Part shown: positions 1-42,624 of the stretch, in pieces
Layout of the letters: each line of letters starts with the position of its first letter
Position numbering within the stretch: position 1 is the first letter of the stretch
Origin: a virus
Virus genome (UHGV): UHGV-0204464
Length of the DNA stretch: 42,624 bases
Direction: 5' to 3' (one strand)
Notes under the pieces: generated by a model
What the model was told of the DNA's origin: nothing
Database searches by the model: none
What the model saw: the letters and a program-made list of their open reading frames with translations, nothing else
Made by a program: the position numbers and the translations under genes

Positions 1-546
1 ATGTTAAGTGAAGATATTAGAGATGTAGTTGGTTATGAGGGGCTTTATGCGGTAACTCGTGATGGTAGAGTTTACTCTCACTCAAGGATAATAAATACAT
101 GCCATGGGGCTACTCGATTAATGAAGGGTAGATGGCTGAAGCCAGCAAAGGATGGGGGCGGATATCTATTTGTTGGTCTCTGTAAGGATGGAGAGGTTAA
201 ACCAAAAAAAATACATCGAATTGTTGCTGAGGCATTTATTGAAAACAAAGAATCTAAACCATTCATCAACCATATAGATAATAATAATCAAAATAATAAT
301 GTAGAAAATCTTGAATGGTGTACGCAACATGAAAACATGCAGCATTGCTCTAGAAGCGGTAGGGTGAAAATACCTCATTATGTGGGTTCTGAACATCCAT
401 CGTCCAAATTAAATGAAGATATAGTTCTGGTCATAAAAAATGATTTGATTACGCCAATTAGCGAGTTAGCTGCAAGATATAATGTGACTGTTCAGGCCAT
501 ACACGCCATTAAAAAAGGGAAGACATGGAGGCATGTGAATGGCTGA
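1..546 (+). CDS. HNH homing endonuclease (NUMOD4-like N-terminus, HNH core, C-terminal HTH-like tail)
   Basis: 181-aa ORF; motifs [16 protein letters not shown] and HINHIDNN...[10 protein letters not shown]; AAGGAG at 42614-42619 sits 5 nt upstream of the ATG at base 1 if the window is circular; AT-rich, low-complexity Asn run. Confidence 0.7.
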
Positions 547-1240
547 TCCCAATCTCAACGTGCCAGTAACTATCCAGGCCACCCGGCTAGACACATCAAT
601 CCTTCCACGCAATATATTCAGCCAGTCTTACCTGCTGTATGTCATTAATCAGGGGGCTGATGTCGGCGCAATTGCCGGGAAGGCAAATCAGGCTGGTCAG
701 GGCGCTTACGATGCTCAGGTGAAAAACGATGAACAGGACGTCGAACTGGCAGATCACGATTCAAGAATCACCGCAAACACAAAAGCGATAAATCTCCTTG
801 AGGTCAGGTTAACAACCGCCGAAGTGAAGATAGTCGTACTGCGTAGCGATGTTGATTACTTGCTGGATGAGGTTATCGATATTCAGGCGCATCTGGTCAC
901 TGTTGACAAAAGACTGGATGGCGTAGAAAGCGATGTATCTGACATTAAGAGTGATTACGTATCGAAAACCGTAACCAAATTGCAGTCTCTTGCGTCACCG
1001 CTGGATGTAAAAACATCATATTCAGTTGATGGAATTCAGGTTGTTGGAGCAAGAAATACCGGATGGACTGCAGCCACAGGTACACCTCTTCTTGGCTCAT
1101 TCAACGCTAACCAGTCATACACGGTCGGCACTACGTACACACAATCCGAAGTCGCAGCTCTCGCTACAGGTTTGGAGCAGGCGCGGCAGCGTATTCTGGC
1201 GCTTGAAACAGCACTTAGATTACATGGGCTGATTGACTGA
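539..1240 (+). CDS. Tail needle / cell-envelope-penetrating protein (P22 gp26-like)
   Basis: 233 aa, same length as P22 gp26; N-terminus [25 protein letters not shown] and C-terminus [19 protein letters not shown] match my memory of gp26; coiled-coil heptads; start overlaps the upstream stop. Confidence 0.8.
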
Positions 1241-1695
1241 TGATTACATTCAAACCAACACGAAACATCGACCTGATAGAAGCCGTGGGAAATCACCCTG
1301 ACATTATTGCCGGGAGCAACAACGGTGATGGATACGACTACAAGCCTGAATGCCGTTACTTTGAGGTTAACGTGCACGGACAGTTCGGCGGCATTGTTTA
1401 CTATCAGGAGATTCAGCCGCTGACATTCGATTGCCACGCCATGTACCTGCCAGAGATTCGCGGCTTCAGCAAGGAAATCGGGCTGGCGTTCTGGCGATAC
1501 ATTCTGACTAACACCACCGTTCAGTGCGTCACATCGTTCGCTGCGCGCAAATTCCGCCACGGTCAGATGTACTGCGCAATGATTGGCCTTAAGCGTGTAG
1601 GAACCATCAAGAAATACTTCAAAGGCGTGGATGACGTGACGTTTTACAGCGCCACACGTGAAGAACTAATCGACTTCCTGAATCACGGGAGATAG
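1240..1695 (+). CDS. P22 gp14-like DNA-ejection/assembly protein (by position)
   Basis: 151-aa ORF; start overlaps needle gene stop (ATGA); position between gp26-like and gp7-like genes. Confidence 0.5.
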   Translation: MITFKPTRNIDLIEAVGNHPDIIAGSNNGDGYDYKPECRYFEVNVHGQFGGIVYYQEIQPLTFDCHAMYLPEIRGFSKEIGLAFWRYILTNTTVQCVTSFAARKFRHGQMYCAMIGLKRVGTIKKYFKGVDDVTFYSATREELIDFLNHGR

Positions 1696-1697
1696 CC

Positions 1698-2387
1698 ATG
1701 TTATATGCATTTAAGCTGGGCAGAAAACTGCGCGGCGAGGAACCTTATTGCCCTGAAAAAGGCGGGAAAGGTGGCTCTGATAAAAGTGCAAAGTATGCCG
1801 CAGAAGCTCAGAAGTATGCCGCAGACCTGCAAAATCAGCAGTTCAATACCATCATGAACAACCTGAAGCCGTTTACTCCTCTGGCTGGGAAGTATGTCGG
1901 CAGCCTTGAGAACTTATCGTCTCTGGAAGGGCAAGGTCAGGCACTTAACCAGTATTACAACTCTCAGCAGTACAAAGATCTTGCTGGTCAGGCTCGCTAT
2001 CAGAGTCTGGCGGCAGCGGAAGCAACAGGTGGATTGGGTTCCACCGCAACCAGTAATCAGTTAGCAACAATCGCACCAACGCTTGGTCAGCAATGGCTAT
2101 CTGGACAAATGAACAATTACAACAACCTGGCAAATATCGGTCTTGGCGCTCTTCAGGGACAGGCAAACGCCGGGCAGACATATGCCAACAACATGAGCCA
2201 GATTTCACAGCAAAGCGCGGCTCTTGCAGCGGCAAACGCCAACCGACCGTCAGCATTGCGGCAGGGTGTTAGTGGTGCTGCATCCGGTGCGCTTTTGGGT
2301 GGTGGCATAGCCAGTGCTCTCGAGCTATCAACTCCGTGGGGTGCTGGTATCGGTGCTGGTCTTGGTCTGCTTGGCTCGTTGTTTTAA
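1698..2387 (+). CDS. Ejection (injection) protein, P22 gp7-like
   Basis: 229 aa (same as P22 gp7); Gln/Ala/Gly-rich with a Gly-rich hydrophobic C-terminus; synteny. Confidence 0.55.
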   Translation: MLYAFKLGRKLRGEEPYCPEKGGKGGSDKSAKYAAEAQKYAADLQNQQFNTIMNNLKPFTPLAGKYVGSLENLSSLEGQGQALNQYYNSQQYKDLAGQARYQSLAAAEATGGLGSTATSNQLATIAPTLGQQWLSGQMNNYNNLANIGLGALQGQANAGQTYANNMSQISQQSAALAAANANRPSALRQGVSGAASGALLGGGIASALELSTPWGAGIGAGLGLLGSLF

Positions 2388-2397
2388 GGGGTAATCA

Positions 2398-3849
2398 ATG
2401 GCTACGTGGCAACAGGGTATTAATTCTGGTGGTTTTCTGGCTGGCATCGGTACGCAAAATGAGAATGCGCCAAAGGCAAGCGACATTAACGCAACGCTTG
2501 GTCTGATTCGCGAAAACAATGAACTGGCTCGTTCAGGTGCAAATAACGTTGGTCTGACCGCGTTACGTGGTCTGGCTGGAGTTGCTGATATTTATAAGCA
2601 GCAGCAACAGCAGGAACGTAAAGCGGCATTCCAGAAAGGTTATGCGGATGCTTATGCGTCCGGCGACAGGGAGCAGATGCGTAATCTTATTACAGCATTC
2701 CCCGAAGAGTTTGAGGAAGTCCGTAAAGGCATGGGGTATGTCGATGACGCCCAGCGGAATGATTTTGGCAATCTGGCGCTCAAGGCTCAGGTAGCTTCGT
2801 CGCTTGGTCCGGGTGCATTTGGCAGGTTCATGATGGATAACGAAAAGGAGATGCGTCGTTTAGGTATCCCTCCAGAAACTATTGCGGAAATGCAGGTTAA
2901 TGACCCGCAGGGCTTCCAGCACTTCACAGGTAATCTGGCACTATTTTCTCTCGGTCATGAGAAGTATTTCGATATCAAAGATCAAATGGAAGGTCGGGAT
3001 ATTGAGCGTGGCAAGTTGGCAGAGACGATTCGCAGCAATAAAGCTGGGGAAGGTTTAAAGGCGCAAAGCATTGCTGTTAGCCGTGAAAACTCCCTGCGCA
3101 CTGCTGGAGGTGCTGTTCCTGCATCTGTTAAAGAATATCAATATTTCAACAGCCTGTCTCCAGAGCAACAAAAGACATATCTTCGTGTTCGAGGTCGTCC
3201 TGATGCTGGCGGGGAGAATGTTGTGCAACTGGCAGATGGCAGAACGGTAACGGTTGGTAGGAAGCTTCACGGCGCTGGTGCTAATGCGTTCTACGAAGGA
3301 ATAGACAACGAGGGCAATATGATTCGCGTCCCCGCAAGTTCTATTGCTGCTCCGGCTACATCGGCAGCTAATGCACAGAATTACGAAATGAAGAAAGATC
3401 TTGATGCAATTTCTGGCGCATCAATTGACGATCTTGGCTTCATGACAGGTATTACAGGTTCTTCAGGTTCTTTTGCTCTTGGTGCAGATATTCGTAGCAG
3501 GGCATCTGGTGTTGAGGAGAGGAGGCTATACAACGCTGCACAGCGAATCATGGGCAAAATGCAAAATCAGGGGATTGCAGCAGCCCGAGATATGGGGGCA
3601 TCTGGCATCAACACCGAAGCAGAGGCCAATAGGTATTTTCAGGGTATGCCAAAGCCTGATTTCTCAAGTCCTGAAGCGCTGCAACAATCAATGCGCGACA
3701 TTCAGCAATATACCGACAATTACAACCAGCAATATAACGTTAATGTTGGTAATGGCGGGAAGAAATCATCAAGGCAACAGTCAGCTACTCAGCAATCAGC
3801 AGGAGGTAGCTACACGTCAAAATCAGGCATTCAATTTACGGTGGAATGA
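2398..3849 (+). CDS. Ejection protein, P22 gp20-like
   Basis: 483-aa ORF in the gp20 position; RBS AAGGGG before the ATG. Confidence 0.55.
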
Positions 3850-5972
3850 TGAAAGTAACTGCAAACGGTAAGACATTTACCTTCCCTGATGGTACGAGCA
3901 CCGAAGATATTGGCACCGCCATTGATGAGTATTTTGCTGGTCAGGCTGTTCAGCAACAAACAGTTAATCAGGCCAATAATGCACCAACACAGGAAGAACC
4001 ATCATTGATGCAACAAGCTGGCGATTGGCTCACTGGTGGTCAAAGTGCAGGGCAAATTGCAGAACAGGCTGGTCGTGGTCTGGTAAACATACCATTTGAC
4101 GTATTACAGGGTGGCGCAAGTCTGATTAATGCAATCAGTCAGGGGCTTGGTGGGCCAAAAGTATTGGATGATGTCTATCGTCCAGTCGATCGACCGACAG
4201 ACCATTACGCGCAAGCCGGTGAAACAATTGGCGGGTATCTCCTGCCAATTGGTACAGCGGCAAAAGCTGCTGGAGCGCCAGCAAAGCTCGCTGGAGATAT
4301 CGGTTCCGCAGGAAACATGATTGCAGGCTCTCTTGCTGATGCTGCAAATCAGGAGGGCGATTTTGCACAAAATGCTGCCATTAACGGTGGTATCAATATT
4401 GGTGCTCAAGGCGTTATTTCAGGTGCCGGGCGCGTTATTGCGCCAAGGGTTTCACAGGCTCTTGGTGGTGCAGCACTGAATTCTGCTAATGATGTTTCCA
4501 GGATGGCAAAGTCAGATGCTGGGCGTCAGTCAATTGCCAGTCAGGCCGCTAATGTGTCCGAAGATGTAGCAAAAGCAGCTGAGTCTGCTGGAATTGATAT
4601 AAACGCATTAACACCAGGAATGCGATCTGGAAGTCGTGGAATTGCACAAGCCGAAGGCGCATTGGCATCAACACCTGGAATTGTTCAGGACGCCCATCAG
4701 GCAGCATTTAACGAAATATCATCAAAGTTAAGTCGAAACCTTGATGAATTTGGGGCCACATCTGGAACGGCATCAGAAAAAAGTGCGGCTATAAAACAAA
4801 GGATTCTTCAAAATCTTGATCAGATGAAGGATGCCGAGCGCGCGGCATGGGATGACGTGCGGTCAACAATGCCAAATCAAAAAGCAAGAATGCTAAATGG
4901 TAATGCCGTTATTCAGGCAGAGCGATCTGCTGGCATACCGCTTACTCCTGAAATGAAACAGTTTGTTCAGGCAAACAATCAAGGTGGAGTAACATTTGAT
5001 GGCATGAAAGCATGGAGAGCGAAATTTGCTGATGCGGAGCAAAAATATAAGCGTAGCGGAGAGGCAAATGCGGCAAGGAGAGCAGGGGAAATACGCCGGG
5101 CAATTACTGATGATATGCGCACAATGGCGGAAAACGGCGGATTTCTTGATGACTGGCAGAAAGCTAATGATCTGTCTAAAGCGAGGTTATCAGCACAAGA
5201 GAGTGCAGAGTCTGTTTTCGGGCGTGATTTGGCAACAGATGCACTGATTACGAATGGAGTAAAATCCCTTCAATCATCGTCAGCTAAAGGTCTTAATGGT
5301 CCTGCTGGATTCCATTCTATGATCCGCGCGCTGCCAGAATCAGAGCGTGTTCCTGCTATATCATCAATGTTGCAAGATGCTATCTCGCATGGTGTACGTG
5401 GTGGCAAAGCTGATGCAGCAGGAATTAACCATATCGCAGAGATACTGACTCCACAAAATGTAAAAGCCATTAGCCGATATTCCTCAGAGCTTGGAAGAAT
5501 TGCTGATGCATATGGCACTCTTGCAAGAGCAGCAGTGAAACCTCAGCAGTATATTGAAAGAACAGGTAGAACTGCCAATGTACTACGCGATCTGGATGCT
5601 GGTTTATCCAACGTCACATCAACAGTGTTAAATGCAATTGCCAATTCAACATCAGGTGCCATTGTTGGTGGCGCTGGAGGAGGCATTGCAGGCGCTGCCG
5701 CAGGTGCTTTAGTTGGCGCTGGGTTAAAAGGCGCTGTATCTAAAATTGCCACCACACGTAGTGGTCGGTATGCGATAGAGAAAGCAGTTCAGGAAGCAAC
5801 TAAAGCAGTAAGAGCAGGCGGAAGCAAAGAAGCATTAGCGGCGGCGGAACGCAGATTTATGGCAAATAAGGCCGCCGTAAAAGCAATACGCGAGGCACTA
5901 GGAAACGAAGAGTTCCAGCGTTTAGCAAGGGCTGGAATTGTGGCATCGCTAAGCGGAATGGCACAGGAGTAA
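3846..5972 (+). CDS. Ejection protein, P22 gp16-like (longer variant)
   Basis: 708-aa ORF overlapping the previous stop; Ala/Gly-rich with Gly-rich hydrophobic segments near the C-terminus; synteny. Confidence 0.55.
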
Positions 5973-6377
5973 TTAGTCATCCATGGATGGATTGAGCTTA
6001 TCTCGTGTTGATGTGGCAATTTTCCCAACATTTTTCAACCAAGATTTTAAGAAGGATATGTCGTCCTTAATATCATGAATATCCTCATTCTTTATACGAT
6101 CAACCTTATCCTCTAAGCTCTCTATAGAACGCTCAATGCTAGACAGAGAGATTTTTAAGTCCCCTTGCTCACGTTCCAGTGAGGATTTGAGAGCACAATA
6201 TTCGTTTTCTAGAATTCCTATTTTTTTTGTTAGAGAGTGCATTCGATACTCATACACCAAACCAGAAACGACTAATGCAGCCAACAGAAACCATTCAAGC
6301 ACACCAACCTCCTTAGTTTTGCGCAGGATACCAGATGATAATGTGTAGTTGGAGTAGCGCGGTTGTAATGCAAGCAT
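5973..6377 (-). CDS. Membrane-anchored coiled-coil protein; candidate superinfection-exclusion moron (sieA position)
   Basis: 134-aa ORF antisense to the late operon; one TM-like segment (LEWFLLAALVVSGLV) followed by a heptad-rich coiled coil; AT-rich; start codon uncertain. Confidence 0.45.
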   Translation of the reverse strand: MLALQPRYSNYTLSSGILRKTKEVGVLEWFLLAALVVSGLVYEYRMHSLTKKIGILENEYCALKSSLEREQGDLKISLSSIERSIESLEDKVDRIKNEDIHDIKDDISFLKSWLKNVGKIATSTRDKLNPSMDD

Positions 6378-6436
6378 TTTGTTTTGGTTTTATGCTTGCT
6401 TGTATGTGTGTACAGTGCATATAATGCAAGCATACA
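6364..6436 (+). promoter_or_regulatory. Candidate regulated promoter with three ATGCAAGCAT-type repeats
   Basis: Repeat copies at about 6367-6376, 6393-6401 (inverted) and 6424-6433; TATAAT at 6418-6423 with TTGCTTG about 17 bp upstream; directly upstream of the 6459 ATG. Confidence 0.35.
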
Positions 6437-6458
6437 TCACAACAAAGGTGCTTGCATT

Positions 6459-7451
6459 ATGACTGAAAAGAAAAGTGGCGAAGGGAAAGCTAAGGGCGGT
6501 ATCGCTCGCGCAAAGTCGCTGACTAAAGAGCAGCGTTCTGAAATAGCAAAGAAAGCAGCGGCTGCAAGATGGAAGGATAAACCATTAATTGCTACGCATA
6601 AGGGATCGTTCCAGCATGAATTCGGGATTGATGTTGAGTGCTATGTGTTAAATGATGATAACAAAACTGCCGTTATTAGCCAGAGAGGCATGGGAGAAGC
6701 GATTGGTCTTGGCGAAGGTGGCAGCAGGTTGCCAAAGTTTATTCAGGGGAAAACTATTTCTCAGTATATCGGGCATGAATTAAGGGCAAAACTTGAAAAT
6801 CCTCTTATTTTTCAATACAAACAGGCGGGCACGAACACTCCAGCTAATCCTGTAATACATGGCTACGATGTAACAATATTAATTGATTTATGTCGAGCAA
6901 TCTCTAATGCTAAAGCTGAAGGTAAGTTGCTTTCCAGTCAGGAAGGGATTGCTAAGCAAGCCAGAATCATTATTGATGCATCAGCCAAGGCGGGCATTCA
7001 GGGGCTTGTTTATGCTTTGGCAGGGTATGACAGAACAAAAGAAGAGGTAATTCAAGCATATAAGCGATATGTTGCTGAAGAGGCTCGTGAGTATGAAAGA
7101 GAGTTCACCCCTGAACTTTATGAGCATTGGTATCGTCTGTATGGTATAGACAAACCAGTTAGAGGGCGACCATGGGCGTTTAAATATCTTACGATAGATC
7201 ACATTTATTACCCATTAGCCAGAAGTGAAGGAAAGGTATTTAATTTAGCAAAAACGTCAAAAGAAGAAAAAGGCAGCAAGAACGATAAAATACACCAGTT
7301 TTTATCAGAGGTTGGAGTTAAGGCTCTTAGAACCCAAATAGGTAAGGTTACTGGTATTGCAATGGTTTCTGATACTCGAGAAGAGTATGAGAAATACATA
7401 GATGAAAAGGTTATTGGACAAAGAACCATAGACTTAAAAGATAAAGAATAA
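6459..7451 (+). CDS. Hypothetical protein with Lys/Arg-rich N-terminal DNA-binding-like segment
   Basis: Long ORF; most plausible ATG at 6459 (MTEKKSGEGKAKGGIARAKSLTKEQRSEIAKKAAAARW); the track ORF starts earlier at 6384. Confidence 0.6.
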   Translation: MTEKKSGEGKAKGGIARAKSLTKEQRSEIAKKAAAARWKDKPLIATHKGSFQHEFGIDVECYVLNDDNKTAVISQRGMGEAIGLGEGGSRLPKFIQGKTISQYIGHELRAKLENPLIFQYKQAGTNTPANPVIHGYDVTILIDLCRAISNAKAEGKLLSSQEGIAKQARIIIDASAKAGIQGLVYALAGYDRTKEEVIQAYKRYVAEEAREYEREFTPELYEHWYRLYGIDKPVRGRPWAFKYLTIDHIYYPLARSEGKVFNLAKTSKEEKGSKNDKIHQFLSEVGVKALRTQIGKVTGIAMVSDTREEYEKYIDEKVIGQRTIDLKDKE

Positions 7452-7452
7452 G

Positions 7453-7479
7453 AAAAACCCACCGTCAGGTGGGTTTTTT
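7453..7479. terminator. Bidirectional rho-independent terminator
   Basis: AAAAACCCACC-GTCA-GGTGGGTTTTTT: 7-bp GC-rich stem flanked by A-run and T-run; sits between convergent genes. Confidence 0.7.
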
Positions 7480-7504
7480 ATAAGGAGTAATCATGATTTA
7501 CCCA

Positions 7505-8041
7505 TCAAACAACCCACCAGTTTGCCTGATTGGATACCAGCCTTGCAGTTTTTATGGAATTAATTATGCCATGCTCAAGAGCCTTGTTAGCATCCAAAAT
7601 GGTCGAGTCTGCTATCAGGGATGCCCACCTAATATGGGTTCCGATGTCGATATTGAACGTCTCAACGAAGCGATCAAGATCGTTATCGAGGCATTTCCCG
7701 TACTCTCTCAATCTGGCATGGTCGGCGGCTGGGGAGGCAAAGCACCATAATAGAGGATGTAACAGGAATCTTGATAATGGGTTTGCGAAACGTTCTGAGC
7801 CAGCCAGGAAAACGATATTAGCTATGGATTCAACATTGCTTATGTTGTGAGTTCTAACGGTAACAGGGAGTGACTTAAGAAAGTTATACGCAGTAAAGCC
7901 AGCGGCTGTTTCCCCTCCCTGACTTGATATATGGATATTTAATTCAGTTGCGCCTTGAGATAATGCGGTGAGACAGTGGTTCTGAAGTTGCCCAACAGTG
8001 GCAGTGTTAACGGGGCATAAGAAATGAATTGTGTGCAGCAT
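7505..8041 (-). CDS. ClpP-like (S14 family) serine peptidase homologue, translationally coupled to mnt
   Basis: 178 aa; by-eye alignment to ClpP core (IHISSQGGETAAGF vs INSPGG.ITAG; candidate Ser in NVESIAN and His in LLHPL); ATG overlaps the mnt stop (TAATG). Confidence 0.5.
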   Translation of the reverse strand: MLHTIHFLCPVNTATVGQLQNHCLTALSQGATELNIHISSQGGETAAGFTAYNFLKSLPVTVRTHNISNVESIANIVFLAGSERFANPLSRFLLHPLLWCFASPAADHARLREYGKCLDNDLDRFVETFNIDIGTHIRWASLIADSTILDANKALEHGIINSIKTARLVSNQANWWVV

Positions 8042-8295
8042 TATTTATCATCCTTGCCATAAATCTTTTTAAGTGTCTCAAACACAACGGCCTTGAACTG
8101 CTCTGCTTGCTGATCAGCCAAGCGTTCAGCTTCGTCTCGATAGCCTGCAATCGGTGATGGCTTTGAGAGAGCATCCTGAACGATTTGTAATAACTCAGAG
8201 TTCATTGACCTTCCGTTAGCCTCTGCTCTTAATTTCAATTTTTCTCTTACTTCCAAAGGCATACGGAAGTTAAAGTGCGGATCGTTTCTAGCCAT
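8041..8295 (-). CDS. mnt: Mnt repressor (ribbon-helix-helix), P22 immI
   Basis: 84-aa ORF MARNDPHFNFRMPLEVREKLKLRAEANGRSMNSELLQIVQDALSK closely matches my memory of P22 Mnt; divergent from arc. Confidence 0.85.
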   Translation of the reverse strand: MARNDPHFNFRMPLEVREKLKLRAEANGRSMNSELLQIVQDALSKPSPIAGYRDEAERLADQQAEQFKAVVFETLKKIYGKDDK

Positions 8296-8317
8296 GCCAT
8301 CACCCCAAGTTAGTGTA

Positions 8318-8346
8318 TTGACATGATAGAAGCACTCTACTATATT
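8318..8346 (+). promoter_or_regulatory. Pant promoter with Arc operator
   Basis: TTGACA (8318-8323), 17-bp spacer, TATATT (8341-8346); the spacer holds ATGATAGAAGCACTCTACTAT (8323-8343), matching the P22 arc operator as I remember it. Confidence 0.75.
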
Positions 8347-8350
8347 CTCA

Positions 8351-8371
8351 ATAGGTCCACGGTGGACCTAT
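8351..8371. promoter_or_regulatory. Mnt operator (Omnt) palindrome
   Basis: Perfect palindrome ATAGGTCCACGGTGGACCTAT between mnt and arc. Confidence 0.75.
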
Positions 8372-8385
8372 ATTGTGAGGTAAAT

Positions 8386-8544
8386 ATGAAAGGAATGAGC
8401 AAAATGCCGCAGTTCAATTTGCGGTGGCCTAAAGAAGTATTGGATTTGGTGCGTAAGGTGGCGGAAGAGAACGGGCGATCTGTTAACTCTGAGATTTACA
8501 AGCGAGTGTTGGACAGCCTGAAGAGAGAGGGGATAACGGTATGA
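8386..8544 (+). CDS. arc: Arc repressor (ribbon-helix-helix)
   Basis: MKGMSKMPQFNLRWPKEVLDLVRKVAEENGRSVNSEIYKRVLDSLKREG matches P22 Arc; the track ORF (from 8323) begins inside the operator, so the internal ATG at 8386 is used. Confidence 0.85.
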   Translation: MKGMSKMPQFNLRWPKEVLDLVRKVAEENGRSVNSEIYKRVLDSLKREGITV

Positions 8545-8762
8545 GGTTTATTGAGGTTGATGAGATTGGCTATGAGAATGCACTTGGTAGAGGTAAATCT
8601 TTAGTTAACATTGATGGCATTGAATCGATAAGGAGTGGTGAATTTACGGAGATCAGAATGATGTCAGGCGGAATCATTCCTTGCCGTGATTCAGTAGAGT
8701 CAATCAAATCAAAAATGAGTGGTCAGTGGCTTTATAGCTACAGTGACTTACAAAAACAGTGA
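8541..8762 (+). CDS. Hypothetical 73-aa protein inserted between arc and ant
   Basis: ATG overlaps arc stop (ATGA); no recognisable motif; fills the arc-ant spacer. Confidence 0.4.
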   Translation: MRFIEVDEIGYENALGRGKSLVNIDGIESIRSGEFTEIRMMSGGIIPCRDSVESIKSKMSGQWLYSYSDLQKQ

Positions 8763-8825
8763 AGCCCCAACTGCGGGAACAGTCAGGGCTTCGGTATCGT
8801 AAAACCACGCATAGGAATTAACGAC

Positions 8826-9749
8826 ATGACGAGTGTAGCAATTGCAGAACATACAATCAACGTTCCATTCCACGGAACAAATCTCTTTTTGGTCAGCATT
8901 AACAATGAACCTTACGTTCCTATGAAACCCGTTGTAGAAGGCATGGGTATGGTTTGGGCTGCTCAATTTGTTAAATTAAAACAGAGATTTGTCAAAGGTA
9001 TTTCGGAAATCGAAATACCTTCTGCTGGCGGTAAACAGTTAATGATATGCCTTGCCTTTCGTAAGTTTGCGGCTTGGCTTTCAAGCATTCAGCCAAACAA
9101 AGTCCGCCCTGAAATCCGCGACAAGGTAATCCAGTATCAGGAAGAGTGTGACGATGTGCTCTACGAGTACTGGACTAAAGGCCATGTGGTTAATCCACGC
9201 AAAGCTAAAAAGGCGTTGCCGGGGAAAATCACTACTGAACAGCAGGAAGCCATTAAACAACTCGTCATGAGTCGCGGTCAGTCTCTGCCAAAAGAAAAAC
9301 AGGCTAAGGCGATGATCACCATGTGGTCGTCACTGAAATCCCATTTTGGATGTTCGTACAAAGAAATCAGTGAGGAGCAGTTTACAGAAGCACTGTCACT
9401 TGCAGCTCGAGTTCCACTTGAAGGTGAGTTCATTGGCAAACAAGAAGAGTTACCAGCGCCAAAACTGGATATTAACTTCCCGATTTCATGGTTTGCTGAA
9501 AATGCACCTTACGCCATTATCAGGCAGCAATGCGGTGATACTGTTGCTCTTGACCGCAGCGCACTCGTTGAATGCAGTCCGGCGTATAAACTAATCAATA
9601 TTCTGACAAAAGCGGGGTATGACGTTTCAGCAGTAAGAGCTGAACTAAAAGCACTTCGCCATTTAATGGCTGAGCAAAGCTGGGCACTTAAAGAGATAGC
9701 TTCATTCGCAGCGATACGTGATAGAGCGTGCCACTCAATTAAACTTTAA
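8826..9749 (+). CDS. ant: Antirepressor Ant
   Basis: 307 aa; N-terminal AntA/KilA-N-like segment; position after mnt/arc; AGGA RBS. Confidence 0.8.
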   Translation: MTSVAIAEHTINVPFHGTNLFLVSINNEPYVPMKPVVEGMGMVWAAQFVKLKQRFVKGISEIEIPSAGGKQLMICLAFRKFAAWLSSIQPNKVRPEIRDKVIQYQEECDDVLYEYWTKGHVVNPRKAKKALPGKITTEQQEAIKQLVMSRGQSLPKEKQAKAMITMWSSLKSHFGCSYKEISEEQFTEALSLAARVPLEGEFIGKQEELPAPKLDINFPISWFAENAPYAIIRQQCGDTVALDRSALVECSPAYKLINILTKAGYDVSAVRAELKALRHLMAEQSWALKEIASFAAIRDRACHSIKL

Positions 9750-9790
9750 CTACCTGCACGAAAAGTGTAGGTCAATAACCAACGCAACGA

Positions 9791-9813
9791 CCCAGCTTCG
9801 GCTGGGTTTTTTT
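9791..9813 (+). terminator. Rho-independent terminator after ant
   Basis: CCCAGC-TTCG-GCTGGG hairpin followed by TTTTTTT. Confidence 0.7.
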
Positions 9814-9871
9814 ATGCCCAAAATTCACCGTAGCCATGCTGCGGCGATTCCTTGTGTCTGGAGCAAATTAA

Positions 9872-12817
9872 ATGAGAGACATTACAGCCAATGTGATCGT
9901 ATCGATGCCTTCGCAACTCTTCACTATGGCGCGTTCTTTTAAAGCCGTAGCTAATGGCAAAATTTATATCGGTAAAATTGACACAGATCCTGTAAATCCA
10001 GAAAACCAGATTCAGGTCTATGTGGAGAATGAAGACGGTTCTCACGTTCCTGTTTCGCAACCAATAATCATTAACGCTGCTGGATATCCTGTATATAACG
10101 GACAGATTGCCAAATTCGTTACCGTGCAAGGCCATTCTATGGCTGTTTATGATGCGTATGGTGCGCAGCAGTTCTATTTTCCTAATGTGCTGAAGTATGA
10201 CCCTGATCAGTTACGGCAGCAATTAGAAGACCCAGATGGAGCGAATAAATACCCAAAACTTCAGATAGCAAGATGGAGAGACAGTTATGATGTAAGAGGT
10301 TGGGGGGCTATTGGTGATGGTGTTCATGATGATACATCAGCTCTATCAGAATTACTTTCTGTTGCAACAGGTGGTGAAAAGATAGATGGGCGAGGGCTTA
10401 CTTTTAAAGTATCAACTCTTCCAGATGTCAGTCGATTTAAAAATGCTCGTTTTTTATTTGAGAGAATACCGGGTCAGCCTCTTTTTTATGCTTCTGAAGA
10501 TTTTATCCAGGGAGAGTTATTTAAAATTACAGATACACCGTGGTACAACGCCTGGACGCAGGATAAAACGTTTGTATATGACAATGTCATCTATGCGCCT
10601 TTTATGGCTGGAGACCGCCATGGTGTAAATAACCTCCATGTTGCATGGGTTCGCTCAGGAGATGACGGGAAGACCTGGACAACGCCGGAATGGCTTACAG
10701 ATTTACATAAAAACTATCCCACAGTTAACTATCACTGCATGAGTATGGGGGTTGTCAGAAATCGCCTTTTTGCTGTAATTGAGACGCGGACCGTGAGAGG
10801 AAATAAACTGCAGGTTGCAGAGTTGTGGGATCGCCCAATGAGTCGCAGCCTTCGCGTTTATGGTGGTATAACGAAAGCAGCAAATCAGCAAGTCGCTTAT
10901 ATTCGCATTACTGATCACGGATTATTTGCTGGTGATTTTGTCAACTTCTCAAACTCTGGTGTTACAGATGTTACCGGGAATATGACGGTGACTACTGTTA
11001 TTGATAAAAATACCTTTACAGTTACGACGCAAAATACCCAGGATGTGGATCAGAATAACGAGGGTAGATACTGGAGTTTTGGTACATCATTTCACTCGTC
11101 ACCATGGAGAAAAACCAGTCTTGGAACTATTCCTTCTTTTGTTGACGGAAGCACTCCTGTTACTGAGATTCACAGTTTTGCGACGATTAGCGATAACAGT
11201 TTTGCTGTTGGCTACCATAATGGTGATATTGGTCCACGCGAGCTTGGGATACTCTATTTCTCTGATGCTTTCGGTTCTCCTGGTAGCTTTGTTCGCAGAC
11301 GCATACCTGCAGAATATGAGGCGAATGCATCTGAGCCATGTGTAAAATATTATGATGGCATTCTGTATCTGACGACCAGGGGGACATTAAGTACTCAACC
11401 CGGTAGTTCATTGCACAGAAGCTCTGATTTAGGTACATCATGGAATTCTCTTCGCTTCCCAAATAATGTTCATCACTCAAACCTTCCTTTTGCCAAAGTT
11501 GGCGATGAGCTGATTATTTTTGGCAGTGAGCGCACATTTGGTGAGTGGGAAGGAGGAGAACCTGATAACCGTTATGCAGGAAATTATCCAAGAACATTTA
11601 TGACCAGAGTTAACGTCAATGAGTGGAGTCTGGATAATGTAGAGTGGGTTAATGTTACTGATCAGATTTATCAGGGCGGAATAGTTAACTCTGCGGTTGG
11701 TGTTGGTTCAGTTTGTATCAAAGACAACTGGCTGTACTACATTTTCGGTGGGGAAGACTTTCTAAACCCATGGAGCATAGGGGATAACAACAGAAAATAT
11801 CCTTATGTTCACGATGGTCACCCGGCTGATTTGTATTGTTTCAGGGTGAAAATTAAACAGGAAGAATTTGTTTCAAGGGATTTTGTCTACGGAGCCACTC
11901 CTAACAGAACGCTTCCTACTTTTATGTCGACGTCAGGCGTGAGGACGGTTCCTGTACCCGTTGATTTCACAGATGATGTTGCCGTCCAGTCACTGACTGT
12001 CCATGCAGGTACATCAGGACAAGTTCGCGCGGAAGTCAAACTTGAGGGTAATTACGCCATTATTGCGAAGAAAGTACCGTCTGATGATGTTACCGCTCAG
12101 AGATTAATCGTTAGCGGCGGTGAAACAACGTCTTCAGCAGATGGTGCAATGATAACGTTGCATGGTTCCAGAAGCAGTACTCCACGTCGCGCGGTATATA
12201 ACGCACTCGAACATCTTTTTGAGAACGGAGATGTTAAACCTTATCTTGATAATGTAAATGCTCTTGGTGGTCCGGGAAACAGGTTCTCGACAGTTTATCT
12301 TGGCTCCAATCCTGTGGTTACCAGTGACGGAACATTAAAGACAGAGCCGGTCTCTCCTGACGAAACATTGCTGGATGCCTGGGGTGACGTCAGGTATATC
12401 GCTTATAAATGGCTGAACGCTGTCGCTATAAAGGGGGAAGAAGGGGCGAGGATACATCATGGTGTAATCGCGCAGCAACTTCGTGATGTTCTTATTTCTC
12501 ACGGACTCATGGAAGAAGAAAGCACAACATGCCGCTATGCGTTTCTTTGCTATGACGATTATCCCGCAGTATATGATGACGTCATTACTGGCCAAAGGGA
12601 AATGCCGCTGACTGATAATGACGGGAGCATCATTGTTGATGAGGATGATAATCCAGTGATGGTAATGGAAGACATCATTGAGCGCGTTGAAATAACGCCA
12701 GCAGGATCTAGATGGGGGGTCAGGCCTGATCTCTTATTCTATATCGAGGCGGCATGGCAGCGCAGAGAAATGGATAAGATAAAAGCTAGGTTAGACTTAA
12801 TAGAAGGGAAGCACTAA
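9872..12817 (+). CDS. Chimeric tailspike: P22-type head-binding N-terminus fused to sialidase/endosialidase-like domain with C-terminal autochaperone-like segment
   Basis: 981 aa; first ~115 aa ([45 protein letters not shown]) match the P22 gp9 N-terminus; Asp-box motifs SGDDGKTW and SSDLGTSW; C-terminal HHGVIAQQL region resembles endosialidase/T5 pb1-type intramolecular chaperone domains. Confidence 0.8.
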
Positions 12818-12962
12818 ATGTTTCGTTGGCGTCAAAAATATGAACTGCTCACATAAAGAAGTAAGTACATTGGCAAAAAACATTGACGTCAACGAAATTA
12901 AATATAAAACATCATGCAGACATATTACCAATATTAATATAAGGTAATAAAAATATAATTTA

Positions 12963-12990
12963 CAAAAAAGGCCCGTTGGAAGCGACGGGC
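12963..12990 (-). terminator. Candidate minus-strand rho-independent terminator
   Basis: GCCCGT..ACGGGC hairpin (12971-12990) with a T-run on the minus strand (plus AAAAAAG 12964-12970). Confidence 0.3.
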
Positions 12991-13244
12991 ATTAACCGCG
13001 GTAATGGATAAATTATTAATGTTTTTAGATTGTGAACGATATCATATTGTGCGGAAGTAGTGAAGTAACCATGTAAAATGATTGTTTCATAGCCTATGAG
13101 ACACACAAGGCTTTGTGCTCTTCGATAGTTGTTAAGGCGGATCACTCTACCTTCTCATCAATCCAGTCCGCCCCCACTGCATCATTTCTCTGCGCTTATC
13201 GAGATACTGAGCATGGTTGTAAATTCAACTAACCCAGTTCGTTG

Positions 13245-13290
13245 ACAAAAAATTAGCGCAAGAGGACAAAAAATCACCTTGCGCTAATGC
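13245..13290 (-). promoter_or_regulatory. sib/tI-like hairpin downstream of int
   Basis: TTGACAAAAAATTAGCGCAAG..CTTGCGCTAATGC long inverted repeat matching the lambda sib/tI region. Confidence 0.6.
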
Positions 13291-13530
13291 TCTGCCTCAG
13301 GTCACTAATACTATCTAAGTAGTTGATTCATAGTGACTGGATATGTTGTGTTTTGTAGTATTATGCAGTCTATTATTTAGACTAAATCCTTCATAACATA
13401 TTGATATTTACAGTGTTTTCTGTTTCTCGTTCAGCTTTTTTATACTAAGTTGGCATTATAAAAAAGCATTGCTTATCAATTTGTTGTAACGAACAGGTCA
13501 CTATCAGTCAAAATAAAATCATTATTTGAT
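13275..13530. other. attP (lambda type) with arm-type Int sites; core at 13434-13448
   Basis: Core GCTTTTTTATACTAA at 13434-13448; arm-type CAGGTCACTAT-like repeats in both arms; adjacent to int. Confidence 0.8.
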
Positions 13531-14592
13531 TTCAATTTTGTCCCACTCCCTGCCTCTGTCATCACGATACTGTGATGCCATGGTGTCCGACTTATGCCCG
13601 AGAAGATGTTGAGCAAACTTATCGCTTATCTGCTTCTCATAGAGTCTTGCAGACAAACTGCGCAACTCGTGAAAGGTAGGCGGATCCCCTTCGAAGGAAA
13701 GACCTGATGCTTTTCGTGCGCGCATAAAATACCTTGATACTGTGCCGGATGAAAGCGGTTCACGACGAGTAGATGCAATTATGGTTTCTCCGCCAAGAAT
13801 CTCTTTGCATTTATCAAGTGTTTCCTTCATTGATATCCCGAGAGCATCAACATGCAATGTTGTAGGGATGGCAATTTTTACGCCTGTTTTGCTTTGCTCG
13901 ACATAAAGATATCCATCTACGATATCAGACCACTTCATTTCGCATAAATCCCCAACTCGCTGCCCGGTAACAACAGCCAGTTCCATTGCAAGTCTGAGCC
14001 AACATGGTGATGATTCTGCTGCTTGATAAATTTTCAGGTATTCGTCAGCCGTAAGTCTTGATCTCCTTACCTCTGATTTTGCTGCGCGAGTGGCAGCGAC
14101 CGGGTTTGTTGTTATATGGCCTTCAGCTATTGCCTCTCGGAATGCATCGCTCAGTGTTGATCTGATTAACTTGGCTGACGCCGCCTTGCCCTCGTCTATG
14201 TATCCATTGAGCATTGCTGCAATTTCTTTTGTGGTGATGTCTTCAAGTGGAGCATCAGGCAGGCCCCTCCTTATTGCTTTAATTTTGCTCATGTAATTTA
14301 TGAGTGTCTTCTGCTTGATTCCTCTGCTGGCGAGGATTTTTTCGTAGCGATCAAGCCATGAATGTAACGTAACAGAATTATCACTGTTGATTCTCGCTGT
14401 CAGAGGCTTGTGTTTGTGTCCTGAAAATAACTCAATGTTGGCCTGTATAGCTTCAGTGATTGCTATCCTCCTGTCTCGGCCTAATCCAAACTCTTTACCC
14501 GTCCTTGGGTCCCTGTAGCAGTAATATCCATTGTTTCTTATATAAAGGTTAGGGGGTAAATCCCGGCGCTCATGACTTCGCCTTCTTCCCAT
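13522..14592 (-). CDS. int: Integrase (tyrosine recombinase), essentially lambda Int
   Basis: 356 aa; MGRRRSHERRDLPPNLYIRNNGYYCYRDPRTGKEFGLGRDRR... matches lambda Int along its length. Confidence 0.95.
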   Translation of the reverse strand: MGRRRSHERRDLPPNLYIRNNGYYCYRDPRTGKEFGLGRDRRIAITEAIQANIELFSGHKHKPLTARINSDNSVTLHSWLDRYEKILASRGIKQKTLINYMSKIKAIRRGLPDAPLEDITTKEIAAMLNGYIDEGKAASAKLIRSTLSDAFREAIAEGHITTNPVAATRAAKSEVRRSRLTADEYLKIYQAAESSPCWLRLAMELAVVTGQRVGDLCEMKWSDIVDGYLYVEQSKTGVKIAIPTTLHVDALGISMKETLDKCKEILGGETIIASTRREPLSSGTVSRYFMRARKASGLSFEGDPPTFHELRSLSARLYEKQISDKFAQHLLGHKSDTMASQYRDDRGREWDKIEIK

Positions 14593-14788
14593 TTCTGATC
14601 CTCTTCAAAAGGCTACCTGTTACTGGTCGATTTAAGTCAACCTTTACCGCTGATTCGTGGAACAGATACTCTCTTCCATCCTTAACCGGAGGAGGGAATA
14701 TCCTGCATTCGCGCACCCATCGACGAACTGTTTCAAGGCTTCTTGGGCGTCGCTGGCGTGCGTTCCACTCCTGAAGTGTCAAGTACAT
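14570..14788 (-). CDS. xis: Excisionase Xis
   Basis: MYLTLQEWNARQRRPRSLETVRRWVRECRIFPPPVKDGREYLF... (72 aa) matches lambda Xis; overlaps int start; track ORF extends upstream. Confidence 0.9.
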   Translation of the reverse strand: MYLTLQEWNARQRRPRSLETVRRWVRECRIFPPPVKDGREYLFHESAVKVDLNRPVTGSLLKRIRNGKKAKS

Positions 14789-14904
14789 CGCAAAGTCTCC
14801 GCAATTACACGCAAGAAAAGCCGCATTGATGCGGCAATGGTAGGTCTGGATATCATTGAGCAATGAACAGGCCTCATCGAGTGTGAGGCGGTGTTATTTC
14901 ATGG

Positions 14905-15249
14905 TTAGTCCTTGCGTAGCTCGCTGATTCTTCTGTAAGTCTCTGGTGCTTTGTTTCCGTGTATCTTCATTTCAAACTTCAACAGAGCAACGAGAGAATC
15001 CCATTCGTTGAGGATGCCTTTGAATGCCGGAACGCGCTTTGCAACCTTGTCGAATGAATCTCTGATTTCTGGAATCTGCTCAACAAGTGCAACGCATCGC
15101 CGGAAGTCTGCTGCGTCATGTGGAGCGCCGAAGTGATGACCATAGATATTTTTTTTCAGTCCACATGCGATTGAGGCAAGAGTTGCGCTACTGATGCCGA
15201 CATCGCCAGTTGATTGCCATTTCAAAACCTTCATAGCCAAATCTGACAT
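14905..15249 (-). CDS. Hypothetical early-left protein
   Basis: ORF with GGAGA RBS before the ATG at 15249 (MSDLAMKVLKW...). Confidence 0.5.
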   Translation of the reverse strand: MSDLAMKVLKWQSTGDVGISSATLASIACGLKKNIYGHHFGAPHDAADFRRCVALVEQIPEIRDSFDKVAKRVPAFKGILNEWDSLVALLKFEMKIHGNKAPETYRRISELRKD

Positions 15250-15275
15250 TTCTTGTCTCCAATAAAAAACCGCCA

Positions 15276-15443
15276 TCAGGCGTCTTGGTGTTCTTTCAGT
15301 TCTTCAATTCGAATATTGGTTACGTCTGCATGTGCTATCTGCGCCCATATCATCCAGTGGTTATAGCAGTCGTTGATGTCCTCTGCTTCGATAACCCTGT
15401 CGAATGGCTCTCCATTCCATTCACCTGTGACTCGGAAGTGCAT
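15276..15443 (-). CDS. Hypothetical small protein (55 aa)
   Basis: Hand-found ORF MHFRVTGEWNGEPF... with GGAG RBS 7 nt upstream; not in the supplied track. Confidence 0.3.
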   Translation of the reverse strand: MHFRVTGEWNGEPFDRVIEAEDINDCYNHWMIWAQIAHADVTNIRIEELKEHQDA

Positions 15444-15543
15444 TTATCATCTCCATAAAACAAAACTCGCCGTAGCGAGTTCAGATAAAAGAAATCCCCG
15501 CGAGTGCGAGGATTGTTATTCACCTTTGACGGCAAGTTGCAGG

Positions 15544-16167
15544 TTAGCCACGGTTAACCTCCTGCGGCGGTTCTGGTAGCGGCATCCAGAACAAGGCGTT
15601 CCCTAACCACGATAAAGTGCCGTCGCTCAACTCCACGTATTCCCCTTGTACCTGTCCTGCCATATACTCGCCGTGCTTTGAATAAATTAAAATCCAATCA
15701 TCTTGAGCGGGCATTCGCTCACTACAGCTTATCCAACCATCCGGAGTTACCGGATAGTTGCCGGGTTCTTTAATGTGCAAGCGAGGCTCACCATCTTTTG
15801 GTTCAGGCCACTGGCGCTCCATGTTGATCTTCAATTTATCTTCCATAGCAGCGGTAATTTCAGCATCGCTGATGCCAGCACGGCGCTGTGCATCCCACAA
15901 CAGGAAATGCATATCAGCCCACTCGCTGAGATCGTCTGGTTCGGCTGCGGCTTCCAGAGCCTCTTTTGAGAGGTGTTTCAGTGGACCAATGGGGCCAACG
16001 CAGCCAAATGTGGAGTCAGACCATTTGGCATGCTCGTGGCGAATCAGTTCGCGTTCCAGTGATGCCAGTGCAATTCGTGCCAGTTCCATTTGTTCGCCAC
16101 GAGTAAGCCCGTTTTCAAGCGGATTTTTAATGAACAATTCAATACGTTCTTTGGTAATAGTGGTCAT
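15544..16167 (-). CDS. Hypothetical protein, common lambdoid early-region family (possibly DUF550/DUF551-type)
   Basis: 207-aa ORF with AGGA RBS; family assignment from memory only. Confidence 0.55.
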   Translation of the reverse strand: MTTITKERIELFIKNPLENGLTRGEQMELARIALASLERELIRHEHAKWSDSTFGCVGPIGPLKHLSKEALEAAAEPDDLSEWADMHFLLWDAQRRAGISDAEITAAMEDKLKINMERQWPEPKDGEPRLHIKEPGNYPVTPDGWISCSERMPAQDDWILIYSKHGEYMAGQVQGEYVELSDGTLSWLGNALFWMPLPEPPQEVNRG

Positions 16168-16177
16168 TTGTTAGTCC

Positions 16178-16933
16178 TTAAACTGCTAGTTGCAATTGCA
16201 TTTCAAAGCGGTCGCGTTGTTCACAATACGCAAGAGAACCAGGGCTATTGTGTGCCTCAATCCGTTCTACCATTAATGCTGCTCGTGTCTCTTTACTTGC
16301 AGGTGCATAAGCCCCAGACCAGGCTTTATCAATACCGATGTTTCGAGCGACGTTCGTACTATCTGCGCTGGCTAAGGGTAATTTTGTGAATATCTGCGGA
16401 TTTAACATGCGCAATCCATGTAGTTTCGCAACCGGCTGACCATACTCATCAACAATGTGACGAATCAGGTCTTTCATTCTGGCTACCGCAAGAGTTGGGC
16501 GCTTTACGTCATAGTCGCCACAACTACCGATAGCCACTCGCGGAAACTCATTGCACAAATGAATAAATCGCTCGTCACTTTCATTCATGTGCCACACTGG
16601 AACGCCAGCTAGTTTTCCGTGAGGCCACTCATTCAGAAGCGCATCATTTTCTTCCTCTCCGCCATCAATAACATCAGGGATAATGGCAAAATCGAATCCT
16701 GGGTGATTCTTCCAGCGAGCAACAAACTCGTAGTAATCGCTCCAGTCGATTTTGTTTTTGCCAGCTGCTTTCCAGGCGGTGAATGCACCGTTGTCCAGCG
16801 CGAACGACTGACAGTATTCAGCCGCGAGATTGATCTGGCCTGAATGCGCAAAACTGATAAACGCATGTCGCCCTTTCCATGCTCTCATGGCGCACGTATC
16901 AGGAGTAATAGGCCCACCGTGATAGTGAATCAT
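16178..16933 (-). CDS. Hypothetical protein; possible tRNA-guanine-transglycosylase-like (DpdA-like) fold
   Basis: 251 aa from ATG at 16933 (coupled to upstream stop); LDNGAF segment resembles the TGT DSGGFQ motif; track ORF starts at an upstream TTG. Confidence 0.5.
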   Translation of the reverse strand: MIHYHGGPITPDTCAMRAWKGRHAFISFAHSGQINLAAEYCQSFALDNGAFTAWKAAGKNKIDWSDYYEFVARWKNHPGFDFAIIPDVIDGGEEENDALLNEWPHGKLAGVPVWHMNESDERFIHLCNEFPRVAIGSCGDYDVKRPTLAVARMKDLIRHIVDEYGQPVAKLHGLRMLNPQIFTKLPLASADSTNVARNIGIDKAWSGAYAPASKETRAALMVERIEAHNSPGSLAYCEQRDRFEMQLQLAV

Positions 16934-16934
16934 C

Positions 16935-17669
16935 TCACTCTCCTTTGATGCCAATGTTTACAGCCTGGCAAGCCTCTTTGAGCACCCAGTCAACAGCGTC
17001 TTTCCATGCTCCTGTTTCGACTGGCGGGTTCTCACGTTTTACCTGCTCATAAAAACGCACCGCTTTAATCAGTCCTTCAGGTACTACTGGCGATGGCTGT
17101 TTAGCTTCTAAATCAGCAATTCTGTCAACTACGGCATCTACTGCATCTGAAAAACCGAACCAGTTACTCCACTCAGGCCTATCCCCGGTTGCTGCAAAAT
17201 ACATATCAGCTAAAGCAGACTCAGCATGGTCACGCTCATTAATGAGTTGCTCTTCGCTTTTCTCCAGTTCAGCAATGCGCTTCTCTGCGGCCTCTGCCCT
17301 GCATTGTTCCCGTTGGAACATTTTGTGGGTGCGGTCGAGCGCCTCAAGTCTAGCTGCTGATGTTTTCTCTTCTGCTTCCAGCTCAACGCGCAGCTTCCCT
17401 ACCGTTAGCGCAATTTCCTCGTTCTCCTGGTCGCGGGATTTGATGTATTGCTGGTTCCTTTCCCGTTCATCCAGTAGTGCCAAAGCAATCTTTGGATTAA
17501 AGGCAGCAATAAATTCAGCGTTGTTTTTCAGAACGTGTTGCGCAATGGCCTGACTACTTAGTCGGACCTCATAACCACGTGCGCCACGGTGTGGTTTATA
17601 TGAGTCCCAGTCTCCCCACGTTGCTTTCTCTGCTTTTTCACGCAGTCCCTGATAGTCAATCTTGCTCAC
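16935..17669 (-). CDS. Ea22-like coiled-coil protein
   Basis: 244 aa with long central heptad/coiled-coil region (ELEAEEKTSAARLEALD...). Confidence 0.55.
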   Translation of the reverse strand: MSKIDYQGLREKAEKATWGDWDSYKPHRGARGYEVRLSSQAIAQHVLKNNAEFIAAFNPKIALALLDERERNQQYIKSRDQENEEIALTVGKLRVELEAEEKTSAARLEALDRTHKMFQREQCRAEAAEKRIAELEKSEEQLINERDHAESALADMYFAATGDRPEWSNWFGFSDAVDAVVDRIADLEAKQPSPVVPEGLIKAVRFYEQVKRENPPVETGAWKDAVDWVLKEACQAVNIGIKGE

Positions 17670-17973
17670 TGGTTGACTCCTTTGCTGGGCTTTCTAACTT
17701 CTGAGTGGTTGTATCAAACTCAAACAACTTAACCACGTCATCAAACAGGACATAATCGCCATCAGAATCTTCAGTCATGTCAGCGCCACAATCCTGACCG
17801 AACGAGTCACAACCATCCATATCAAGCTCGTATCGCTTGAGTTTTGCGATATTTGATAAATTCAGCGCCAGTACAGCAAGGTCATAAACCTCGTCAGCGG
17901 TATACCCGGCACCATGCCCATACATTTCAATGCGGGATATGATTTCTTCTACACGTTGTTTTGTGATCGTCAT
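17656..17973 (-). CDS. Hypothetical acidic protein
   Basis: 105-aa ORF in tightly packed minus-strand operon. Confidence 0.45.
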   Translation of the reverse strand: MTITKQRVEEIISRIEMYGHGAGYTADEVYDLAVLALNLSNIAKLKRYELDMDGCDSFGQDCGADMTEDSDGDYVLFDDVVKLFEFDTTTQKLESPAKESTSEQD

Positions 17974-18431
17974 TTTTGCTCACCTCCCTGTTCTTCCAGA
18001 AAAATACGCATAGCCTCAAGCATCTCTTCGGTGTCATACGGTGATAACTTGTCACGCAGGATGTGTTCAATGCTGTTAATGAACTTGCGGATTGCTTTGC
18101 GTTCAATTTCAGCCAGGAAAGCATCGGTGGCTGGGGTGTCTGATTGCAGAGACTTTGCGCGATAGTCATTCCACCCTCTTGCATACATGGGATTAACTTG
18201 CACTCCATCTTTTACGCAATATGCCTGCCCTCCACGGTTGATAACCTTGATTTCATCCATAGCGCCAGACTTCAGCCCCGCATTCTCCGCAGCCAGCGCC
18301 GCGCACTTGGCCTCCGCTTCAGCAAATTTACGCACCAGATATTCAGCGTTTGTTTCGTTAACCTTTAAATCGCTTGGGATGCATTTACCTTTCAGGAATC
18401 CATCCATCTCAATTAGTGACATTTGTTTCAT
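17970..18431 (-). CDS. Hypothetical protein
   Basis: 153-aa ORF; start overlaps upstream stop. Confidence 0.5.
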
Positions 18432-18592
18432 TTCTTCCCACTCCGCAACATCGCATTCAGATATTTGTTTTGATTCACTGACGGAAAAGAATTTCTCTTT
18501 AGCAATTCCTCTCTCGATGGCATTGGCTTTACGCGTTGGCGAATAATCATTTCTGCCGGAAGAATGCCTGGGTTGTATGCAAGTCCTCTCAT
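18428..18592 (-). CDS. Hypothetical small protein
   Basis: In-frame ATG at 18592 ([12 protein letters not shown]...) just after the stop of the 18603-18899 gene; the longer track ORF would overlap that gene. Confidence 0.3.
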
Positions 18593-18602
18593 GGTAAATT
18601 CC

Positions 18603-18899
18603 TCAGTCATTACTGATAGCGCCATAGCGTGATCGATAATTACGCAGCCGCGGGTCGATATATTCAGGGAAGTGGGTATATGTGGCTTTGCGGAATGGTC
18701 GGATTGATGTTTCGTTTGTTCGGTCCTTCTCATCTTTTAACGCGAGTTGTATATCGCGTCGGTACATCCGTTCTGCTTTTGTTTCTGGTGGCAGATCGAT
18801 AAACGTGTCGAAAATGTTTTTGATATTTTCCAGCACCTCCGCCTTGGAGCTACCGGAGCAATTGCGCGGGTCATCCGCACCATACAGAGGCGCTGGCAT
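18603..18899 (-). CDS. Hypothetical protein
   Basis: 98-aa ORF. Confidence 0.45.
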
Positions 18900-18922
18900 A
18901 ATGGGAGCCTTATTTTCAGTAA

Positions 18923-19510
18923 TCAGAAAGCAGGGTAATCGTTCTGGCTGTAACCATAATCATCTGCATGATTCTGGCTTACGTTTTTAGAGCGATTGTC
19001 TTTATCTTTGAGATTGGCAACCATGTTGGCGATAGTTTCTGGTTGCTTGCCTTCTACCTTTTCTTTAAGGGTTTGACCTGTTTGTGCAATAAACGGGATG
19101 CGTATTTCCATCTGGTAGCTGTCTGCGCCAGTCTTTTTGTTTGTGGTTAATACTTTCTGGAGCACTAACCCGATTTTCTTTCCATGAAATTCAGGTGCAA
19201 CAAATTTACTGGCGGAAACCATATGCTGCGTTAATTGTCCAATCCCGGCACACCCCATCATGGCGTGAACGACATTTGCGCCAAATTTGTTTTCCGTTCC
19301 GTCATTTTTCTGAACACAGACGCTAAGATATTGGATTTTACGTCCGTCGTCGGATTCTCCAGAAAACTCAATAAATTTGGCTCCTTTTTCTGATTGCTTT
19401 AGTTCTGCTTCAGTAATGGTAATGATATGGGCTCCAGTTTCGTTAATAAAACCACCTTGCCCTGCGGTCAGTGCTGCTTCTTCGTTATAAGTAAAAATCA
19501 CGTTGCTCAT
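18923..19510 (-). CDS. SSB-like partner of Sak4-type recombinase (DUF669-like)
   Basis: 195 aa; immediately downstream of and overlapping the Walker-A ATPase gene; acidic C-terminal tail DDYGYSQNDYPAF. Confidence 0.5.
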   Translation of the reverse strand: MSNVIFTYNEEAALTAGQGGFINETGAHIITITEAELKQSEKGAKFIEFSGESDDGRKIQYLSVCVQKNDGTENKFGANVVHAMMGCAGIGQLTQHMVSASKFVAPEFHGKKIGLVLQKVLTTNKKTGADSYQMEIRIPFIAQTGQTLKEKVEGKQPETIANMVANLKDKDNRSKNVSQNHADDYGYSQNDYPAF

Positions 19511-20187
19511 GCGGCGTTTTCCTTAATTTGATGAACATTATTGATGCCGTAGTAATCACAAACAGTGGCATCGACGAAAGAGAGATCGTTATCAATCTCA
19601 TTGGAATCAAACATTCCCATTGGGGATTTGACAGTGTCTGCACCGTTGTTTTTCGTGGTGAAAAAGAACTGGTCATCGCGGGTAAGAGTGCGAAGAACTA
19701 TAGTAAACATGCCTTCGACAGTGATTTTCTCGTCCAGCATTTTGCCGATAGTTTTCATTTTCACGCGCCCCATAGGGGTTTCTTCGGTATGTGCAAGAAA
19801 ATAGACTCTCAGGTCATCAGGTGCATCCTGTGCAGCCTTAATCACCTCCCATGCGTGGCGGCCTATCTCAGTAAATTTATCAAACGATTTTTCTTCTGAG
19901 CGGCGCATAAACTCATTGCTCATCACATACTGGAAGTCATCAACAATAACGATTCTTTTTCCGTATTCGTGAGCACGCTTAATTACAGCAACTATTACGT
20001 CCCATTTGTCAGTGGTAACTACGGTTCCTTTTTTTGCTCTGGCATCCCATGCAAGCCAGTCTTTTGATTTAAATGGTAGCGGCTTGCCTATTGGTTTTAT
20101 AAGTATTGCTTCCTCTGGATTGATATTTCTCATGCTGGTTGATTTTCCGGTGCCAGATTCACCGAGTATTAATGTCGCAGTTCCCAT
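19507..20187 (-). CDS. Sak4-like RecA-fold ATPase (single-strand annealing recombination)
   Basis: 226 aa; Walker A GESGTGKST near N-terminus; occupies the exo/bet slot of a lambda-like PL operon. Confidence 0.6.
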   Translation of the reverse strand: MGTATLILGESGTGKSTSMRNINPEEAILIKPIGKPLPFKSKDWLAWDARAKKGTVVTTDKWDVIVAVIKRAHEYGKRIVIVDDFQYVMSNEFMRRSEEKSFDKFTEIGRHAWEVIKAAQDAPDDLRVYFLAHTEETPMGRVKMKTIGKMLDEKITVEGMFTIVLRTLTRDDQFFFTTKNNGADTVKSPMGMFDSNEIDNDLSFVDATVCDYYGINNVHQIKENAA

Positions 20188-20195
20188 AATTTGCC

Positions 20196-20396
20196 TCAGA
20201 ATGGTAATTCGGATGGGCAGGAAAGAAATTCGCGCTCATTCATGCGCTCTCTTTGCGCCTGCCATAAACAAAGTTGTTTCTTTGATTTATCTCCCGCTTT
20301 ACGCCAGTAACGAGCCTCAGCAATGTGATATTCTCTTTTTAATCGACTTAACTCTGGAGTTTTCGCCAGTTCTACCGGAATCATTTTGACCTCCAT
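20196..20396 (-). CDS. Hypothetical small protein (gam position)
   Basis: 66-aa ORF. Confidence 0.4.
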   Translation of the reverse strand: MEVKMIPVELAKTPELSRLKREYHIAEARYWRKAGDKSKKQLCLWQAQRERMNEREFLSCPSELPF

Positions 20397-20494
20397 TTTC
20401 TGTAGGCTTCTACGGCTTCACGAAACATCTTTTCATCGCCAATAAAAGTGGCGATAGTGAATTTAGTCTGGATAGCCATAAGTGTTTTATCCAT
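20381..20494 (-). CDS. Kil-like small protein candidate
   Basis: 37 aa, MDKTLMAIQTKFTIATFIGDEKMFREAV...; resembles my recollection of lambda Kil; start overlaps cIII stop. Confidence 0.4.
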   Translation of the reverse strand: MDKTLMAIQTKFTIATFIGDEKMFREAVEAYRKWRSK

Positions 20495-20627
20495 TTTTGG
20501 GAACTCCTGGCTGATTAAGTATGTCGATAAGGCGTTTCCATCCATCACGTAATTTACGTGTGATTCGTTCAAGTAAAGATTCGGAAGGGCAGCCAGCAAC
20601 AGGCCACCCTGCAATGGCATATTGCAT
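20487..20627 (-). CDS. cIII: CIII (FtsH inhibitor), apparently shortened at C-terminus
   Basis: MQYAIAGWPVAGCPSESLLERITRKLRDGWKRLIDILNQPGVPKNG then stop; matches lambda CIII, which I recall as 54 aa. Confidence 0.6.
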   Translation of the reverse strand: MQYAIAGWPVAGCPSESLLERITRKLRDGWKRLIDILNQPGVPKNG

Positions 20628-20699
20628 GGTGTGCTCCTTATTTATACATAACGAAAAACGCCTCGAGTGAAGCGTTATTGGTATGCGGTAACGCCGCGC

Positions 20700-21068
20700 T
20701 CAGGCGGCCTTGATAGTCATATCATCTGAATCAAATATTCCTGATGTATCGATATCGGTAATTCTTATTCCTTCACTACCATCCATTGGAGGCCATCCTT
20801 CCTGACCATTTCCATCATTCCAGTCGAACTCACACACAACACCATATGCATTTAAGTCGCTTGAAATTGCTATAAGCAGAGCATGTTGCGCCAGCATGAT
20901 TAATACAGCATTTAATACAGAGCCGTGTTTATTGAGTCGGTATTCAGAGTCTGACCAGAAATTATTAATCTGGTGAAGTTTTTCCTCTGTCATTACGTCA
21001 TGGTCAATTTCAATTTCTATTGATGCTTTCCAGTCGTAATCAATGATGTATTTTTTGATGTTTGACAT
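20700..21068 (-). CDS. Hypothetical protein (Ea10-position)
   Basis: 122-aa ORF, acidic C-terminal half. Confidence 0.5.
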   Translation of the reverse strand: MSNIKKYIIDYDWKASIEIEIDHDVMTEEKLHQINNFWSDSEYRLNKHGSVLNAVLIMLAQHALLIAISSDLNAYGVVCEFDWNDGNGQEGWPPMDGSEGIRITDIDTSGIFDSDDMTIKAA

Positions 21069-21250
21069 CTATTCATATCCTCATAGATAAAAAATCGCCC
21101 TCACACTGGAGGGCAAAGAAGATTTCCAATAATCAGAACAAGTCGGCTCCTGTTTAGTTACGAGCGACATTGCTCCGTGTATTCACTCGTTGGAATGAAT
21201 ACACAGTGCAGTGTTTATTCTGTTATTTATGCCAAAAATAAAGGCCACTA

Positions 21251-21451
21251 TCAGGCAGCTTTGTTGTTCTGTTTACCAAGTTCTCTGGCAATCATTGCCG
21301 TCGTTCGTATTGCCCATTTATCGACATATTTCCCATCTTCCATTACAGGAAACATTTCTTCAGGCTTAACCATGCATTCCGATTGCAGCTTGCATCCATT
21401 GCATCGTTTGAATTGTCCACACCATTGATTTGTATCAATAGTCGTAGTCAT
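21251..21451 (-). CDS. Small Cys-containing protein, possibly Ral (restriction alleviation)
   Basis: 66 aa, MTTTIDTNQWCGQFKRCNGCKLQSEC...; length and position fit lambda Ral from memory. Confidence 0.45.
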   Translation of the reverse strand: MTTTIDTNQWCGQFKRCNGCKLQSECMVKPEEMFPVMEDGKYVDKWAIRTTAMIARELGKQNNKAA

Positions 21452-21664
21452 ACGGATAGTCCTGGTATTGTTCCATCACATCTTGAGGATGCTCTTCGAA
21501 CTCTTCAAATTCTTCTTCCATATATCACCTTAAATAGTGGATTGCGGTAGTAAAGATTGTGCCTGTCTTTTAACCACATCAGGCTCGGTGGTTCTCGTGT
21601 ACCCCTACAACGAGAAATCGGATAAACTCTATTCACCCCTACAGAGAGCAAAAGAGAAACGCCG

Positions 21665-22246
21665 ATGAACAACTCATGGTGGCAGGAACTAATGCATTTT
21701 TTCCTGCAAGGAATGACACTTAAACAGTTGATTCATATGCTAATCATCCTGATCATATTGATTATTGTTATGCCGGTAAGCGTAAAAGAATGGATAAACC
21801 TGCATAATCCAGAAATCCTTCCTCATTACTGGATGTATTACATCCTGTTGTTTTGCGTTAGCTATGTGCTTAACGGCGTTGTTAATTCCGCTTATCACGC
21901 TGTGACTGAAAGAATTGAGGTATTCGCTGCTCAGAAGCGCAAATCTAAAGAAGAAAAATATGTGCAAGATTTGTTTGATTCGTTAACTCTTGGAGAAAGA
22001 GCGTATTTGGCATTCGCTGTAGCCGCTAATAACCAGCTACAAACGGAAAAGGGCGCTCATGAATCAATTTCATTGCTCAAAAAAGGACTCCTCGTTCGAA
22101 GGCCTCCTGCTGTTGGATATCCTGATACCGACCGTTTCGTTATCCCTGAAAGCTATAGACATGAGTGCTACATTAGGTTTGCCGGGAAGGCAGACAGCCT
22201 TATGGATGAACTTATCGCTCAGGATAAGCATGGCAAAAACAAGTAA
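21665..22246 (+). CDS. sieB: Superinfection exclusion protein B (SieB)-like membrane protein
   Basis: 193 aa with N-terminal hydrophobic segments (LIHMLIILIILIIVMPV; YWMYYILLFCVSYVL); lambda/P22 SieB is about 192 aa. Confidence 0.6.
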   Translation: MNNSWWQELMHFFLQGMTLKQLIHMLIILIILIIVMPVSVKEWINLHNPEILPHYWMYYILLFCVSYVLNGVVNSAYHAVTERIEVFAAQKRKSKEEKYVQDLFDSLTLGERAYLAFAVAANNQLQTEKGAHESISLLKKGLLVRRPPAVGYPDTDRFVIPESYRHECYIRFAGKADSLMDELIAQDKHGKNK

Positions 22247-22262
22247 TTAGCAAATGAATTTA

Positions 22263-22535
22263 TCATCTCGCCGTCAGTTGTTTTGATTTCCGGTAGCCTG
22301 CCGCGTAAAGAGCTACGTTCGGAAGACAAGTTGAACCTTCATATTTTCTGGTCAACGTTGTCAGAGTTATCACTTCTGCTCTCATTGCTGGTTTGAGCTT
22401 GCATTGCAAGACCACTCGTGAAGGGGTTGGCCTGTGTAGCTTGTCGGAGCTGATCGCCTCCTGACTTTGCAGATTTGCGCGACGAGCTCTACGGCGAGAA
22501 GCTGCGGTGCCTTTAAATTCTGTTTTTCTGGACAT
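22263..22535 (-). CDS. N-like transcription antiterminator (P22 gp24 family)
   Basis: Arg-rich motif TAASRRRARRANLQSQ near N-terminus; C-terminus LPNVALYAAGYRKSKQLTAR resembles P22 gp24; internal ATG at 22535 chosen over the longer track ORF. Confidence 0.7.
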   Translation of the reverse strand: MSRKTEFKGTAASRRRARRANLQSQEAISSDKLHRPTPSRVVLQCKLKPAMRAEVITLTTLTRKYEGSTCLPNVALYAAGYRKSKQLTAR

Positions 22536-22631
22536 GGATTCCTCCCGAATAAACTTTGGCGATGCAATCTCGAAGCTCCTCCTGAGACGGTTGCTTCGGC
22601 ATTGCATCCCACAGCTTATGTGGTTGGGTGA

Positions 22632-22682
22632 TCTGGCTTTTCAGCCACGTAGTCGAGAGTCGACGTTGTTTAAAGAGCCTGC
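22632..22682 (-). promoter_or_regulatory. nutL (boxA plus boxB)
   Basis: On the minus strand: boxA-like GGCTCTTTA and boxB hairpin GGC-TGAAAA-GCC; boxB matches the nutR copy. Confidence 0.5.
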
Positions 22683-22719
22683 CAGTCTGTTCCATTTGGC
22701 TTCCAGCGTCCTGCTGACG

Positions 22720-22760
22720 GTTAAATAGTACGATATGTACTTTACAAGATCAATACAATT
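22720..22760 (-). promoter_or_regulatory. Candidate PL promoter with OL operator palindrome
   Basis: Minus strand TTGATC-17-TACTAT; palindrome AGTACGATATGTACT (22727-22741) overlaps the -10. Confidence 0.35.
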
Positions 22761-22940
22761 TGTTGTAAGTTGGCGTGGTTTTTTATAACGCTTTGTATTT
22801 AATAGTGTTGTTTTTTAGCGTGGATGTATTGCCTCGGCGATGTAAGGAGAGATCAGAATTGCGTGGTTTAGTGGGTTGCATCTATTTATTTTTCAATAAA
22901 TATAATTGGTTATGTGTTTTTAGGTGGGCGAACGTGAGGC

Positions 22941-22967
22941 AAAGAAAACCCGGCGCTGAGGCCGGGT
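22941..22967 (-). terminator. Rho-independent terminator ending the cI operon
   Basis: Minus strand ACCCGGC-CTCAGC-GCCGGGT hairpin followed by TTTTCTTT; directly after the 250-aa gene stop. Confidence 0.65.
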
Positions 22968-22971
22968 TGTA

Positions 22972-23724
22972 TTATGCTGCAAGTCTCTTAACCCAAGTCT
23001 CTCTTTTGGAGAATGGTAGAACTTGGCTTGATTCATGGAAGAGTAAGGAGAGTTGTTGCATTTGATCACCAATTGCTTCGCTGTCTATAACAACAAATCT
23101 GTTGTTATACTCCTCACTTGAAGCTTTAAGATCAATTAGTTTCCCAAGCAATGAGTAAGCACTATTCCAGCTTCCTCCGTGTTTCACGCTTGATGTAAAA
23201 ACGTATTTAGGTATGTCGGTTTTTATTGTTACAGGGACGGTAATTTGATGTCCACTCAAGCCATATACGTTTTCACGAAGAGAAAGTGCGTCTCTAAGCT
23301 CTGTGTGATATAGATAATCAATAACCATACTTTCAAACTTTTCAGCTTGAACTGGCTGATACCAGTCTAACGACAAAGTTGATGCGAGTATACCAGCTCT
23401 AATTATGTTCGATGTAATCGCACCGACATCCTTTTCTGTTGCCCAAGCAATGATTTCTCCTCGAGCATTGAGTTCTGCGCCTTCTTTAAGCAGTAATTGT
23501 CGTATCTCATCAAGTCGTTTTTTGGTAAGCGAGATCCCTCTTGCCTCCATATTCATTAAGGCATCGCATCTGTCACTAACTAAATACCTACCATTGACTT
23601 CACGGATAAAGGCACCGACATGCTCTCCATCATCACAGTAAGTGAATGGACTGATAATTCTCAAGGTCTTGCCTATTGGATGGCATTCGAAACCTAGTTG
23701 TGAGATCACTGTTGAGCACATCAT
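22972..23724 (-). CDS. Hypothetical protein B of cI-linked cassette (unknown function)
   Basis: 250-aa ORF; ATG overlaps stop of upstream gene (ATGA); no TM segment and no motif I recognise; AT-rich. Confidence 0.6.
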   Translation of the reverse strand: MMCSTVISQLGFECHPIGKTLRIISPFTYCDDGEHVGAFIREVNGRYLVSDRCDALMNMEARGISLTKKRLDEIRQLLLKEGAELNARGEIIAWATEKDVGAITSNIIRAGILASTLSLDWYQPVQAEKFESMVIDYLYHTELRDALSLRENVYGLSGHQITVPVTIKTDIPKYVFTSSVKHGGSWNSAYSLLGKLIDLKASSEEYNNRFVVIDSEAIGDQMQQLSLLFHESSQVLPFSKRETWVKRLAA

Positions 23725-24278
23725 ATTCCAAACCCCATTTGCCCCGACTCATCTTCAAGCGGTAAAGGTATTCTCCCAGAGTAAGTTATGTTCAGATGTT
23801 TACAGAAGTAATTCCAATACCCTACCAGGTCATCTGGGTTTATGTCATCTTCGATTGGAAACGCTATTCTATCACTATAGTATCCAGCTTCTTCATAGTA
23901 TACATGGTAGTGAGCACCGTAAATGATATCTTGGTACTTCGGATGATCGACCTTGTAACTATTCGTGTGTTTGTCAAAGTGATAGGTATCTACCGCGAAA
24001 ACCCTCTTGTTATGATAGAAAGCAATAATATTTATTTTAGGGTAAGAAATCGGGTCATCAGGTTCTGAATCCTGATCTGGTTTCCATTTCAGTTCAAACT
24101 TTAGCCCTTGTATAGGTATACAATCCTCATCCAAGGGGATGATATGGGCTTGTAGCCACATATCAGAGCGACTTGGTTTCTGTTTCCATTTAACGCCAGA
24201 AAAGTTAACTATTTTTTTACAATAAAGTACTTTATCAACTTCTACTTGGCTTGGCTGATAATCATCTATTTTTGCCAA
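23721..24278 (-). CDS. Hypothetical protein A of cI-linked cassette (unknown function)
   Basis: 185-aa ORF beginning 39 nt after the cI stop; first in-frame codon is TTG with GGCGG upstream (next ATG is 39 codons in); Tyr/His/acidic-rich; AT-rich. Confidence 0.55.
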   Translation of the reverse strand: MAKIDDYQPSQVEVDKVLYCKKIVNFSGVKWKQKPSRSDMWLQAHIIPLDEDCIPIQGLKFELKWKPDQDSEPDDPISYPKINIIAFYHNKRVFAVDTYHFDKHTNSYKVDHPKYQDIIYGAHYHVYYEEAGYYSDRIAFPIEDDINPDDLVGYWNYFCKHLNITYSGRIPLPLEDESGQMGFGI

Positions 24279-24317
24279 TGTTTACCGCCCTGTAAATTGT
24301 AGATAAAAGTGGTTTCA

Positions 24318-24977
24318 TCACCCAAACGTCTCTTCAGGCCATTGGCTGGCGATAACTTTCCCCACAACGGAACAACTCTCATTGCATGGGATCATTGGGT
24401 ATTGTGGGTTTAGTGGCTGTAGAAACACCTGACCGCTATCCCTGATCAGTTTCTTGAAGGTAAATTCATCACCACCAAGTCTGGCTATGCAGAAATCGCC
24501 GGGCTCAACAGCTTGCTCAGGGTCAACCAGAATTAACATCCCGTCAGGAAAGCTGGGTTTGGAACCTGTTGGTGCGGTCATTGAGTTACCTTCAACCTCA
24601 AGCCAGAATGCAGAGTCACTGGCTTTTTTGGTTGTGCTTACCAATCTCTCCGCATCGCCTTTGGTAAAGGTTCTGAGTTCTGGAGAGAACATCCCAGCCT
24701 GAACATGAGAAAAAACAGGGTACTCATATTGTTTTTTAACTGGGGCCGATGAGTATTCGCCAACAGGTGAAAATGTCCCGTCGTGGTTGAATGATATGTT
24801 ATCAATACCAAGGTATTTAAACACCACACCAATATCACTAAGAGATGGATGACGAGATCCGCGCAACCAGTGTCCAATCCCACCCTGCGTCATACCTAGC
24901 TCTTCGGCTAACTTCTCTTGAGTTATGCCGAGCTCTTTCATTCTGGATCTAGCCAGTTCATACCATTTCATTTTCAT
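24318..24977 (-). CDS. cI: CI-type prophage repressor (HTH plus LexA-like S24 peptidase domain)
   Basis: N-terminal HTH ([20 protein letters not shown]), C-terminal autocleavage-type domain ([17 protein letters not shown]); divergent from cro; start taken at MKMKWY. Confidence 0.8.
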
Positions 24978-25088
24978 GTCCTTATTATTACGCTCTGTAC
25001 TGGAACCATCCATGCACAATGTGTATTTTTACTTGTATTCGCAAAGTACATATTGTATTTTTTTATTCGTGTTTACTATGGAGGGCAT
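24978..25088. promoter_or_regulatory. OR/PR/PRM region between cI and cro
   Basis: Divergent intergenic region with AGTACATATTGTAT and TACTT..AAGTA partial palindromes related to the OL palindrome; TTGTAT-17-TATTTT promoter candidate; GGAGG RBS before cro. Confidence 0.4.
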
Positions 25089-25304
25089 ATGAGCAACCTA
25101 CGAAAATATCGAGAGTCACTGAATATCTCTCAAACAACACTTGCTAAGGCAGTTGGATGCACACAGGGAGCTATCGGACATTGGGAATCTGGTCGTCGCT
25201 TCCCAGACCTTAAAACATGCCGTGCTCTTGTTGCGTGCCTAAACAAGTTAGGCGCAAAAGTCAGTCTTGATGACGTGTTCCCGCCGGAACACAAAGCCGC
25301 TTAA
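25089..25304 (+). CDS. cro: Cro-like HTH regulator
   Basis: 71 aa from internal ATG with GGAGGG RBS; HTH QTTLAKAVGCTQGAIGHWESG; the track ORF has an implausible upstream extension. Confidence 0.7.
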   Translation: MSNLRKYRESLNISQTTLAKAVGCTQGAIGHWESGRRFPDLKTCRALVACLNKLGAKVSLDDVFPPEHKAA

Positions 25305-25315
25305 TAAGCGGATCC

Positions 25316-25360
25316 GCTCTTTGTAACAACGGACATTCGTCCTACGTCGCTGAAAAGCGA
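25316..25360 (+). promoter_or_regulatory. nutR (boxA CGCTCTTTG plus boxB hairpin)
   Basis: boxA-like CGCTCTTTG at 25316-25324; boxB TCGC-TGAAAA-GCGA at 25347-25360; preceded by AGCGGATCCGCT palindrome. Confidence 0.5.
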
Positions 25361-25445
25361 GTTCCAAGATATCTGACCAACTAAGGCCATATGCGTTTCC
25401 ACGCATACCTTTCAACTAACTATTCACTATTGGAAATCTTAAGAA

Positions 25446-25742
25446 ATGGAAAGAACAAGTTACAGCAAACTATCACAGCGTGACGTTGATCGCGCAGAAA
25501 CAGATTTACTTATCAATCTGTCAGCTATTACCCAGCGCGGTCTGGCAAAGATGATTGGCTGTCATGAATCGAAGATAAGCAGAACGGACTGGAGATTTAT
25601 TGCTTCGGTCTTGTGTGCTTTCGGAATGGCATCAGACATCAGTCCGATTAGCAGGGCTTTTAAGTATGCGCTTGATGGACTCACCAATAAAAAACGCCCG
25701 GCGGCAACCGAGCGTTCTGAACAAATCCAGATGGAATTCTGA
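25446..25742 (+). CDS. cII: CII transcriptional activator
   Basis: 98 aa; C-terminus LTNKKRPAATERSEQIQMEF matches lambda CII; N-terminal half divergent. Confidence 0.85.
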   Translation: MERTSYSKLSQRDVDRAETDLLINLSAITQRGLAKMIGCHESKISRTDWRFIASVLCAFGMASDISPISRAFKYALDGLTNKKRPAATERSEQIQMEF

Positions 25743-25774
25743 GGTCATTACTGGATCAATCCACAGGAGTCATT

Positions 25775-26674
25775 ATGACAAATACAGCAAAAATACTCAA
25801 CTTCTGCAGAGGTAACTTTGCCAAACAGGAGCGTAATGTGGCAGATCTCGATGATGGTTACGCCAGACTATCAAATATGCTGCTTGAGGCTTATTCAGGC
25901 GCAGATCTGACCAAGCGACAGTTTAAAGTGCTGCTTGCCATTCTGCGTAAAACCTATGGATGGAATAAACCAATGGACAGAATCACCGATTCTCAACTTA
26001 GCGAGATTACAAAGTTACCCGTCAAACGGTGCAATGAAGCCAAGTTAGAACTCGTCAGAATGAATATTATCAAGCAGCAAGGCGGCATGTTTGGACCAAA
26101 TAAAAACATCTCAGAATGGTGTATCCCTCAAAACGAGGGAAAATCCCCTAAAACGAGGGATAAAACATCCCTCAAATTGGGGGATTGCTATCCCTCAAAA
26201 CAGGGGGACACAAAAGACACTATTACAAAAGAAAAAAGAAAAGATTATTCGTCAGAGAATTCTGGCGAATCCTCTGACCAGCCAGAAAACGACCTTTCTG
26301 TGGTGAAACCGGATGCTGCAATTCAGAGCGGCAGCAAGTGGGGGACAGCAGAAGACCTGACCGCCGCAGAATGGATGTTTGACATGGTGAAGACCATCGC
26401 GCCATCAGCCAGAAAACCGAATTTTGCAGGGTGGGCTAACGATATCCGCCTGATGCGTGAACGTGACGGACGTAACCATCGCGACATGTGTGTACTGTTC
26501 CGCTGGGCATGCCAGGACAACTTCTGGTCCGGTAACGTGCTGAGCCCGGCCAAACTCCGCGACAAGTGGACCCAGCTCGAAATCAACCGTAACAAGCAAC
26601 AGGCAGGTGTGACAGCCTGCAAACCAAAACTCGACCTGACAAACACTGACTGGATTTACGGGGTGGATTTATGA
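25775..26674 (+). CDS. O: Replication initiator O
   Basis: 299 aa matching lambda O along its length; ori iterons inside the gene. Confidence 0.95.
   Translation: MTNTAKILNFCRGNFAKQERNVADLDDGYARLSNMLLEAYSGADLTKRQFKVLLAILRKTYGWNKPMDRITDSQLSEITKLPVKRCNEAKLELVRMNIIKQQGGMFGPNKNISEWCIPQNEGKSPKTRDKTSLKLGDCYPSKQGDTKDTITKEKRKDYSSENSGESSDQPENDLSVVKPDAAIQSGSKWGTAEDLTAAEWMFDMVKTIAPSARKPNFAGWANDIRLMRERDGRNHRDMCVLFRWACQDNFWSGNVLSPAKLRDKWTQLEINRNKQQAGVTACKPKLDLTNTDWIYGVDL
26123..26208 (+). repeat. ori-lambda iterons (four TCCCTCAAAACGAGGGA-type repeats) followed by AT-rich tract
   Basis: Direct repeats ATCCCTCAAAACGAGGGA / ATCCCCTAAAACGAGGGA / ATCCCTCAAATTGGGGGA / ATCCCTCAAAACAGGGGGA within O. Confidence 0.85.
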
Positions 26675-27372
26675 AAAACATCGCCGCACAGATGGTTAAT
26701 TTTGACCGTGAGCAGATGCGTCGGATCGCCAACAACATGCCGGAACAGTACGACGAAAAGCCGCAGGTACAGCAGGTAGCGCAGATCATCAACGGTGTGT
26801 TCAGCCAGTTACTGGCAACTTTCCCGGCGAGTCTGGCTAACCGTGACCAGAACGAACTGAACGAAATCCGCCGCCAGTGGGTTCTGGCTTTCCGGGAAAA
26901 CGGGATCACCACAATGGAACAGGTTAACGCAGGAATGCGCGTAGCCCGTCGGCAGAATCGACCATTTCTGCCATCACCCGGGCAGTTTGTTGCATGGTGC
27001 CGGGAAGAAGCATCCGTTATCGCCGGACTGCCAAACGTCAGCGAGCTGGTTGATATGGTTTACGAGTATTGCCGGAAGCGAGGCCTGTATCCGGATGCAG
27101 AGTCTTATCCGTGGAAATCGAACGCGCACTACTGGCTGGTTACCAACCTGTACCAGAACATGCGGGCCAATGCGCTGACTGACGCGGAATTACGACGCAA
27201 GGCTGCCGATGAACTGACCTGTATGACAGCGCGAATTAACCGTGGTGAGACGATACCTGAACCAGTAAAACAACTTCCTGTCATGGGCGGCAGACCTCTA
27301 AATCGTGTTCAGGCGCTGGCGAAGATCGCAGAAATTAAAGCTAAGTTAGGACTGAAAGGAGCAAGTGTATGA
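26671..27372 (+). CDS. P: Replication protein P (DnaB helicase loader)
   Basis: 233 aa matching lambda P; overlaps O stop. Confidence 0.95.
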   Translation: MKNIAAQMVNFDREQMRRIANNMPEQYDEKPQVQQVAQIINGVFSQLLATFPASLANRDQNELNEIRRQWVLAFRENGITTMEQVNAGMRVARRQNRPFLPSPGQFVAWCREEASVIAGLPNVSELVDMVYEYCRKRGLYPDAESYPWKSNAHYWLVTNLYQNMRANALTDAELRRKAADELTCMTARINRGETIPEPVKQLPVMGGRPLNRVQALAKIAEIKAKLGLKGASV

Positions 27373-27659
27373 CGGGCAAAGAGGCAATTATTCATTACCT
27401 GGGGACGCATAATAGCTTCTGTGCGCCGGACGTTGCCGCGCTAACAGGCGCAACAGTAACCAGCATAAATCAGGCCGCGGCTAAAATGGCACGGGCAGGT
27501 CTTCTGGTTATCGAAGGTAAGGTCTGGCGAACGGTGTATTACCGGTTTGCTACCAAGGAAGAACGGGAAGGAAAGATGAGCACGAACCTGATTTTTAAGG
27601 AGTGTCGCCAGAGTGCCACGATGAAACGGATATTGGCGGTATATGGAGTTAAAAGATGA
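27369..27659 (+). CDS. ren: Ren
   Basis: 96 aa matching lambda Ren (MTGKEAIIHYLGTHNSFCAPDVAALTG...). Confidence 0.9.
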   Translation: MTGKEAIIHYLGTHNSFCAPDVAALTGATVTSINQAAAKMARAGLLVIEGKVWRTVYYRFATKEEREGKMSTNLIFKECRQSATMKRILAVYGVKR

Positions 27660-27732
27660 CCATCTACATCACTGAGCTAATAACAGGCCTGCAGGTAATC
27701 GCAGGCCTTTTTATTTGGGGGAGAGGGAAGTC

Positions 27733-28173
27733 ATGAAAAAACTAACCTTTGAAATTCGATCTCCGGCACATCAGCAAAACGCTATTCACGCAGTACAGCA
27801 AATCCTTCCAGACCCAACCAAACCAATCGTAGTAACCATTCAGGAACGCAACCGCAGCTTAGACCAAAACAGGAAGCTATGGGCCTGCTTAGGTGACGTC
27901 TCTCGTCAGGTTGAATGGCATGGTCGCTGGCTGGATGCAGAAAGCTGGAAGTGTGTGTTTACCGCAGCATTAAAGCAGCAGGATGTTGTTCCTAACCTTG
28001 CCGGGAATGGCTTTGTGGTAATAGGCCAGTCAACCAGCAGGATGCGTGTAAGCGAATTTGCGGAGCTATTAGAGCTTATACAGGCATTCGGTACAGAGCG
28101 TGGCGTTAAGTGGTCAGACGAAGCGCGACTGGCTCTCGAATGGAAAGCGCGATGGGGAGATCGGGCTGCATGA
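27733..28173 (+). CDS. ninB: NinB (Orf) recombination mediator
   Basis: MKKLTFEIRSPAHQQNAIHAVQQILPDPTKPIVVTIQERNRSLDQNRKLWA... matches lambda NinB; start at internal ATG. Confidence 0.9.
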   Translation: MKKLTFEIRSPAHQQNAIHAVQQILPDPTKPIVVTIQERNRSLDQNRKLWACLGDVSRQVEWHGRWLDAESWKCVFTAALKQQDVVPNLAGNGFVVIGQSTSRMRVSEFAELLELIQAFGTERGVKWSDEARLALEWKARWGDRAA

Positions 28174-28697
28174 CTATCAAATCAAATACGCCAGCACACG
28201 ACAAGGACTGCTGGCAAACGCCGCTTTGGCTTTTTGATGCACTGGATATTGAGTTTGGATTCTGGCTGGATTCGGCAGCGAGCGACAAAAATGCTCTGTG
28301 CGCTCACTGGCTAACTGAGGACGACGACGCGCTCAATTCTGAGTGGGTAAGCCACGGTGCAATCTGGAATAACCCACCGTACAGCAATATCAGGCCGTGG
28401 GTGGAAAAAGCCGCTGAGCAGTGTATACAACAGCGACAGACGGTAGTGATGCTTGTGCCAGAGGATATGTCTGTCGGATGGTTCAGCAAGGCTCTGGAGA
28501 GTGTTGACGAAGTTCGCATCATCACTGATGGACGGATTAATTTTATCGAACCATCGACGGGGCTGGAGAAGAAGGGAAACAGCAAAGGTTCCATACTGCT
28601 GATTTGGCGACCGTTCATCAGTCCCCGGCGAATGTTTACTACCGTATCCAAAGCGGCATTGATGGCGATCGGGCAGGGCGTCAGGAGGGCGGAATGA
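28170..28697 (+). CDS. DNA N6-adenine methyltransferase (phage Dam-like, orphan)
   Basis: 175 aa from ATG overlapping ninB stop; NPPY motif (WNNPPYS); no adjacent restriction endonuclease gene. Confidence 0.7.
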
Positions 28698-28876
28698 GGC
28701 GACAGCAACGAAGTATCACCGACATAATCTGCGAAAACTGCAAATACCTTCCAACGAAACGCTCCAGAAATAAACGCAAGCCAATCCCAAAAGAATCTGA
28801 CGTAAAAACCTTCAACTACACGGCTCACCTGTGGGATATCCGGTGGCTTAGAGAACGCGCGAGGAAAACAAGGTGA
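28694..28876 (+). CDS. ninE: NinE
   Basis: [60 protein letters not shown] matches lambda NinE. Confidence 0.85.
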
Positions 28877-29043
28877 TTGACCAAAATCGAAGTTACGAAC
28901 AAGAAAGCGTCGAGCGGGCTTTAACGTGCGCTAACTGCGGTCAGAAGCTGCATGTGCTGGAAGTTCACGTGTGTGAGCACTGCTGCGCAGAGCTGATGAG
29001 CGATCCGAATAGCTCAATGTACGAGGAAGAAGACGATGAGTGA
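28873..29043 (+). CDS. ninF: NinF-like small Cys-rich protein (GTG start)
   Basis: GTG-initiated ORF (M)[47 protein letters not shown]...; overlaps ninE stop; not in the supplied track. Confidence 0.6.
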
Positions 29044-29248
29044 TTACCTGAAATGGTATCTCTGCCACCGCTGGCTAATTAAGTTTGCTGTAAAAGACTG
29101 GATGACAGCGGATGCCAACAAACTTAAGCAAAGAAAGGACTATTACTACGCCAGAATGAAGGAAAACTACTGCTCAATTCGCACTCGCATATTTATTAAA
29201 AAAGACCTTCAGTCAATTCTTCAATTGCGAGGGAAGGTAAATGGCTAA
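29036..29248 (+). CDS. Hypothetical nin-region protein
   Basis: 70-aa ORF with ATGA overlap to upstream gene. Confidence 0.45.
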   Translation: MSDYLKWYLCHRWLIKFAVKDWMTADANKLKQRKDYYYARMKENYCSIRTRIFIKKDLQSILQLRGKVNG

Positions 29249-29531
29249 CCTACGCAAAGAAGCGCGCGGCAGAGAATGCCAGGTACGTATTTACGGCGTA
29301 TGCAATGGAAATCCTGAAACTACAGTTCTGGCACATTACCGGATGGCTGGAATTTGTGGAACGGGGATGAAGCCTGACGACCTGATCGGTGCATGGGCTT
29401 GTAGTGACTGCCACGCGGAGATCGACCGACGCACAAGGATTCTCGACAACAAAGACGCCAGACTTTACCACCTCGAAGGCGTGATCAGGACGCAGGCGAT
29501 ACTGCTGAAGGAGGGGAAGATTAAGTCATGA
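29241..29531 (+). CDS. YbcO-like (DUF1364-type) Cys-rich protein
   Basis: 96 aa; ARGRECQVRIYGVCNGNPETTVLAHYR and CSDCHAEIDRR motifs resemble E. coli DLP12 YbcO from memory. Confidence 0.55.
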   Translation: MANLRKEARGRECQVRIYGVCNGNPETTVLAHYRMAGICGTGMKPDDLIGAWACSDCHAEIDRRTRILDNKDARLYHLEGVIRTQAILLKEGKIKS

Positions 29532-29890
29532 ACGAATATCAGTTTGTGCTTCCATACCCGCCGTCGGTGAACACCTACTGGCGAAGACGGGGAAGCCAAT
29601 ACTACATCAGCGATAAAGGAGAGAAATACCGAAAAGACGTTCAGCAAATCATCCGCCAACTCAAGTTAGACATTTTCACTAAATCACGACTCCGCATCAA
29701 AGTCATCGCAGACGTTCCAGACTCCCGCCGCCGCGACCTCGACAACATCCTGAAAGGTTTACTCGACTCCCTTATCCACGCCGGATTTGCGGAAGACGAC
29801 GAGCAATTCGATGACATTCGCGTAATTCGTGGCGTGAAAGTACCAGGCGGAAGGCTTGGAATAAAAATCACCGAACTGGAGAGCGTATGA
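29528..29890 (+). CDS. rusA: Holliday junction resolvase RusA
   Basis: 120 aa; LPYPPSVN..., DSRRRDLDNILKGLLD, GGRLGIKITEL motifs match RusA. Confidence 0.85.
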   Translation: MNEYQFVLPYPPSVNTYWRRRGSQYYISDKGEKYRKDVQQIIRQLKLDIFTKSRLRIKVIADVPDSRRRDLDNILKGLLDSLIHAGFAEDDEQFDDIRVIRGVKVPGGRLGIKITELESV

Positions 29891-30030
29891 ACAAAGCATT
29901 CGAACGATATATGCGCCAGCGTTATGGCAATCGCTACGATCTGACCCGCGATACTGGCGGTTTCTACTGCCGTGAGGTTGTGAAACGAATGTTTGAAGTG
30001 TGGTGTCATTGCAAAGGATGGGAGATCTGA
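29887..30030 (+). CDS. Hypothetical small protein (47 aa)
   Basis: ATG overlaps rusA stop; stop adjoins candidate Q start; not in the supplied track. Confidence 0.3.
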   Translation: MNKAFERYMRQRYGNRYDLTRDTGGFYCREVVKRMFEVWCHCKGWEI

Positions 30031-30644
30031 TGCGGTTAACTCCAGTATTCAGCATGGTTAACTTCATTAATGACGCGCACTTTCGCCGCGTATGGAGACA
30101 CCCGAAGAAAACCATCAACTCTAGCCAGAAAGCATGGGTTCATTACATGTTACAGGTATGGGGCAAGGTTAATGCCGGAGATTGCTCTCCAGGTGGTGCA
30201 ATTAACGTTATCGGTCGTCTGATGATTCGCAGTCAGTGGAGCGATGACAAGGCTAAGCAGATAGAGTCTGTCGTCATGCGCCTGTACGAAGAAGATGGGC
30301 TGCGCGGAGATGTGCTATACAAGAAAGCTCGCGAACTGGTCATTCCTCAATCATCGTTTAGCCACATCATCACTCTCGCCAAAGAATCAGATGATGCGGC
30401 TTTCGTTGAACGTGTGATGGTCAAGACTTTTCACCGTGAAAGCCCCGTCCGCGATGTAGCTATTAAGCGATATTGCAATCGCAATTGCACGCAAGATATA
30501 GCCAGGATGATTTCTTATATAACAGGTGCTGATATTCAATATTGTCGTAAGCGAGTGGTGTGGTGTGAGAAAGTGCTGGAGTCAGAAATGTTTTATGCAA
30601 TGAAACGAGAATTGGAGAAAGAATTTCCATTGATAGCGGCCTGA
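30030..30644 (+). CDS. Putative late-gene antiterminator (Q position)
   Basis: ORF between rusA and the PR'/tR'/lysis region; start ambiguous (30000 or 30030); no zinc-finger motif like lambda Q recognised. Confidence 0.5.
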   Translation: MRLTPVFSMVNFINDAHFRRVWRHPKKTINSSQKAWVHYMLQVWGKVNAGDCSPGGAINVIGRLMIRSQWSDDKAKQIESVVMRLYEEDGLRGDVLYKKARELVIPQSSFSHIITLAKESDDAAFVERVMVKTFHRESPVRDVAIKRYCNRNCTQDIARMISYITGADIQYCRKRVVWCEKVLESEMFYAMKRELEKEFPLIAA

Positions 30645-30737
30645 ACTGAAATAATTTTGTAAATGCGTTGCTTCCGAGAAATGAAAGTGGTATTTTTCGT
30701 ATATGCTCGGAGCAAAAGCGAACTGAGCAGCGAAATT

Positions 30738-30790
30738 GAAATCCTGATTTCCCCGGTTGCCGATAATATTTAGGGTCGACATACTGGCTA
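30738..30790 (+). promoter_or_regulatory. Candidate late promoter PR'
   Basis: TTGAAA-18-GATAAT or TTGCCG-17-CATACT, 15-60 bp upstream of the tR' hairpin. Confidence 0.3.
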
Positions 30791-30802
30791 GATTAGGTAA
30801 GA

Positions 30803-30835
30803 GCCTCGGCATAAACGTCGGGGCTTTTTTGTTTG
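30803..30835 (+). terminator. tR'-like rho-independent terminator
   Basis: GCCTCGGC-ATAAAC-GTCGGGGC hairpin followed by TTTTTTGTTTG. Confidence 0.55.
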
Positions 30836-31119
30836 CACAACAGGTAAGTGCATTTGTAGAGTTCGACTCTCTACCGTGGGCTTTTTCCCGCGATGCGAGC
30901 CATAAGTGCTCTTTCCGTTGTGCTGAATTAAGCGAATGCCGGAAGCAGAACCGGATCACCAAATGCGTACAGGCGTCATCGCCGCCCAGCAACAGCACAA
31001 CCCAAACTGAGCCGTAGCCACTGGCTATCCTGAACTCATCAGTGATAGTTACGCTGCGGCCTTCTTTCCCCCTTCCCAATATAAGAACTACGCAATCCGT
31101 TACTGGCGGAGGCGTTGCT

Positions 31120-31335
31120 ATGAAATCAATGGACAAAATCTCAACTGGCATTGCCTACGGAACATCCGCTGGTAGTGCGGGATACTGGTTTTTGCAGTGG
31201 TTGGATCAGGTCAGTCCATCACAGTGGGCTGCGATTGGAGTGCTTGGAAGCCTTGTGTTGGGCTTTCTCACCTATCTGACAAATCTGTACTTCAAAATCA
31301 GAGAAGACAGAAGAAAGGCTGCGAGAGGTGAATAA
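31120..31335 (+). CDS. Class II holin / pinholin (phage 21 S21-like) with dual start MKSM
   Basis: [71 protein letters not shown] matches S21 from memory; two TM segments. Confidence 0.8.
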
Positions 31336-31832
31336 TGCCTCCATCATTACGAAAAGCCGTTGCTGCTGCTATTGGTGGCGGGGCTATTGCTATAGCATCT
31401 GTGTTAATCACTGGCCCAAGTGGTAACGATGGTCTGGAAGGTGTGAGACATAATCCTTACAAAGACATAGTTGGTGTATGGACTGTATGTTACGGGCATA
31501 CAGGAAAAGACATCATTCCCAGTAAAACGTATACCGAAGCAGAATGCAAAGCCCTCCTGAATAAAGACCTTGCCACGGTCGCCAGACAAATTAACCCGTA
31601 CATCAAAGTCGATATACCGGAAACAACGCGCGGCGCTCTTTACTCGTTCGTCTACAACGTGGGGGCTGGCAATTTCAGAACATCGACGCTTCTTCGCAAA
31701 ATAAACCAGGGCGATATCAAAGGCGCATGTGACCAGCTACGTCGCTGGACATACGCTGGCGGTAAGCAATGGAAAGGGCTGATGACCCGTCGTGATATTG
31801 AGCGTGAAGTCTGTTTGTGGGGGCAGCAATGA
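31335..31832 (+). CDS. SAR endolysin (signal-anchor-release lysozyme)
   Basis: 165 aa; N-terminal Gly/Ala-rich SAR domain ([20 protein letters not shown]) then lysozyme-like domain; overlaps holin stop. Confidence 0.85.
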
Positions 31833-32266
31833 GCAGGGTAACCGCGATTATCTCCGCTCTGGTTATCTGCATCATCGTCTGCCTGTCATGGGCTGTTAAT
31901 CATTACCGTGATAACGCCATTACCTACAAAGAGCAGCGCGATAAAGCCACATCCATCATCGCTGATATGCAGAAGCGTCAACGTGATGTAGCAGAACTCG
32001 ACGCCAGATACACAAAGGAGCTTGCTGATGCTAACGCGACTATCGAAAGTCTCCGTGCTGATGTTTCTGCTGGTCGTAAGCGCCTGCAAGTCGCCGCCAC
32101 CTGTGCAAAGTCAACGACCGGAGCCAGCAGCATGGGCGATGGAGAAAGCCCAAGACTTACAGCAGATGCTGAACTCAATTATTACCGTCTCAGAAGTGGA
32201 ATCGACAGGATAACCGCGCAGGTTAGCTACCTGCAGGAATACATCAGGACGCAATGCCTGAAATGA
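31829..32266 (+). CDS. i-spanin Rz
   Basis: N-terminal TM ([20 protein letters not shown]) then coiled-coil periplasmic domain; ATGA overlap with endolysin stop. Confidence 0.7.
32022..32213 (+). CDS. o-spanin Rz1 embedded in Rz (+1 frame)
   Basis: Signal peptide plus lipobox (LLVVSAC) followed by Pro-rich mature part; wholly inside Rz. Confidence 0.6.
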
Positions 32267-32301
32267 TCGGGCGATGAAAACCAAAAAAACAGGAGCAATA
32301 T

Positions 32302-32577
32302 ATGACTAAGCTTTATCACCGCATCTCAACTTTTCTCTCTGGGTGCTGGGCGTTTATCACGTCTATTTCGTTCGCCATCTTTAGTTTCGGTAGCACAGCA
32401 TGCTCGCTTAGTCGGGGTATGTGGCGTGCTATTTCAGCACTAGCGCCGAAATTTTTACCTGAAAAGGCTGTTTGGCGAATTGTAGAGCGAATGTGTAGTG
32501 AGAGCGTTCGCGAGAAGATTAACGTATTTGGACGTCATCCTCGAAATACAGGCGCATTGTGCAGTTCGTTACTGTAG
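32302..32577 (+). CDS. Hypothetical protein (moron region)
   Basis: 91-aa ORF; hydrophobic N-terminal half. Confidence 0.35.
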   Translation: MTKLYHRISTFLSGCWAFITSISFAIFSFGSTACSLSRGMWRAISALAPKFLPEKAVWRIVERMCSESVREKINVFGRHPRNTGALCSSLL

Positions 32578-32986
32578 TCATTACAAAGCCCATCAATGGG
32601 TGGGCTTGATAATGAAACCGGAATTTATTCTGGGCAACCAGTTACGGCAGTACCGCGAAACAACCCAAGCCAGTAAGTGGGGAAATAACACTGGCAGCCA
32701 CTGAAAGATGAACCTCCTGCCTTATGGCAAAAAAGATTCTTTGTGGTGGCGGACTGATGGAAAGACATCCGCTGAATCGATAACGAACAAGTGGAAGATG
32801 TTGCGATGGTTTCCGTAAACAAAGACCAGAAGGAAGGCGTTGAATATATCACTGGTGCTGATGGTGTGAAAAGGCCAATGGCTTATTACAAAGCGGCTGA
32901 AGAGAGGGCAAGAATGGAAAATCCCCCTAAATGCGGATCATTTTTCGACATACTGGACCTTCAATGGAAGTTGTGAACAACTAACA

Positions 32987-33010
32987 GGTCGCCCAGGCGG
33001 CCTTTTTTAT
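32987..33010 (+). terminator. Candidate rho-independent terminator
   Basis: GGTCGCC-CAGG-CGGCC hairpin (one G-U pair) followed by TTTTTTATT. Confidence 0.45.
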
Positions 33011-33115
33011 TGCTATCACAAAAGCCATTCCTTACTGAGTGGCTTTGATAATGGCTTATACCCTACACGGGATAACTTAACTGATATCCCTTTTAACGGA
33101 TAAACGGAGCCAACA

Positions 33116-33358
33116 ATGGCAGAGATTATTCCCATGACTGAAGAACAGAAATTCCAGTTAGAGATTTACAAACTGGTCATGAACCAGAACGCAGCCGCAG
33201 AAGAAGCATTTCAATTCATTGGCACTGACGAACTGAAGCTTGAGCTATTCAAAATTCACTTCCAGTCAGGCGGCGCTAATTCGGATATCACAACCCGCAC
33301 TATCGAAGCGGTGCGTAAATCGAAGGAAGCGTTAGACCTGTTCACCACCGGAGCATGA
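33116..33358 (+). CDS. Hypothetical protein
   Basis: 80-aa ORF upstream of terminase module. Confidence 0.45.
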   Translation: MAEIIPMTEEQKFQLEIYKLVMNQNAAAEEAFQFIGTDELKLELFKIHFQSGGANSDITTRTIEAVRKSKEALDLFTTGA

Positions 33359-33359
33359 T

Positions 33360-33539
33360 GTGAGCCGCGTAATCAATTTGGGTAAGGAGAAGAAATTCCC
33401 AATTACTCAAGAGCTATACGAGAGGCTGGAAAGCGTCATCCATGATTACGATGGTGAAATCAGTTTATGCGAGGCGATTGGCACACTCGAATTGCTGAAG
33501 CAGTCACTGATTGAAGGCGCGAAAGAGTCCTCAACCTGA
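33360..33539 (+). CDS. Hypothetical small protein (GTG start)
   Basis: 59-codon GTG-initiated ORF immediately after upstream stop; not in the supplied track. Confidence 0.25.
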   Translation: MSRVINLGKEKKFPITQELYERLESVIHDYDGEISLCEAIGTLELLKQSLIEGAKESST

Positions 33540-33602
33540 AATGACAATTAAGTGAGATGAATATGGCAGCACTCAACATGCTGCCTTTTATCGTTGATTA
33601 GT

Positions 33603-33842
33603 TTAACCGCGAGCTTCACGACCGTTTTCGTCTTCAGGCACACGGAAACGCCAGTACTTATCTGGCTTAACCCAAACAACACTTTCACCGCTATCAACCC
33701 TGAATTTATTAATCACTTTTGTTGATAGCGCTTGGTTGCCATCCGCATTTTCTTTGAGGTGCTGCTCGTTATGTTGTTTAACGAGATAATCCACAACATC
33801 CTGCTGATAAAGGCAACCCTCTGTTGATAAAACGGACATCAT
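33603..33842 (-). CDS. Hypothetical protein (antisense moron, downstream partner)
   Basis: 79-aa ORF on minus strand; no obvious SD; basic C-terminus. Confidence 0.4.
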   Translation of the reverse strand: MMSVLSTEGCLYQQDVVDYLVKQHNEQHLKENADGNQALSTKVINKFRVDSGESVVWVKPDKYWRFRVPEDENGREARG

Positions 33843-33886
33843 CCATGATGAAATATCATCAAGAGTTAAGGTTGGTGTGTTTGGGA

Positions 33887-34069
33887 CTATGGCTTTGGGG
33901 TAACGCGCTCAAGAGATTCCGGTTTGAAATATCCTTGCTCAAGCTTCTTGCCAGCAAACCATTGACAAAGAAAAGAGTTACCGTGGGTAGATGAAAATGA
34001 CCTGATAGTCATGTCAGGTCCGCCTGATTTCAGTTTAACAATGTCACCTGTTTTAAAGTCATCGTTCAT
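33887..34069 (-). CDS. YodC/DUF2158-like small protein
   Basis: 60 aa from ATG at 34069 with strong AAGGAG RBS; motif GDIVKLKSGGPDMTI; the track ORF start at 34102 would overlap the terminase gene. Confidence 0.5.
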   Translation of the reverse strand: MNDDFKTGDIVKLKSGGPDMTIRSFSSTHGNSFLCQWFAGKKLEQGYFKPESLERVTPKP

Positions 34070-34095
34070 AACAATCTCCTTATGGGAAGTAAAAA

Positions 34096-34623
34096 ATGGC
34101 ACTCACCGACAAACAAGAAATGTTCTGTCGCGAGTACCTCATCGATTTAAATGCCACGCAAGCGGCTATTCGGGCGGGGTACAGCGCAAAGACAGCTAAC
34201 CGTACCGCATCCGAAAACCTGTCAAAACCTGATATCAAGTTAAGAATCTCCGAACTGAAAGCGCAACGCAATGATCTTGTTGGTATTAATGCAGAATATG
34301 TACTTAATCGCCTTATTGAAATCGACCAGATGGATGTGCTCGACATTCTCCTGCAAAACGGCGAGTTAAAGCCAATTAAAGACTGGCCTAAGGTATGGCG
34401 CACAACGCTATCAGGAATGGATGTCGTGGAGATGGTATCCGCAGATAGCGCCGCACTTCTGAAGAAAATCAAATGGCCTGATAAGGTTAAAAACCTCGAA
34501 CTTCTTGGTAAGCATGTTTCTGTTCAGGCGTTTAAAGAACAAGCTTCTCACGAATTAACAGGCAAAGACGGCGGCGCAATCCAGATTGAAACATCACCGA
34601 TGAGCACTCTATTCGGAAAATGA
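34096..34623 (+). CDS. Terminase small subunit
   Basis: 175 aa; N-terminal KQEMFCREYLIDLNATQAAIRAGYS typical of a small terminase family; precedes large terminase with ATGA overlap. Confidence 0.8.
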   Translation: MALTDKQEMFCREYLIDLNATQAAIRAGYSAKTANRTASENLSKPDIKLRISELKAQRNDLVGINAEYVLNRLIEIDQMDVLDILLQNGELKPIKDWPKVWRTTLSGMDVVEMVSADSAALLKKIKWPDKVKNLELLGKHVSVQAFKEQASHELTGKDGGAIQIETSPMSTLFGK

Positions 34624-36035
34624 CCTCGATTAATCCTATCTTTGAACCGTTCATTGAGGCGCATCGCTACAAAGTCGCCAAAGGCGGTCGAGGTAGCGGT
34701 AAGTCATGGGCAATTGCGAGGCTGCTTGTTGAAGCGGCGCGTCGGCAGCCAGTGCGTATTCTTTGCGCTCGTGAACTGCAAAACAGTATCAGCGATTCGG
34801 TAATCCGGTTGCTTGAAGACACCATAGAGCGGGAAGGGTATTCGGCTGAGTTTGAAATTCAGCGTTCAATGATTCGTCATCTCGGAACGAATGCTGAATT
34901 CATGTTCTACGGCATAAAAAACAACCCGACGAAGATTAAATCGCTCGAAGGCATTGATATCTGCTGGGTGGAAGAAGCGGAAGCGGTAACGAAGGAGTCA
35001 TGGGATATCCTGATACCAACCATCCGTAAGCCGTTTTCCGAAATATGGGTGAGCTTTAACCCGAAGAACATCCTCGACGATACCTATCAGCGATTCGTCG
35101 TAAATCCTCCTGATGATATTTGTCTGCTGACGGTGAACTACACCGACAACCCGCACTTTCCTGAAGTTCTCCGTCTGGAGATGGAAGAGTGTAAACGCAG
35201 AAATCCGACACTGTATCGTCACATCTGGCTTGGTGAGCCAGTAAGCGCAAGTGATATGGCAATCATCAAACGTGAATGGCTTGAAGCCGCAACCGATGCG
35301 CACAAGAAACTCGGATGGAAAGCGAAAGGCGCGGTTGTCTCTGCGCATGACCCGTCAGATACAGGGCCAGATGCTAAAGGTTACGCATCGCGTCACGGTT
35401 CGGTGGTTAAGCGCATTGCCGAAGGCCTGCTGATGGACATCAACGAGGGTGCTGACTGGGCTACTTCGCTGGCGATTGAAGACGGCGCTGACCACTACCT
35501 GTGGGATGGCGATGGTGTCGGTGCCGGGCTACGCAGACAGACAACGGAAGCGTTCTCCGGCAAGAAAATCACCGCCACGATGTTCAAGGGCAGCGAATCG
35601 CCATTCGATGAAGATGCTCCGTATCAGGCCGGAGCATGGGCTGATGAAGTCGTACAGGGCGACAACGTTCGCACTATTGGCGATGTATTCCGCAATAAGC
35701 GAGCGCAATTCTATTACGCGCTGGCTGACAGGCTGTATCTGACATATCGGGCGGTTGTCCACGGTGAGTATGCAGACCCCGACGACATGCTGAGTTTCGA
35801 CAAAGAAGTGATAGGCGAGAAGATGCTGGAGAAGCTGTTTGCAGAACTGACGCAGATTCAGCGCAAATTCAATAATAACGGGAAGCTGGAGCTTATGACT
35901 AAGGTCGAAATGAAGCAGAAGCTCGGTATTCCATCTCCTAACCTGGCTGATGCACTGATGATGTGTATGCATTGCCCGGAGTCGGCTGCGCAACCCGACT
36001 ATTCCAGTTACTCAATTCCTTGTGGTGTAGGTTGA
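34620..36035 (+). CDS. Terminase large subunit
   Basis: 471 aa; Walker A KGGRGSGKS; ATPase plus nuclease architecture; synteny. Confidence 0.9.
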   Translation: MTSINPIFEPFIEAHRYKVAKGGRGSGKSWAIARLLVEAARRQPVRILCARELQNSISDSVIRLLEDTIEREGYSAEFEIQRSMIRHLGTNAEFMFYGIKNNPTKIKSLEGIDICWVEEAEAVTKESWDILIPTIRKPFSEIWVSFNPKNILDDTYQRFVVNPPDDICLLTVNYTDNPHFPEVLRLEMEECKRRNPTLYRHIWLGEPVSASDMAIIKREWLEAATDAHKKLGWKAKGAVVSAHDPSDTGPDAKGYASRHGSVVKRIAEGLLMDINEGADWATSLAIEDGADHYLWDGDGVGAGLRRQTTEAFSGKKITATMFKGSESPFDEDAPYQAGAWADEVVQGDNVRTIGDVFRNKRAQFYYALADRLYLTYRAVVHGEYADPDDMLSFDKEVIGEKMLEKLFAELTQIQRKFNNNGKLELMTKVEMKQKLGIPSPNLADALMMCMHCPESAAQPDYSSYSIPCGVG

Positions 36036-36036
36036 T

Positions 36037-38235
36037 ATGGCAGAAAAAAAGATGACTGACTGGCATCGCAAGGTGCTGTGCAACTTTGATAATGCCTGGT
36101 CAGCAACGCAGGATATGCGTGAGCAGATTATTGAGGCTCAACGTTTCGTCCGGGTGTCCGGCGCACAGTGGGAAGGCAGCACAAACGCTGGTTACTCATT
36201 TGATGAAGGCAGGTTTGAGCATTACCCGCGCTTTGAACTGAATAAGATTGCCCGTGAATGTGATCGCATCATTGGCGAGTATCGACAGAATCGCATCAGC
36301 GTTAAATTCAGGCCGAAGGACGATAAGGCATCGGAAGCGTTAGCCGAAAAGATGAACGGAAAATTCCGCGCTGACTATCAGGAAACATCCGGTGGCGAAG
36401 CGTGTGATAACGCATTTGATGATGCTGTAACGGGCGGATTCGGTTGTTTCCGCATGTGTGCCGATTACGAAGATGAAATGGATCCGAGTAACGAGCAACG
36501 CCGTATAAGCCTTCTCCCGGTTTACGACCCAGCGACATGCGTCTTCTTCGATCAGGACAGCAAGCAATATGACCGCTCTGATGCTATGTGGGCTATGGAA
36601 ATGTTCTCCATGACGCCTAAAGCGTTCGAGGCTGAATACCCTGATTCCATCGCGGCAAGTCTTTCTCGTGATGACACTGGCACTCAATATGACTGGTCAA
36701 CTCCTGATGCTATCTATGTTGGTCGCTACTACGAAGTTCGCATAGAGAAGGTGAAGCTCACAGCATGGCGTAACCCTGTTAGCGGAGAAACGGCAATCTA
36801 TGATGAAGAGCAAATCAAAGATATTGTTGACGAGCTGACCGATGGCGCATTCGAACTGATTGGCGAGCGGACAGTGAAGAAACGCCGCGTTTATTGCGGC
36901 CTTCTGTCTGGCGCTGAATGGCTGGAAGAACCGAAGCGTATTCCGGGCGAACATATTCCTCTCATCCCGGTATATGGGCGTCGTTCATTTGTTGATAATC
37001 AGGAGCGAATCGAAGGCCACGCAGCAAAAGCGATGGATGCACAGCGTCTTGAGAACCTGATGGTTTCCATGATTGCAGATAACGCCACTCAGGCTGGCGG
37101 CGATGGCATTCCTGTAGTTGATGTTGACATGATTCCTGGCCCTCTCGCCACTCATTGGGCGGAGCGCAACAAAAAGCGCCCGGCGTTCCTGCCGATGGTC
37201 AGTCTGAAAAACAAAAATGGAGATATTACTGCGCAGGCTCAGGTCAGCAGTTATACACCTCCAACACAAATGCCTCCTGCTCTTGCCGGGCTATTACAGT
37301 ACACCGGAACGGCTATTCAGCAAATTACAGGTGCGTCGCAGCTTGAGAACATGCCGAGCAACGTCGCCACCGATACCGTTGATAGCATCTTTAACCGGAT
37401 GGACACGCAGTCCTATATCTACATGGACAACATGGCTAAATCCATGCGTCGCGCTGGCGTTGTGTGGCTTTCTATGGCGCGTGAGGTCTATGGAAGTGAT
37501 ACGCCGATGCGTATCGTTAATGAGGACGGCAGCGATGACGTGGCGCTGATGACTGGTGAAGTGGTTGACCGTCAGACAGGGCAGGTTATCGCTCTTAACG
37601 ACCTTTCGCAGGGTAACTATGAAGTGACTGTCGATGTTGGTCAGTCGTTTGCTACTCGCCGTGATGCAACGGTTAAGTCGTTACTTTCCATGCTGGCACT
37701 TATCCCACCAGGAACGCAGAAGCACGACCTTGTATCGTCGATGATTCTCGACAATATGGACGGCGAAGGGATGGACGACCTTAAAGAATACAACCGCAAT
37801 CAGTTGCTTCTGTCTGGCGTTATCAAGCCGAGAACGCCTGAAGAACAGCAGATGGTTGAACAAGCGAAACAACAACAGGCCAGTCAGCCAGATCCGGCTA
37901 TGGTTGCTGCGCAAGGTCAGCTTCTTGCTGGTCAGGCTGAATTGCAGAAAGCGCAGAACGAACAAGCAGCCATTCAGGTTAAAGCATTCCAGGCACAGAC
38001 GGATGCTCAGGTTGCTGCGGCAAATGTTGTGAAAATCCTCGCATCTGCCGATAGCCAGCAAAAATCTGATATCCGTGAGGCGCTGAAACTGCTCGGACAG
38101 TTCCAGCAACAGCAAGGAGACAATGCCCGTGCTGATGCAGAGCTTGTCCTGAAAAGTCAGGCACAGGGCCATGCACAACGAATGGACATCAGCAGCATCC
38201 TGCAAAAATCAACCCAGCAACAACCACAGCAGTAA
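36037..38235 (+). CDS. Portal protein (P22 gp1-like)
   Basis: 732 aa with Gln-rich C-terminal coiled-coil barrel-like tail; position after large terminase. Confidence 0.85.
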   Translation: MAEKKMTDWHRKVLCNFDNAWSATQDMREQIIEAQRFVRVSGAQWEGSTNAGYSFDEGRFEHYPRFELNKIARECDRIIGEYRQNRISVKFRPKDDKASEALAEKMNGKFRADYQETSGGEACDNAFDDAVTGGFGCFRMCADYEDEMDPSNEQRRISLLPVYDPATCVFFDQDSKQYDRSDAMWAMEMFSMTPKAFEAEYPDSIAASLSRDDTGTQYDWSTPDAIYVGRYYEVRIEKVKLTAWRNPVSGETAIYDEEQIKDIVDELTDGAFELIGERTVKKRRVYCGLLSGAEWLEEPKRIPGEHIPLIPVYGRRSFVDNQERIEGHAAKAMDAQRLENLMVSMIADNATQAGGDGIPVVDVDMIPGPLATHWAERNKKRPAFLPMVSLKNKNGDITAQAQVSSYTPPTQMPPALAGLLQYTGTAIQQITGASQLENMPSNVATDTVDSIFNRMDTQSYIYMDNMAKSMRRAGVVWLSMAREVYGSDTPMRIVNEDGSDDVALMTGEVVDRQTGQVIALNDLSQGNYEVTVDVGQSFATRRDATVKSLLSMLALIPPGTQKHDLVSSMILDNMDGEGMDDLKEYNRNQLLLSGVIKPRTPEEQQMVEQAKQQQASQPDPAMVAAQGQLLAGQAELQKAQNEQAAIQVKAFQAQTDAQVAAANVVKILASADSQQKSDIREALKLLGQFQQQQGDNARADAELVLKSQAQGHAQRMDISSILQKSTQQQPQQ

Positions 38236-38325
38236 TTAACCAATAACGTGCAATGGCTGTCTTTATGAGGCCTGGCACCCTATTGCCTTCCGATGGGCTG
38301 AACATCGAGTAAACAGGGGTAACAA

Positions 38326-39219
38326 ATGGACCAGATGGCAGAAAACACACCAGAAGTTGAAATCGAAACCGACGCGTCAGAGCAGATTCCTGATGATGTC
38401 GAACTGGCTGAAGAAGTCGAAACAGAAGATGGCAGTGAGTCCTCCGGCAATGATGCAGAGGAAGCTACTGAAACTGATGACGACGAATCAGAACAGGAAT
38501 TCTACTTTGGTGACGAAAAGCTGGATTCGCCAACCAGCGAAGATGGCGCTGAGCATGGACTGGTAAAACACCTGCGCAAGACGATTAAAGAGAAAGACCG
38601 CGAGCTGAAAGAGCTGATGCGTCAGTCCCAGAAAACCGTCGAGCAGCAGCCGGTAATCACTCAACCACCGCGAATGCCAAAACTGGATGATGAGGACATC
38701 GGTTTCGATGAAGAAATCTACCAGCAACGCATGGCTAAGTGGGCAGAGGATAACGGCAAATACCAGGAGCAAGTACGAGAGCGGAAACGAGAGGAAGAGG
38801 CGCGTACCGCAACGCTTCAGCAGAAAGCAGCCAATTACATGCATAGAGTAAAAGCACTGAAAGTGGCTGGTTACCAGGATGCAGAGCAGGCTGTACGCGA
38901 AGATGTTCCTGTTCACATTCAGGACATGATCCTTCTTGAGTCAGAGAAGCCGGAAATCGTTGTTCTGGCACTCGGTCGCAACGCTGAACTGCGCAAGCAA
39001 CTGGCAGAAGCTACCAACCCCGTAGCAATTGGTCGTCTGCTGGAACGTATCGAATCGAAGGCCAGAATCATGCCAAAAGCAAAAACCACGGCAGCCACAA
39101 CCCCGACAGTTAAGGGGAGCAACGGCGCAGTAATCAATAACCTCGACAAACTGAAAGCCAAAGCGCTGGAAACTGGTGACTGGACGCCGTATTTCGCCGC
39201 TAAAAGGCAAAAAAAATAA
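38326..39219 (+). CDS. Scaffolding protein
   Basis: 297 aa, highly acidic N-terminus and charged helical body; between portal and coat. Confidence 0.7.
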   Translation: MDQMAENTPEVEIETDASEQIPDDVELAEEVETEDGSESSGNDAEEATETDDDESEQEFYFGDEKLDSPTSEDGAEHGLVKHLRKTIKEKDRELKELMRQSQKTVEQQPVITQPPRMPKLDDEDIGFDEEIYQQRMAKWAEDNGKYQEQVRERKREEEARTATLQQKAANYMHRVKALKVAGYQDAEQAVREDVPVHIQDMILLESEKPEIVVLALGRNAELRKQLAEATNPVAIGRLLERIESKARIMPKAKTTAATTPTVKGSNGAVINNLDKLKAKALETGDWTPYFAAKRQKK

Positions 39220-39237
39220 CCTATCGGAGCATTAAGC

Positions 39238-40503
39238 ATGGCTAACCAATTAGTAAAAGACCTTGAAATCATGTTCGAAAACTACGTTGAAGGCTTTGAG
39301 GCCGCCTGCGTAGTTTCCCGTAACGCTAAAAAATTCCGTCCCGGTGATACAGCAATGCAGCGAGCAGGTGATGTTCTGTATCGTCCGCAGCATTACCACA
39401 TGAACATTGAGGAGGGCTTGGACCTCAGCGAAAAAACATCAACAGCACTGGTTCAGCGCCTTGTTCCTTCTGTGTTCAAGGAGCCGAAAAACATTCTGTA
39501 CACTCTGGATGCGCGTGAAATGCGTGACCCTGAACATAAAACTGAAGCTGGTCGAGCCGCAGGTATGCGCCTTGCTGCACAGATTGACTCTGACCTGATT
39601 TCCATGGTCACGCAGCGTGCTACTAACGTGGTCGCAGTTCCTGACTCAGCAACTGGCTCGCGTGGCCTTGCCTTGTGGAATGGTGCGGCAGATATTGATG
39701 CCACCATGACGGCGATTGGTGTGCCGCAGGGTATCAACCGTCGCTCTTTCTGGAACCCCTTCAACTACAAAGACCTTGCTGGCGAGCTTGGTCACCGTGC
39801 CTACGCTCAGGGCGCAACCATGACAGCATACGAAAAAGCGCAAATCCCTCCGGTTGCTTCCTTCGATAGCTACAAGACCGATATTTCCGGTCGTGTTCCG
39901 GAGGGTAAGACTGTAGAAAATGGCATTAAGCTGACTGAAGAACCTAAGCACAAGGTTGAAGCGAAAGATGTTAATGGTATGCCTGTTGATAACCGACAGG
40001 GGACAATTAAGGTATCTGCTGCGGGTTTGCAGGTTGGCGATGCGTTTACCATCGCAGGTGTGAATTCCGTACACCAGATCACCAAAGATACCACCGGGCA
40101 ACCGCAGGTATTCCGCGTTCTGGCAGTAGACACAGCAGGAACCACCGTAACAATCTCTCCGAAAATTCTGCCGCCTAACAACACGGATACCGCCAGCCGT
40201 CCATATGCAAACGTTGATGCTAATGCGGCAAATAATGCAGTAATCACCATTCTCAACAAAAAAGCCGCACCGGCTAACCTGTTCTGGGCTGATGGTTCTG
40301 TTGAGCTGATGTACGGCAAACTGGCGTTCCCGACTGGTCAGGGTCCACAGGTAATGACTGCAACCACCGAGCAGGGCGCTACGCTGATCATGTCTTACGC
40401 CTTCGACCACATCAAAGGCGTAACCACTGCGCGTTTCACCACTCTGTACGGTTGCTCTGTACTTGTTCCTGAATATACGGGCATCGTTATTGCCGGGCAG
40501 TAA
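39238..40503 (+). CDS. Major coat protein (P22 gp5-like)
   Basis: 421 aa; position and size; strong RBS region. Confidence 0.8.
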   Translation: MANQLVKDLEIMFENYVEGFEAACVVSRNAKKFRPGDTAMQRAGDVLYRPQHYHMNIEEGLDLSEKTSTALVQRLVPSVFKEPKNILYTLDAREMRDPEHKTEAGRAAGMRLAAQIDSDLISMVTQRATNVVAVPDSATGSRGLALWNGAADIDATMTAIGVPQGINRRSFWNPFNYKDLAGELGHRAYAQGATMTAYEKAQIPPVASFDSYKTDISGRVPEGKTVENGIKLTEEPKHKVEAKDVNGMPVDNRQGTIKVSAAGLQVGDAFTIAGVNSVHQITKDTTGQPQVFRVLAVDTAGTTVTISPKILPPNNTDTASRPYANVDANAANNAVITILNKKAAPANLFWADGSVELMYGKLAFPTGQGPQVMTATTEQGATLIMSYAFDHIKGVTTARFTTLYGCSVLVPEYTGIVIAGQ

Positions 40504-40510
40504 TTTTATT

Positions 40511-40531
40511 GGGGCTTCGGCCCCATTTTTA
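40511..40531 (+). terminator. Hairpin terminator/attenuator after coat gene
   Basis: GGGGCTTCGGCCCC perfect hairpin followed by ATTTTTA. Confidence 0.5.
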
Positions 40532-40544
40532 TTGGGAGAAGACA

Positions 40545-40733
40545 ATGGCACGAACAATGCTCTATAAGCCTGGCAACATGATCACCTGTGGTCAGTTTGC
40601 TGTCGATTACATCATCGTTGATGACGAAGAAGTTAAATCTCACCTGAAAAAAGGCTGGGTAAAAACTCCTGAAGAAACCGCAACGAAGCAAAAAGTGGCT
40701 AAGGCGGAAGAAGATGGCGAAAACGAAGGGTGA
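40545..40733 (+). CDS. Hypothetical small protein
   Basis: 62 aa from ATG with GGAGA RBS; overlaps start of next gene. Confidence 0.4.
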   Translation: MARTMLYKPGNMITCGQFAVDYIIVDDEEVKSHLKKGWVKTPEETATKQKVAKAEEDGENEG

Positions 40734-41175
40734 TCTCGTTCTAAAGGCTTTACGAAAAGCCGGGCTGTATTCCAATGCCACGTTGACAGATGCTGACCCT
40801 CAGGCAATTGAAGATGCCATTAATGACCTCGAAGACATGATGGCAGCATGGCAGGCTAAAGGTATCGAGCTTGGATATCAGTTTGCTGATACAGAAAACG
40901 GCATCATGCCGTTACCTGACGATGATTCAGGTATCCCTGCATGGGCAAATGATGGCGTCGCTTTGAAACTCGCTGTGCAAGTGTGCATGGATAACGTCAT
41001 TCAGCCGTCAGACGCTCTCCTTACCGCTGCTGACAGTGCATATCAAACAATCTGTATCGCTTTAACCAAAATACCACCACTTGAGCGACGAAATGACATG
41101 CCTCGCGGGGCGGGGTTAAAAAGCGCGTTTACGTGGAATCGGTTTTACATCGAGAAAGATGATCCGAGTACGTGA
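40714..41175 (+). CDS. Head-to-tail adaptor, P22 gp4-like
   Basis: 153-aa ORF in the gp4 position. Confidence 0.55.
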   Translation: MAKTKGDLVLKALRKAGLYSNATLTDADPQAIEDAINDLEDMMAAWQAKGIELGYQFADTENGIMPLPDDDSGIPAWANDGVALKLAVQVCMDNVIQPSDALLTAADSAYQTICIALTKIPPLERRNDMPRGAGLKSAFTWNRFYIEKDDPST

Positions 41176-41184
41176 GGTGAATAA

Positions 41185-42603
41185 ATGCCGATTCAGCAAC
41201 TTCCGCTTATGAAAGGTGTCGGCAAAGACTTTCGAAACGCCGACTATATCGACTATCTGCCAGTGAATATGCTGGCTACGCCCAAAGAAATACTCAACAG
41301 CAGCGGATATCTTCGCTCATTCCCGGGCATTGCCAAACGTTCTGATGTGAACGGCGTATCGCGGGGCGTCGAGTACAACATGGCGCAGAATGCTGTTTAT
41401 CGCGTATGTGGTGGTAAGCTGTACAAAGGAGAAAGTGAAGTCGGTGACGTCGCCGGAAGTGGTCGCGTATCAATGGCGCATGGTCGAACATCACAGGCGG
41501 TAGGCGTTAATGGTCAACTGGTCGAATACCGCTATGATGGCACGGTTAAAACCGTCTCAAACTGGCCTACAGACAGCGGATTCACGCAGTATGAGTTAGG
41601 CTCAGTCCGCGACATTACGCGCTTGCGTGGGCGTTATGCGTGGTCAAAAGACGGCACTGATTCATGGTTTATCACTGACCCTGAAGACGAATCGCATCCT
41701 GACCGTTACAGCGCACAATATCGCGCAGAATCTCAGCCGGACGGCATCATCGGCATCGGAACATGGCGAGACTTCATCGTCTGCTTTGGCTCATCGACGA
41801 TTGAATATTTCTCCCTGACGGGCGCAACCACTGTTGGTGCCGCTTTGTATGTCGCCCAGCCATCGTTGATGGTGCAAAAAGGAATCGCCGGAACCTACTG
41901 CAAAACGCCGTTTGCTGATTCGTATGCGTTCATCAGCAATCCGGCAACAGGTGCGCCGTCTGTGTACATCATCGGCTCCGGTCAGGTGTCACCAATCGCC
42001 AGCGCGAGCATTGAGAAAATCCTCCGCTCCTACACTGCTGATGAACTGGCTGATGGCGTGATGGAGTCTCTGCGCTTTGATGCTCATGAGTTGCTGATTA
42101 TCCACCTTCCGCGCCATGTTCTCGTGTACGACGCATCTTCAAGCGCCAATGGTCCGCAATGGTGTGTGCTGAAAACAGGCTTGTATGACGATGTGTACCG
42201 CGCTATCGACTTCATTTACGAAGGCAATCAGATAACGTGCGGAGATAAGCTGGAATCGGTTATCGGCAAATTGCAGTTCGATATCAGCAGCCAGTATGGG
42301 CTACAGCAAGAACATATTTTATTTTCACCATTAATAAAGGCAGATAATGTCATTATTAATGACCTTGAATTAGAAACATCAGGCGGCGTGTGTGATAGAA
42401 TAGATAAAATATTTATATCAGCAACAACAGATGGAATAAATTACGGCAGGGAACAAATGGTCGTATTGCAATCTCCATTTGTATATGACAATCGAGTCTT
42501 ATGGCGCAGGATTGGAAGAGTTAGACGTCTCATCGGTTTTAAATTCAGAGTTATTGCAAAAGGCCCGGTTACATTATCCGGACTGTCTATTCGTACAACA
42601 TAA
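41185..42603 (+). CDS. Head completion / tail hub protein, P22 gp10-like
   Basis: 472 aa (same length as P22 gp10); synteny; 3' ~300 nt compositionally distinct (AT-rich). Confidence 0.65.
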   Translation: MPIQQLPLMKGVGKDFRNADYIDYLPVNMLATPKEILNSSGYLRSFPGIAKRSDVNGVSRGVEYNMAQNAVYRVCGGKLYKGESEVGDVAGSGRVSMAHGRTSQAVGVNGQLVEYRYDGTVKTVSNWPTDSGFTQYELGSVRDITRLRGRYAWSKDGTDSWFITDPEDESHPDRYSAQYRAESQPDGIIGIGTWRDFIVCFGSSTIEYFSLTGATTVGAALYVAQPSLMVQKGIAGTYCKTPFADSYAFISNPATGAPSVYIIGSGQVSPIASASIEKILRSYTADELADGVMESLRFDAHELLIIHLPRHVLVYDASSSANGPQWCVLKTGLYDDVYRAIDFIYEGNQITCGDKLESVIGKLQFDISSQYGLQQEHILFSPLIKADNVIINDLELETSGGVCDRIDKIFISATTDGINYGREQMVVLQSPFVYDNRVLWRRIGRVRRLIGFKFRVIAKGPVTLSGLSIRTT

Positions 42604-42624
42604 ATCGAAACTTAAGGAGTAGAT

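What the first reader, a model, noticed from the sequence alone, without database searches (positions are those of the whole stretch)
22941..24317. Two-gene cassette co-transcribed with cI in the rexAB position: candidate undescribed defence system
Immediately downstream of cI on the same strand are a 185-aa ORF (39-nt gap, GGCGG SD, TTG start) and a 250-aa ORF (ATGA-coupled), closed by a strong rho-independent terminator at 22941-22967. This copies the lambda cI-rexA-rexB-tImm layout. Neither protein resembles RexA or RexB: there is no TM segment, and I recognise no known catalytic motif. The segment is visibly more AT-rich than cI and N. Genes in this slot are expressed from PRM in lysogens and are typically exclusion or abortive-infection systems.
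Basis: partly seen in the sequence, partly recalled or inferred. Interest (0 to 1): 0.85.

Follow-up and report, generated by a model that had tools for sequence, protein, structure and literature searches.

The report
Unstudied two-gene cargo in lambda's rexAB slot
A lambda-like phage carries two tightly linked genes of unknown function exactly where phage lambda keeps its rexAB exclusion genes; the slot and distant relatives suggest an untested anti-phage defence, and the same genes sit in about 4% of complete E. coli genomes, including Nissle 1917 and CFT073.

Summary
On the minus strand, cI (24318-25019) is followed after 39 nt by a 185-aa TTG-start ORF (orfA, 23721-24278). A 250-aa ORF (orfB, 22972-23724) overlaps it by ATGA. 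A hairpin terminator follows at 22947-22968.

The terminator is base-for-base lambda's tImm, so this is the rexAB slot by homology, not analogy. The cargo module is exactly 22969-24315. In 87 viral contigs with the same tImm, the slot holds at least 16 different cargoes. These include RexAB, BstA and a HicA toxin gene beside an unidentified 98-aa ORF. This cassette is the commonest cargo (22 loci).

Both proteins are under purifying selection and always occur as an ordered, overlapping pair. This holds at 25-30% identity, in a Pseudomonas phage and beside a retron.

- **orfA:** a confident model with no known fold, and an invariant Asp/Asn/His-x-His cluster.
- **orfB:** a type III secretion chaperone-like domain (DUF1828) plus a restriction-endonuclease-fold domain that lacks the canonical catalytic motif.
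- **Relatives:** both hit weakly the untested PADLOC candidate PDC-M24.

Verdict: a plausible lysogen-expressed defence module, a divergent branch of a computationally predicted family. Function and mechanism are unproven.

The parts
24318..25019 (-). cI-type repressor (HTH_3 + Peptidase_S24). GenBank records of identical phages annotate the start at 25013.
   Evidence: Pfam Peptidase_S24 E 1.3e-28 and HTH_3 E 2.1e-10. Annotated as cI in PhiR57_1.
24279..24317 (-). 39-nt spacer between the cI stop and the orfA start. It holds a GGGCGG Shine-Dalgarno-like element and no terminator.
   Evidence: Sequence. No terminator-like site on this strand other than tImm.
23721..24278 (-). orfA: 185 aa, TTG start, soluble and acidic (pI 5.3). 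It has a beta-rich fold with no solved relative. Invariant residues are K22, W31, R92, D97, N106, G121, H123, H125, F158 and P173; H104 is nearly invariant. The C-terminal tail is conserved but predicted disordered.
22972..23724 (-). orfB: 250 aa, ATG overlapping the orfA stop (ATGA). The N-terminal DUF1828 domain (about residues 1-117) has a type III secretion chaperone/YbjN-like fold. The C-terminal domain (about 128-249) has a restriction-endonuclease (PD-(D/E)xK) fold without the canonical catalytic residues.
22937..22968 (-). Rho-independent terminator, identical in sequence to lambda tImm (hairpin 22947-22968 plus T-tract).
   Evidence: alignment with lambda, PhiR11_1 and an E. coli prophage.
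22969..24315 (.). The exchangeable cargo module. Similarity to phages carrying other cargo stops exactly at these two junctions.
   Evidence: blastn breakpoints against PhiR11_1 (L002) and the E. coli prophage L004. Census of 87 tImm-bearing contigs.
22846..22946 (-). Conserved flank after tImm, nearly identical to lambda, leading into the OL/PL region upstream of N.
   Evidence: Alignment A5. N peptide at 22263-22607.

Best explanation
The cassette is a two-protein anti-phage (exclusion or abortive-infection) module expressed in lysogens. It is carried as interchangeable cargo in the lambda rexAB slot.

**Shown**
- It lies between the cI stop and a terminator identical to lambda tImm, with no intervening terminator.
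- It is one of at least 16 alternative cargoes at identical junctions. Two of the others, RexAB and BstA, are experimentally established defences.
- orfA and orfB form an obligate, ordered, overlapping pair under purifying selection.

**Inferred**
- The pair is transcribed with cI from PRM/PRE and so is made in lysogens.
- orfA is the enzymatic effector. It is made in small amounts from a non-ATG start. Its invariant Asp97/His104/Asn106/His123-x-His125 cluster looks like a metal-dependent active site.
- orfB is made by translational coupling and is its partner and sensor. The chaperone-like N-domain would hold orfA, possibly through orfA's conserved, disordered C-terminal tail. The degenerate nuclease-fold C-domain would bind nucleic acid or another cue from an invading phage.
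- Infection by a heterologous phage would release or activate orfA. It would then attack nucleic acid or a nucleotide pool and stop phage growth.
For: **Slot**
- The tImm hairpin is identical to lambda's and the cargo boundaries are exact.
- A census of 87 contigs found this cassette in 22 and a 41%/51%-identical variant in 10. It also found RexAB, a divergent RexAB, BstA (PADLOC E 4e-106), a HicA toxin gene (94 aa, Pfam E 8e-11) next to an unidentified 98-aa ORF, and PDC-S43-like and PDC-M63A-like genes.
- The cassette occurs behind at least 3 different repressors.

**Position conserved over long divergence**
- Izhakiella, Yersinia, Xenorhabdus and Providencia prophages.
- A metagenomic relative directly after an S24 repressor.
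- A Pseudomonas D3-like phage, where the A homologue is unannotated (hhalign probability 98.9%).

**Independent defence association**
- Both proteins hit PADLOC PDC-M24A/B. That candidate was defined by being embedded inside known defence systems.
- A 25%-identical pair lies between a retron I-C RT-Toprim gene (E 6.5e-29) and a resolvase.

**Pairing**
- There is an ATGA-type 4-nt overlap in the window and in all three distant metagenomic loci. The variant cassette overlaps by 13 nt instead.
- orfA has a non-ATG start in 8 of 10 loci.

**Structures and motifs:**. DUF6978 is described as having conserved histidines forming a putative metal site.
Against: - No experiment bears on the function.
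- The PADLOC and Pfam hits for orfA are weak and partial (E about 5e-4 and 2e-4; 22 bits against a 29.6-bit cut-off). PDC-M24 itself is untested.
- Not every occupant of the slot is a defence. RexA also modulates the lysogeny-to-lysis switch, and many cargoes are unknown.
- Which protein is the effector is not resolved. orfA evolves faster than orfB (58-65% against 73-77% identity in the same genome pairs), which in many systems marks the sensor. orfB carries the only recognisable nuclease fold.
- The A-B complex and the role of orfA's tail are inferred. No complex model could be run.
- Co-transcription with cI is not demonstrated.
Confidence: 0.5

Rival explanations
1. It is still a defence module, but with the roles reversed. 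orfB is the effector, a non-canonical nuclease held in check by its own chaperone-like domain. orfA is the fast-evolving sensor or specificity subunit that recognises a phage product.
For: - orfA diverges faster than orfB.
- PADLOC returned several distinct PDC-M24A profiles as hits but only two PDC-M24B profiles.
- The PDC-M24 second-gene family (FAM_00065, taken here to be the B type) also pairs with another upstream family in the PADLOC candidate table.
Against: - The canonical D...(D/E)xK residues are absent. K173 and H159 are not strictly invariant in the most distant homologues.
- orfA's invariant D/H/N/HxH cluster looks more like an active or metal site than a recognition surface.
Confidence: 0.25
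2. It is a toxin-antitoxin-like addiction or stabilisation module that keeps the prophage in the population. It has no direct anti-phage role.
For: - Two small overlapping genes, the first with a weak start codon.
- A HicA-type toxin gene, next to an unidentified 98-aa ORF, occupies the same slot in other phages.
- The cassette persists in the defective Nissle 1917 prophage.
Against: - No match to any toxin or antitoxin family in Pfam, NCBIfam or PADLOC.
- No DNA-binding antitoxin-type domain.
- No hit on 72,556 plasmids, where addiction modules are common.
- Many toxin-antitoxin systems are themselves defences, so this rival overlaps with the main reading.
Confidence: 0.12
3. It serves the prophage's own life cycle or the host's physiology. 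It might tune the lysogeny-to-lysis switch, as reported for lambda RexA, or act as a lysogenic-conversion factor in extra-intestinal E. coli.
For: - Lambda RexA/RexB are reported to assist the transition to lytic growth (Thomason et al. 2021, cited in PMC12315714).
- The cassette is present in CFT073, Nissle 1917 and the E. coli type strain.
Against: - The pair occurs behind unrelated repressors and also away from any repressor, next to a retron and a resolvase. That argues against a function tied to one switch.
- There is no DNA-binding or signal-peptide feature.
- Relatives are embedded in defence systems.
Confidence: 0.1

Closest known systems
Lambda RexA-RexB exclusion system
   Same: Same genomic slot by homology: between the cI stop and an identical tImm terminator. 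It is also two genes on the cI strand, presumably expressed in lysogens, and is exchanged at the same junctions.
   Different: No sequence similarity. There is no membrane protein, whereas RexB is polytopic; neither protein here has a transmembrane segment. The folds differ.
PADLOC phage defence candidate PDC-M24 (DUF6978 + DUF1828 gene pair; Payne et al. 2024 preprint)
   Same: Two genes in the same order. orfB matches the PDC-M24B profile end to end (E 4.7e-10). orfA matches the C-terminal half of the PDC-M24A and DUF6978 profiles, which includes the conserved histidines.
   Different: The hits are weak; orfA is below Pfam's cut-off and covers only profile positions 79-134 of 148. The lambdoid clade is longer (185 aa against about 148). 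It lives in prophage immunity regions rather than embedded in restriction-modification or other defence operons. PDC-M24 has never been tested.
BstA (prophage abortive-infection protein of BTP1-like phages)
   Same: It occupies the same repressor-to-tImm slot in a related contig (L021; PADLOC E 4e-106). It is a lysogen-expressed defence.
   Different: It is a single 300-aa protein, unrelated in sequence. No BstA hit for orfA or orfB.
PD-(D/E)xK nucleases (Can2, NgoMIV/Cfr10I/PspGI, NucS, Bax1)
   Different: The defining acidic and lysine catalytic residues are not conserved. There is no Pfam nuclease family match.
Type III secretion chaperone / YbjN / DUF2170 fold proteins
   Different: There is no secretion context. 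The domain is fused to a nuclease-fold domain. Its conserved acidic residues (D32, D51, E90) have no known counterpart.

Membership tests
Lambda RexAB | Located between cI and tImm on the cI strand | tested here: met
   The tImm hairpin is identical to lambda's and the cargo junctions match.
Lambda RexAB | Sequence homology to RexA and RexB | tested here: not met
   BLASTP gives no hit below E = 2. No Rex hit in PADLOC.
Lambda RexAB | Second gene encodes a polytopic membrane protein (RexB) | tested here: not met
   Maximum 19-residue hydropathy is 1.19 for orfB and 0.45 for orfA.
PADLOC PDC-M24 | Second protein matches the PDC-M24B profile | tested here: met
   E 4.7e-10 over residues 2-249 against profile positions 4-254 of 256. 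The variant cassette also hits.
PADLOC PDC-M24 | First protein matches the PDC-M24A profile | tested here: inconclusive
   E 4.8e-4, covering only profile positions 79-134 of 148. 6 of 24 family members hit one PDC-M24A profile, and 3 each hit two others; best E 1.2e-4.
PADLOC PDC-M24 | Adjacent genes in A-then-B order | tested here: met
   Same order and overlapping in every locus examined.
PADLOC PDC-M24 | Protects against phage | not testable with these tools
   PDC-M24 is itself only a guilt-by-embedding candidate.
Pfam DUF6978 | Score at or above the gathering cut-off (29.6 bits) | tested here: not met
   22 bits, E 2.2e-4, matching only the C-terminal half. 11 of 24 relatives give similar weak hits.
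Pfam DUF1828 | Score at or above the gathering cut-off (22 bits) | tested here: met
   33.5 bits, E 5.3e-8, residues 26-110.
PD-(D/E)xK nuclease superfamily | alpha-beta-beta-beta-alpha-beta core fold | tested here: met
PD-(D/E)xK nuclease superfamily | Conserved catalytic D ... (D/E)-x-K residues on strands 2 and 3 | tested here: not met
   Strand 2 starts with H159. Strand 3 has K173 with no conserved acidic residue two positions before it. The C-domain invariants are S157, G158, I161, W186, D198, P237 and W244.
Type II toxin-antitoxin modules | Match to a known toxin or antitoxin family, or a DNA-binding antitoxin | tested here: not met
   No such family in Pfam, NCBIfam or PADLOC.

The most novel reading that the evidence does not exclude
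orfA-orfB is a genuine, mechanistically new anti-phage system. Its effector has a previously unseen fold with a His/Asp metal centre, controlled by a chaperone-like protein with a pseudo-nuclease domain. It would be the unidentified 'other factor' in prophage 3 that Bury et al. (2018) invoked to explain why E. coli Nissle 1917 is fully refractory to lambda and Stx phages. It would also be the commonest occupant of the rexAB slot in natural lambdoid prophages.
Probability: 0.3. Interest if true: 0.75.

Novelty: new variant of a known kind. Interest (0 to 1): 0.55.

Why it matters
The cI-rexAB-tImm operon is the textbook example of a prophage gene set that protects its host. This work shows the slot is a sharply bounded cargo site with at least 16 alternative contents. 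The commonest content in the sample is this uncharacterised pair, not RexAB.

The exact cassette is in 241 of 5,426 complete E. coli genomes, and a variant is in 61 more. Carriers include the probiotic Nissle 1917, the uropathogen CFT073 and the species type strain.

If it is a defence, three things follow:
- It would affect phage therapy and Stx-phage spread in these lineages.
- It would give the untested PDC-M24 family its first tractable model.
- It would assign a function to DUF1828, to the orfA family (a distant, sub-threshold relative of DUF6978) and to a protein fold with no solved relative.

Tried and rejected
**Searches that found nothing**
- Profiles of both families against PDB sequences: nothing better than E 0.2.
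- NCBIfam: nothing for either protein.
- The orfB C-domain alone against Pfam at E <= 10: no DUF1829 or nuclease family.
- tblastn of orfB against 72,556 plasmids: no match.

**Literature**
- PDC-M24, DUF1828 and DUF6978 appear in no functional study.
- The PhiR phage names are not in the library.
- The Genome Research 2025 lambdoid paper does not discuss this cassette.

- The AlphaFold-database fold library was unavailable.
- The search for related loci rejected the diverse alignment A4.
- Two scripts failed on file naming.

**Readings rejected**
- RexAB homologue: no similarity and no membrane protein.
- BstA, or any system named in PADLOC apart from the weak PDC-M24 hits: no other match.
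- Canonical nuclease: the motif is absent.
- An internal promoter serving orfA: the only promoter-like site near the spacer would start transcription downstream of the TTG.
- Chance ORFs: dN/dS <= 0.14.

Full report
**1.

On the minus strand the window has a cI-type repressor at 24318-25019 (Peptidase_S24 E 1.3e-28, HTH_3 E 2.1e-10). A 39-nt spacer follows. Next comes a 185-aa TTG-start ORF (orfA, 23721-24278) and then a 250-aa ORF (orfB, 22972-23724) whose ATG overlaps the orfA stop as ATGA.

Four nucleotides after the orfB stop lies an 8-bp G+C-rich hairpin with a T-tract (22947-22968). It is the only terminator-like site on that strand between 22600 and 25300. Its folding energy is -14.6 kcal/mol, z = -3.1.

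The other stated details also check out:
- Neither protein has a transmembrane-grade hydrophobic stretch.
- The cassette is 39.5% GC, against 46.3% for cI and 49.9% for N.
- Neither protein resembles RexA or RexB.
- N (22263-22607) and SieB (21665-22246, plus strand) flank the region as in lambda.

**2. This is the rexAB slot by homology**

Aligning the region after orfB with lambda shows that the hairpin and T-tract (AACCCGGCCTCAGCGCCGGGTTTTCTTTGCCTCAC) are identical to the sequence after lambda rexB. The next ~90 nt are nearly identical.

Comparison with phages that share this immunity region but carry other genes there places both breakpoints exactly:
- PhiR11_1 carries a 283 + 163 aa pair.
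- An E. coli prophage carries a 180 + 258 aa pair.
- In both cases similarity runs up to 22968 and resumes at 24316-24318.

The exchangeable module is therefore 22969-24315. The terminator belongs to the conserved frame, not to the cargo.

**3. The slot is a cargo hot spot**

Scanning IMG/VR for the exact 35-nt tImm returned 87 loci with readable upstream sequence. The cargo between the S24 repressor and tImm was:

| Cargo | Loci |
|---|---|
| This cassette (behind at least three repressor types) | 22 |
| 180 + 258 aa variant (one pseudogenised) | 10 |
| Lambda RexAB | 2 |
| RexAB pair at 42-47% identity | 1 |
| BstA (PADLOC E 4e-106) | 1 |
| HicA toxin gene (94 aa, Pfam E 8e-11) beside an unidentified 98-aa ORF | 4 |
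| PDC-S43/DUF3024 protein with two further genes | 8 |
| PDC-M63A-like/DUF6932 pair | 1 |
| ClpP/SDH-protease-like protein | 4 |
| P63C-domain protein | 4 |
| Several unknown cargoes | the rest |
| Empty slot | 1 |

Two occupants are experimentally established defences, by my knowledge of the RexAB and BstA literature. BstA's location next to the repressor is also noted in PMC8585504 (listed).

**4. Who carries the cassette**

The 2.2-kb region is 100% identical in four isolated phages (GenBank and RefSeq copies of two of them make six records): ev207, ev017, PhiR57_1 and PhiR63_2. There the genes are annotated 'hypothetical' or 'DUF1828'. In an Stx1a phage the cassette is joined to a different cI.

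The cargo module is at least 99% identical in 241 of 5,426 complete E. coli genomes. It is always single-copy and chromosomal. Carriers include ATCC 11775, CFT073 and Nissle 1917. The variant is in 61 more genomes, including an O104:H4 strain.

In Nissle 1917 the cassette sits in the defective prophage at icd. This corresponds to 'prophage 3' of Bury et al. 2018. In their gene table two hypothetical genes, EcN_1291 and EcN_1292, lie between SieB and cI. That paper concluded that an unidentified further factor of prophage 3 must explain Nissle's complete resistance to lambda and Stx phages.

**5. An obligate, ancient gene pair under selection**

- **Close homologues.** Both proteins are restricted to Enterobacterales and Aeromonas, and they co-occur on the same contigs.
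- **Size of the orfA family.** An exhaustive profile search of 1.84 billion representatives found only 20 clusters for orfA.
- **Distant metagenomic relatives.** The three A relatives examined (22-32% identity to orfA) are each followed by a 247-252 aa B-type gene with a 4-nt overlap.
- **Species-representative genomes.** The peptide-pattern scan found the pair in five species, all inside lambdoid immunity regions next to cI-, O- and P-like genes.
- **A 32%-identical A relative** lies directly after the C-terminus of an S24 repressor.
- **A Pseudomonas aeruginosa D3-like phage** has the pair two genes downstream of its CI-like repressor. The A gene there is unannotated but matches the family profile at 98.9% probability.
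- **A 25%-identical pair** lies between a retron type I-C RT-Toprim gene (E 6.5e-29) and a resolvase.
- **Selection.** dN/dS against orthologues is 0.05-0.14, with saturated synonymous sites.
- **Start codon.** orfA starts with GTG or TTG in 8 of 10 loci.

**6. What the proteins look like**

- Across relatives down to 21% identity the invariant residues are K22, W31, R92, D97, N106, G121, H123, H125, F158 and P173. H104 is nearly invariant.
- H123 and H125 alternate on one beta-strand, and D97, H104 and N106 sit on the two strands before it. This is the pattern of a metal or active site. That reading is an inference.
- The weak DUF6978 hit (22 bits, below the cut-off) covers exactly this region. 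A preprint describes DUF6978 as having conserved histidines forming a putative metal site.
- The C-terminal tail (P173, S-G-Q) is conserved yet predicted disordered (pLDDT 43-64). This suggests a partner-binding segment.

*orfB.* The model (pLDDT 83) has two domains.
- **Catalytic motif:** the canonical acidic and lysine residues are not conserved. What is conserved in the C-terminal domain is S157-G158-(H159), I161, W186 and D198, an acidic residue at 214, and P237 and W244 near the C-terminus.
- **Pfam:** no model matches the C-terminal domain.

**7. Relation to known systems**

PADLOC gives orfB a full-length hit to PDC-M24B (E 4.7e-10) and orfA a partial hit to PDC-M24A (E 4.8e-4). The variant cassette and other family members behave the same way.

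PDC-M24 is a two-gene 'phage defence candidate' (cassette CAS_00098, count 153 in the supplementary table). It was proposed because such cassettes are embedded inside known defence systems. It was not among the candidates tested.

The lambdoid pair is therefore best described as a divergent, prophage-borne branch of a computationally predicted and experimentally untested family. It is not a RexAB, BstA or canonical nuclease family member (see the membership table).

**8. Most likely mechanism and rivals**

I commit to a lysogen-expressed defence module (about 0.5, with a further 0.25 on the same function with the roles reversed). In this model orfA is a low-abundance metal-dependent enzyme. 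orfB is its chaperone-like partner and sensor, with a degenerate nuclease-fold nucleic-acid-binding domain.

- **Shown:** the slot, the pairing, the selection, the folds and the motifs.
- **Inferred:** co-transcription with cI, the A-B complex, which protein is the effector, the trigger and the target.

The main rival keeps the defence function but swaps the roles. It is favoured by orfA's faster divergence and by orfB's nuclease fold. Lesser rivals are a toxin-antitoxin-type stabilisation module and a role in the phage's own switch or in host physiology.

**9. Verdict**

This is a real, well-delimited and widespread two-gene cargo in lambda's rexAB slot. It is probably a defence, with a mechanism that cannot be read from known families. 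It is moderately interesting and cheap to test.

It is not surprising in kind, because other defences are already known at this slot and the wider family has been flagged computationally. What is new is the exact slot homology, the cargo census, the structural description and the link to Nissle 1917 and CFT073.

Noticed in passing
window 22937-22968 and loci L020-L110: The cI-to-tImm slot of lambdoid phages holds at least 16 different cargoes at identical junctions in 87 viral contigs. They include BstA, RexAB and a divergent RexAB, a HicA toxin gene beside an unidentified 98-aa ORF, PDC-S43/DUF3024, a PDC-M63A-like/DUF6932 pair, a ClpP-like protease, a P63C-domain protein and several complete unknowns (single 120-aa and 126-aa genes in 10 and 8 loci). 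It looks like a ready-made discovery site for prophage defences.
   Followed up: partly
window 25401-25767: The 'phage repressor (pr)' gene EcN_1294 of E. coli Nissle 1917 reduced lambda and Stx phage plating about 200-fold in Bury et al. 2018. Its published cloning and qPCR primers map to the cII gene (25446-25742), not to cI.
   Followed up: yes
L002 2069-3449 (phages PhiR11_1 and 2G7b; also L028, L039): The same immunity region carries an alternative pair. One protein is 283-285 aa and soluble. The other is 163 aa and very hydrophobic, with apparently several membrane spans. This is RexA/RexB-like in architecture, but it has no sequence similarity and no PADLOC or Pfam hit.
   Followed up: partly
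L111 3486-4004 (Pseudomonas phage VB_PaD_phPA-G, PP083311.1 about 14515-15033): An unannotated 172-aa gene upstream of, and overlapping, the annotated DUF1828-type gene is an orfA-family member (hhalign probability 98.9%). The pair lies two genes downstream of the CI-like repressor.
   Followed up: yes
L009 3-341 and 2048-2596: A distant A-B pair (25%/29% identity) lies between a retron type I-C RT-Toprim gene (PADLOC E 6.5e-29, partial) and a resolvase. This is a defence-island-like mobile context.
   Followed up: partly
window 24276-24278 and loci L004, L013-L017, L011: orfA uses a non-ATG start (GTG, or TTG here) in 8 of 10 loci, while orfB always starts with ATG. In the window and most loci that ATG overlaps the orfA stop (ATGA); the variant cassette overlaps by 13 nt instead. 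This suggests a deliberately low and fixed A:B ratio.
   Followed up: partly
L042: One copy of the variant cassette is decayed: the A gene is split into 114 + 68 aa and B is shortened to 224 aa. The module can therefore be lost without loss of the prophage.
   Followed up: no
L019 997-2601 (Nissle 1917 chromosome next to icd): In Nissle 1917 the prophage carrying the cassette is integrated at icd. Its integrase is truncated by an IS3-family element, yet the SieB-N-cassette-cI-cro-cII-O-P block is intact.
   Followed up: no

Follow-up and report, generated by a model that had tools for sequence, protein, structure and literature searches.

A phage Dam family gene between ninB and ninE in the nin region of a P22-like Escherichia coli phage

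The stretch of DNA analysed here, referred to as the window, is the whole 42,624 nucleotides of the virus genome UHGV-0204464. Taken as a whole it is a P22-like (CUS-3 / E212-like) Escherichia coli phage with lambda-type O and P replication genes. No single record spans it among the E. coli genomes and phage records searched; the best matches cover 57% of a 20-kb probe in the former set and 61% of a 22.6-kb probe in the latter. Downstream of the replication genes, the order O, P, ren, terminator, ninB, dam, ninE, ninF, ybcO, rusA defines a nin region, and the gene considered here, dam, lies between ninB and ninE (Table 1).

Table 1. Features of the dam locus (positions are those of the window)
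Feature	Position	Strand	Basis
Intrinsic terminator just upstream of ninB (presumed lambda tR2 equivalent)	27685..27716	+	terminator scan
ninB (orf), recombination mediator	27733..28173	+	PF05772, 184 bits
Shine-Dalgarno-like GGGGAG, within the 3' end of ninB	28154..28159	+	direct reading of the sequence
dam, predicted 175-aa phage N6-adenine DNA methyltransferase	28170..28697	+	PF05869, TIGR01712
W15-Q16-T17-P18 codons, conserved N-terminal motif	28212..28223	+	T17 and P18 invariant in the 39-sequence alignment
F31-W-L33-D34-S-A-A-S38 codons, strand beta-1 and loop	28260..28283	+	F31, L33 and D34 invariant; strand 31-34 in the model
N68-P69-P70-Y71 (NPPY) codons, catalytic motif IV	28371..28382	+	sequence; invariant in the 9- and 39-sequence alignments
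ninE	28694..28876	+	PF05322, 144 bits

The dam reading frame, which closes with a TGA at 28695-28697, is a strongly supported gene and not a chance ORF (Pfam E = 7e-65). Its ATG (28170-28172) overlaps the TGA of ninB (28171-28173) within the ATGA of gcATGAct (28170-28173), and its own TGA is overlapped in the same way by the ATG of ninE (28694-28696) within gaATGAgg (28694-28697); dam is translationally coupled to both neighbours. A GGAG stands 10 nt upstream of the dam ATG, in a Shine-Dalgarno-like element that is itself overlapped by a GATC (28159-28162). We also considered a longer, GTG-started frame (28110, 195 aa), which is disfavoured because full-length homologues measure about 175 aa and start at the same MT(I/L)KSNTP. 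A preliminary description, made from the sequence alone, had placed at this locus a 175-aa ORF with an NPPY motif and ATGA junctions at both ends, and each of these elements was recovered from the ORF list and the raw sequence.

Comparison with lambda delimits the gene exactly. The ninB product is identical to lambda NinB at 145 of 146 residues (98.2% at the nucleotide level) and the ninE product to lambda NinE at 55 of 60 (96%), so that the earlier term "lambda-identical" is nearly right. Nucleotide homology to lambda (98.2%) spans 27389-28173, ends on the very last base of the ninB stop codon and restarts at 28701, seven bases into ninE. In lambda the slot between the two genes holds ninC (PAPS-reductase-like) and ninD, without any methyltransferase, in agreement with the preliminary description. 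Since the homology stops at 28173 and resumes at 28701, dam is a cassette alternative to ninC and ninD, exchanged for them exactly from one gene boundary to the other, which is the classic pattern of lambdoid mosaicism. The novelty implied by speaking of an insertion does not survive this comparison, as dam is one of the standard alternative mosaic modules of the slot, carried by the phages HK97, 434, mEp043, SfI, Sf6, VT2-Sakai and Phi24B and found in about 29% of the complete genomes of E. coli.

In the terminator upstream of ninB, 6 of the 8 base pairs of the stem are GC, and TTTTTATTT comes after it. This terminator falls inside the 98.2% lambda-identical block 27389-28173 and is presumably the equivalent of lambda tR2. 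With its position downstream of a tR2-type terminator, between the replication genes and the expected place of Q, its ATGA packing (a recognised property of nin regions) and its boundaries at gene ends, dam has the characters of a nin-region module. Given such a terminator upstream, its transcription should depend on N antitermination, as expected from the biology of lambda. Farther downstream, YbcO (a putative nuclease, PF07102) and RusA (a Holliday-junction resolvase) are encoded at 29241-29890 on the plus strand, where lambda has ninG/rap, and this pair is another alternative mosaic module of the nin region. A 214-aa ORF (30000-30644), without a Pfam match, occupies the position expected for Q.

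The dam protein matches PF05869, "DNA N-6-adenine-methyltransferase (Dam)", with 218.3 bits for a cut-off of 28.1 (profile positions 1-167 of 169) and the equivalog TIGR01712, "phage N-6-adenine-methyltransferase", with 264.2 bits for a cut-off of 97.05 (positions 1-165 of 165). It also matches phrog_111, "DNA methyltransferase", and is classed by PADLOC as an orphan methyltransferase (oMTase). The gene is almost certainly a member of the PF05869/TIGR01712 phage Dam family, for which a profile search returned at least 8000 protein clusters at 90% identity. Its exact amino-acid sequence is present in NCBI on 70 contigs, as phage N-6-adenine-methyltransferase; a protein at least 95% identical is encoded in 244 phage records and a family member in 2162. 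At the nucleotide level, dam occurs at 95% identity or more, mostly intact, in 1566 of the 5426 complete E. coli genomes, and the ninB-dam-ninE context was found in all of the E. coli matches listed, under the PGAP name "phage N-6-adenine-methyltransferase".

Among phages, a 1.4-kb block comprising ninB, dam, ninE and ninF is 96-98% identical in mEp043, HK140, SfI, 434 and Lahn3, as well as in mEp506, HK97, Sf6, Sf101 and many Stx1 and Stx2 phages. The product of VT2-Sakai orf32 (annotated "similar to DNA methylase", between nin146 and nin60) is identical to the dam protein at 172 of 174 residues (99%); the two that differ, D51 and I142 (A and M, respectively, in VT2-Sakai), lie in variable columns. 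The Phi24B gene has the same length, 528 bp, and its product shows 100% identity to the VT2-Sakai protein, while HK97 gp62 is identical at 170 of 174 positions (98%). Among the more remote relatives in the family are T1 gp20 (33% identity, E = 4e-27) and the Dam of Pasteurella phage F108, both annotated as similar to HP2 Dam, as well as proteins of T1-like coliphages, lactococcal 936-group phages and marine phages. A tblastn match named "PAPS reductase", gp20 of the Stx2-converting phage Stx2a_WGPS2 (NC_049941.1), was considered as a possible Dam-NinC fusion and rejected; RefSeq calls it "phosphoadenosine phosphosulfate reductase", it has no PAPS-reductase domain, and it is actually a PF05869 protein (156 bits) that looks misnamed.

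We then examined residue conservation in an alignment of 39 family sequences that are 31-79% identical to the dam protein. All 16 invariant and all 9 near-invariant family columns are intact in it: T17, P18, F31, L33, D34, R122 and F125 (the last two within a GR..F near the C-terminus) belong to the invariant positions, and D13, W15, N41, E114 and G131 to the nearly invariant ones. The conserved positions L55, W59 and V93-M94-L95 are likewise all present. The NPPY, in the local sequence WNNPPYS, directly follows a strand (64-67) of the AlphaFold2 model. By analogy, W15-Q16-T17-P18 may correspond to motif X, which contacts the methionine moiety of AdoMet, and (F/Y)xLDxAA may be a non-canonical AdoMet-binding motif I that replaces FxGxG; in reading motifs X, I and IV, and a gamma-class order, in this way we follow the motifs of M.TaqI and the order of elements in the model. 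The assignment as an N6-adenine methyltransferase with an NPPY motif, made in the preliminary description, is thus upheld by the PF05869 and TIGR01712 matches and by the retention of every family-invariant residue. The AdoMet motif, whose loss on alignment had been named beforehand as evidence against the assignment, is intact for this family, although it is not of the textbook glycine-rich form, and its role in cofactor binding is a probable one.

The AlphaFold2 model of the protein (mean pLDDT 90.2, pTM 0.87) shows one compact alpha/beta domain. Its best fold match in the PDB is PCIF1, a cap-specific RNA m6Am methyltransferase, so that the closest solved fold is that of an RNA enzyme; the next structural neighbours are the DNA methyltransferases M.TaqI, M.BseCI, MmeI and HsdM. 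The top DNA methyltransferase fold matches are targets of 323-751 aa, and only with their catalytic cores does the protein align, over about 145 of its 175 residues, which leaves no room for a separate target-recognition domain, and the protein has the size expected of a single catalytic domain (about 140-240 aa, without such a domain). Searching the PDB by sequence, either with the protein alone or with the 39-sequence profile, returned no solved structure for the family; matches to SdiA and Med31 were discarded as not real, that to Med31 arising through a chance "CNPPYS". We think it unlikely that the protein is something other than a simple stand-alone GATC Dam, reading its target in a novel manner (by loops of the catalytic core, or by dimerisation) or acting on a second substrate such as RNA or single-stranded replication and recombination intermediates. 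A second substrate would fit both PCIF1 as the closest solved fold and the coupling to NinB, a single-stranded DNA-binding protein; we found no link between NinB and Dam in the literature on NinB/Orf and on the RAGNYA fold.

The target of the enzyme is suggested by its relative in VT2-Sakai. The dam gene of a VT-2 phage was cloned by Radlinska and Bujnicki (Acta Microbiol Pol 2001;50:161-167) as M.EcoVT2Dam, and papers that cite this work state that the enzyme is active when cloned and that its target is GATC. Among all VT2-Sakai ORFs, orf32 is the only one with a (D/N/S)PP(Y/F/W/H) motif, from which we infer that it is the cloned M.EcoVT2Dam; orf4, considered as a second methyltransferase that might be the real M.EcoVT2Dam, is a DUF551 protein. 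The Phi24B dam gene is expressed in lysogen cultures, with a significant change on induction. By its near identity to these proteins, the dam allele of the window would be expected to share the GATC specificity. Judged from sequence and from these reported properties, we consider it to encode a known phage Dam family member that probably directs DNA adenine methylation to GATC, a reading to which we would give a probability of about 0.85.

A relaxed or non-GATC adenine methyltransferase, acting as a broad anti-restriction methylase in the manner of Hia5 and M.EcoGII, would account for a protein of 175 aa with nothing left for a recognition domain, and non-specific adenine methylases of phages and prophages do exist. 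We nevertheless regard it as quite improbable here. Specificity for GATC is reported, in the papers citing its cloning, for the 99% identical enzyme inferred to be the VT2-Sakai counterpart, and the PacBio methylomes of strains with two copies contain only GATC and CTGCAG in both, plus CRARCAG, which their authors ascribe to a separate Type IIG enzyme. Hia5, examined as a possible family member, was set aside as a larger Dam-related enzyme of a different family, with DPPY and FxGxG.

The PCIF1 match also raises the question of whether the physiological substrate could be RNA (rRNA, for example), perhaps with the help of a partner protein and with an effect on prophage induction, the more so as a "DNA adenine methyltransferase" of Stx prophages methylates 16S rRNA in complex with the product of a neighbouring gene. 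This is very unlikely for dam. The 16S rRNA enzyme belongs to another family (MT-A70), the remaining fold neighbours of dam are DNA methyltransferases, and the VT-2 phage enzyme is reported, again in citing papers, to methylate GATC in DNA. Moreover, the genes that flank members of the dam family differ completely across lambdoid, T1-like, HP1-like and lactococcal phages, which leaves no conserved partner. The "prophage rRNA methyltransferase" of Stx prophages was considered as the same gene as dam and ruled out, being the MT-A70 (DPPW) enzyme beside int.

That dam might be an inactive relic, hitch-hiking with the nin module, could be argued from the dispensability of nin-region genes for growth of lambda in the laboratory and from the Dam already supplied by the host, but we hold it to be highly improbable for a gene that is full length, has lost none of the residues invariant in the family, has a confidently predicted fold and is at least 95% identical in nucleotide sequence, and mostly intact, across 1566 genomes, and of which the VT-2 phage counterpart was active when cloned, according to the literature that cites it.

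With Pfam and PADLOC, neither a restriction nuclease nor a second methyltransferase was found in 20 accessory ORFs of the window, including those for SieB, N, Ead/Ea22, the dATP/dGTP pyrophosphohydrolase and the antirepressor. The orphan status put forward in the preliminary description, without a cognate endonuclease, therefore agrees with the ORFs scanned and with the PADLOC class; what lies beside the methyltransferase gene is ninB and ninE, and not the endonuclease gene that marks a Type II restriction-modification system. That dam is the methylase half of such a system, its endonuclease lying elsewhere in the element, can practically be dismissed: methyltransferases often occur in such pairs and nothing else speaks for it, while both neighbours are nin genes joined by ATGA overlaps, the ninB-dam-ninE context recurs in every E. 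coli genome among the matches listed, and the one other (D/N/S)PP(Y/F/W/H) match in the window falls in an antisense ORF inside a larger gene, which we do not count as real. A partner that cuts GATC would kill only dam- cells, and none is known for the PF05869/TIGR01712 family.

Several other genes of the window were noted in passing. A SieB superinfection-exclusion homologue (21665-22246, plus strand; PF14163, E = 2.5e-22) adjoins the N gene. Between N (22263-22607) and the gene for a cI-like repressor (24318-25019), on the N side of the latter, two ORFs of 250 and 185 aa on the minus strand (22972-24278) encode a DUF1828 protein and a protein with a weak DUF6978 match; in PADLOC they match component B (E = 5e-10) and component A (E = 5e-4) of PDC-M24, a candidate defence system made up of these two, and are possibly a prophage-encoded anti-phage pair. 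In a 207-aa early-left protein (15544-16167, minus strand), a dATP/dGTP pyrophosphohydrolase domain (PF04447) occurs together with DUF551. Lastly, a Clp-protease domain (PF00574, E = 2e-11) is matched by an ORF of 178 aa (7505-8041, minus strand), which has the DNA-ejection genes on one side and the antirepressor gene on the other and lies on the strand opposite to theirs.

As a GATC-directed enzyme, dam might serve the phage in the following way. With N antitermination active, its synthesis would presumably be delayed-early, in lytic growth or upon induction, and yield a single-domain, AdoMet-dependent DNA N6-adenine methyltransferase of 175 aa that would act on the A of GATC. It would raise the GATC methylation of fast-replicating phage DNA, which host Dam leaves only about half methylated, and progeny genomes would then bear a host-like Dam mark. 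The virion DNA of lambda, P22 and L is indeed only partly methylated by host Dam, as replication outruns the enzyme. Because the host is already Dam+, any benefit of a phage dam must be quantitative; it could consist in protection from MboI/DpnII-type enzymes, whose substrate is unmethylated GATC, in the next host, in avoiding MutH-directed cutting during Red/Orf-promoted recombination, or in correct Dam-dependent regulation. Stable lysogeny of 933W, as cited in another paper, requires host Dam. GATC is rare in the window, with 93 sites and an observed/expected ratio of 0.47, and among 4-bp palindromes only CTAG has a lower one. The anti-restriction or regulatory role first proposed for dam is plausible, while the specific "top-up" benefit outlined here is a tentative suggestion that we would rate a little below even odds. 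The role of phage Dam enzymes was described in 2020 by Radlinska's group as "still not well understood". GATC is not evenly distributed along the window: the immunity/replication region (22.4-26.9 kb) has about 4.9 sites per kb, the late genes (31-41 kb) about 1.5.

Compared with known systems, dam stands apart from the canonical Dam enzymes. E. coli Dam and T4 Dam are alpha-class proteins of another family (PF02086), and the features that E. coli Dam, T4 Dam and DpnM have in common (PF02086, FxGxG, DPPY and a recognition domain) are missing from the dam protein, which has NPPY in place of DPPY, no FxGxG loop and no target-recognition domain, is about 100 residues shorter and had no PF02086 match in the Pfam scan. 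The target presumably shared with E. coli Dam and T4 Dam is a case of convergence. The label "Dam-like" used in the preliminary description consequently applies to function, given the GATC target reported for the 99% identical VT2-Sakai counterpart, and not to family homology, in view of the missing PF02086 match, the gamma-like motif order and the lack of a recognition domain.

PCIF1/CAPAM and M.TaqI are 14-17% identical to the dam protein and 2-3 times larger, with extra substrate-recognition domains, and the substrate of PCIF1 is capped mRNA. The MT-A70 methyltransferase of Stx phages (M.EcoPA8orf6770P / M.EcoGV type) resembles dam in being small, in its presence in lambdoid Stx phages and in its annotation as a GATC methylase. 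It differs in having DPPW, in adjoining int, in needing the partner PNB-2 and in preferring 16S rRNA, whereas the dam protein carries NPPY and had no MT-A70 (PF05063) match in Pfam.

Within the PF05869 family, T1 Dam (gp20), the Dam proteins of Haemophilus phages HP1 and HP2 and F108 Dam share with the protein of the window the W-x-T-P, (F/Y)xLDxAA, NPPY and GR..F motifs but are only 33-38% identical to it, and the T1-type proteins carry, unlike it, an N-terminal extension of about 50 aa and an insertion. Their genes also have other neighbours, a helicase and a VRR-NUC gene in the T1-like phage tunus, and rep, located upstream, in F108. T1 Dam has historically been described as a GATC methylase, as has HP1 Dam.

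By contrast, M.EcoVT2Dam (VT2-Sakai orf32), Phi24B Dam, HK97 gp62 and the "DNA adenine methyltransferase" of 434, mEp043 and SfI represent the same gene, with 175 aa and 98-99% identity, the same position between ninB and ninE, the same ATGA coupling and a reported specificity for GATC. From the VT2-Sakai protein, that of the window is separated by two conservative differences only (D51 for A and I142 for M), and its host element is a P22-like podovirus mosaic instead of an Stx phage or HK97. Published work and the routine annotation of genomes already cover the gene and its family, its place in the nin region and the reported GATC specificity, and dam is the standard "mini-Dam" of lambdoid phages.

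Follow-up and report, generated by a model that had tools for sequence, protein, structure and literature searches.

The 47-codon open reading frame (ORF) that bridges the Holliday-junction resolvase gene rusA and the Q-position gene of UHGV-0204464 is, taken as a whole, best explained as a genuine coding cassette that occupies a slot in the nin region and probably supplies an early accessory product, a reading to which we assign a probability of about 0.85. The window, by which we mean the entire 42,624-nucleotide stretch of viral DNA that was analyzed, had earlier been described in a sequence-only reading that placed a short ORF directly against the rusA stop and the Q start. Reading the sequence together with the ORF list confirmed both the position and the two overlaps, with an ATG start and a product of exactly MNKAFERYMRQRYGNRYDLTRDTGGFYCREVVKRMFEVWCHCKGWEI. 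The finding is correct and also ordinary, in that the gene belongs to a catalogued family (phrog_3871) and is already a RefSeq hypothetical protein. For the annotation of the window it means one more real gene to call at 29887..30030 and a start of the Q-like gene fixed at 30030 (Table 1).

Table 1. Coordinates of the small gene, its translation signals, its mosaic junctions and its two neighbors in the window.
Feature	Position	Strand	Details and basis
Small protein gene	29887..30030	+	47 codons plus stop; phrog_3871; conserved core codons 1-44 = 29887-30018
Shine-Dalgarno GGAGAG of small gene	29878..29883	+	Within rusA 3' end; sequence read
ATGA overlap, small-gene start / rusA stop; also left mosaic junction	29887..29890	+	Sequence
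Variable tail, codons 45-47 plus stop; right mosaic junction	30019..30030	+	Alignment of contexts; differs with downstream gene
TGATG, small-gene stop / Q-like start overlap	30028..30032	+	Sequence
rusA, Holliday-junction resolvase, upstream neighbor	29528..29890	+	Pfam PF05866, E = 1.7e-16
Q-like antiterminator candidate, downstream neighbor, 204 aa	30030..30644	+	phrog_753, E = 7e-67

An ATG-initiated ORF of 47 codons is not significant by itself, and it is conservation that gives it meaning. Counting all six frames, the window contains 161 ORFs that begin with ATG and reach 47 aa or more, compared with about 93 in mononucleotide shuffles, and the commonness of such lengths by chance is the one point in favor of regarding this ORF as an accident of a non-coding spacer. 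Against this, the translated product matches the phrog_3871 profile with E = 2.5e-30 and 105.6 bits, residues 1-46 aligning to profile positions 1-46 of 48, and the C-terminal part of phrog_17609, a variant of 80 aa, is matched as well. Among 5.8 billion proteins searched there were 87 homologs, which share 64-95% identity with it along most of its length; where a source is named, they come from the Enterobacterales genera Escherichia, Shigella, Salmonella, Klebsiella, Citrobacter, Enterobacter, Pantoea, Cronobacter and Franconibacter, and are named only ‘hypothetical protein’, ‘Bacteriophage protein’ or ‘Uncharacterized protein’. When 21 diverse members were aligned, a single internal gap of two residues was needed and 17 residues were invariant, all of which are present in the window protein. 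Family members measure 44-49 aa and are marked by F5, E6, R16-Y-D-L-T20, D22, G25, Y27, R29-E30, V32, R34-M35, W39 and G44.

The DNA of 27 homologous loci, collected for tests of frame and codon position, gives the same picture at the nucleotide level. None of the 27 loci has a stop in the small-gene frame, and each of the other five frames is interrupted by stops in 12-27 of them. Variable columns at codon positions 1, 2 and 3 number 27, 23 and 42 of 44, and dN/dS (Nei-Gojobori) lies between 0.03 and 0.38 where dS is measurable; in distant pairs the synonymous sites are saturated with dN still at or below 0.31. Because the profile match, the homologs, the open frame, the third-position variation and the dN/dS values all attest to conservation, we consider from the comparative sequence evidence that the ORF is almost certainly a real translated gene, and a chance origin extremely improbable. 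The sequence-only reading had named a frame broken in close relatives that keep the flanking genes as the observation to look for; the frame is intact in every locus, both in the same-flank close relatives (the E. coli prophage L001, phage PhiR5_2 and the Intestinirhabdus alba locus) and in distant loci with entirely different flanks. It had also argued from the tight coupling that the ORF is translated, and here the conclusion stands on other ground, since the credibility of translation comes from conservation across unrelated contexts and not from the coupling.

The family is narrow. A profile search of 1.84 billion cluster representatives matched only 27 clusters and found no domain-level relatives in larger proteins apart from one fusion to an excisionase (Xis), described below; a 993-aa match in the same search (P0099) was discarded as a low-complexity repeat artefact. 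Within the window, neither tblastn nor a six-frame profile search detected a second copy of the gene.

The ORF was previously called unannotated, which is true of the gene track used in that reading but not of the public databases. At the same place in L001, an E. coli prophage that is 98.8% identical, the RefSeq/PGAP annotation includes the CDS WP_004031418.1 (‘hypothetical protein’), which differs from the window protein by one residue. RefSeq calls a 44-aa version in the enteropathogenic (EPEC) strain E2348/69 (WP_001030161.1) and 48-aa versions elsewhere (WP_001030139.1 and others). By blastn, homologous DNA is present in about 16% (861 of 5426) of complete E. coli genomes, and a ‘hypothetical protein’ CDS lay under the match in 30 of 30 rows sampled across the blastn ranking, with some older phage records, such as those of phiP27 and VT1-Sakai, having no call for the small gene. 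The carriers of homologous DNA include the Stx1 phage VT1-Sakai, other Stx-converting phages and O157:H7 chromosomes. Literature searches with the accessions, the PHROG identifier and peptide strings yielded no papers, and no expression or proteomic data were found.

The gene sits in a tightly packed part of the nin block, in which, from position 28873 onward, stops and starts overlap. The GGAG core of its putative ribosome-binding site ends 5 nt before the ATG at 29887, and the GGAGAG site is conserved in L001 and in a further related locus (L002). Bases 29887-29889 form the start codon and 29888-29890 the rusA stop codon TGA, giving the sequence GTATGA. At the other end, the last A of the small-gene TGA (30028-30030) is the first base of the Q-like ATG, and a Shine-Dalgarno sequence GGGAG for the Q-like gene lies at 30020-30024, within the tail codons of the small gene and 5 nt before the Q-like ATG. 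The TGATG arrangement recurs in L001 and PhiR5_2, and TAATG takes its place in I. alba. No promoter-like or terminator-like site was found inside the ORF by a promoter and terminator scan, and no credible Rfam match by an Rfam scan, the sole match (Spy779816) falling inside the Q-like gene with 29.8 bits against a gathering score of 67 and being regarded as noise.

Such an anatomy might be taken to indicate a leader or bridge that acts only in cis, moving ribosomes from rusA to the Q-like gene and setting the dosage of Q through a peptide that has no function of its own. Both overlaps, the placement of the Q Shine-Dalgarno within the last small-gene codons and the retention of the stop/start overlap in L001, PhiR5_2 and I. 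alba speak for it. However, it is the peptide and not just the frame that is conserved, as the invariant residues and the dN/dS values demonstrate; the gene is also conserved where no Q follows, both before xis and where it closes an island in Citrobacter phage K1M, and the small ORF is absent from phages UPF_BP1, 29485 and ENT47670, which express the same Q-like gene. We regard a purely cis-acting role as very improbable. A cis coupling effect probably exists in addition to the function of the protein, but it cannot be the reason for the maintenance of the gene.

The start of the Q-like gene had been left as either 30000 or 30030, and it is true that both candidate codons are in the same frame. 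The GTG at 30000, being in frame with the Q-like gene, would allow the region of the small ORF to be read as part of a longer Q-like protein, a proposal that we find as implausible as a chance ORF. The N-terminus MRLTP(V/I)F at the ATG is conserved in PhiR5_2, UPF_BP1, 29485 and ENT47670, although the DNA upstream of the Q gene in the last three is unrelated to that of the window, and the Q frame meets a stop 3-6 codons upstream in all four (6 codons in PhiR5_2 and 3-4 in the others). Moreover, the match to the phrog_753 profile sets in at residue 12 of the form that starts at ATG 30030, and in the sequence itself no Shine-Dalgarno precedes the GTG. The N-terminus, the upstream stops and the missing Shine-Dalgarno resolve the ambiguity, and the Q-like gene very probably starts at ATG 30030. 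The related idea that the small ORF is itself the N-terminal part of the Q-like protein was rejected, given that it lies in a different frame, that the Q frame has upstream stops in relatives and that Q occurs without the ORF. UPF_BP1, 29485 and Tbat2_3 encode 80-aa proteins ahead of the Q-like gene; these were also considered as diverged homologs of the small protein and were dropped for want of any alignment.

The annotation ‘anti-termination protein Q-like’ is given to homologs of the Q-like protein in UPF_BP1, ENT47670 and ST64B. In the window, the region 30645..30830 (+) beyond the Q-like gene contains a strong hairpin resembling an intrinsic terminator, followed by a T run, at 30799-30828, some 150 nt past the end of that gene. 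This layout would correspond to the late promoter plus early terminator expected for the action of a Q-type antiterminator; a simple scan identified no promoter.

When the window is aligned with six other contexts, similarity begins exactly at the ATG and ends after the invariant G44 codon, with both flanks unrelated between contexts. The match to E2348/69, for instance, ends at window position 30019. What follows G44 depends on the neighbor: before the Q-like gene the tail reads WEI, WEV, WGL or GEI and then a stop that overlaps the ATG, in E2348/69 the stop comes directly after G44, and before xis the tail is LSVV or LDVV. These junctions show the small gene to be a self-contained mosaic cassette. 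It illustrates cleanly how a very small phage gene can behave as a precise mosaic unit, with the last few codons rewritten to supply the ribosome-binding site of whichever gene follows.

On the left side, relatives that carry ninH lose similarity to the window at 29892 (query position 393), right at the shared ATGA; the phages with rusA followed by ninH in that comparison are HK97, HK022, HK620, mEp043 and others. Because similarity to the ninH phages stops at the shared ATGA, the small gene of the window fills the slot where most relatives carry ninH. The two genes share this slot between resolvase and Q, for which ninH is the usual occupant (as in lambda, HK97 and HK022), and they share small size and the ATGA overlap with the rusA stop, but they have no sequence relationship (no Pfam match, NinH included, at E up to 1). 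They are also not functional alleles, because PhiR5_2 and the Serratia prophage each possess a NinH-type gene as well as the small gene. The lambda nin region is dispensable, as the nin5 deletion shows. A second site in the same region of the window is also variable: at 29036..29248 (+), between ninF and the YbcO/DUF1364 gene, lies a 70-aa ORF with no significant Pfam match, at the site where L001, L002, HK97 and HK022 carry a 240-aa KilAC/Roi antirepressor gene. This is another nin-region cassette swap.

Members of the family were found in three kinds of genomic slot. The commonest is directly upstream of an excisionase gene, where the leftward early operon ends, as seen in phiP27, Fels-1, E. 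coli GB089, E2528-C1, STEC367 and many species representatives; for BP-4795, VT1-Sakai and other Stx phages the match coordinates, and only these, are consistent with the same position. The second is in the nin region just before Q, where the gene precedes two unrelated types of Q. One type is the phrog_753 Q-like gene, which follows the small gene in the window, L001, PhiR5_2, I. alba (L018) and Serratia quinivorans (L032), the Q-like protein at the Serratia locus being only 58% identical. The other is represented by E2348/69, in which the small gene precedes an unrelated gene annotated ‘antitermination protein’. In the third slot, found in Citrobacter phage K1M and Salmonella phage CF-SP1, the gene is the last of a five-gene plus-strand island between tail genes, together with DUF2591 and DUF551 genes. 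In K1M a hairpin-like GC-rich sequence follows the small gene, and no integrase, excisionase or Q is annotated anywhere in the complete K1M record.

The frequency of the first slot raises the question of whether excisive recombination, or another DNA transaction, has the protein as a cofactor or modulator that works with Xis-type DNA-bending proteins, in which case the nin-region copies would be displaced passengers. Most homologs are indeed located 8-15 nt upstream of an excisionase gene, with several xis types among them, and a basic, aromatic-rich protein is compatible with nucleic-acid binding. There is in addition an in-frame fusion of a family member to a DUF1233 excisionase in one metagenomic phage. 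However, the partner excisionases are mutually unrelated, comprising at least two types (DUF1233 and AlpA-like proteins of 63-66 aa), which argues against a specific protein-protein partnership; the window gene is about 15 kb from the xis and int of its own genome, which are lambda-type rather than DUF1233; and K1M has the gene with no annotated integrase or excisionase. The fusion itself is present on two contigs only and may be no more than a lost stop codon, since the xis ATG is retained. An excision cofactor is thus improbable in our assessment. The fused protein (P0107, L017:3977-4336, logan:DRR526068_3821) comprises a diverged family member joined in frame to the excisionase; its gene lies directly upstream of an integrase on a metagenomic contig, with the stop of the small gene missing and the ATG of xis kept.

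The predicted product has a mass of 5.9 kDa and a pI of about 9.2, and 19% of its residues are aromatic. AlphaFold2, run with the 21-sequence alignment, gave a mean pLDDT of 81 with three helices (residues 3-13, 15-18 and 29-42) and a hairpin (21-27) bearing the invariant RYDLT-D..G-Y motif, so that a basic helix / beta-hairpin / helix fold is predicted with low confidence. A structural metal site is unlikely, because the family does not strictly conserve the three cysteines or the histidine. The 47-aa protein matched no Pfam family at E up to 1 and no NCBIfam model, four family members matched no PADLOC defence-protein family at E up to 1, and a PDB profile search gave no match to a known fold, the match to the TALE protein dHax3 being repeat-driven, with no stretch significant alone, and taken as spurious. 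Classification as an excisionase or recombination directionality factor of the DUF1233 or AlpA type was rejected as well, there being neither a family-model match nor a winged-helix fold. It was also considered that the small protein might be a stand-alone version of the N-terminal ‘AFE.W...G.Y’ module of DUF551/Ea22-like proteins; this found no support, the matches of the protein beyond its own family being weak ones only (phrog_343, E of about 0.03-0.1), and by eye the DUF551 and DUF4222 neighbors bear no resemblance to it.

As for the role of the genuine early cassette that we favor, the nin genes of lambda are delayed-early genes read from pR, and by the same organization the small gene would be transcribed with the nin genes of the window in the delayed-early rightward operon. 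Its translation would be coupled to that of rusA through the ATGA overlap while also using its own GGAG, and termination at TGATG would pass ribosomes on to the Q-like gene, whose Shine-Dalgarno is in the last small-gene codons. The protein itself may act in trans as a nonessential early accessory factor that binds a macromolecule conserved across enterobacteria, whether a host protein, a phage protein or a nucleic acid, and that acts independently of both Xis/Int and Q, although we hold these last two points with low confidence. We lean toward the trans-acting reading because the peptide sequence is conserved, because the gene is kept beside unrelated neighbors and because it is found in K1M with no annotated integration genes or Q; on balance an accessory binder of this kind is somewhat favored over a cofactor of recombination or antitermination. 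The lambda nin region is dispensable, as the nin5 deletion shows.

A narrower and more tentative proposal, which we consider rather unlikely as it stands, is that the family is a dedicated early effector of one specific target conserved across enterobacteria. The extreme conservation of the 44-residue core across genera, the mobility between three slots and the presence in a phage with no annotated integrase are compatible with it. If this were true, the protein could inhibit a host defence or host regulatory protein, or could tune lysis-lysogeny or induction as exo-xis genes do, and its placement before xis and before Q, where early operons end, would mean that it is made only after antitermination. 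The phrog_3871 family is a reasonable, though not urgent, candidate for a functional screen.

In relation to known systems, the window gene is the same gene as the other phrog_3871/phrog_17609 members (WP_004031418.1, WP_001030161.1 of E2348/69, WP_001030139.1, Fels-1 STM0895.1n and BP-4795 ORF3), with a full-length HMM match, the same length and the motif F-E...RYDLT-D..G-Y-RE-V-RM...W....G. It differs from most phrog_3871 members, which lie upstream of xis at the end of the leftward early operon, in being placed in the nin region before Q and in having a C-terminal tail (WEI) specific to its Q-like neighbor. The exo-xis-region genes of lambdoid and Stx phages are a further parallel, because homologs of the small gene are mostly in the corresponding region by xis and are likewise small, conserved, non-structural early genes. 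Influence of exo-xis genes on lysogenization and prophage induction is described in one report (PMC3824215), and their expression at the earliest stages of lytic development in another (PMC8614690). This likeness rests on the position of the relatives of the small gene, as no sequence match was found (no Pfam hit) and the window copy itself lies outside the exo-xis region.

A few members of the family depart from the general pattern. In PhiR5_2 (L008:1902-2144) and in P0020 the 80-aa form (phrog_17609) consists of the 47-aa gene plus an in-frame upstream extension of 33 codons; this may be an over-extended start call, since the start shared by the family falls on an internal ATG at L008:2001. 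In Klebsiella sp. WOUb02 (L033:3001-3057) only residues 29-47 match, beside a candidate excisionase-like ORF, and this copy, the sole disrupted one seen, may be degraded in a decaying prophage. Finally, two records are attributed to Flavobacteriia, Chryseobacterium sp. 18061 (L026) and Elizabethkingia phage EKP1, and carry a copy that has 70% identity with its enterobacterial counterpart; in the Chryseobacterium record the small gene is followed by an excisionase gene whose product is 76% identical to the excisionase of Klebsiella phage P18-100, which suggests that the records are contaminated or the host is mis-assigned, and not that the family truly spans phyla.

Follow-up and report, generated by a model that had tools for sequence, protein, structure and literature searches.

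The DNA analysed here (the window: 42,624 nucleotides, UHGV virus genome UHGV-0204464) is a P22-like (Lederbergvirus-type) phage genome, in which two small genes lie on the strand opposite to the small terminase gene terS and run away from its very beginning (Table 1). A preliminary description had pointed to two minus-strand genes abutting terS, to a near-perfect AAGGAG ribosome-binding site before the first of them and to an ATG close to that of terS, and on all these points it has stood up: the reading frames are present, with Pfam matches and low dN/dS, the ribosome-binding site is found 6 nt before the start codon, and the gap from ATG to ATG (starts 34069 and 34096) is 26 nt. How, then, might such closely packed genes be expressed, and what would they borrow from their neighbour?

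Table 1. Features at the terS border of the window, with predicted elements marked as such
Feature	Coordinates	Strand	Remarks
terS, small terminase (Terminase_2)	34096-34623	plus	Pfam PF03592, E 1.1e-39; phrog_51
Divergent spacer, 26 nt	34070-34095	both	two back-to-back ribosome-binding sites
terS Shine-Dalgarno (SD) GGGAAG	34084-34089	plus	inside the 26-nt spacer, opposite the cargo SD
YodC SD AAGGAG	34081-34076	minus	6 nt ahead of ATG 34069; read off the sequence
YodC/DUF2158-family gene	34069-33887	minus	60 aa; first in the antisense cassette
DUF6953-family gene	33842-33603	minus	79 aa; second in the cassette; exact start uncertain
GC-rich hairpin	33585-33565		18 nt beyond the stop codon of DUF6953; the cassette mRNA probably ends here
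Fossil SD and first 10 nt of P22-type gene 3	33550-33572	plus	the 10 nt are ATGGCAGCAC, 33563-33572
Predicted -35, TTGCGT	34271-34266	minus	aligns to P22 Ppid -35 TTGCTT
Predicted -10, GATTCT	34248-34243	minus	aligns to P22 Ppid -10 AATCCT (P22 40892-40887)
Predicted start site, G	34236	minus	aligns to the pid dRNA-seq start, P22 nt 40,880
Predicted 5' leader of cassette mRNA, 167 nt	34236-34070	minus	from the aligned start site to ATG 34069
Leader hairpin	34138-34098	minus	complement of terS nt 3-43; followed in the window by AUUUUUUA

The antisense pair and its borders

The first protein matches Pfam DUF2158/YodC (E 2.4e-18, 66 bits with a gathering cut-off of 22.3), its residues 6-53 covering profile positions 1-50 of 50, and it also matches phrog_3261. 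The longest reading frame at its locus would give 71 aa from a GTG at 34102; ATG 34069 is the likely start, because the Shine-Dalgarno sequence precedes that codon. The second protein matches phrog_10782 (E 2.7e-44) and Pfam DUF6953, PF22266 (E 6.4e-18, 65.1 bits, gathering cut-off 27), where its residues 1-66 cover positions 9-74 of the 74 in the profile. Its gene has a weak ribosome-binding site, and its start is uncertain because PGAP gives relatives a product of 83 aa. In E. coli prophages PGAP labels the two products 'YodC family protein' and 'DUF6953 family protein', and E. coli P13-6, ETEC1716 and A15 have a cassette identical to that of the window.

Homologues of the DUF6953 protein number 574 across Enterobacterales, and the best 120 of these 574 show 76-99% identity. 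Among the 65 IMG/VR loci with a DUF6953 homologue, 64 have a YodC homologue (35-100% identity) about 48 nt upstream on the same strand, which bears out the conservation of the two reading frames in relatives that the preliminary description had raised as a question. With median pairwise dN/dS of 0.084 for YodC and 0.076 for DUF6953, both genes are real and under purifying selection (dN/dS about 0.08).

Base composition does not mark the cassette off from its flanks (GC 0.41-0.43 vs 0.44-0.47), and its borders come instead from alignment. When loci with different cargo are compared, nucleotide homology stops exactly at the terS ATG, and each cassette has its own CAT...CTCC...GG(A)...ATG spacer; the 26-nt spacer is the right edge of the variable cassette. 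On the other side, homology to P22 runs through the orf59c stop, the gene 3 Shine-Dalgarno sequence and the first 10 nt of gene 3 and then ends, and this gene 3 fossil marks the left junction of a module made up of the cassette and the Terminase_2 terS. The hairpin beyond the DUF6953 stop folds on the minus strand with 8 pairs, followed by AUAUUCAUCU as the cargo-strand tail, and on the plus strand it gives a terminator-like match with a clean T-run.

A candidate promoter within terS

Homology breaks at the terS ATG and the cargo genes of related loci start 20-34 nt before it, so any shared promoter must be in terS. That the cassette promoter lies within the terS coding sequence, as the preliminary description had argued, is most likely, and the placement is supported by homology to the experimentally mapped pid promoter of phages P22 and BTP1. 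The pid locus was described by Cenens et al. 2013 (PMC3573128) and Wolput et al. 2022 (PMC8835761), and neither of these papers mentions terminase. We find that P22 (40745-40990) and BTP1 hold an unannotated, frame-broken, 246-nt fossil of the terS 5' end, 74% identical, in which the ATG has become GTG and there are a 1-nt and a 3-nt deletion. The minus-strand gene pid adjoins this fossil, and the mapped pid promoter and start site are within it: the start is at P22 40,880 by dRNA-seq, a pid start site is also seen in dRNA-seq of a BTP1 lysogen, and the -10 AATCCT lies 181-186 nt upstream of the ATG (PMC8835761).

Aligned to P22, the window reads TTGCGT-17-GATTCT for TTGCTT-17-AATCCT, and the alignment recovers the published P22 coordinates of the -10. 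The minus-strand interval 34100-34250, in which the preliminary description had sought the promoter, takes in the predicted -10 and start site; the -35 falls just beyond it. What is common to pid and the window goes well past the hexamers. Both have minus-strand small genes in the late region, between lysis and head genes, with a homologous promoter region, the same aligned start base, an AAGGAG Shine-Dalgarno sequence, a long leader (174 vs a predicted 167 nt), the same leader hairpin and a 3' hairpin. They differ in that the P22 promoter and leader stand in a dead terS fossil, which lies upstream of orf80 and is distant from the functional gene 3, whereas those of the window would be within an intact, working terS, and in that P22 carries one cargo gene and the window two. 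The cargo itself is distinct: when Pid is compared with YodC, DUF6953 and the other cargo proteins, no match is significant (best E about 8), Pid belongs to PHROG 16546 (the window cargo to 3261 and 10782), and the window cassette is without a homologue of this dgoRKAT derepressor.

A promoter at this place has to live with the protein. The -35 is the complement of the third base of Gln57, all of Arg58 (CGC) and the first two bases of Asn59, and the -10 is the complement of Arg50 (AGA) and Ile51 (ATC); the hexamers cannot come near consensus because these residues are also encoded there, and their matches are weak (4/6 and 3/6). A strict sigma-70 consensus scan of 33000-35000 finds no site, and in a position-weight scan the predicted site is ninth locally, at the 99.8th percentile. 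In codon choice, Arg50 is AGA or AGG in 89 of 103 unique terS sequences (86%) vs 0-20 of 103 (0-19%) at the other six Arg codons, and Arg58 is CGC in 97 of the 103. In the mechanism that we propose, the rare AGR codon at Arg50 would hold the final T of the -10, CGC at Arg58 would hold the G of TTG in the -35, and a weak sigma-70-type promoter in codons 50-59 would drive minus-strand transcription from about G34236.

In P22 the homologous promoter has basal activity without phage factors, and the -10 changes C-182A and C-183A raise its activity 4-6 fold; the wild type is too weak for a Pid phenotype in P22 lysogens, and Pid works in the carrier state, not in stable lysogens (PMC8835761). The window cassette might likewise be expressed constitutively at a low level from a prophage or carrier-state genome, and opposing antiterminated late transcription may silence it in lytic growth.

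Could another promoter serve? TTGACA (34225-34220) and TACGGT (34204-34199), 15 nt apart, have the top local score in the position-weight scan (9.3 bits, 99.993th percentile), and with this pair, or with a site deeper in terS or in terL, the resemblance to Ppid would be merely inherited coding sequence. A P22 fragment of 232 bp with both core hexamers is inactive and one of 338 bp active (PMC8835761), so Ppid needs sequence further upstream, and this upstream part is not common to the window. At least 8 YodC-DUF6953 cassettes, moreover, keep only 52-98 nt of terS; they need another promoter because the promoter region is absent, and they plainly use others, of which TGGATA-17-GATAGT, conserved in three of them (L194, L220 and L228), is an example. 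Yet 15 nt makes a poor spacer, P22 has TTGACA too but shows no start site at it, and the 244 bp adjoining pid have no promoter activity in P22 (PMC8835761). We judge a promoter other than the Ppid-homologous one quite unlikely for the window. As a main promoter, the TTGACA/TACGGT pair was rejected, because the homologous start site is upstream of it and the cargo-bearing L046 clade lacks it.

The leader and the antisense question

The predicted leader is antisense to the terS Shine-Dalgarno sequence, start codon and codons 1-47, and in the window it folds with z = -3.0. Its hairpin is a feature of the minus strand, where the RNA has -22.1 kcal/mol (z -5.0, with 0 of 200 shuffles as stable) vs -13.7 kcal/mol on the plus strand, and canonical pairs make up 91.5% vs 80.8% among 50 unique sequences. 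It is retained in all terS fossils, even those just 52-98 nt long, pair-keeping substitutions preserve it in the P22 pseudogene, and the endpoint of the ET670 deletion is at 34137. Rfam has no covariance-model match to 33603-34300, and over 32800-34800 only a sub-threshold one at 32928-33019 (20 bits with a gathering threshold of 50, E 0.83). The cassette mRNA would consist of a leader of about 167 nt with this stable hairpin, the two small reading frames and an end at the hairpin 33585-33565, and the leader hairpin might have a role in leader stability or processing. The P22 leader of 174 nt has been called exceptionally long, and the 3' hairpin of pid is required there for mRNA stability (PMC8835761).

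A leader so placed invites a different thought, namely that transcription chiefly yields a cis-antisense RNA, about 140 nt long and ending at the leader hairpin and U-tract (AUUUUUUA), which would pair with terS over its ribosome-binding site and codons 1-47, limit TerS outside the lytic cycle and so hold down packaging or lateral transduction, with the cargo secondary and YodC and DUF6953 made only on read-through. The predicted leader does span the terS Shine-Dalgarno sequence and start; just after the window hairpin, 6 of 8 nt are U, the shape of an intrinsic terminator; the hairpin alone, of all elements, survives in each fossil; and P22 makes an additional, shorter pid RNA species for which leader nt 110-162 are needed, and Pid protein is scarce in lysogens (PMC8835761). 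But P22 and other fossil loci keep the leader without a functional terS opposite, P22 Northern blots reported no short RNA (PMC8835761), a weak promoter cannot titrate antiterminated late mRNA, and the U-tract lies in the variable spacer, with a mean of 4.2 U in cargo-bearing vs 4.8 in cargo-less loci. On balance, an antisense RNA as the main product seems rather doubtful to us. The U-tract as a conserved attenuator was rejected, being no richer in cargo-bearing than in cargo-less loci.

A slot for many cargoes, and its meaning

The preliminary description took the arrangement to be unusual, and here it was mistaken. Among 161 terS loci there are 98 confidently called antisense genes, of 30 unrelated families, that start 20-34 nt from the terS ATG; antisense cargo at the terS start is the rule for this terS family. 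Its suggestion of a moron fares better, since at this site close relatives are either empty or have different genes: in P22, HK620 and Kapi1, orf59c runs straight into terS, and in A11 and YZ22PE67 other antisense genes, of 108 and 146 aa respectively, precede the same terS 5' end. The E. coli LF82 prophage Gally, for which RNA-seq and moron data exist, has a different terS and no cassette.

Promoter and cargo go together. The pattern TTGCG[TC]-17-[GA]AT[TC]CT is kept in cargo-bearing lineages, and CGN stands at Arg50 in cargo-less ones; the dereplicated table of AGR at Arg50 by cargo is 67/13/10/38 (Fisher p = 1.5e-12, a value that ignores shared ancestry and recombination). When the promoter is defined more strictly (TTG plus ATnCT) and cargo is called more strictly too, promoter and cargo agree in 115 of 131 sequences, and under these definitions a neighbour-joining tree shows at least 12 changes of promoter state. 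Five loci (L105, L109, L112, L115 and L133) have cargo without the hexamers.

Those five loci would suit a more deflationary account, in which there is no dedicated socket: the site would be a mosaic joint of lysis and packaging modules, where antisense genes sit by chance with assorted promoters, and the invariant terS 5' end would reflect a pac site, the TerS DNA-binding domain and translation signals. The pac site lies within or at the start of terS in P22 and SPP1, and in or at the start of terS in the LF82 prophage Gally; the A15 prophage, with the same terS 5' end and a different terL and portal, has a joint inside terS. What such chance assembly leaves unexplained is that 30 unrelated families are all antisense and all 20-34 nt from the ATG, that P22 keeps a 246-nt dead piece of terS with the mapped pid promoter, and that AGR is an outlier at Arg50 and is lost in cargo-less lineages, and we consider it very improbable. 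Synonymous variation in terS is itself uneven, which we count in favour of the embedded promoter and leader, and is 2-3 times lower in codons 1-31 (entropy 0.41-0.51 bits) than in codons 61-113 (1.08-1.21 bits; 103 unique sequences), and a pac site, translation-initiation constraints or recombinational homogenisation could explain the low values at the 5' end instead.

Our verdict, from comparative sequence evidence, is that an intact terS here would house a moron socket of the pid type: at the terS 5' edge, in a socket for expression that is conserved, the window probably holds a two-gene YodC/DUF6953 moron operon with a Ppid-homologous promoter. Morons in the sense of Juhala and Hendrix have their textbook example in lambda bor, at the same map position, and the likeness is close: extra genes, absent or replaced in some relatives, antisense to the late operon, at the border of lysis and packaging, with presumed lytic-independent expression. 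A classical moron, however, carries its own promoter and terminator along, and here the promoter would belong to the coding sequence of a neighbouring essential gene and be common to at least 30 unrelated cassettes; the variable segment, on which a moron's own promoter should lie, stops at the terS ATG.

If that model is true, the promoter is weak because its intact form also spells Arg-Ile and Gln-Arg-Asn, and the locus would show clearly how synonymous codon choice can maintain a promoter inside an essential gene. In P22, the erosion of the pid promoter and the unusual length of its leader, both puzzling features of a well-studied locus, would go back to a former small-terminase gene. The hotspot would also be addressable by sequence, on the antisense strand and 20-34 nt ahead of the start codon in this terS family; uncharacterised prophage genes of at least 30 families would likely be expressed from it, and the harvest of candidate lysogenic-conversion, defence or host-manipulation genes would be cheap.

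One can go further, and we do so only tentatively, giving the whole of what follows some chance of being right and a greater one of being wrong. The first 180 nt or so of terS may be dual-use, encoding the TerS N-terminus and serving as an antisense promoter and leader socket, portable, conserved across Enterobacterales prophages and open to ORFan accessory genes, with the leader also braking TerS. Expression of the cargo would then be tied inversely to packaging, which, along with lateral transduction, would be held back in cells that are lysogenic or in the carrier state, and the long 5' UTR of P22 pid would be a fossil of such wiring. Should the leader restrain TerS, the locus would be relevant to how prophages keep lateral transduction, and packaging at the wrong time, in check.

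There is precedent for such wiring. P22 sar and lambda OOP are phage cis-antisense transcription units, and cis-antisense transcription is also found in the noncontiguous ith/tha operon of S. aureus 80alpha (PMC11087260). In all three, overlap on the opposite strand ties an accessory function inversely to a lytic-cycle transcript; they are other loci with other partners, and an antisense effect on terS in the window is our hypothesis. Another system to compare is the Tab/anti-Tab system of Pseudomonas phage JBD26 (Patel et al. 2024, PMC10884400), in which the defence function of Tab has been demonstrated: Tab, at 83 aa, is like the window cargo a minus-strand moron protein in the packaging module beside the small terminase gene, and it is prophage-expressed from its own promoter (PMC10884400). 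It sits between terS and terL, whereas the window cassette is upstream of terS, its partner is encoded on the plus strand, unlike anything in the window cassette, and there is no sequence relation.

And what might the pair itself do? PDB sequence searches with the two proteins gave no meaningful match, the AlphaFold2 model of DUF6953 (pLDDT 52) was too poor for a structure search, and a fold search with YodC returned only generic SH3/KOW/Tudor barrels. In PADLOC-DB 2.0, YodC had no match and DUF6953 only a 12.6-bit match at chance level, ten other cargo proteins had no PADLOC matches, and an NCBIfam search gave nothing useful. By tblastn against 50,697 deposited phages, DUF6953 had no match and YodC matched only nine distant records; a literature search on DUF6953 found no paper. 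Our best guess is a putative host- or superinfection-modulating pair that works by binding rather than catalysis, which we picture as a small SH3-like barrel (YodC) with a highly conserved 79-aa partner (DUF6953). In the YodC/DUF2158 literature, the one on-topic match is a paper on the Salmonella RpoS proteome.

Two minus-strand genes and a variable neighbor of terS

The window is the genome of a P22-like phage. Its late operon runs on the plus strand from the lysis genes through DUF2560/orf80 and orf59c to the small-terminase gene (terS), the large-terminase gene (terL) and the portal gene, and the gap between the stop of orf59c (33539) and the ATG of terS (34096) holds two minus-strand genes, YodC/DUF2158 and DUF6953. 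With start codons of YodC and terS 26 nt apart and with Pfam matches to both proteins, the two small antisense genes of the preliminary description do abut terS. These are real genes, conserved in relatives: median pairwise dN/dS is 0.084 for YodC and 0.076 for DUF6953, PGAP annotates both in E. coli prophages, and in 64 of 65 IMG/VR loci with a DUF6953 homologue, that gene is preceded on its strand, at a distance of about 48 nt, by a YodC homologue (35–100% identical). The cassette is rare: among 5,426 complete E. coli genomes it occurs in 16, and none was found in deposited phages. A 130-aa ORF opening on TTG (34080–34472, minus strand), antisense within terS and overlapping the predicted leader, matched no family, and we took it to be spurious.

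Features of the window and of the P22 and BTP1 loci (window coordinates unless stated)
Feature	Coordinates	Strand	Remarks
YodC/DUF2158 gene	ATG 34069 to stop 33887	minus	60 aa; Pfam E 2.4e-18
Shine-Dalgarno of YodC gene	6 nt before ATG	minus	AAGGAG; from sequence
DUF6953 gene	33842 to 33603	minus	79 aa; Pfam E 6.4e-18
P22-type gene 3 remnant	33550–33572		fossil Shine-Dalgarno and first 10 nt (ATGGCAGCAC), after orf59c
GC hairpin	33565–33585		T-tailed on plus strand; at left joint with gene 3 remnant
Predicted -35	34271–34266	minus	TTGCGT; 17-nt spacer; aligned to pid promoter
Predicted -10	34248–34243	minus	GATTCT; aligned to pid -10
Predicted start site	G34236	minus	aligned to pid start site
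terS fossil	locus L086 (P22, NC_002371) 1500–1746, equal to P22 40744–40990; locus L085 (BTP1) 1500–1746		between rha/orf25 and orf80

Is this, as first described, an unusual arrangement? It is instead a family trait, and the YodC–DUF6953 cassette in itself is ordinary. We collected 161 Terminase_2-type terS loci (80 from IMG/VR, 80 from species-representative Enterobacterales genomes, and annotated E. coli examples), and at the majority a minus-strand gene of varying identity begins beside the terS ATG. Strict calls (an ATG or GTG start, a Shine-Dalgarno sequence and at least 45 aa) place such cargo at 98 loci, in 30 mutually unrelated clusters, starting 20–34 nt (median 25) from the terS ATG. 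Two other cargo genes have independent PGAP annotations, one in strain A11 (108 aa) and one in YZ22PE67 (146 aa). Nearly all the proteins are ORFans, in distinct PHROGs of unknown function; Pfam gave nothing significant except one DUF4145/HEPN-like protein, and PADLOC gave no hits. Cargo at L122, L128, L007/L013/L127 and L026 ranges from several small membrane proteins to a lipoprotein-like one (L122, MKRWLLIIVMLVISGC...), the DUF4145/HEPN-like protein of 212 aa (L128) and a protein of 182 aa that recurs in eight loci (phrog_30882).

When these loci are aligned on the terS ATG, the left side is unrelated among cassettes, each with its own back-to-back ribosome-binding sites, and about 93 nt on the right are near-identical, including at loci whose remaining TerS shares just 76–79% identity. 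Because homology lies solely to the right, a promoter common to all cassettes can only be in terS.

A small-terminase fossil at the pid locus

A sensitive DNA search with terS found a match in P22 (40745–40990) and BTP1, at 74% identity, to the first ~246 nt of a Terminase_2-type terS. Its start codon is now GTG, and deletions of 1 and 3 nt break the frame; that is, it is a fossil. The stretch is unannotated in P22, overlaps "pid" in BTP1 and is named "terminase small subunit" in a small number of automatically annotated records of P22-like phages. Abutting it on the minus strand, 38 nt from its start, is the gene pid, whose published promoter and 5′ UTR fall within the fossil. The pid start site was mapped by dRNA-seq to P22 nt 40,880 (Wolput et al. 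2022, PMC8835761), with a -10 (AATCCT) 181–186 nt upstream of the ATG, in which C-182A and C-183A raise activity 4–6 fold; the promoter is active at a basal level when phage factors are lacking, and its transcript has a 174-nt leader, of which nt 110–162 are needed for a second, shorter RNA species, and a 3′ hairpin that is required for mRNA stability (PMC8835761). Terminase is mentioned neither in that paper nor in the original pid paper. Our alignment of terS with the fossil recovers the published -10 coordinates, and this homology to a mapped promoter supports the earlier reasoning that the window promoter would lie inside the small-terminase gene.

The pid locus of P22 and BTP1 is the closest known system: judged by alignment, it matches the window in layout, in promoter region and predicted start site, and in a long predicted leader, whereas the cargo is unrelated and terS is dead there and live here. 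Pseudomonas Tab is also a small minus-strand gene within a packaging module, and the lambda moron bor is similar in position and orientation. The cassette had been proposed as a moron, and in a broad sense it is one; classical morons carry their own promoter, and here the promoter is placed in terS. Three things look new, none of them found in the literature searched: an intact terS that appears to host a pid-type promoter and leader, a site beside the terS ATG that seems to be a hypervariable cargo socket, and a pid leader that is a terS fossil.

Predicted promoter and leader within intact terS

The predicted -10 is the complement of Arg50–Ile51, and its critical last T needs AGA or AGG at Arg50, where AGR stands in 89 of 103 unique sequences (0–20 of 103 at the other six Arg codons); likewise, the G of the -35 TTG needs CGC at Arg58, which 97 of 103 have. 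Where antisense cargo is lacking, the lineages carry CGN at Arg50, so that the -10 reads NATNCG. After dereplication, AGR occurs with cargo in 67 cases and without it in 13 (a class made up in part of miscalls, such as locus L003), and non-AGR in 10 and 38, respectively (Fisher p = 1.5e-12, uncorrected for ancestry or recombination). Defined more strictly, as TTG plus ATnCT, the promoter state undergoes at least 12 changes on a neighbor-joining tree and is concordant with cargo state in 115 of 131 sequences. Codon pattern and cargo association together are suggestive of selection on a promoter embedded in terS. In an intact terS, the P22 up-mutations would change Arg to Met or Ser, and the promoter would therefore remain "eroded."

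The predicted hexamers are weak, being missed by a consensus scan and unremarkable in position-weight score. Of two P22 fragments, one of 232 bp that includes the hexamers is inactive and one of 338 bp is active (PMC8835761), and therefore additional upstream sequence matters. Five cargo-bearing loci lack the hexamers. YodC–DUF6953 cassettes with just the first 52–98 nt of terS (L194, L220, L228, L223, L230, L200, L224 and L197) must use some other promoter; the first three have a common junction and a candidate, TGGATA-17-GATAGT, and in L194 (2194–2250) the cassette lies upstream of an unrelated terS of 332 aa, some 43 nt away.

Synonymous variation is minimal at codons 1–31 (0.41–0.51 bits), climbing to 1.08–1.21 bits past codon 60; the conserved 5′ end might alternatively be a pac site or an effect of recombination. 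The complement of terS nt 3–43 folds into a hairpin of -22.1 kcal/mol (z -5.0) as minus-strand RNA and -13.7 kcal/mol as plus-strand RNA, since three G-U pairs become A-C mismatches. Over 50 unique sequences, canonical pairs make up 91.5% on the minus strand versus 80.8% on the plus; the synonymous sites that vary most are those in the bulge, in the loop or at wobble-tolerant positions, and both changes of CGC to CAT in the P22 pseudogene preserve minus-strand pairing. All terS fossils found retain the hairpin, including those that end between +52 and +98 next to another terS family and the one at the deletion endpoint in the decayed ET670 prophage. Counted from the P22 start site it spans nt 94–134, overlapping the segment required for the shorter pid RNA, and it may serve to stabilize or process the leader. 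In the window the hairpin is followed by AUUUUUUA, a terminator-like shape that would favor a short antisense transcript directed at the start of terS; the U-tract is not enriched in cargo-bearing loci, and we therefore keep that reading as a rival.

Joints of the module and the proteins it carries

P22 homology extends through the orf59c stop and the gene 3 Shine-Dalgarno sequence, reaches 10 nt into gene 3 (33563–33572) and then ends, and therefore a module of cassette plus Terminase_2 terS replaced the P22-type terS a few codons in. The remnant would open a 12-codon ORF running into the GC hairpin, the probable 3′ terminus of the minus-strand cassette mRNA. A prophage of E. coli A15 (L002, 3797–7101) has an identical cassette and terS 5′ end, but its large terminase (540 aa) differs and its portal is of the DUF1073 type, which implies a mosaic joint inside terS. 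In a decayed prophage of E. coli ET670 (L001, 4135–4975), the cassette together with the initial 42 nt of terS, up to window 34137 where the hairpin ends, is joined to a truncated gene for a "packaged DNA stabilization protein." That prophage also has an IS3 element in its tailspike.

The YodC model, a confident one (pLDDT 89), is a five-stranded SH3/KOW/Tudor-like barrel, for which a fold search returned generic neighbors only; the DUF6953 model is poor. DUF6953 is remarkably conserved: its best 120 matches are 76–99% identical and spread over many genera, and the YodC partner diverges more, down to 35%. No defense or toxin signature was found in either protein, and our guess is that the two work as a pair, by binding or as adaptors, on a conserved host target. 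Numerous 79-aa DUF6953 proteins (P0008, P0011, P0034 and others) are labeled "ATP-dependent RNA helicase HrpA" in NCBI/nr records, probably a propagated misannotation. In the unrelated Vibrio phage 1.123.O._10N.286.48.F3 (H51, 3102–3233), a DUF2158 gene is annotated beside the terminase small subunit, which hints that YodC–terS adjacency may reach outside Enterobacterales.

Follow-up and report, generated by a model that had tools for sequence, protein, structure and literature searches.

What does a P22-like phage place between its coat gene and the gene for the gp4-type head-to-tail adaptor, and how might the sequences there shape the expression of the two? In the viral genome UHGV-0204464 (a stretch of 42,624 nt that was analyzed as a whole and is called the window below), this junction holds a short hairpin and a small ORF (Table 1). 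The original prediction had read the hairpin as an attenuator that tunes very high coat expression against lower expression of downstream genes. The junction is 98% identical to that of CUS-3, Sf101, JEP4, Kapi1, and further Lederbergvirus-type phages. The window belongs to the P22-like phages of the CUS-3/Sf101 type and also carries genes for scaffold, portal, terminase, and a P21-type holin. Its tailspike (9872-12817, plus strand), a K1-specific endosialidase, has a head-binding domain of the P22 type and a C-terminal intramolecular chaperone domain, which fits the expectation for a CUS-3-like K1 phage. With moderate confidence, we propose that the hairpin would act as a constitutive, leaky terminator ("t-coat") in a Q-antiterminated late operon and that it is followed by a real 62-aa gene that may be translationally coupled to gp4.

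Table 1. Features of the coat-gp4 junction and of the head of the late operon (positions in the window)
Feature	Position	Strand	Evidence
Q-like late antiterminator gene	30000..30644	+	phrog_753 anti-termination protein Q-like, E 8.5e-67
tR'-like terminator at the head of the late operon, after the Q-like gene and before the holin gene	30799..30828	+	12-bp stem and T-run
Holin gene	31042-31335		
Coat (major capsid) protein gene, 421 aa	39238..40503	+	PF11651 P22_CoatProtein, E 8e-72; phrog_283 major head protein
"t-coat" stem-loop TGGGGC-TTCG-GCCCCA	40510..40525	+	Sequence, terminator scans, folding energy, equivalents in relatives
T-run TTTTTATT (U-tract of intrinsic terminator), directly 3' of the stem	40526..40533	+	Sequence
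Shine-Dalgarno-like GGGAGAAG for the small ORF	40534..40541	+	Sequence; GGAG/GAGG-type sites before ATG in the other lineages inspected
62-aa gene, P22 orf69 / epsilon34 gene 6 family	40545..40733	+	phrog_1175, homologues, dN/dS, AF2 model, hhalign
AAGGCGG, SD-like site for gp4 inside the small ORF	40701..40707	+	Motif conservation; encodes Lys53-Ala54
Overlap of the small ORF 3' end with the gp4 start, 20 nt	40714..40733	+	
gp4-type head-to-tail adaptor gene, 153 aa	40714..41175	+	PF11650 P22_Tail-4, E 7e-39; phrog_637 head-tail adaptor Ad3

The perfect hairpin GGGGCTTCGGCCCC that had been predicted behind the coat stop codon (TAA, 40501-40503) is indeed present and occupies exactly positions 40511-40524, with a flanking T:A pair that extends the stem-loop to 40510-40525 so that it begins 6 nt after the stop. 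Its stem is perfect and comprises 6 bp, 5 of them G:C, beneath a UUCG tetraloop, and the hairpin alone has a folding energy of -11.2 kcal/mol. Together with the T-run, this is the anatomy of an intrinsic terminator, i.e., a G+C-rich stem-loop (of the class with ca. 5-12 bp) with a short loop and a U-tract immediately 3' of it. The minus strand reads AATAAAAT after the stem, which makes the element unidirectional, and we rejected a bidirectional terminator because this strand has no T-run. A stringent scan of both strands of the 42.6-kb window (perfect stems of 5 bp or more, 4 or more of them G:C, followed by 8 nt with 6 or more T) gave 12 raw matches at 8 distinct sites, while 30 Markov-1 simulations of the same scan averaged 0.43 and never exceeded 3. 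Only three of the sites lie on the plus strand, at 9790, at 27685, and at the post-coat hairpin, and the last is also reported by a built-in terminator scanner. The site at 9790-9807 (ACCCAGC-TTCG-GCTGGGT followed by TTTTTTAT) is a strong terminator-like element after an antirepressor-like gene and just before the tailspike gene.

Both the MFE and the centroid fold of the 71 nt around the hairpin (40490-40560) consist of the terminator hairpin plus weak A:U extensions (z = -1.3), with no sign of a larger or alternative fold or of antiterminator pairing in this region, and an Rfam scan of 39900-41300 at E values up to 1 gave no match. The element therefore resembles classical attenuators such as the trp/his leaders or riboswitch-terminators in being a terminator hairpin inside an operon and before genes that still need expression, but it differs from them in lacking an alternative antiterminator pairing, an upstream leader peptide, and an Rfam match; moreover, any read-through would be constitutive or Q-dependent instead of signal-dependent. 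What has held up of the predicted attenuator is the terminator anatomy, the location at the boundary between a high-copy coat protein and low-copy head-completion proteins, and the conservation of this position, while neither an antiterminator fold nor an Rfam relative was found. The term is acceptable loosely, for a dosage step-down, and not in its regulatory sense. We read the element as constitutive, a 3' hairpin that would terminate partially or conditionally, and not as a regulated attenuator.

We compared the junction across 19 individually chosen lineages that include four CUS-3-type variants (window/Sf101, L015, L017-L019), P22, epsilon34, Sf6/HK620, NM-3, APSE-3, Sodalis phiSG1, Louie, Proteus Brookers, C130_2, Klebsiella IME279, sortsyn, the Manatee Spring phage, Ralstonia RSK1, and Pseudomonas PfAn1. 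All 19 have a G:C-rich hairpin after the stop codon of the upstream gene and before the small-ORF SD, with stem sequences as different as GGGGC, GGGAGC, GGGCGC (with a G:U pair), GGGGGCC, GGGGAGCC, GGCCAAG, GGGAGGG, and GGGCCGCCC. In 18 of these lineages, T makes up 5 to 8 of the 8 nt behind the last G:C pair, and the exception is phiSG1, a degenerate prophage that has lost the small ORF as well. There (L007, 1191-1486), the hairpin is kept with a weak T-run (TTTCACGT), no orf69-type small ORF is present, and the adaptor gene is preceded by ca. 290 nt that look non-coding or degenerate, which is consistent with prophage decay. Where an extra gene follows the coat gene, as with ORF5 of RSK1 or an ORF labelled "tail fiber" in the Manatee phage, the hairpin stands just before the small ORF, and the Manatee phage has hairpins in both places, i.e., after coat and before the small ORF. 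On the sense strand of each 3-8 kb locus, the post-coat hairpin is essentially the sole good terminator-like site. Between the window and L017-L019, the flanking genes are saturated with synonymous changes (dS above 1) and the intergenic flanks have been replaced, and the GGGGC/GCCCC stem is still present.

Counts of paired positions in this comparison are circular since the hairpins were picked as hairpins, and the independent evidence is their position, their uniqueness, and the T-run. Hairpins with unusual loop lengths fell out of register in a MAFFT alignment, so pairs were counted anchored at each loop and are descriptive only, and those of IME279 and sortsyn, whose stems run into the T-run, were missed by a greedy hairpin scan but are seen with RNAfold. 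A G:C-rich hairpin in the same place in 19 lineages, with differing stems and in 18 cases a T-run behind it, has the appearance of an intrinsic terminator maintained by selection. Alternatively, the hairpin could be a functionless by-product of a recombination hotspot or module boundary between head and head-completion genes, and a mosaic junction does lie nearby, where the identity of the window to the E. coli prophage L015 shifts from 50-80% to ca. 100% (ca. 40600-40640). This junction is located ca. 80-120 nt downstream of the hairpin and not at it, however, and structure and T-run are kept with differing stems in lineages that share no detectable DNA identity at this place, which leaves us with hardly any belief in a functionless hairpin.

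Both features of the junction are already annotated in the model relatives P22, Sf6, and HK620, so that this is not a new kind of system. The P22 record (BK000583) lists a "stem_loop" right after gene 5, noted as [quoted passage not shown], and then "orf69: unknown", which overlaps gene 4. Sf6 (AF547987) has a "terminator ... t coat" followed by gene 6, and HK620 (NC_002730) a [quoted passage not shown] followed by hkbT. As in the window, these elements start 4-7 nt after the coat stop, combine a GGGGC...GCCCC stem with a T-run, and are followed by a small ORF that overlaps the gp4 homologue. Unlike in these relatives, the coat gene of the window is of the CUS-3 type and the flanks are different, and the loop is TTCG instead of TGCG (P22) or TTAC (Sf6). 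We know of no measured termination efficiency for the Sf6 "t coat", the HK620 "tGP5", or the P22 stem_loop. The publication on Sf101 has nothing specific on the coat/small-ORF junction, while Zaworski et al. discuss a post-coat terminator in phage L.

A further parallel is the terminator right after the major capsid gene of LUZ100, described as "similar to T7" (PMC10134795). Like T7 T-phi and the LUZ100 element, the hairpin in the window follows the most highly expressed structural gene, and essential genes downstream of it need read-through. However, the elements of T7 and LUZ100 act on a phage-encoded single-subunit RNA polymerase and are paired with a local promoter, whereas the window would use host RNA polymerase under Q-type antitermination and no local promoter was found.

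According to the literature, P22 transcribes its late operon from one promoter (PMC8022706), with Q antitermination as the switch (PMC2629481). In the window, the Q-like gene and then the tR'-like terminator upstream of the lysis genes form the lambdoid late-operon layout; a PDB sequence search with the Q-like protein found no match. The genes for gp4, gp10, the needle, the ejection proteins, and the tailspike are all downstream of the post-coat hairpin, and no sigma-70-like promoter was detectable by a promoter scan of the plus strand from the hairpin to gp4. Given a Q-like antiterminator in the late operon and no recognizable promoter for the head-completion and tail genes downstream, the terminator must be leaky and read through most of the time. 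The late operon contains at least three other sense-strand terminators (30799, 32986, 33565), so that, with the Q-like antiterminator, most late-transcribing polymerases are expected to be resistant to termination. Two of these (32986-33003 and 33565-33585, plus strand) are terminator-like hairpins between the lysis genes and the terminase genes. The Q proteins of lambda and phage 21 load onto RNA polymerase, which then suppresses the action of terminator hairpins. The downstream step-down for genuine late transcripts could therefore be near zero; the stem is also short, with 5 G:C pairs.

If Q-modified polymerase read through completely, the hairpin might be a purely post-transcriptional stabilizer that bars 3'-5' exonucleases after endonucleolytic cleavage further downstream and thereby prolongs the life of the scaffold-coat mRNA. 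The presence of the Q-like antiterminator and of the other terminators that must be read through too would agree with such a role, just like the wording of the P22 record on HK97 and lambda and the UUCG-capped G:C stem, which is very stable for its size. Yet a stabilizer needs no U-tract, and a T-run follows the stem in nearly all lineages. The persistence of this tract, which a block to exonucleases would not need, suggests that termination itself is under selection, and we regard stabilization as the only role of the hairpin as unlikely. Another possibility, explicitly one of two proposed in PMC8022706, is an insulator that works against unmodified polymerase only and keeps spurious or prophage-state transcription, started without Q at internal or cryptic promoters, out of the head-completion, ejection, and tail genes while genuine late transcription is unaffected. 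An element of such canonical anatomy should work fully on unmodified RNA polymerase, and BTP1 has internal transcription start sites in its capsid cluster. In the window, though, the plus strand of the coat gene has no strong promoter-like sites (with a single 9/12 match at 40127-40154), and insulation leaves the precise and universal placement right after the coat (or a decoration-like) gene unexplained. We are therefore rather doubtful that insulation is all that the hairpin does.

In the reading that we favor, with a leaky t-coat terminator, this factor-independent element would mark the border between the procapsid genes (scaffold and coat) and the genes for head completion and tail. Polymerase without Q modification would be stopped fully there and Q-modified polymerase at most partly, and terminated or processed coat mRNA would be left with a stable, UUCG-capped protective hairpin at its 3' end. 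Termination and 3' protection together would favor coat mRNA over the mRNA of the low-copy proteins encoded downstream. Translation would restart right after the U-tract at the dedicated SD of the 62-aa gene, and ribosomes that finish the small ORF may be passed on to the adaptor gene by translational coupling.

The small ORF itself had been predicted to have 62 aa and a 3' end that overlaps the gp4-like gene, and the overlap was confirmed and amounts to 20 nt, with the stop codon (TGA) at 40731-40733. Its protein matches the phrog_1175 profile over residues 2-56 (E 9.2e-29), into which P22 orf69 also falls, and its N-terminus additionally matches phrog_3769 (E 9e-6), while Pfam gave no match for the 62-aa protein and hence no WDGH domain (PF25311). 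Profile searches found 436 homologue clusters at 90% identity, all of them named "hypothetical", and 664 homologue representatives at 50% identity among 1.84 billion proteins. In comparison with three relatives, dN/dS of the non-overlapping part is 0.21, 0.27, and 0.30, compared to 0.05-0.13 for the coat gene and 0.04-0.17 for gp4. On these comparisons, the small ORF is a real gene under purifying selection. The original prediction had named conservation among P22-like genomes as a test of this ORF, and conserved it is. A 74-aa version started at a TTG codon (40509-40733) that occurs in one database entry (P0029) is an artefact that would translate the hairpin itself, and an antisense ORF of 91 aa (40506-40781) was rejected as nothing supporting it was found.

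In an AlphaFold2 model of the protein (mean pLDDT 75), a beta-hairpin (residues 3-26) and a helix (27-35) are followed by the invariant Gly37-Trp38 and another helix, and the remainder is disordered, so that an N-terminal beta-beta-alpha "GW" mini-domain of ca. residues 3-45 precedes a disordered, charged tail. Foldseek searches with this model found no match with E <1 in the PDB and only uncharacterized phage proteins in BFVD that are members of the same family, and a PDB sequence search with the family profile returned only noise (E ca. 1). The family shares this N-terminal mini-domain, a C-terminal tail, and the overlap with gene 4, as seen in P22 orf69, epsilon34 gene 6, and ST64T-L orf186 (phrog_1175, phrog_3769). 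The epsilon34 gp6 protein (186 aa; equivalent to orf186 of ST64T/L) has the same N-terminal 46 residues (hhalign 98%) and the same tail but an inserted WDGH domain (PF25311). The 62-aa protein of the window is the shortest form of the family and has neither this central domain of the 186-aa epsilon34/L form nor the Pro-Glu/Lys-Pro linker of the 70-78-aa forms. In the long forms (epsilon34, L021 348-908; P0157), the WDGH domain is inserted between the GW mini-domain and the conserved tail, and a literature search for this domain found nothing.

Sf6 gene 6, HK620 hkbT, and the small ORF of APSE are similar in having 61-63 aa, their own SD after the terminator, and an overlap of 20-26 nt with the adaptor gene, but they differ in belonging to another PHROG (phrog_3251). 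The similarity of phrog_3251 to the orf69 family is marginal (hhalign probability 19.7%, E 0.0012, 27 columns), though in the same register and with Gly-Phe in place of Gly-Trp, and these ORFs are either positional analogues or very remote homologues. Two further homologues of the small ORF are unannotated. In Louie (L008, PQ850616), an ORF of 82 aa at 1263-1511 ends in ...DEPDNEG, and the start annotated for the adaptor gene (1402) probably lies too far upstream. In the Manatee Spring phage (L013, MW202475), the homologue begins at 1322 after the second hairpin and overlaps the adaptor start.

In the lineages that have it, among them RSK1, PfAn1, and Manatee, the orf69-family ORF immediately precedes the gp4-type adaptor gene, also where an extra gene stands between this ORF and coat. 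The two overlap by 17-26 nt in other lineages or abut each other with a spacing of +1 to -2 nt. The SD-like AAGGCGG stands 6 nt before the gp4 ATG and is kept in the window, L015, L017, L018, P22, epsilon34, and Sf6, with AAGGTGG in Brookers. Lys53 and Ala54, which it encodes, are the sole invariant or near-invariant residues of the small-ORF tail in the family alignment, and the TGA of the small ORF sits within the conserved Thr-Lys-Gly-Asp/Glu codons of gp4. As the gp4 SD and these TKGD codons explain the residues of the tail and the position of the stop, conservation of the tail must at least in part reflect gp4 translation signals. The geometry of the junction would fit translational coupling from the small ORF to gp4.

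It might then be asked whether the small ORF is a translated leader only, selected to deliver ribosomes to the gp4 start or to unmask it while its peptide has no function. Besides the tail, whose only invariant residues are accounted for by signals of gp4, this would be in line with a central part that is highly variable (62 to 186 aa in total) and with the Sf6-type phages, whose peptide appears to be a different one yet agrees in length, position, and overlap. It would also be in line with the P22 homologue, reported as non-essential in PMC2629481, which cites Eppler et al. 1991. A functionless peptide is difficult to reconcile, however, with an N-terminal stretch of 45 residues that is conserved from Escherichia phages to those of Ralstonia and Pseudomonas with an invariant Gly-Trp, with dN/dS values of 0.2-0.3 outside the overlap, with a confident fold prediction, and with the several hundred representatives of the family. 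We consequently see little chance that the ORF is a leader and nothing else, and return to a real gene that may be coupled to gp4.

The records of CUS-3 and Sf101 call the 62-aa ORF hypothetical, and RefSeq (NC_027398) labels the protein "virion structural protein" without stated evidence. The P22 and L virion proteins that PMC8022706 names do not include the orf69-family protein. With low confidence, we suggest that the small protein is a dispensable accessory factor that acts with the adaptor in head completion. Profile positions ca. 17-41 ("...V-x-x-x-E-L-x-x-Y-L-x-x-G-W...") recur in several long proteins with about 4-16 copies overall, including 5-8 tandem copies in GIY-YIG/NUMOD3 homing endonucleases (P0183, P0221) and 6-16 copies in secreted Firmicute proteins with Cu_amine_oxidN1, DUF5780, or trypsin-like domains (P0195, P0252, P0254, P0255). 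These repeat proteins reach whole-protein E values of 1e-9 to 1e-11 against the full library, with just 4-18 bits for single copies, and no Pfam model covers the repeats. This distribution suggests that the GW part may be a generic small binding module. A bolder and improbable idea is that the orf69/gene 6 protein is an overlooked dedicated partner of the gp4-type adaptor, e.g., a transient chaperone or head-completion factor, that is built from this beta-beta-alpha module of roughly 30-45 residues, shared with homing endonucleases and secreted Firmicute proteins. If true, it would add a new widespread binding module and an unrecognized step to the classic P22 assembly pathway. In a distant family member (P0236, residues 57-101), the central motif GPTIAEFVAAGYRAENYPPEGYA is 67-72% identical to hypothetical proteins of the otherwise unrelated phages Pseudomonas Aurca01, Sinorhizobium PBC5, and Achromobacter Mano, which suggests that post-capsid small proteins may have been assembled from shuffled mini-modules.

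For annotation, these results mean that the hairpin should carry the label of a post-coat intrinsic terminator and the 62-aa ORF should be assigned to the orf69/gene 6 family, with its start at the ATG at 40545 and not at the TTG at 40509. The mosaic recombination junction relative to L015 falls inside the small ORF, with 50-80% identity over a stretch that begins at the end of the scaffold gene, takes in coat and the hairpin, and reaches ca. 20 codons into the small ORF, and with ca. 100% identity from ca. 40640 through gp4 and gp10. At the other end of the window, an HNH homing-endonuclease ORF (1-546, plus strand; NUMOD4 and HNH_3, phrog_59) stands directly before the tail-needle gene (539-1240). 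In CUS-3, Huey, HK620, and other relatives, the megablast alignments start at 526-538 and leave bases 1-537 unmatched. If the window is circularly continuous with gp10 (end at 42603), this ORF would be an endonuclease gene inserted into the late operon between gp10 and the needle gene.
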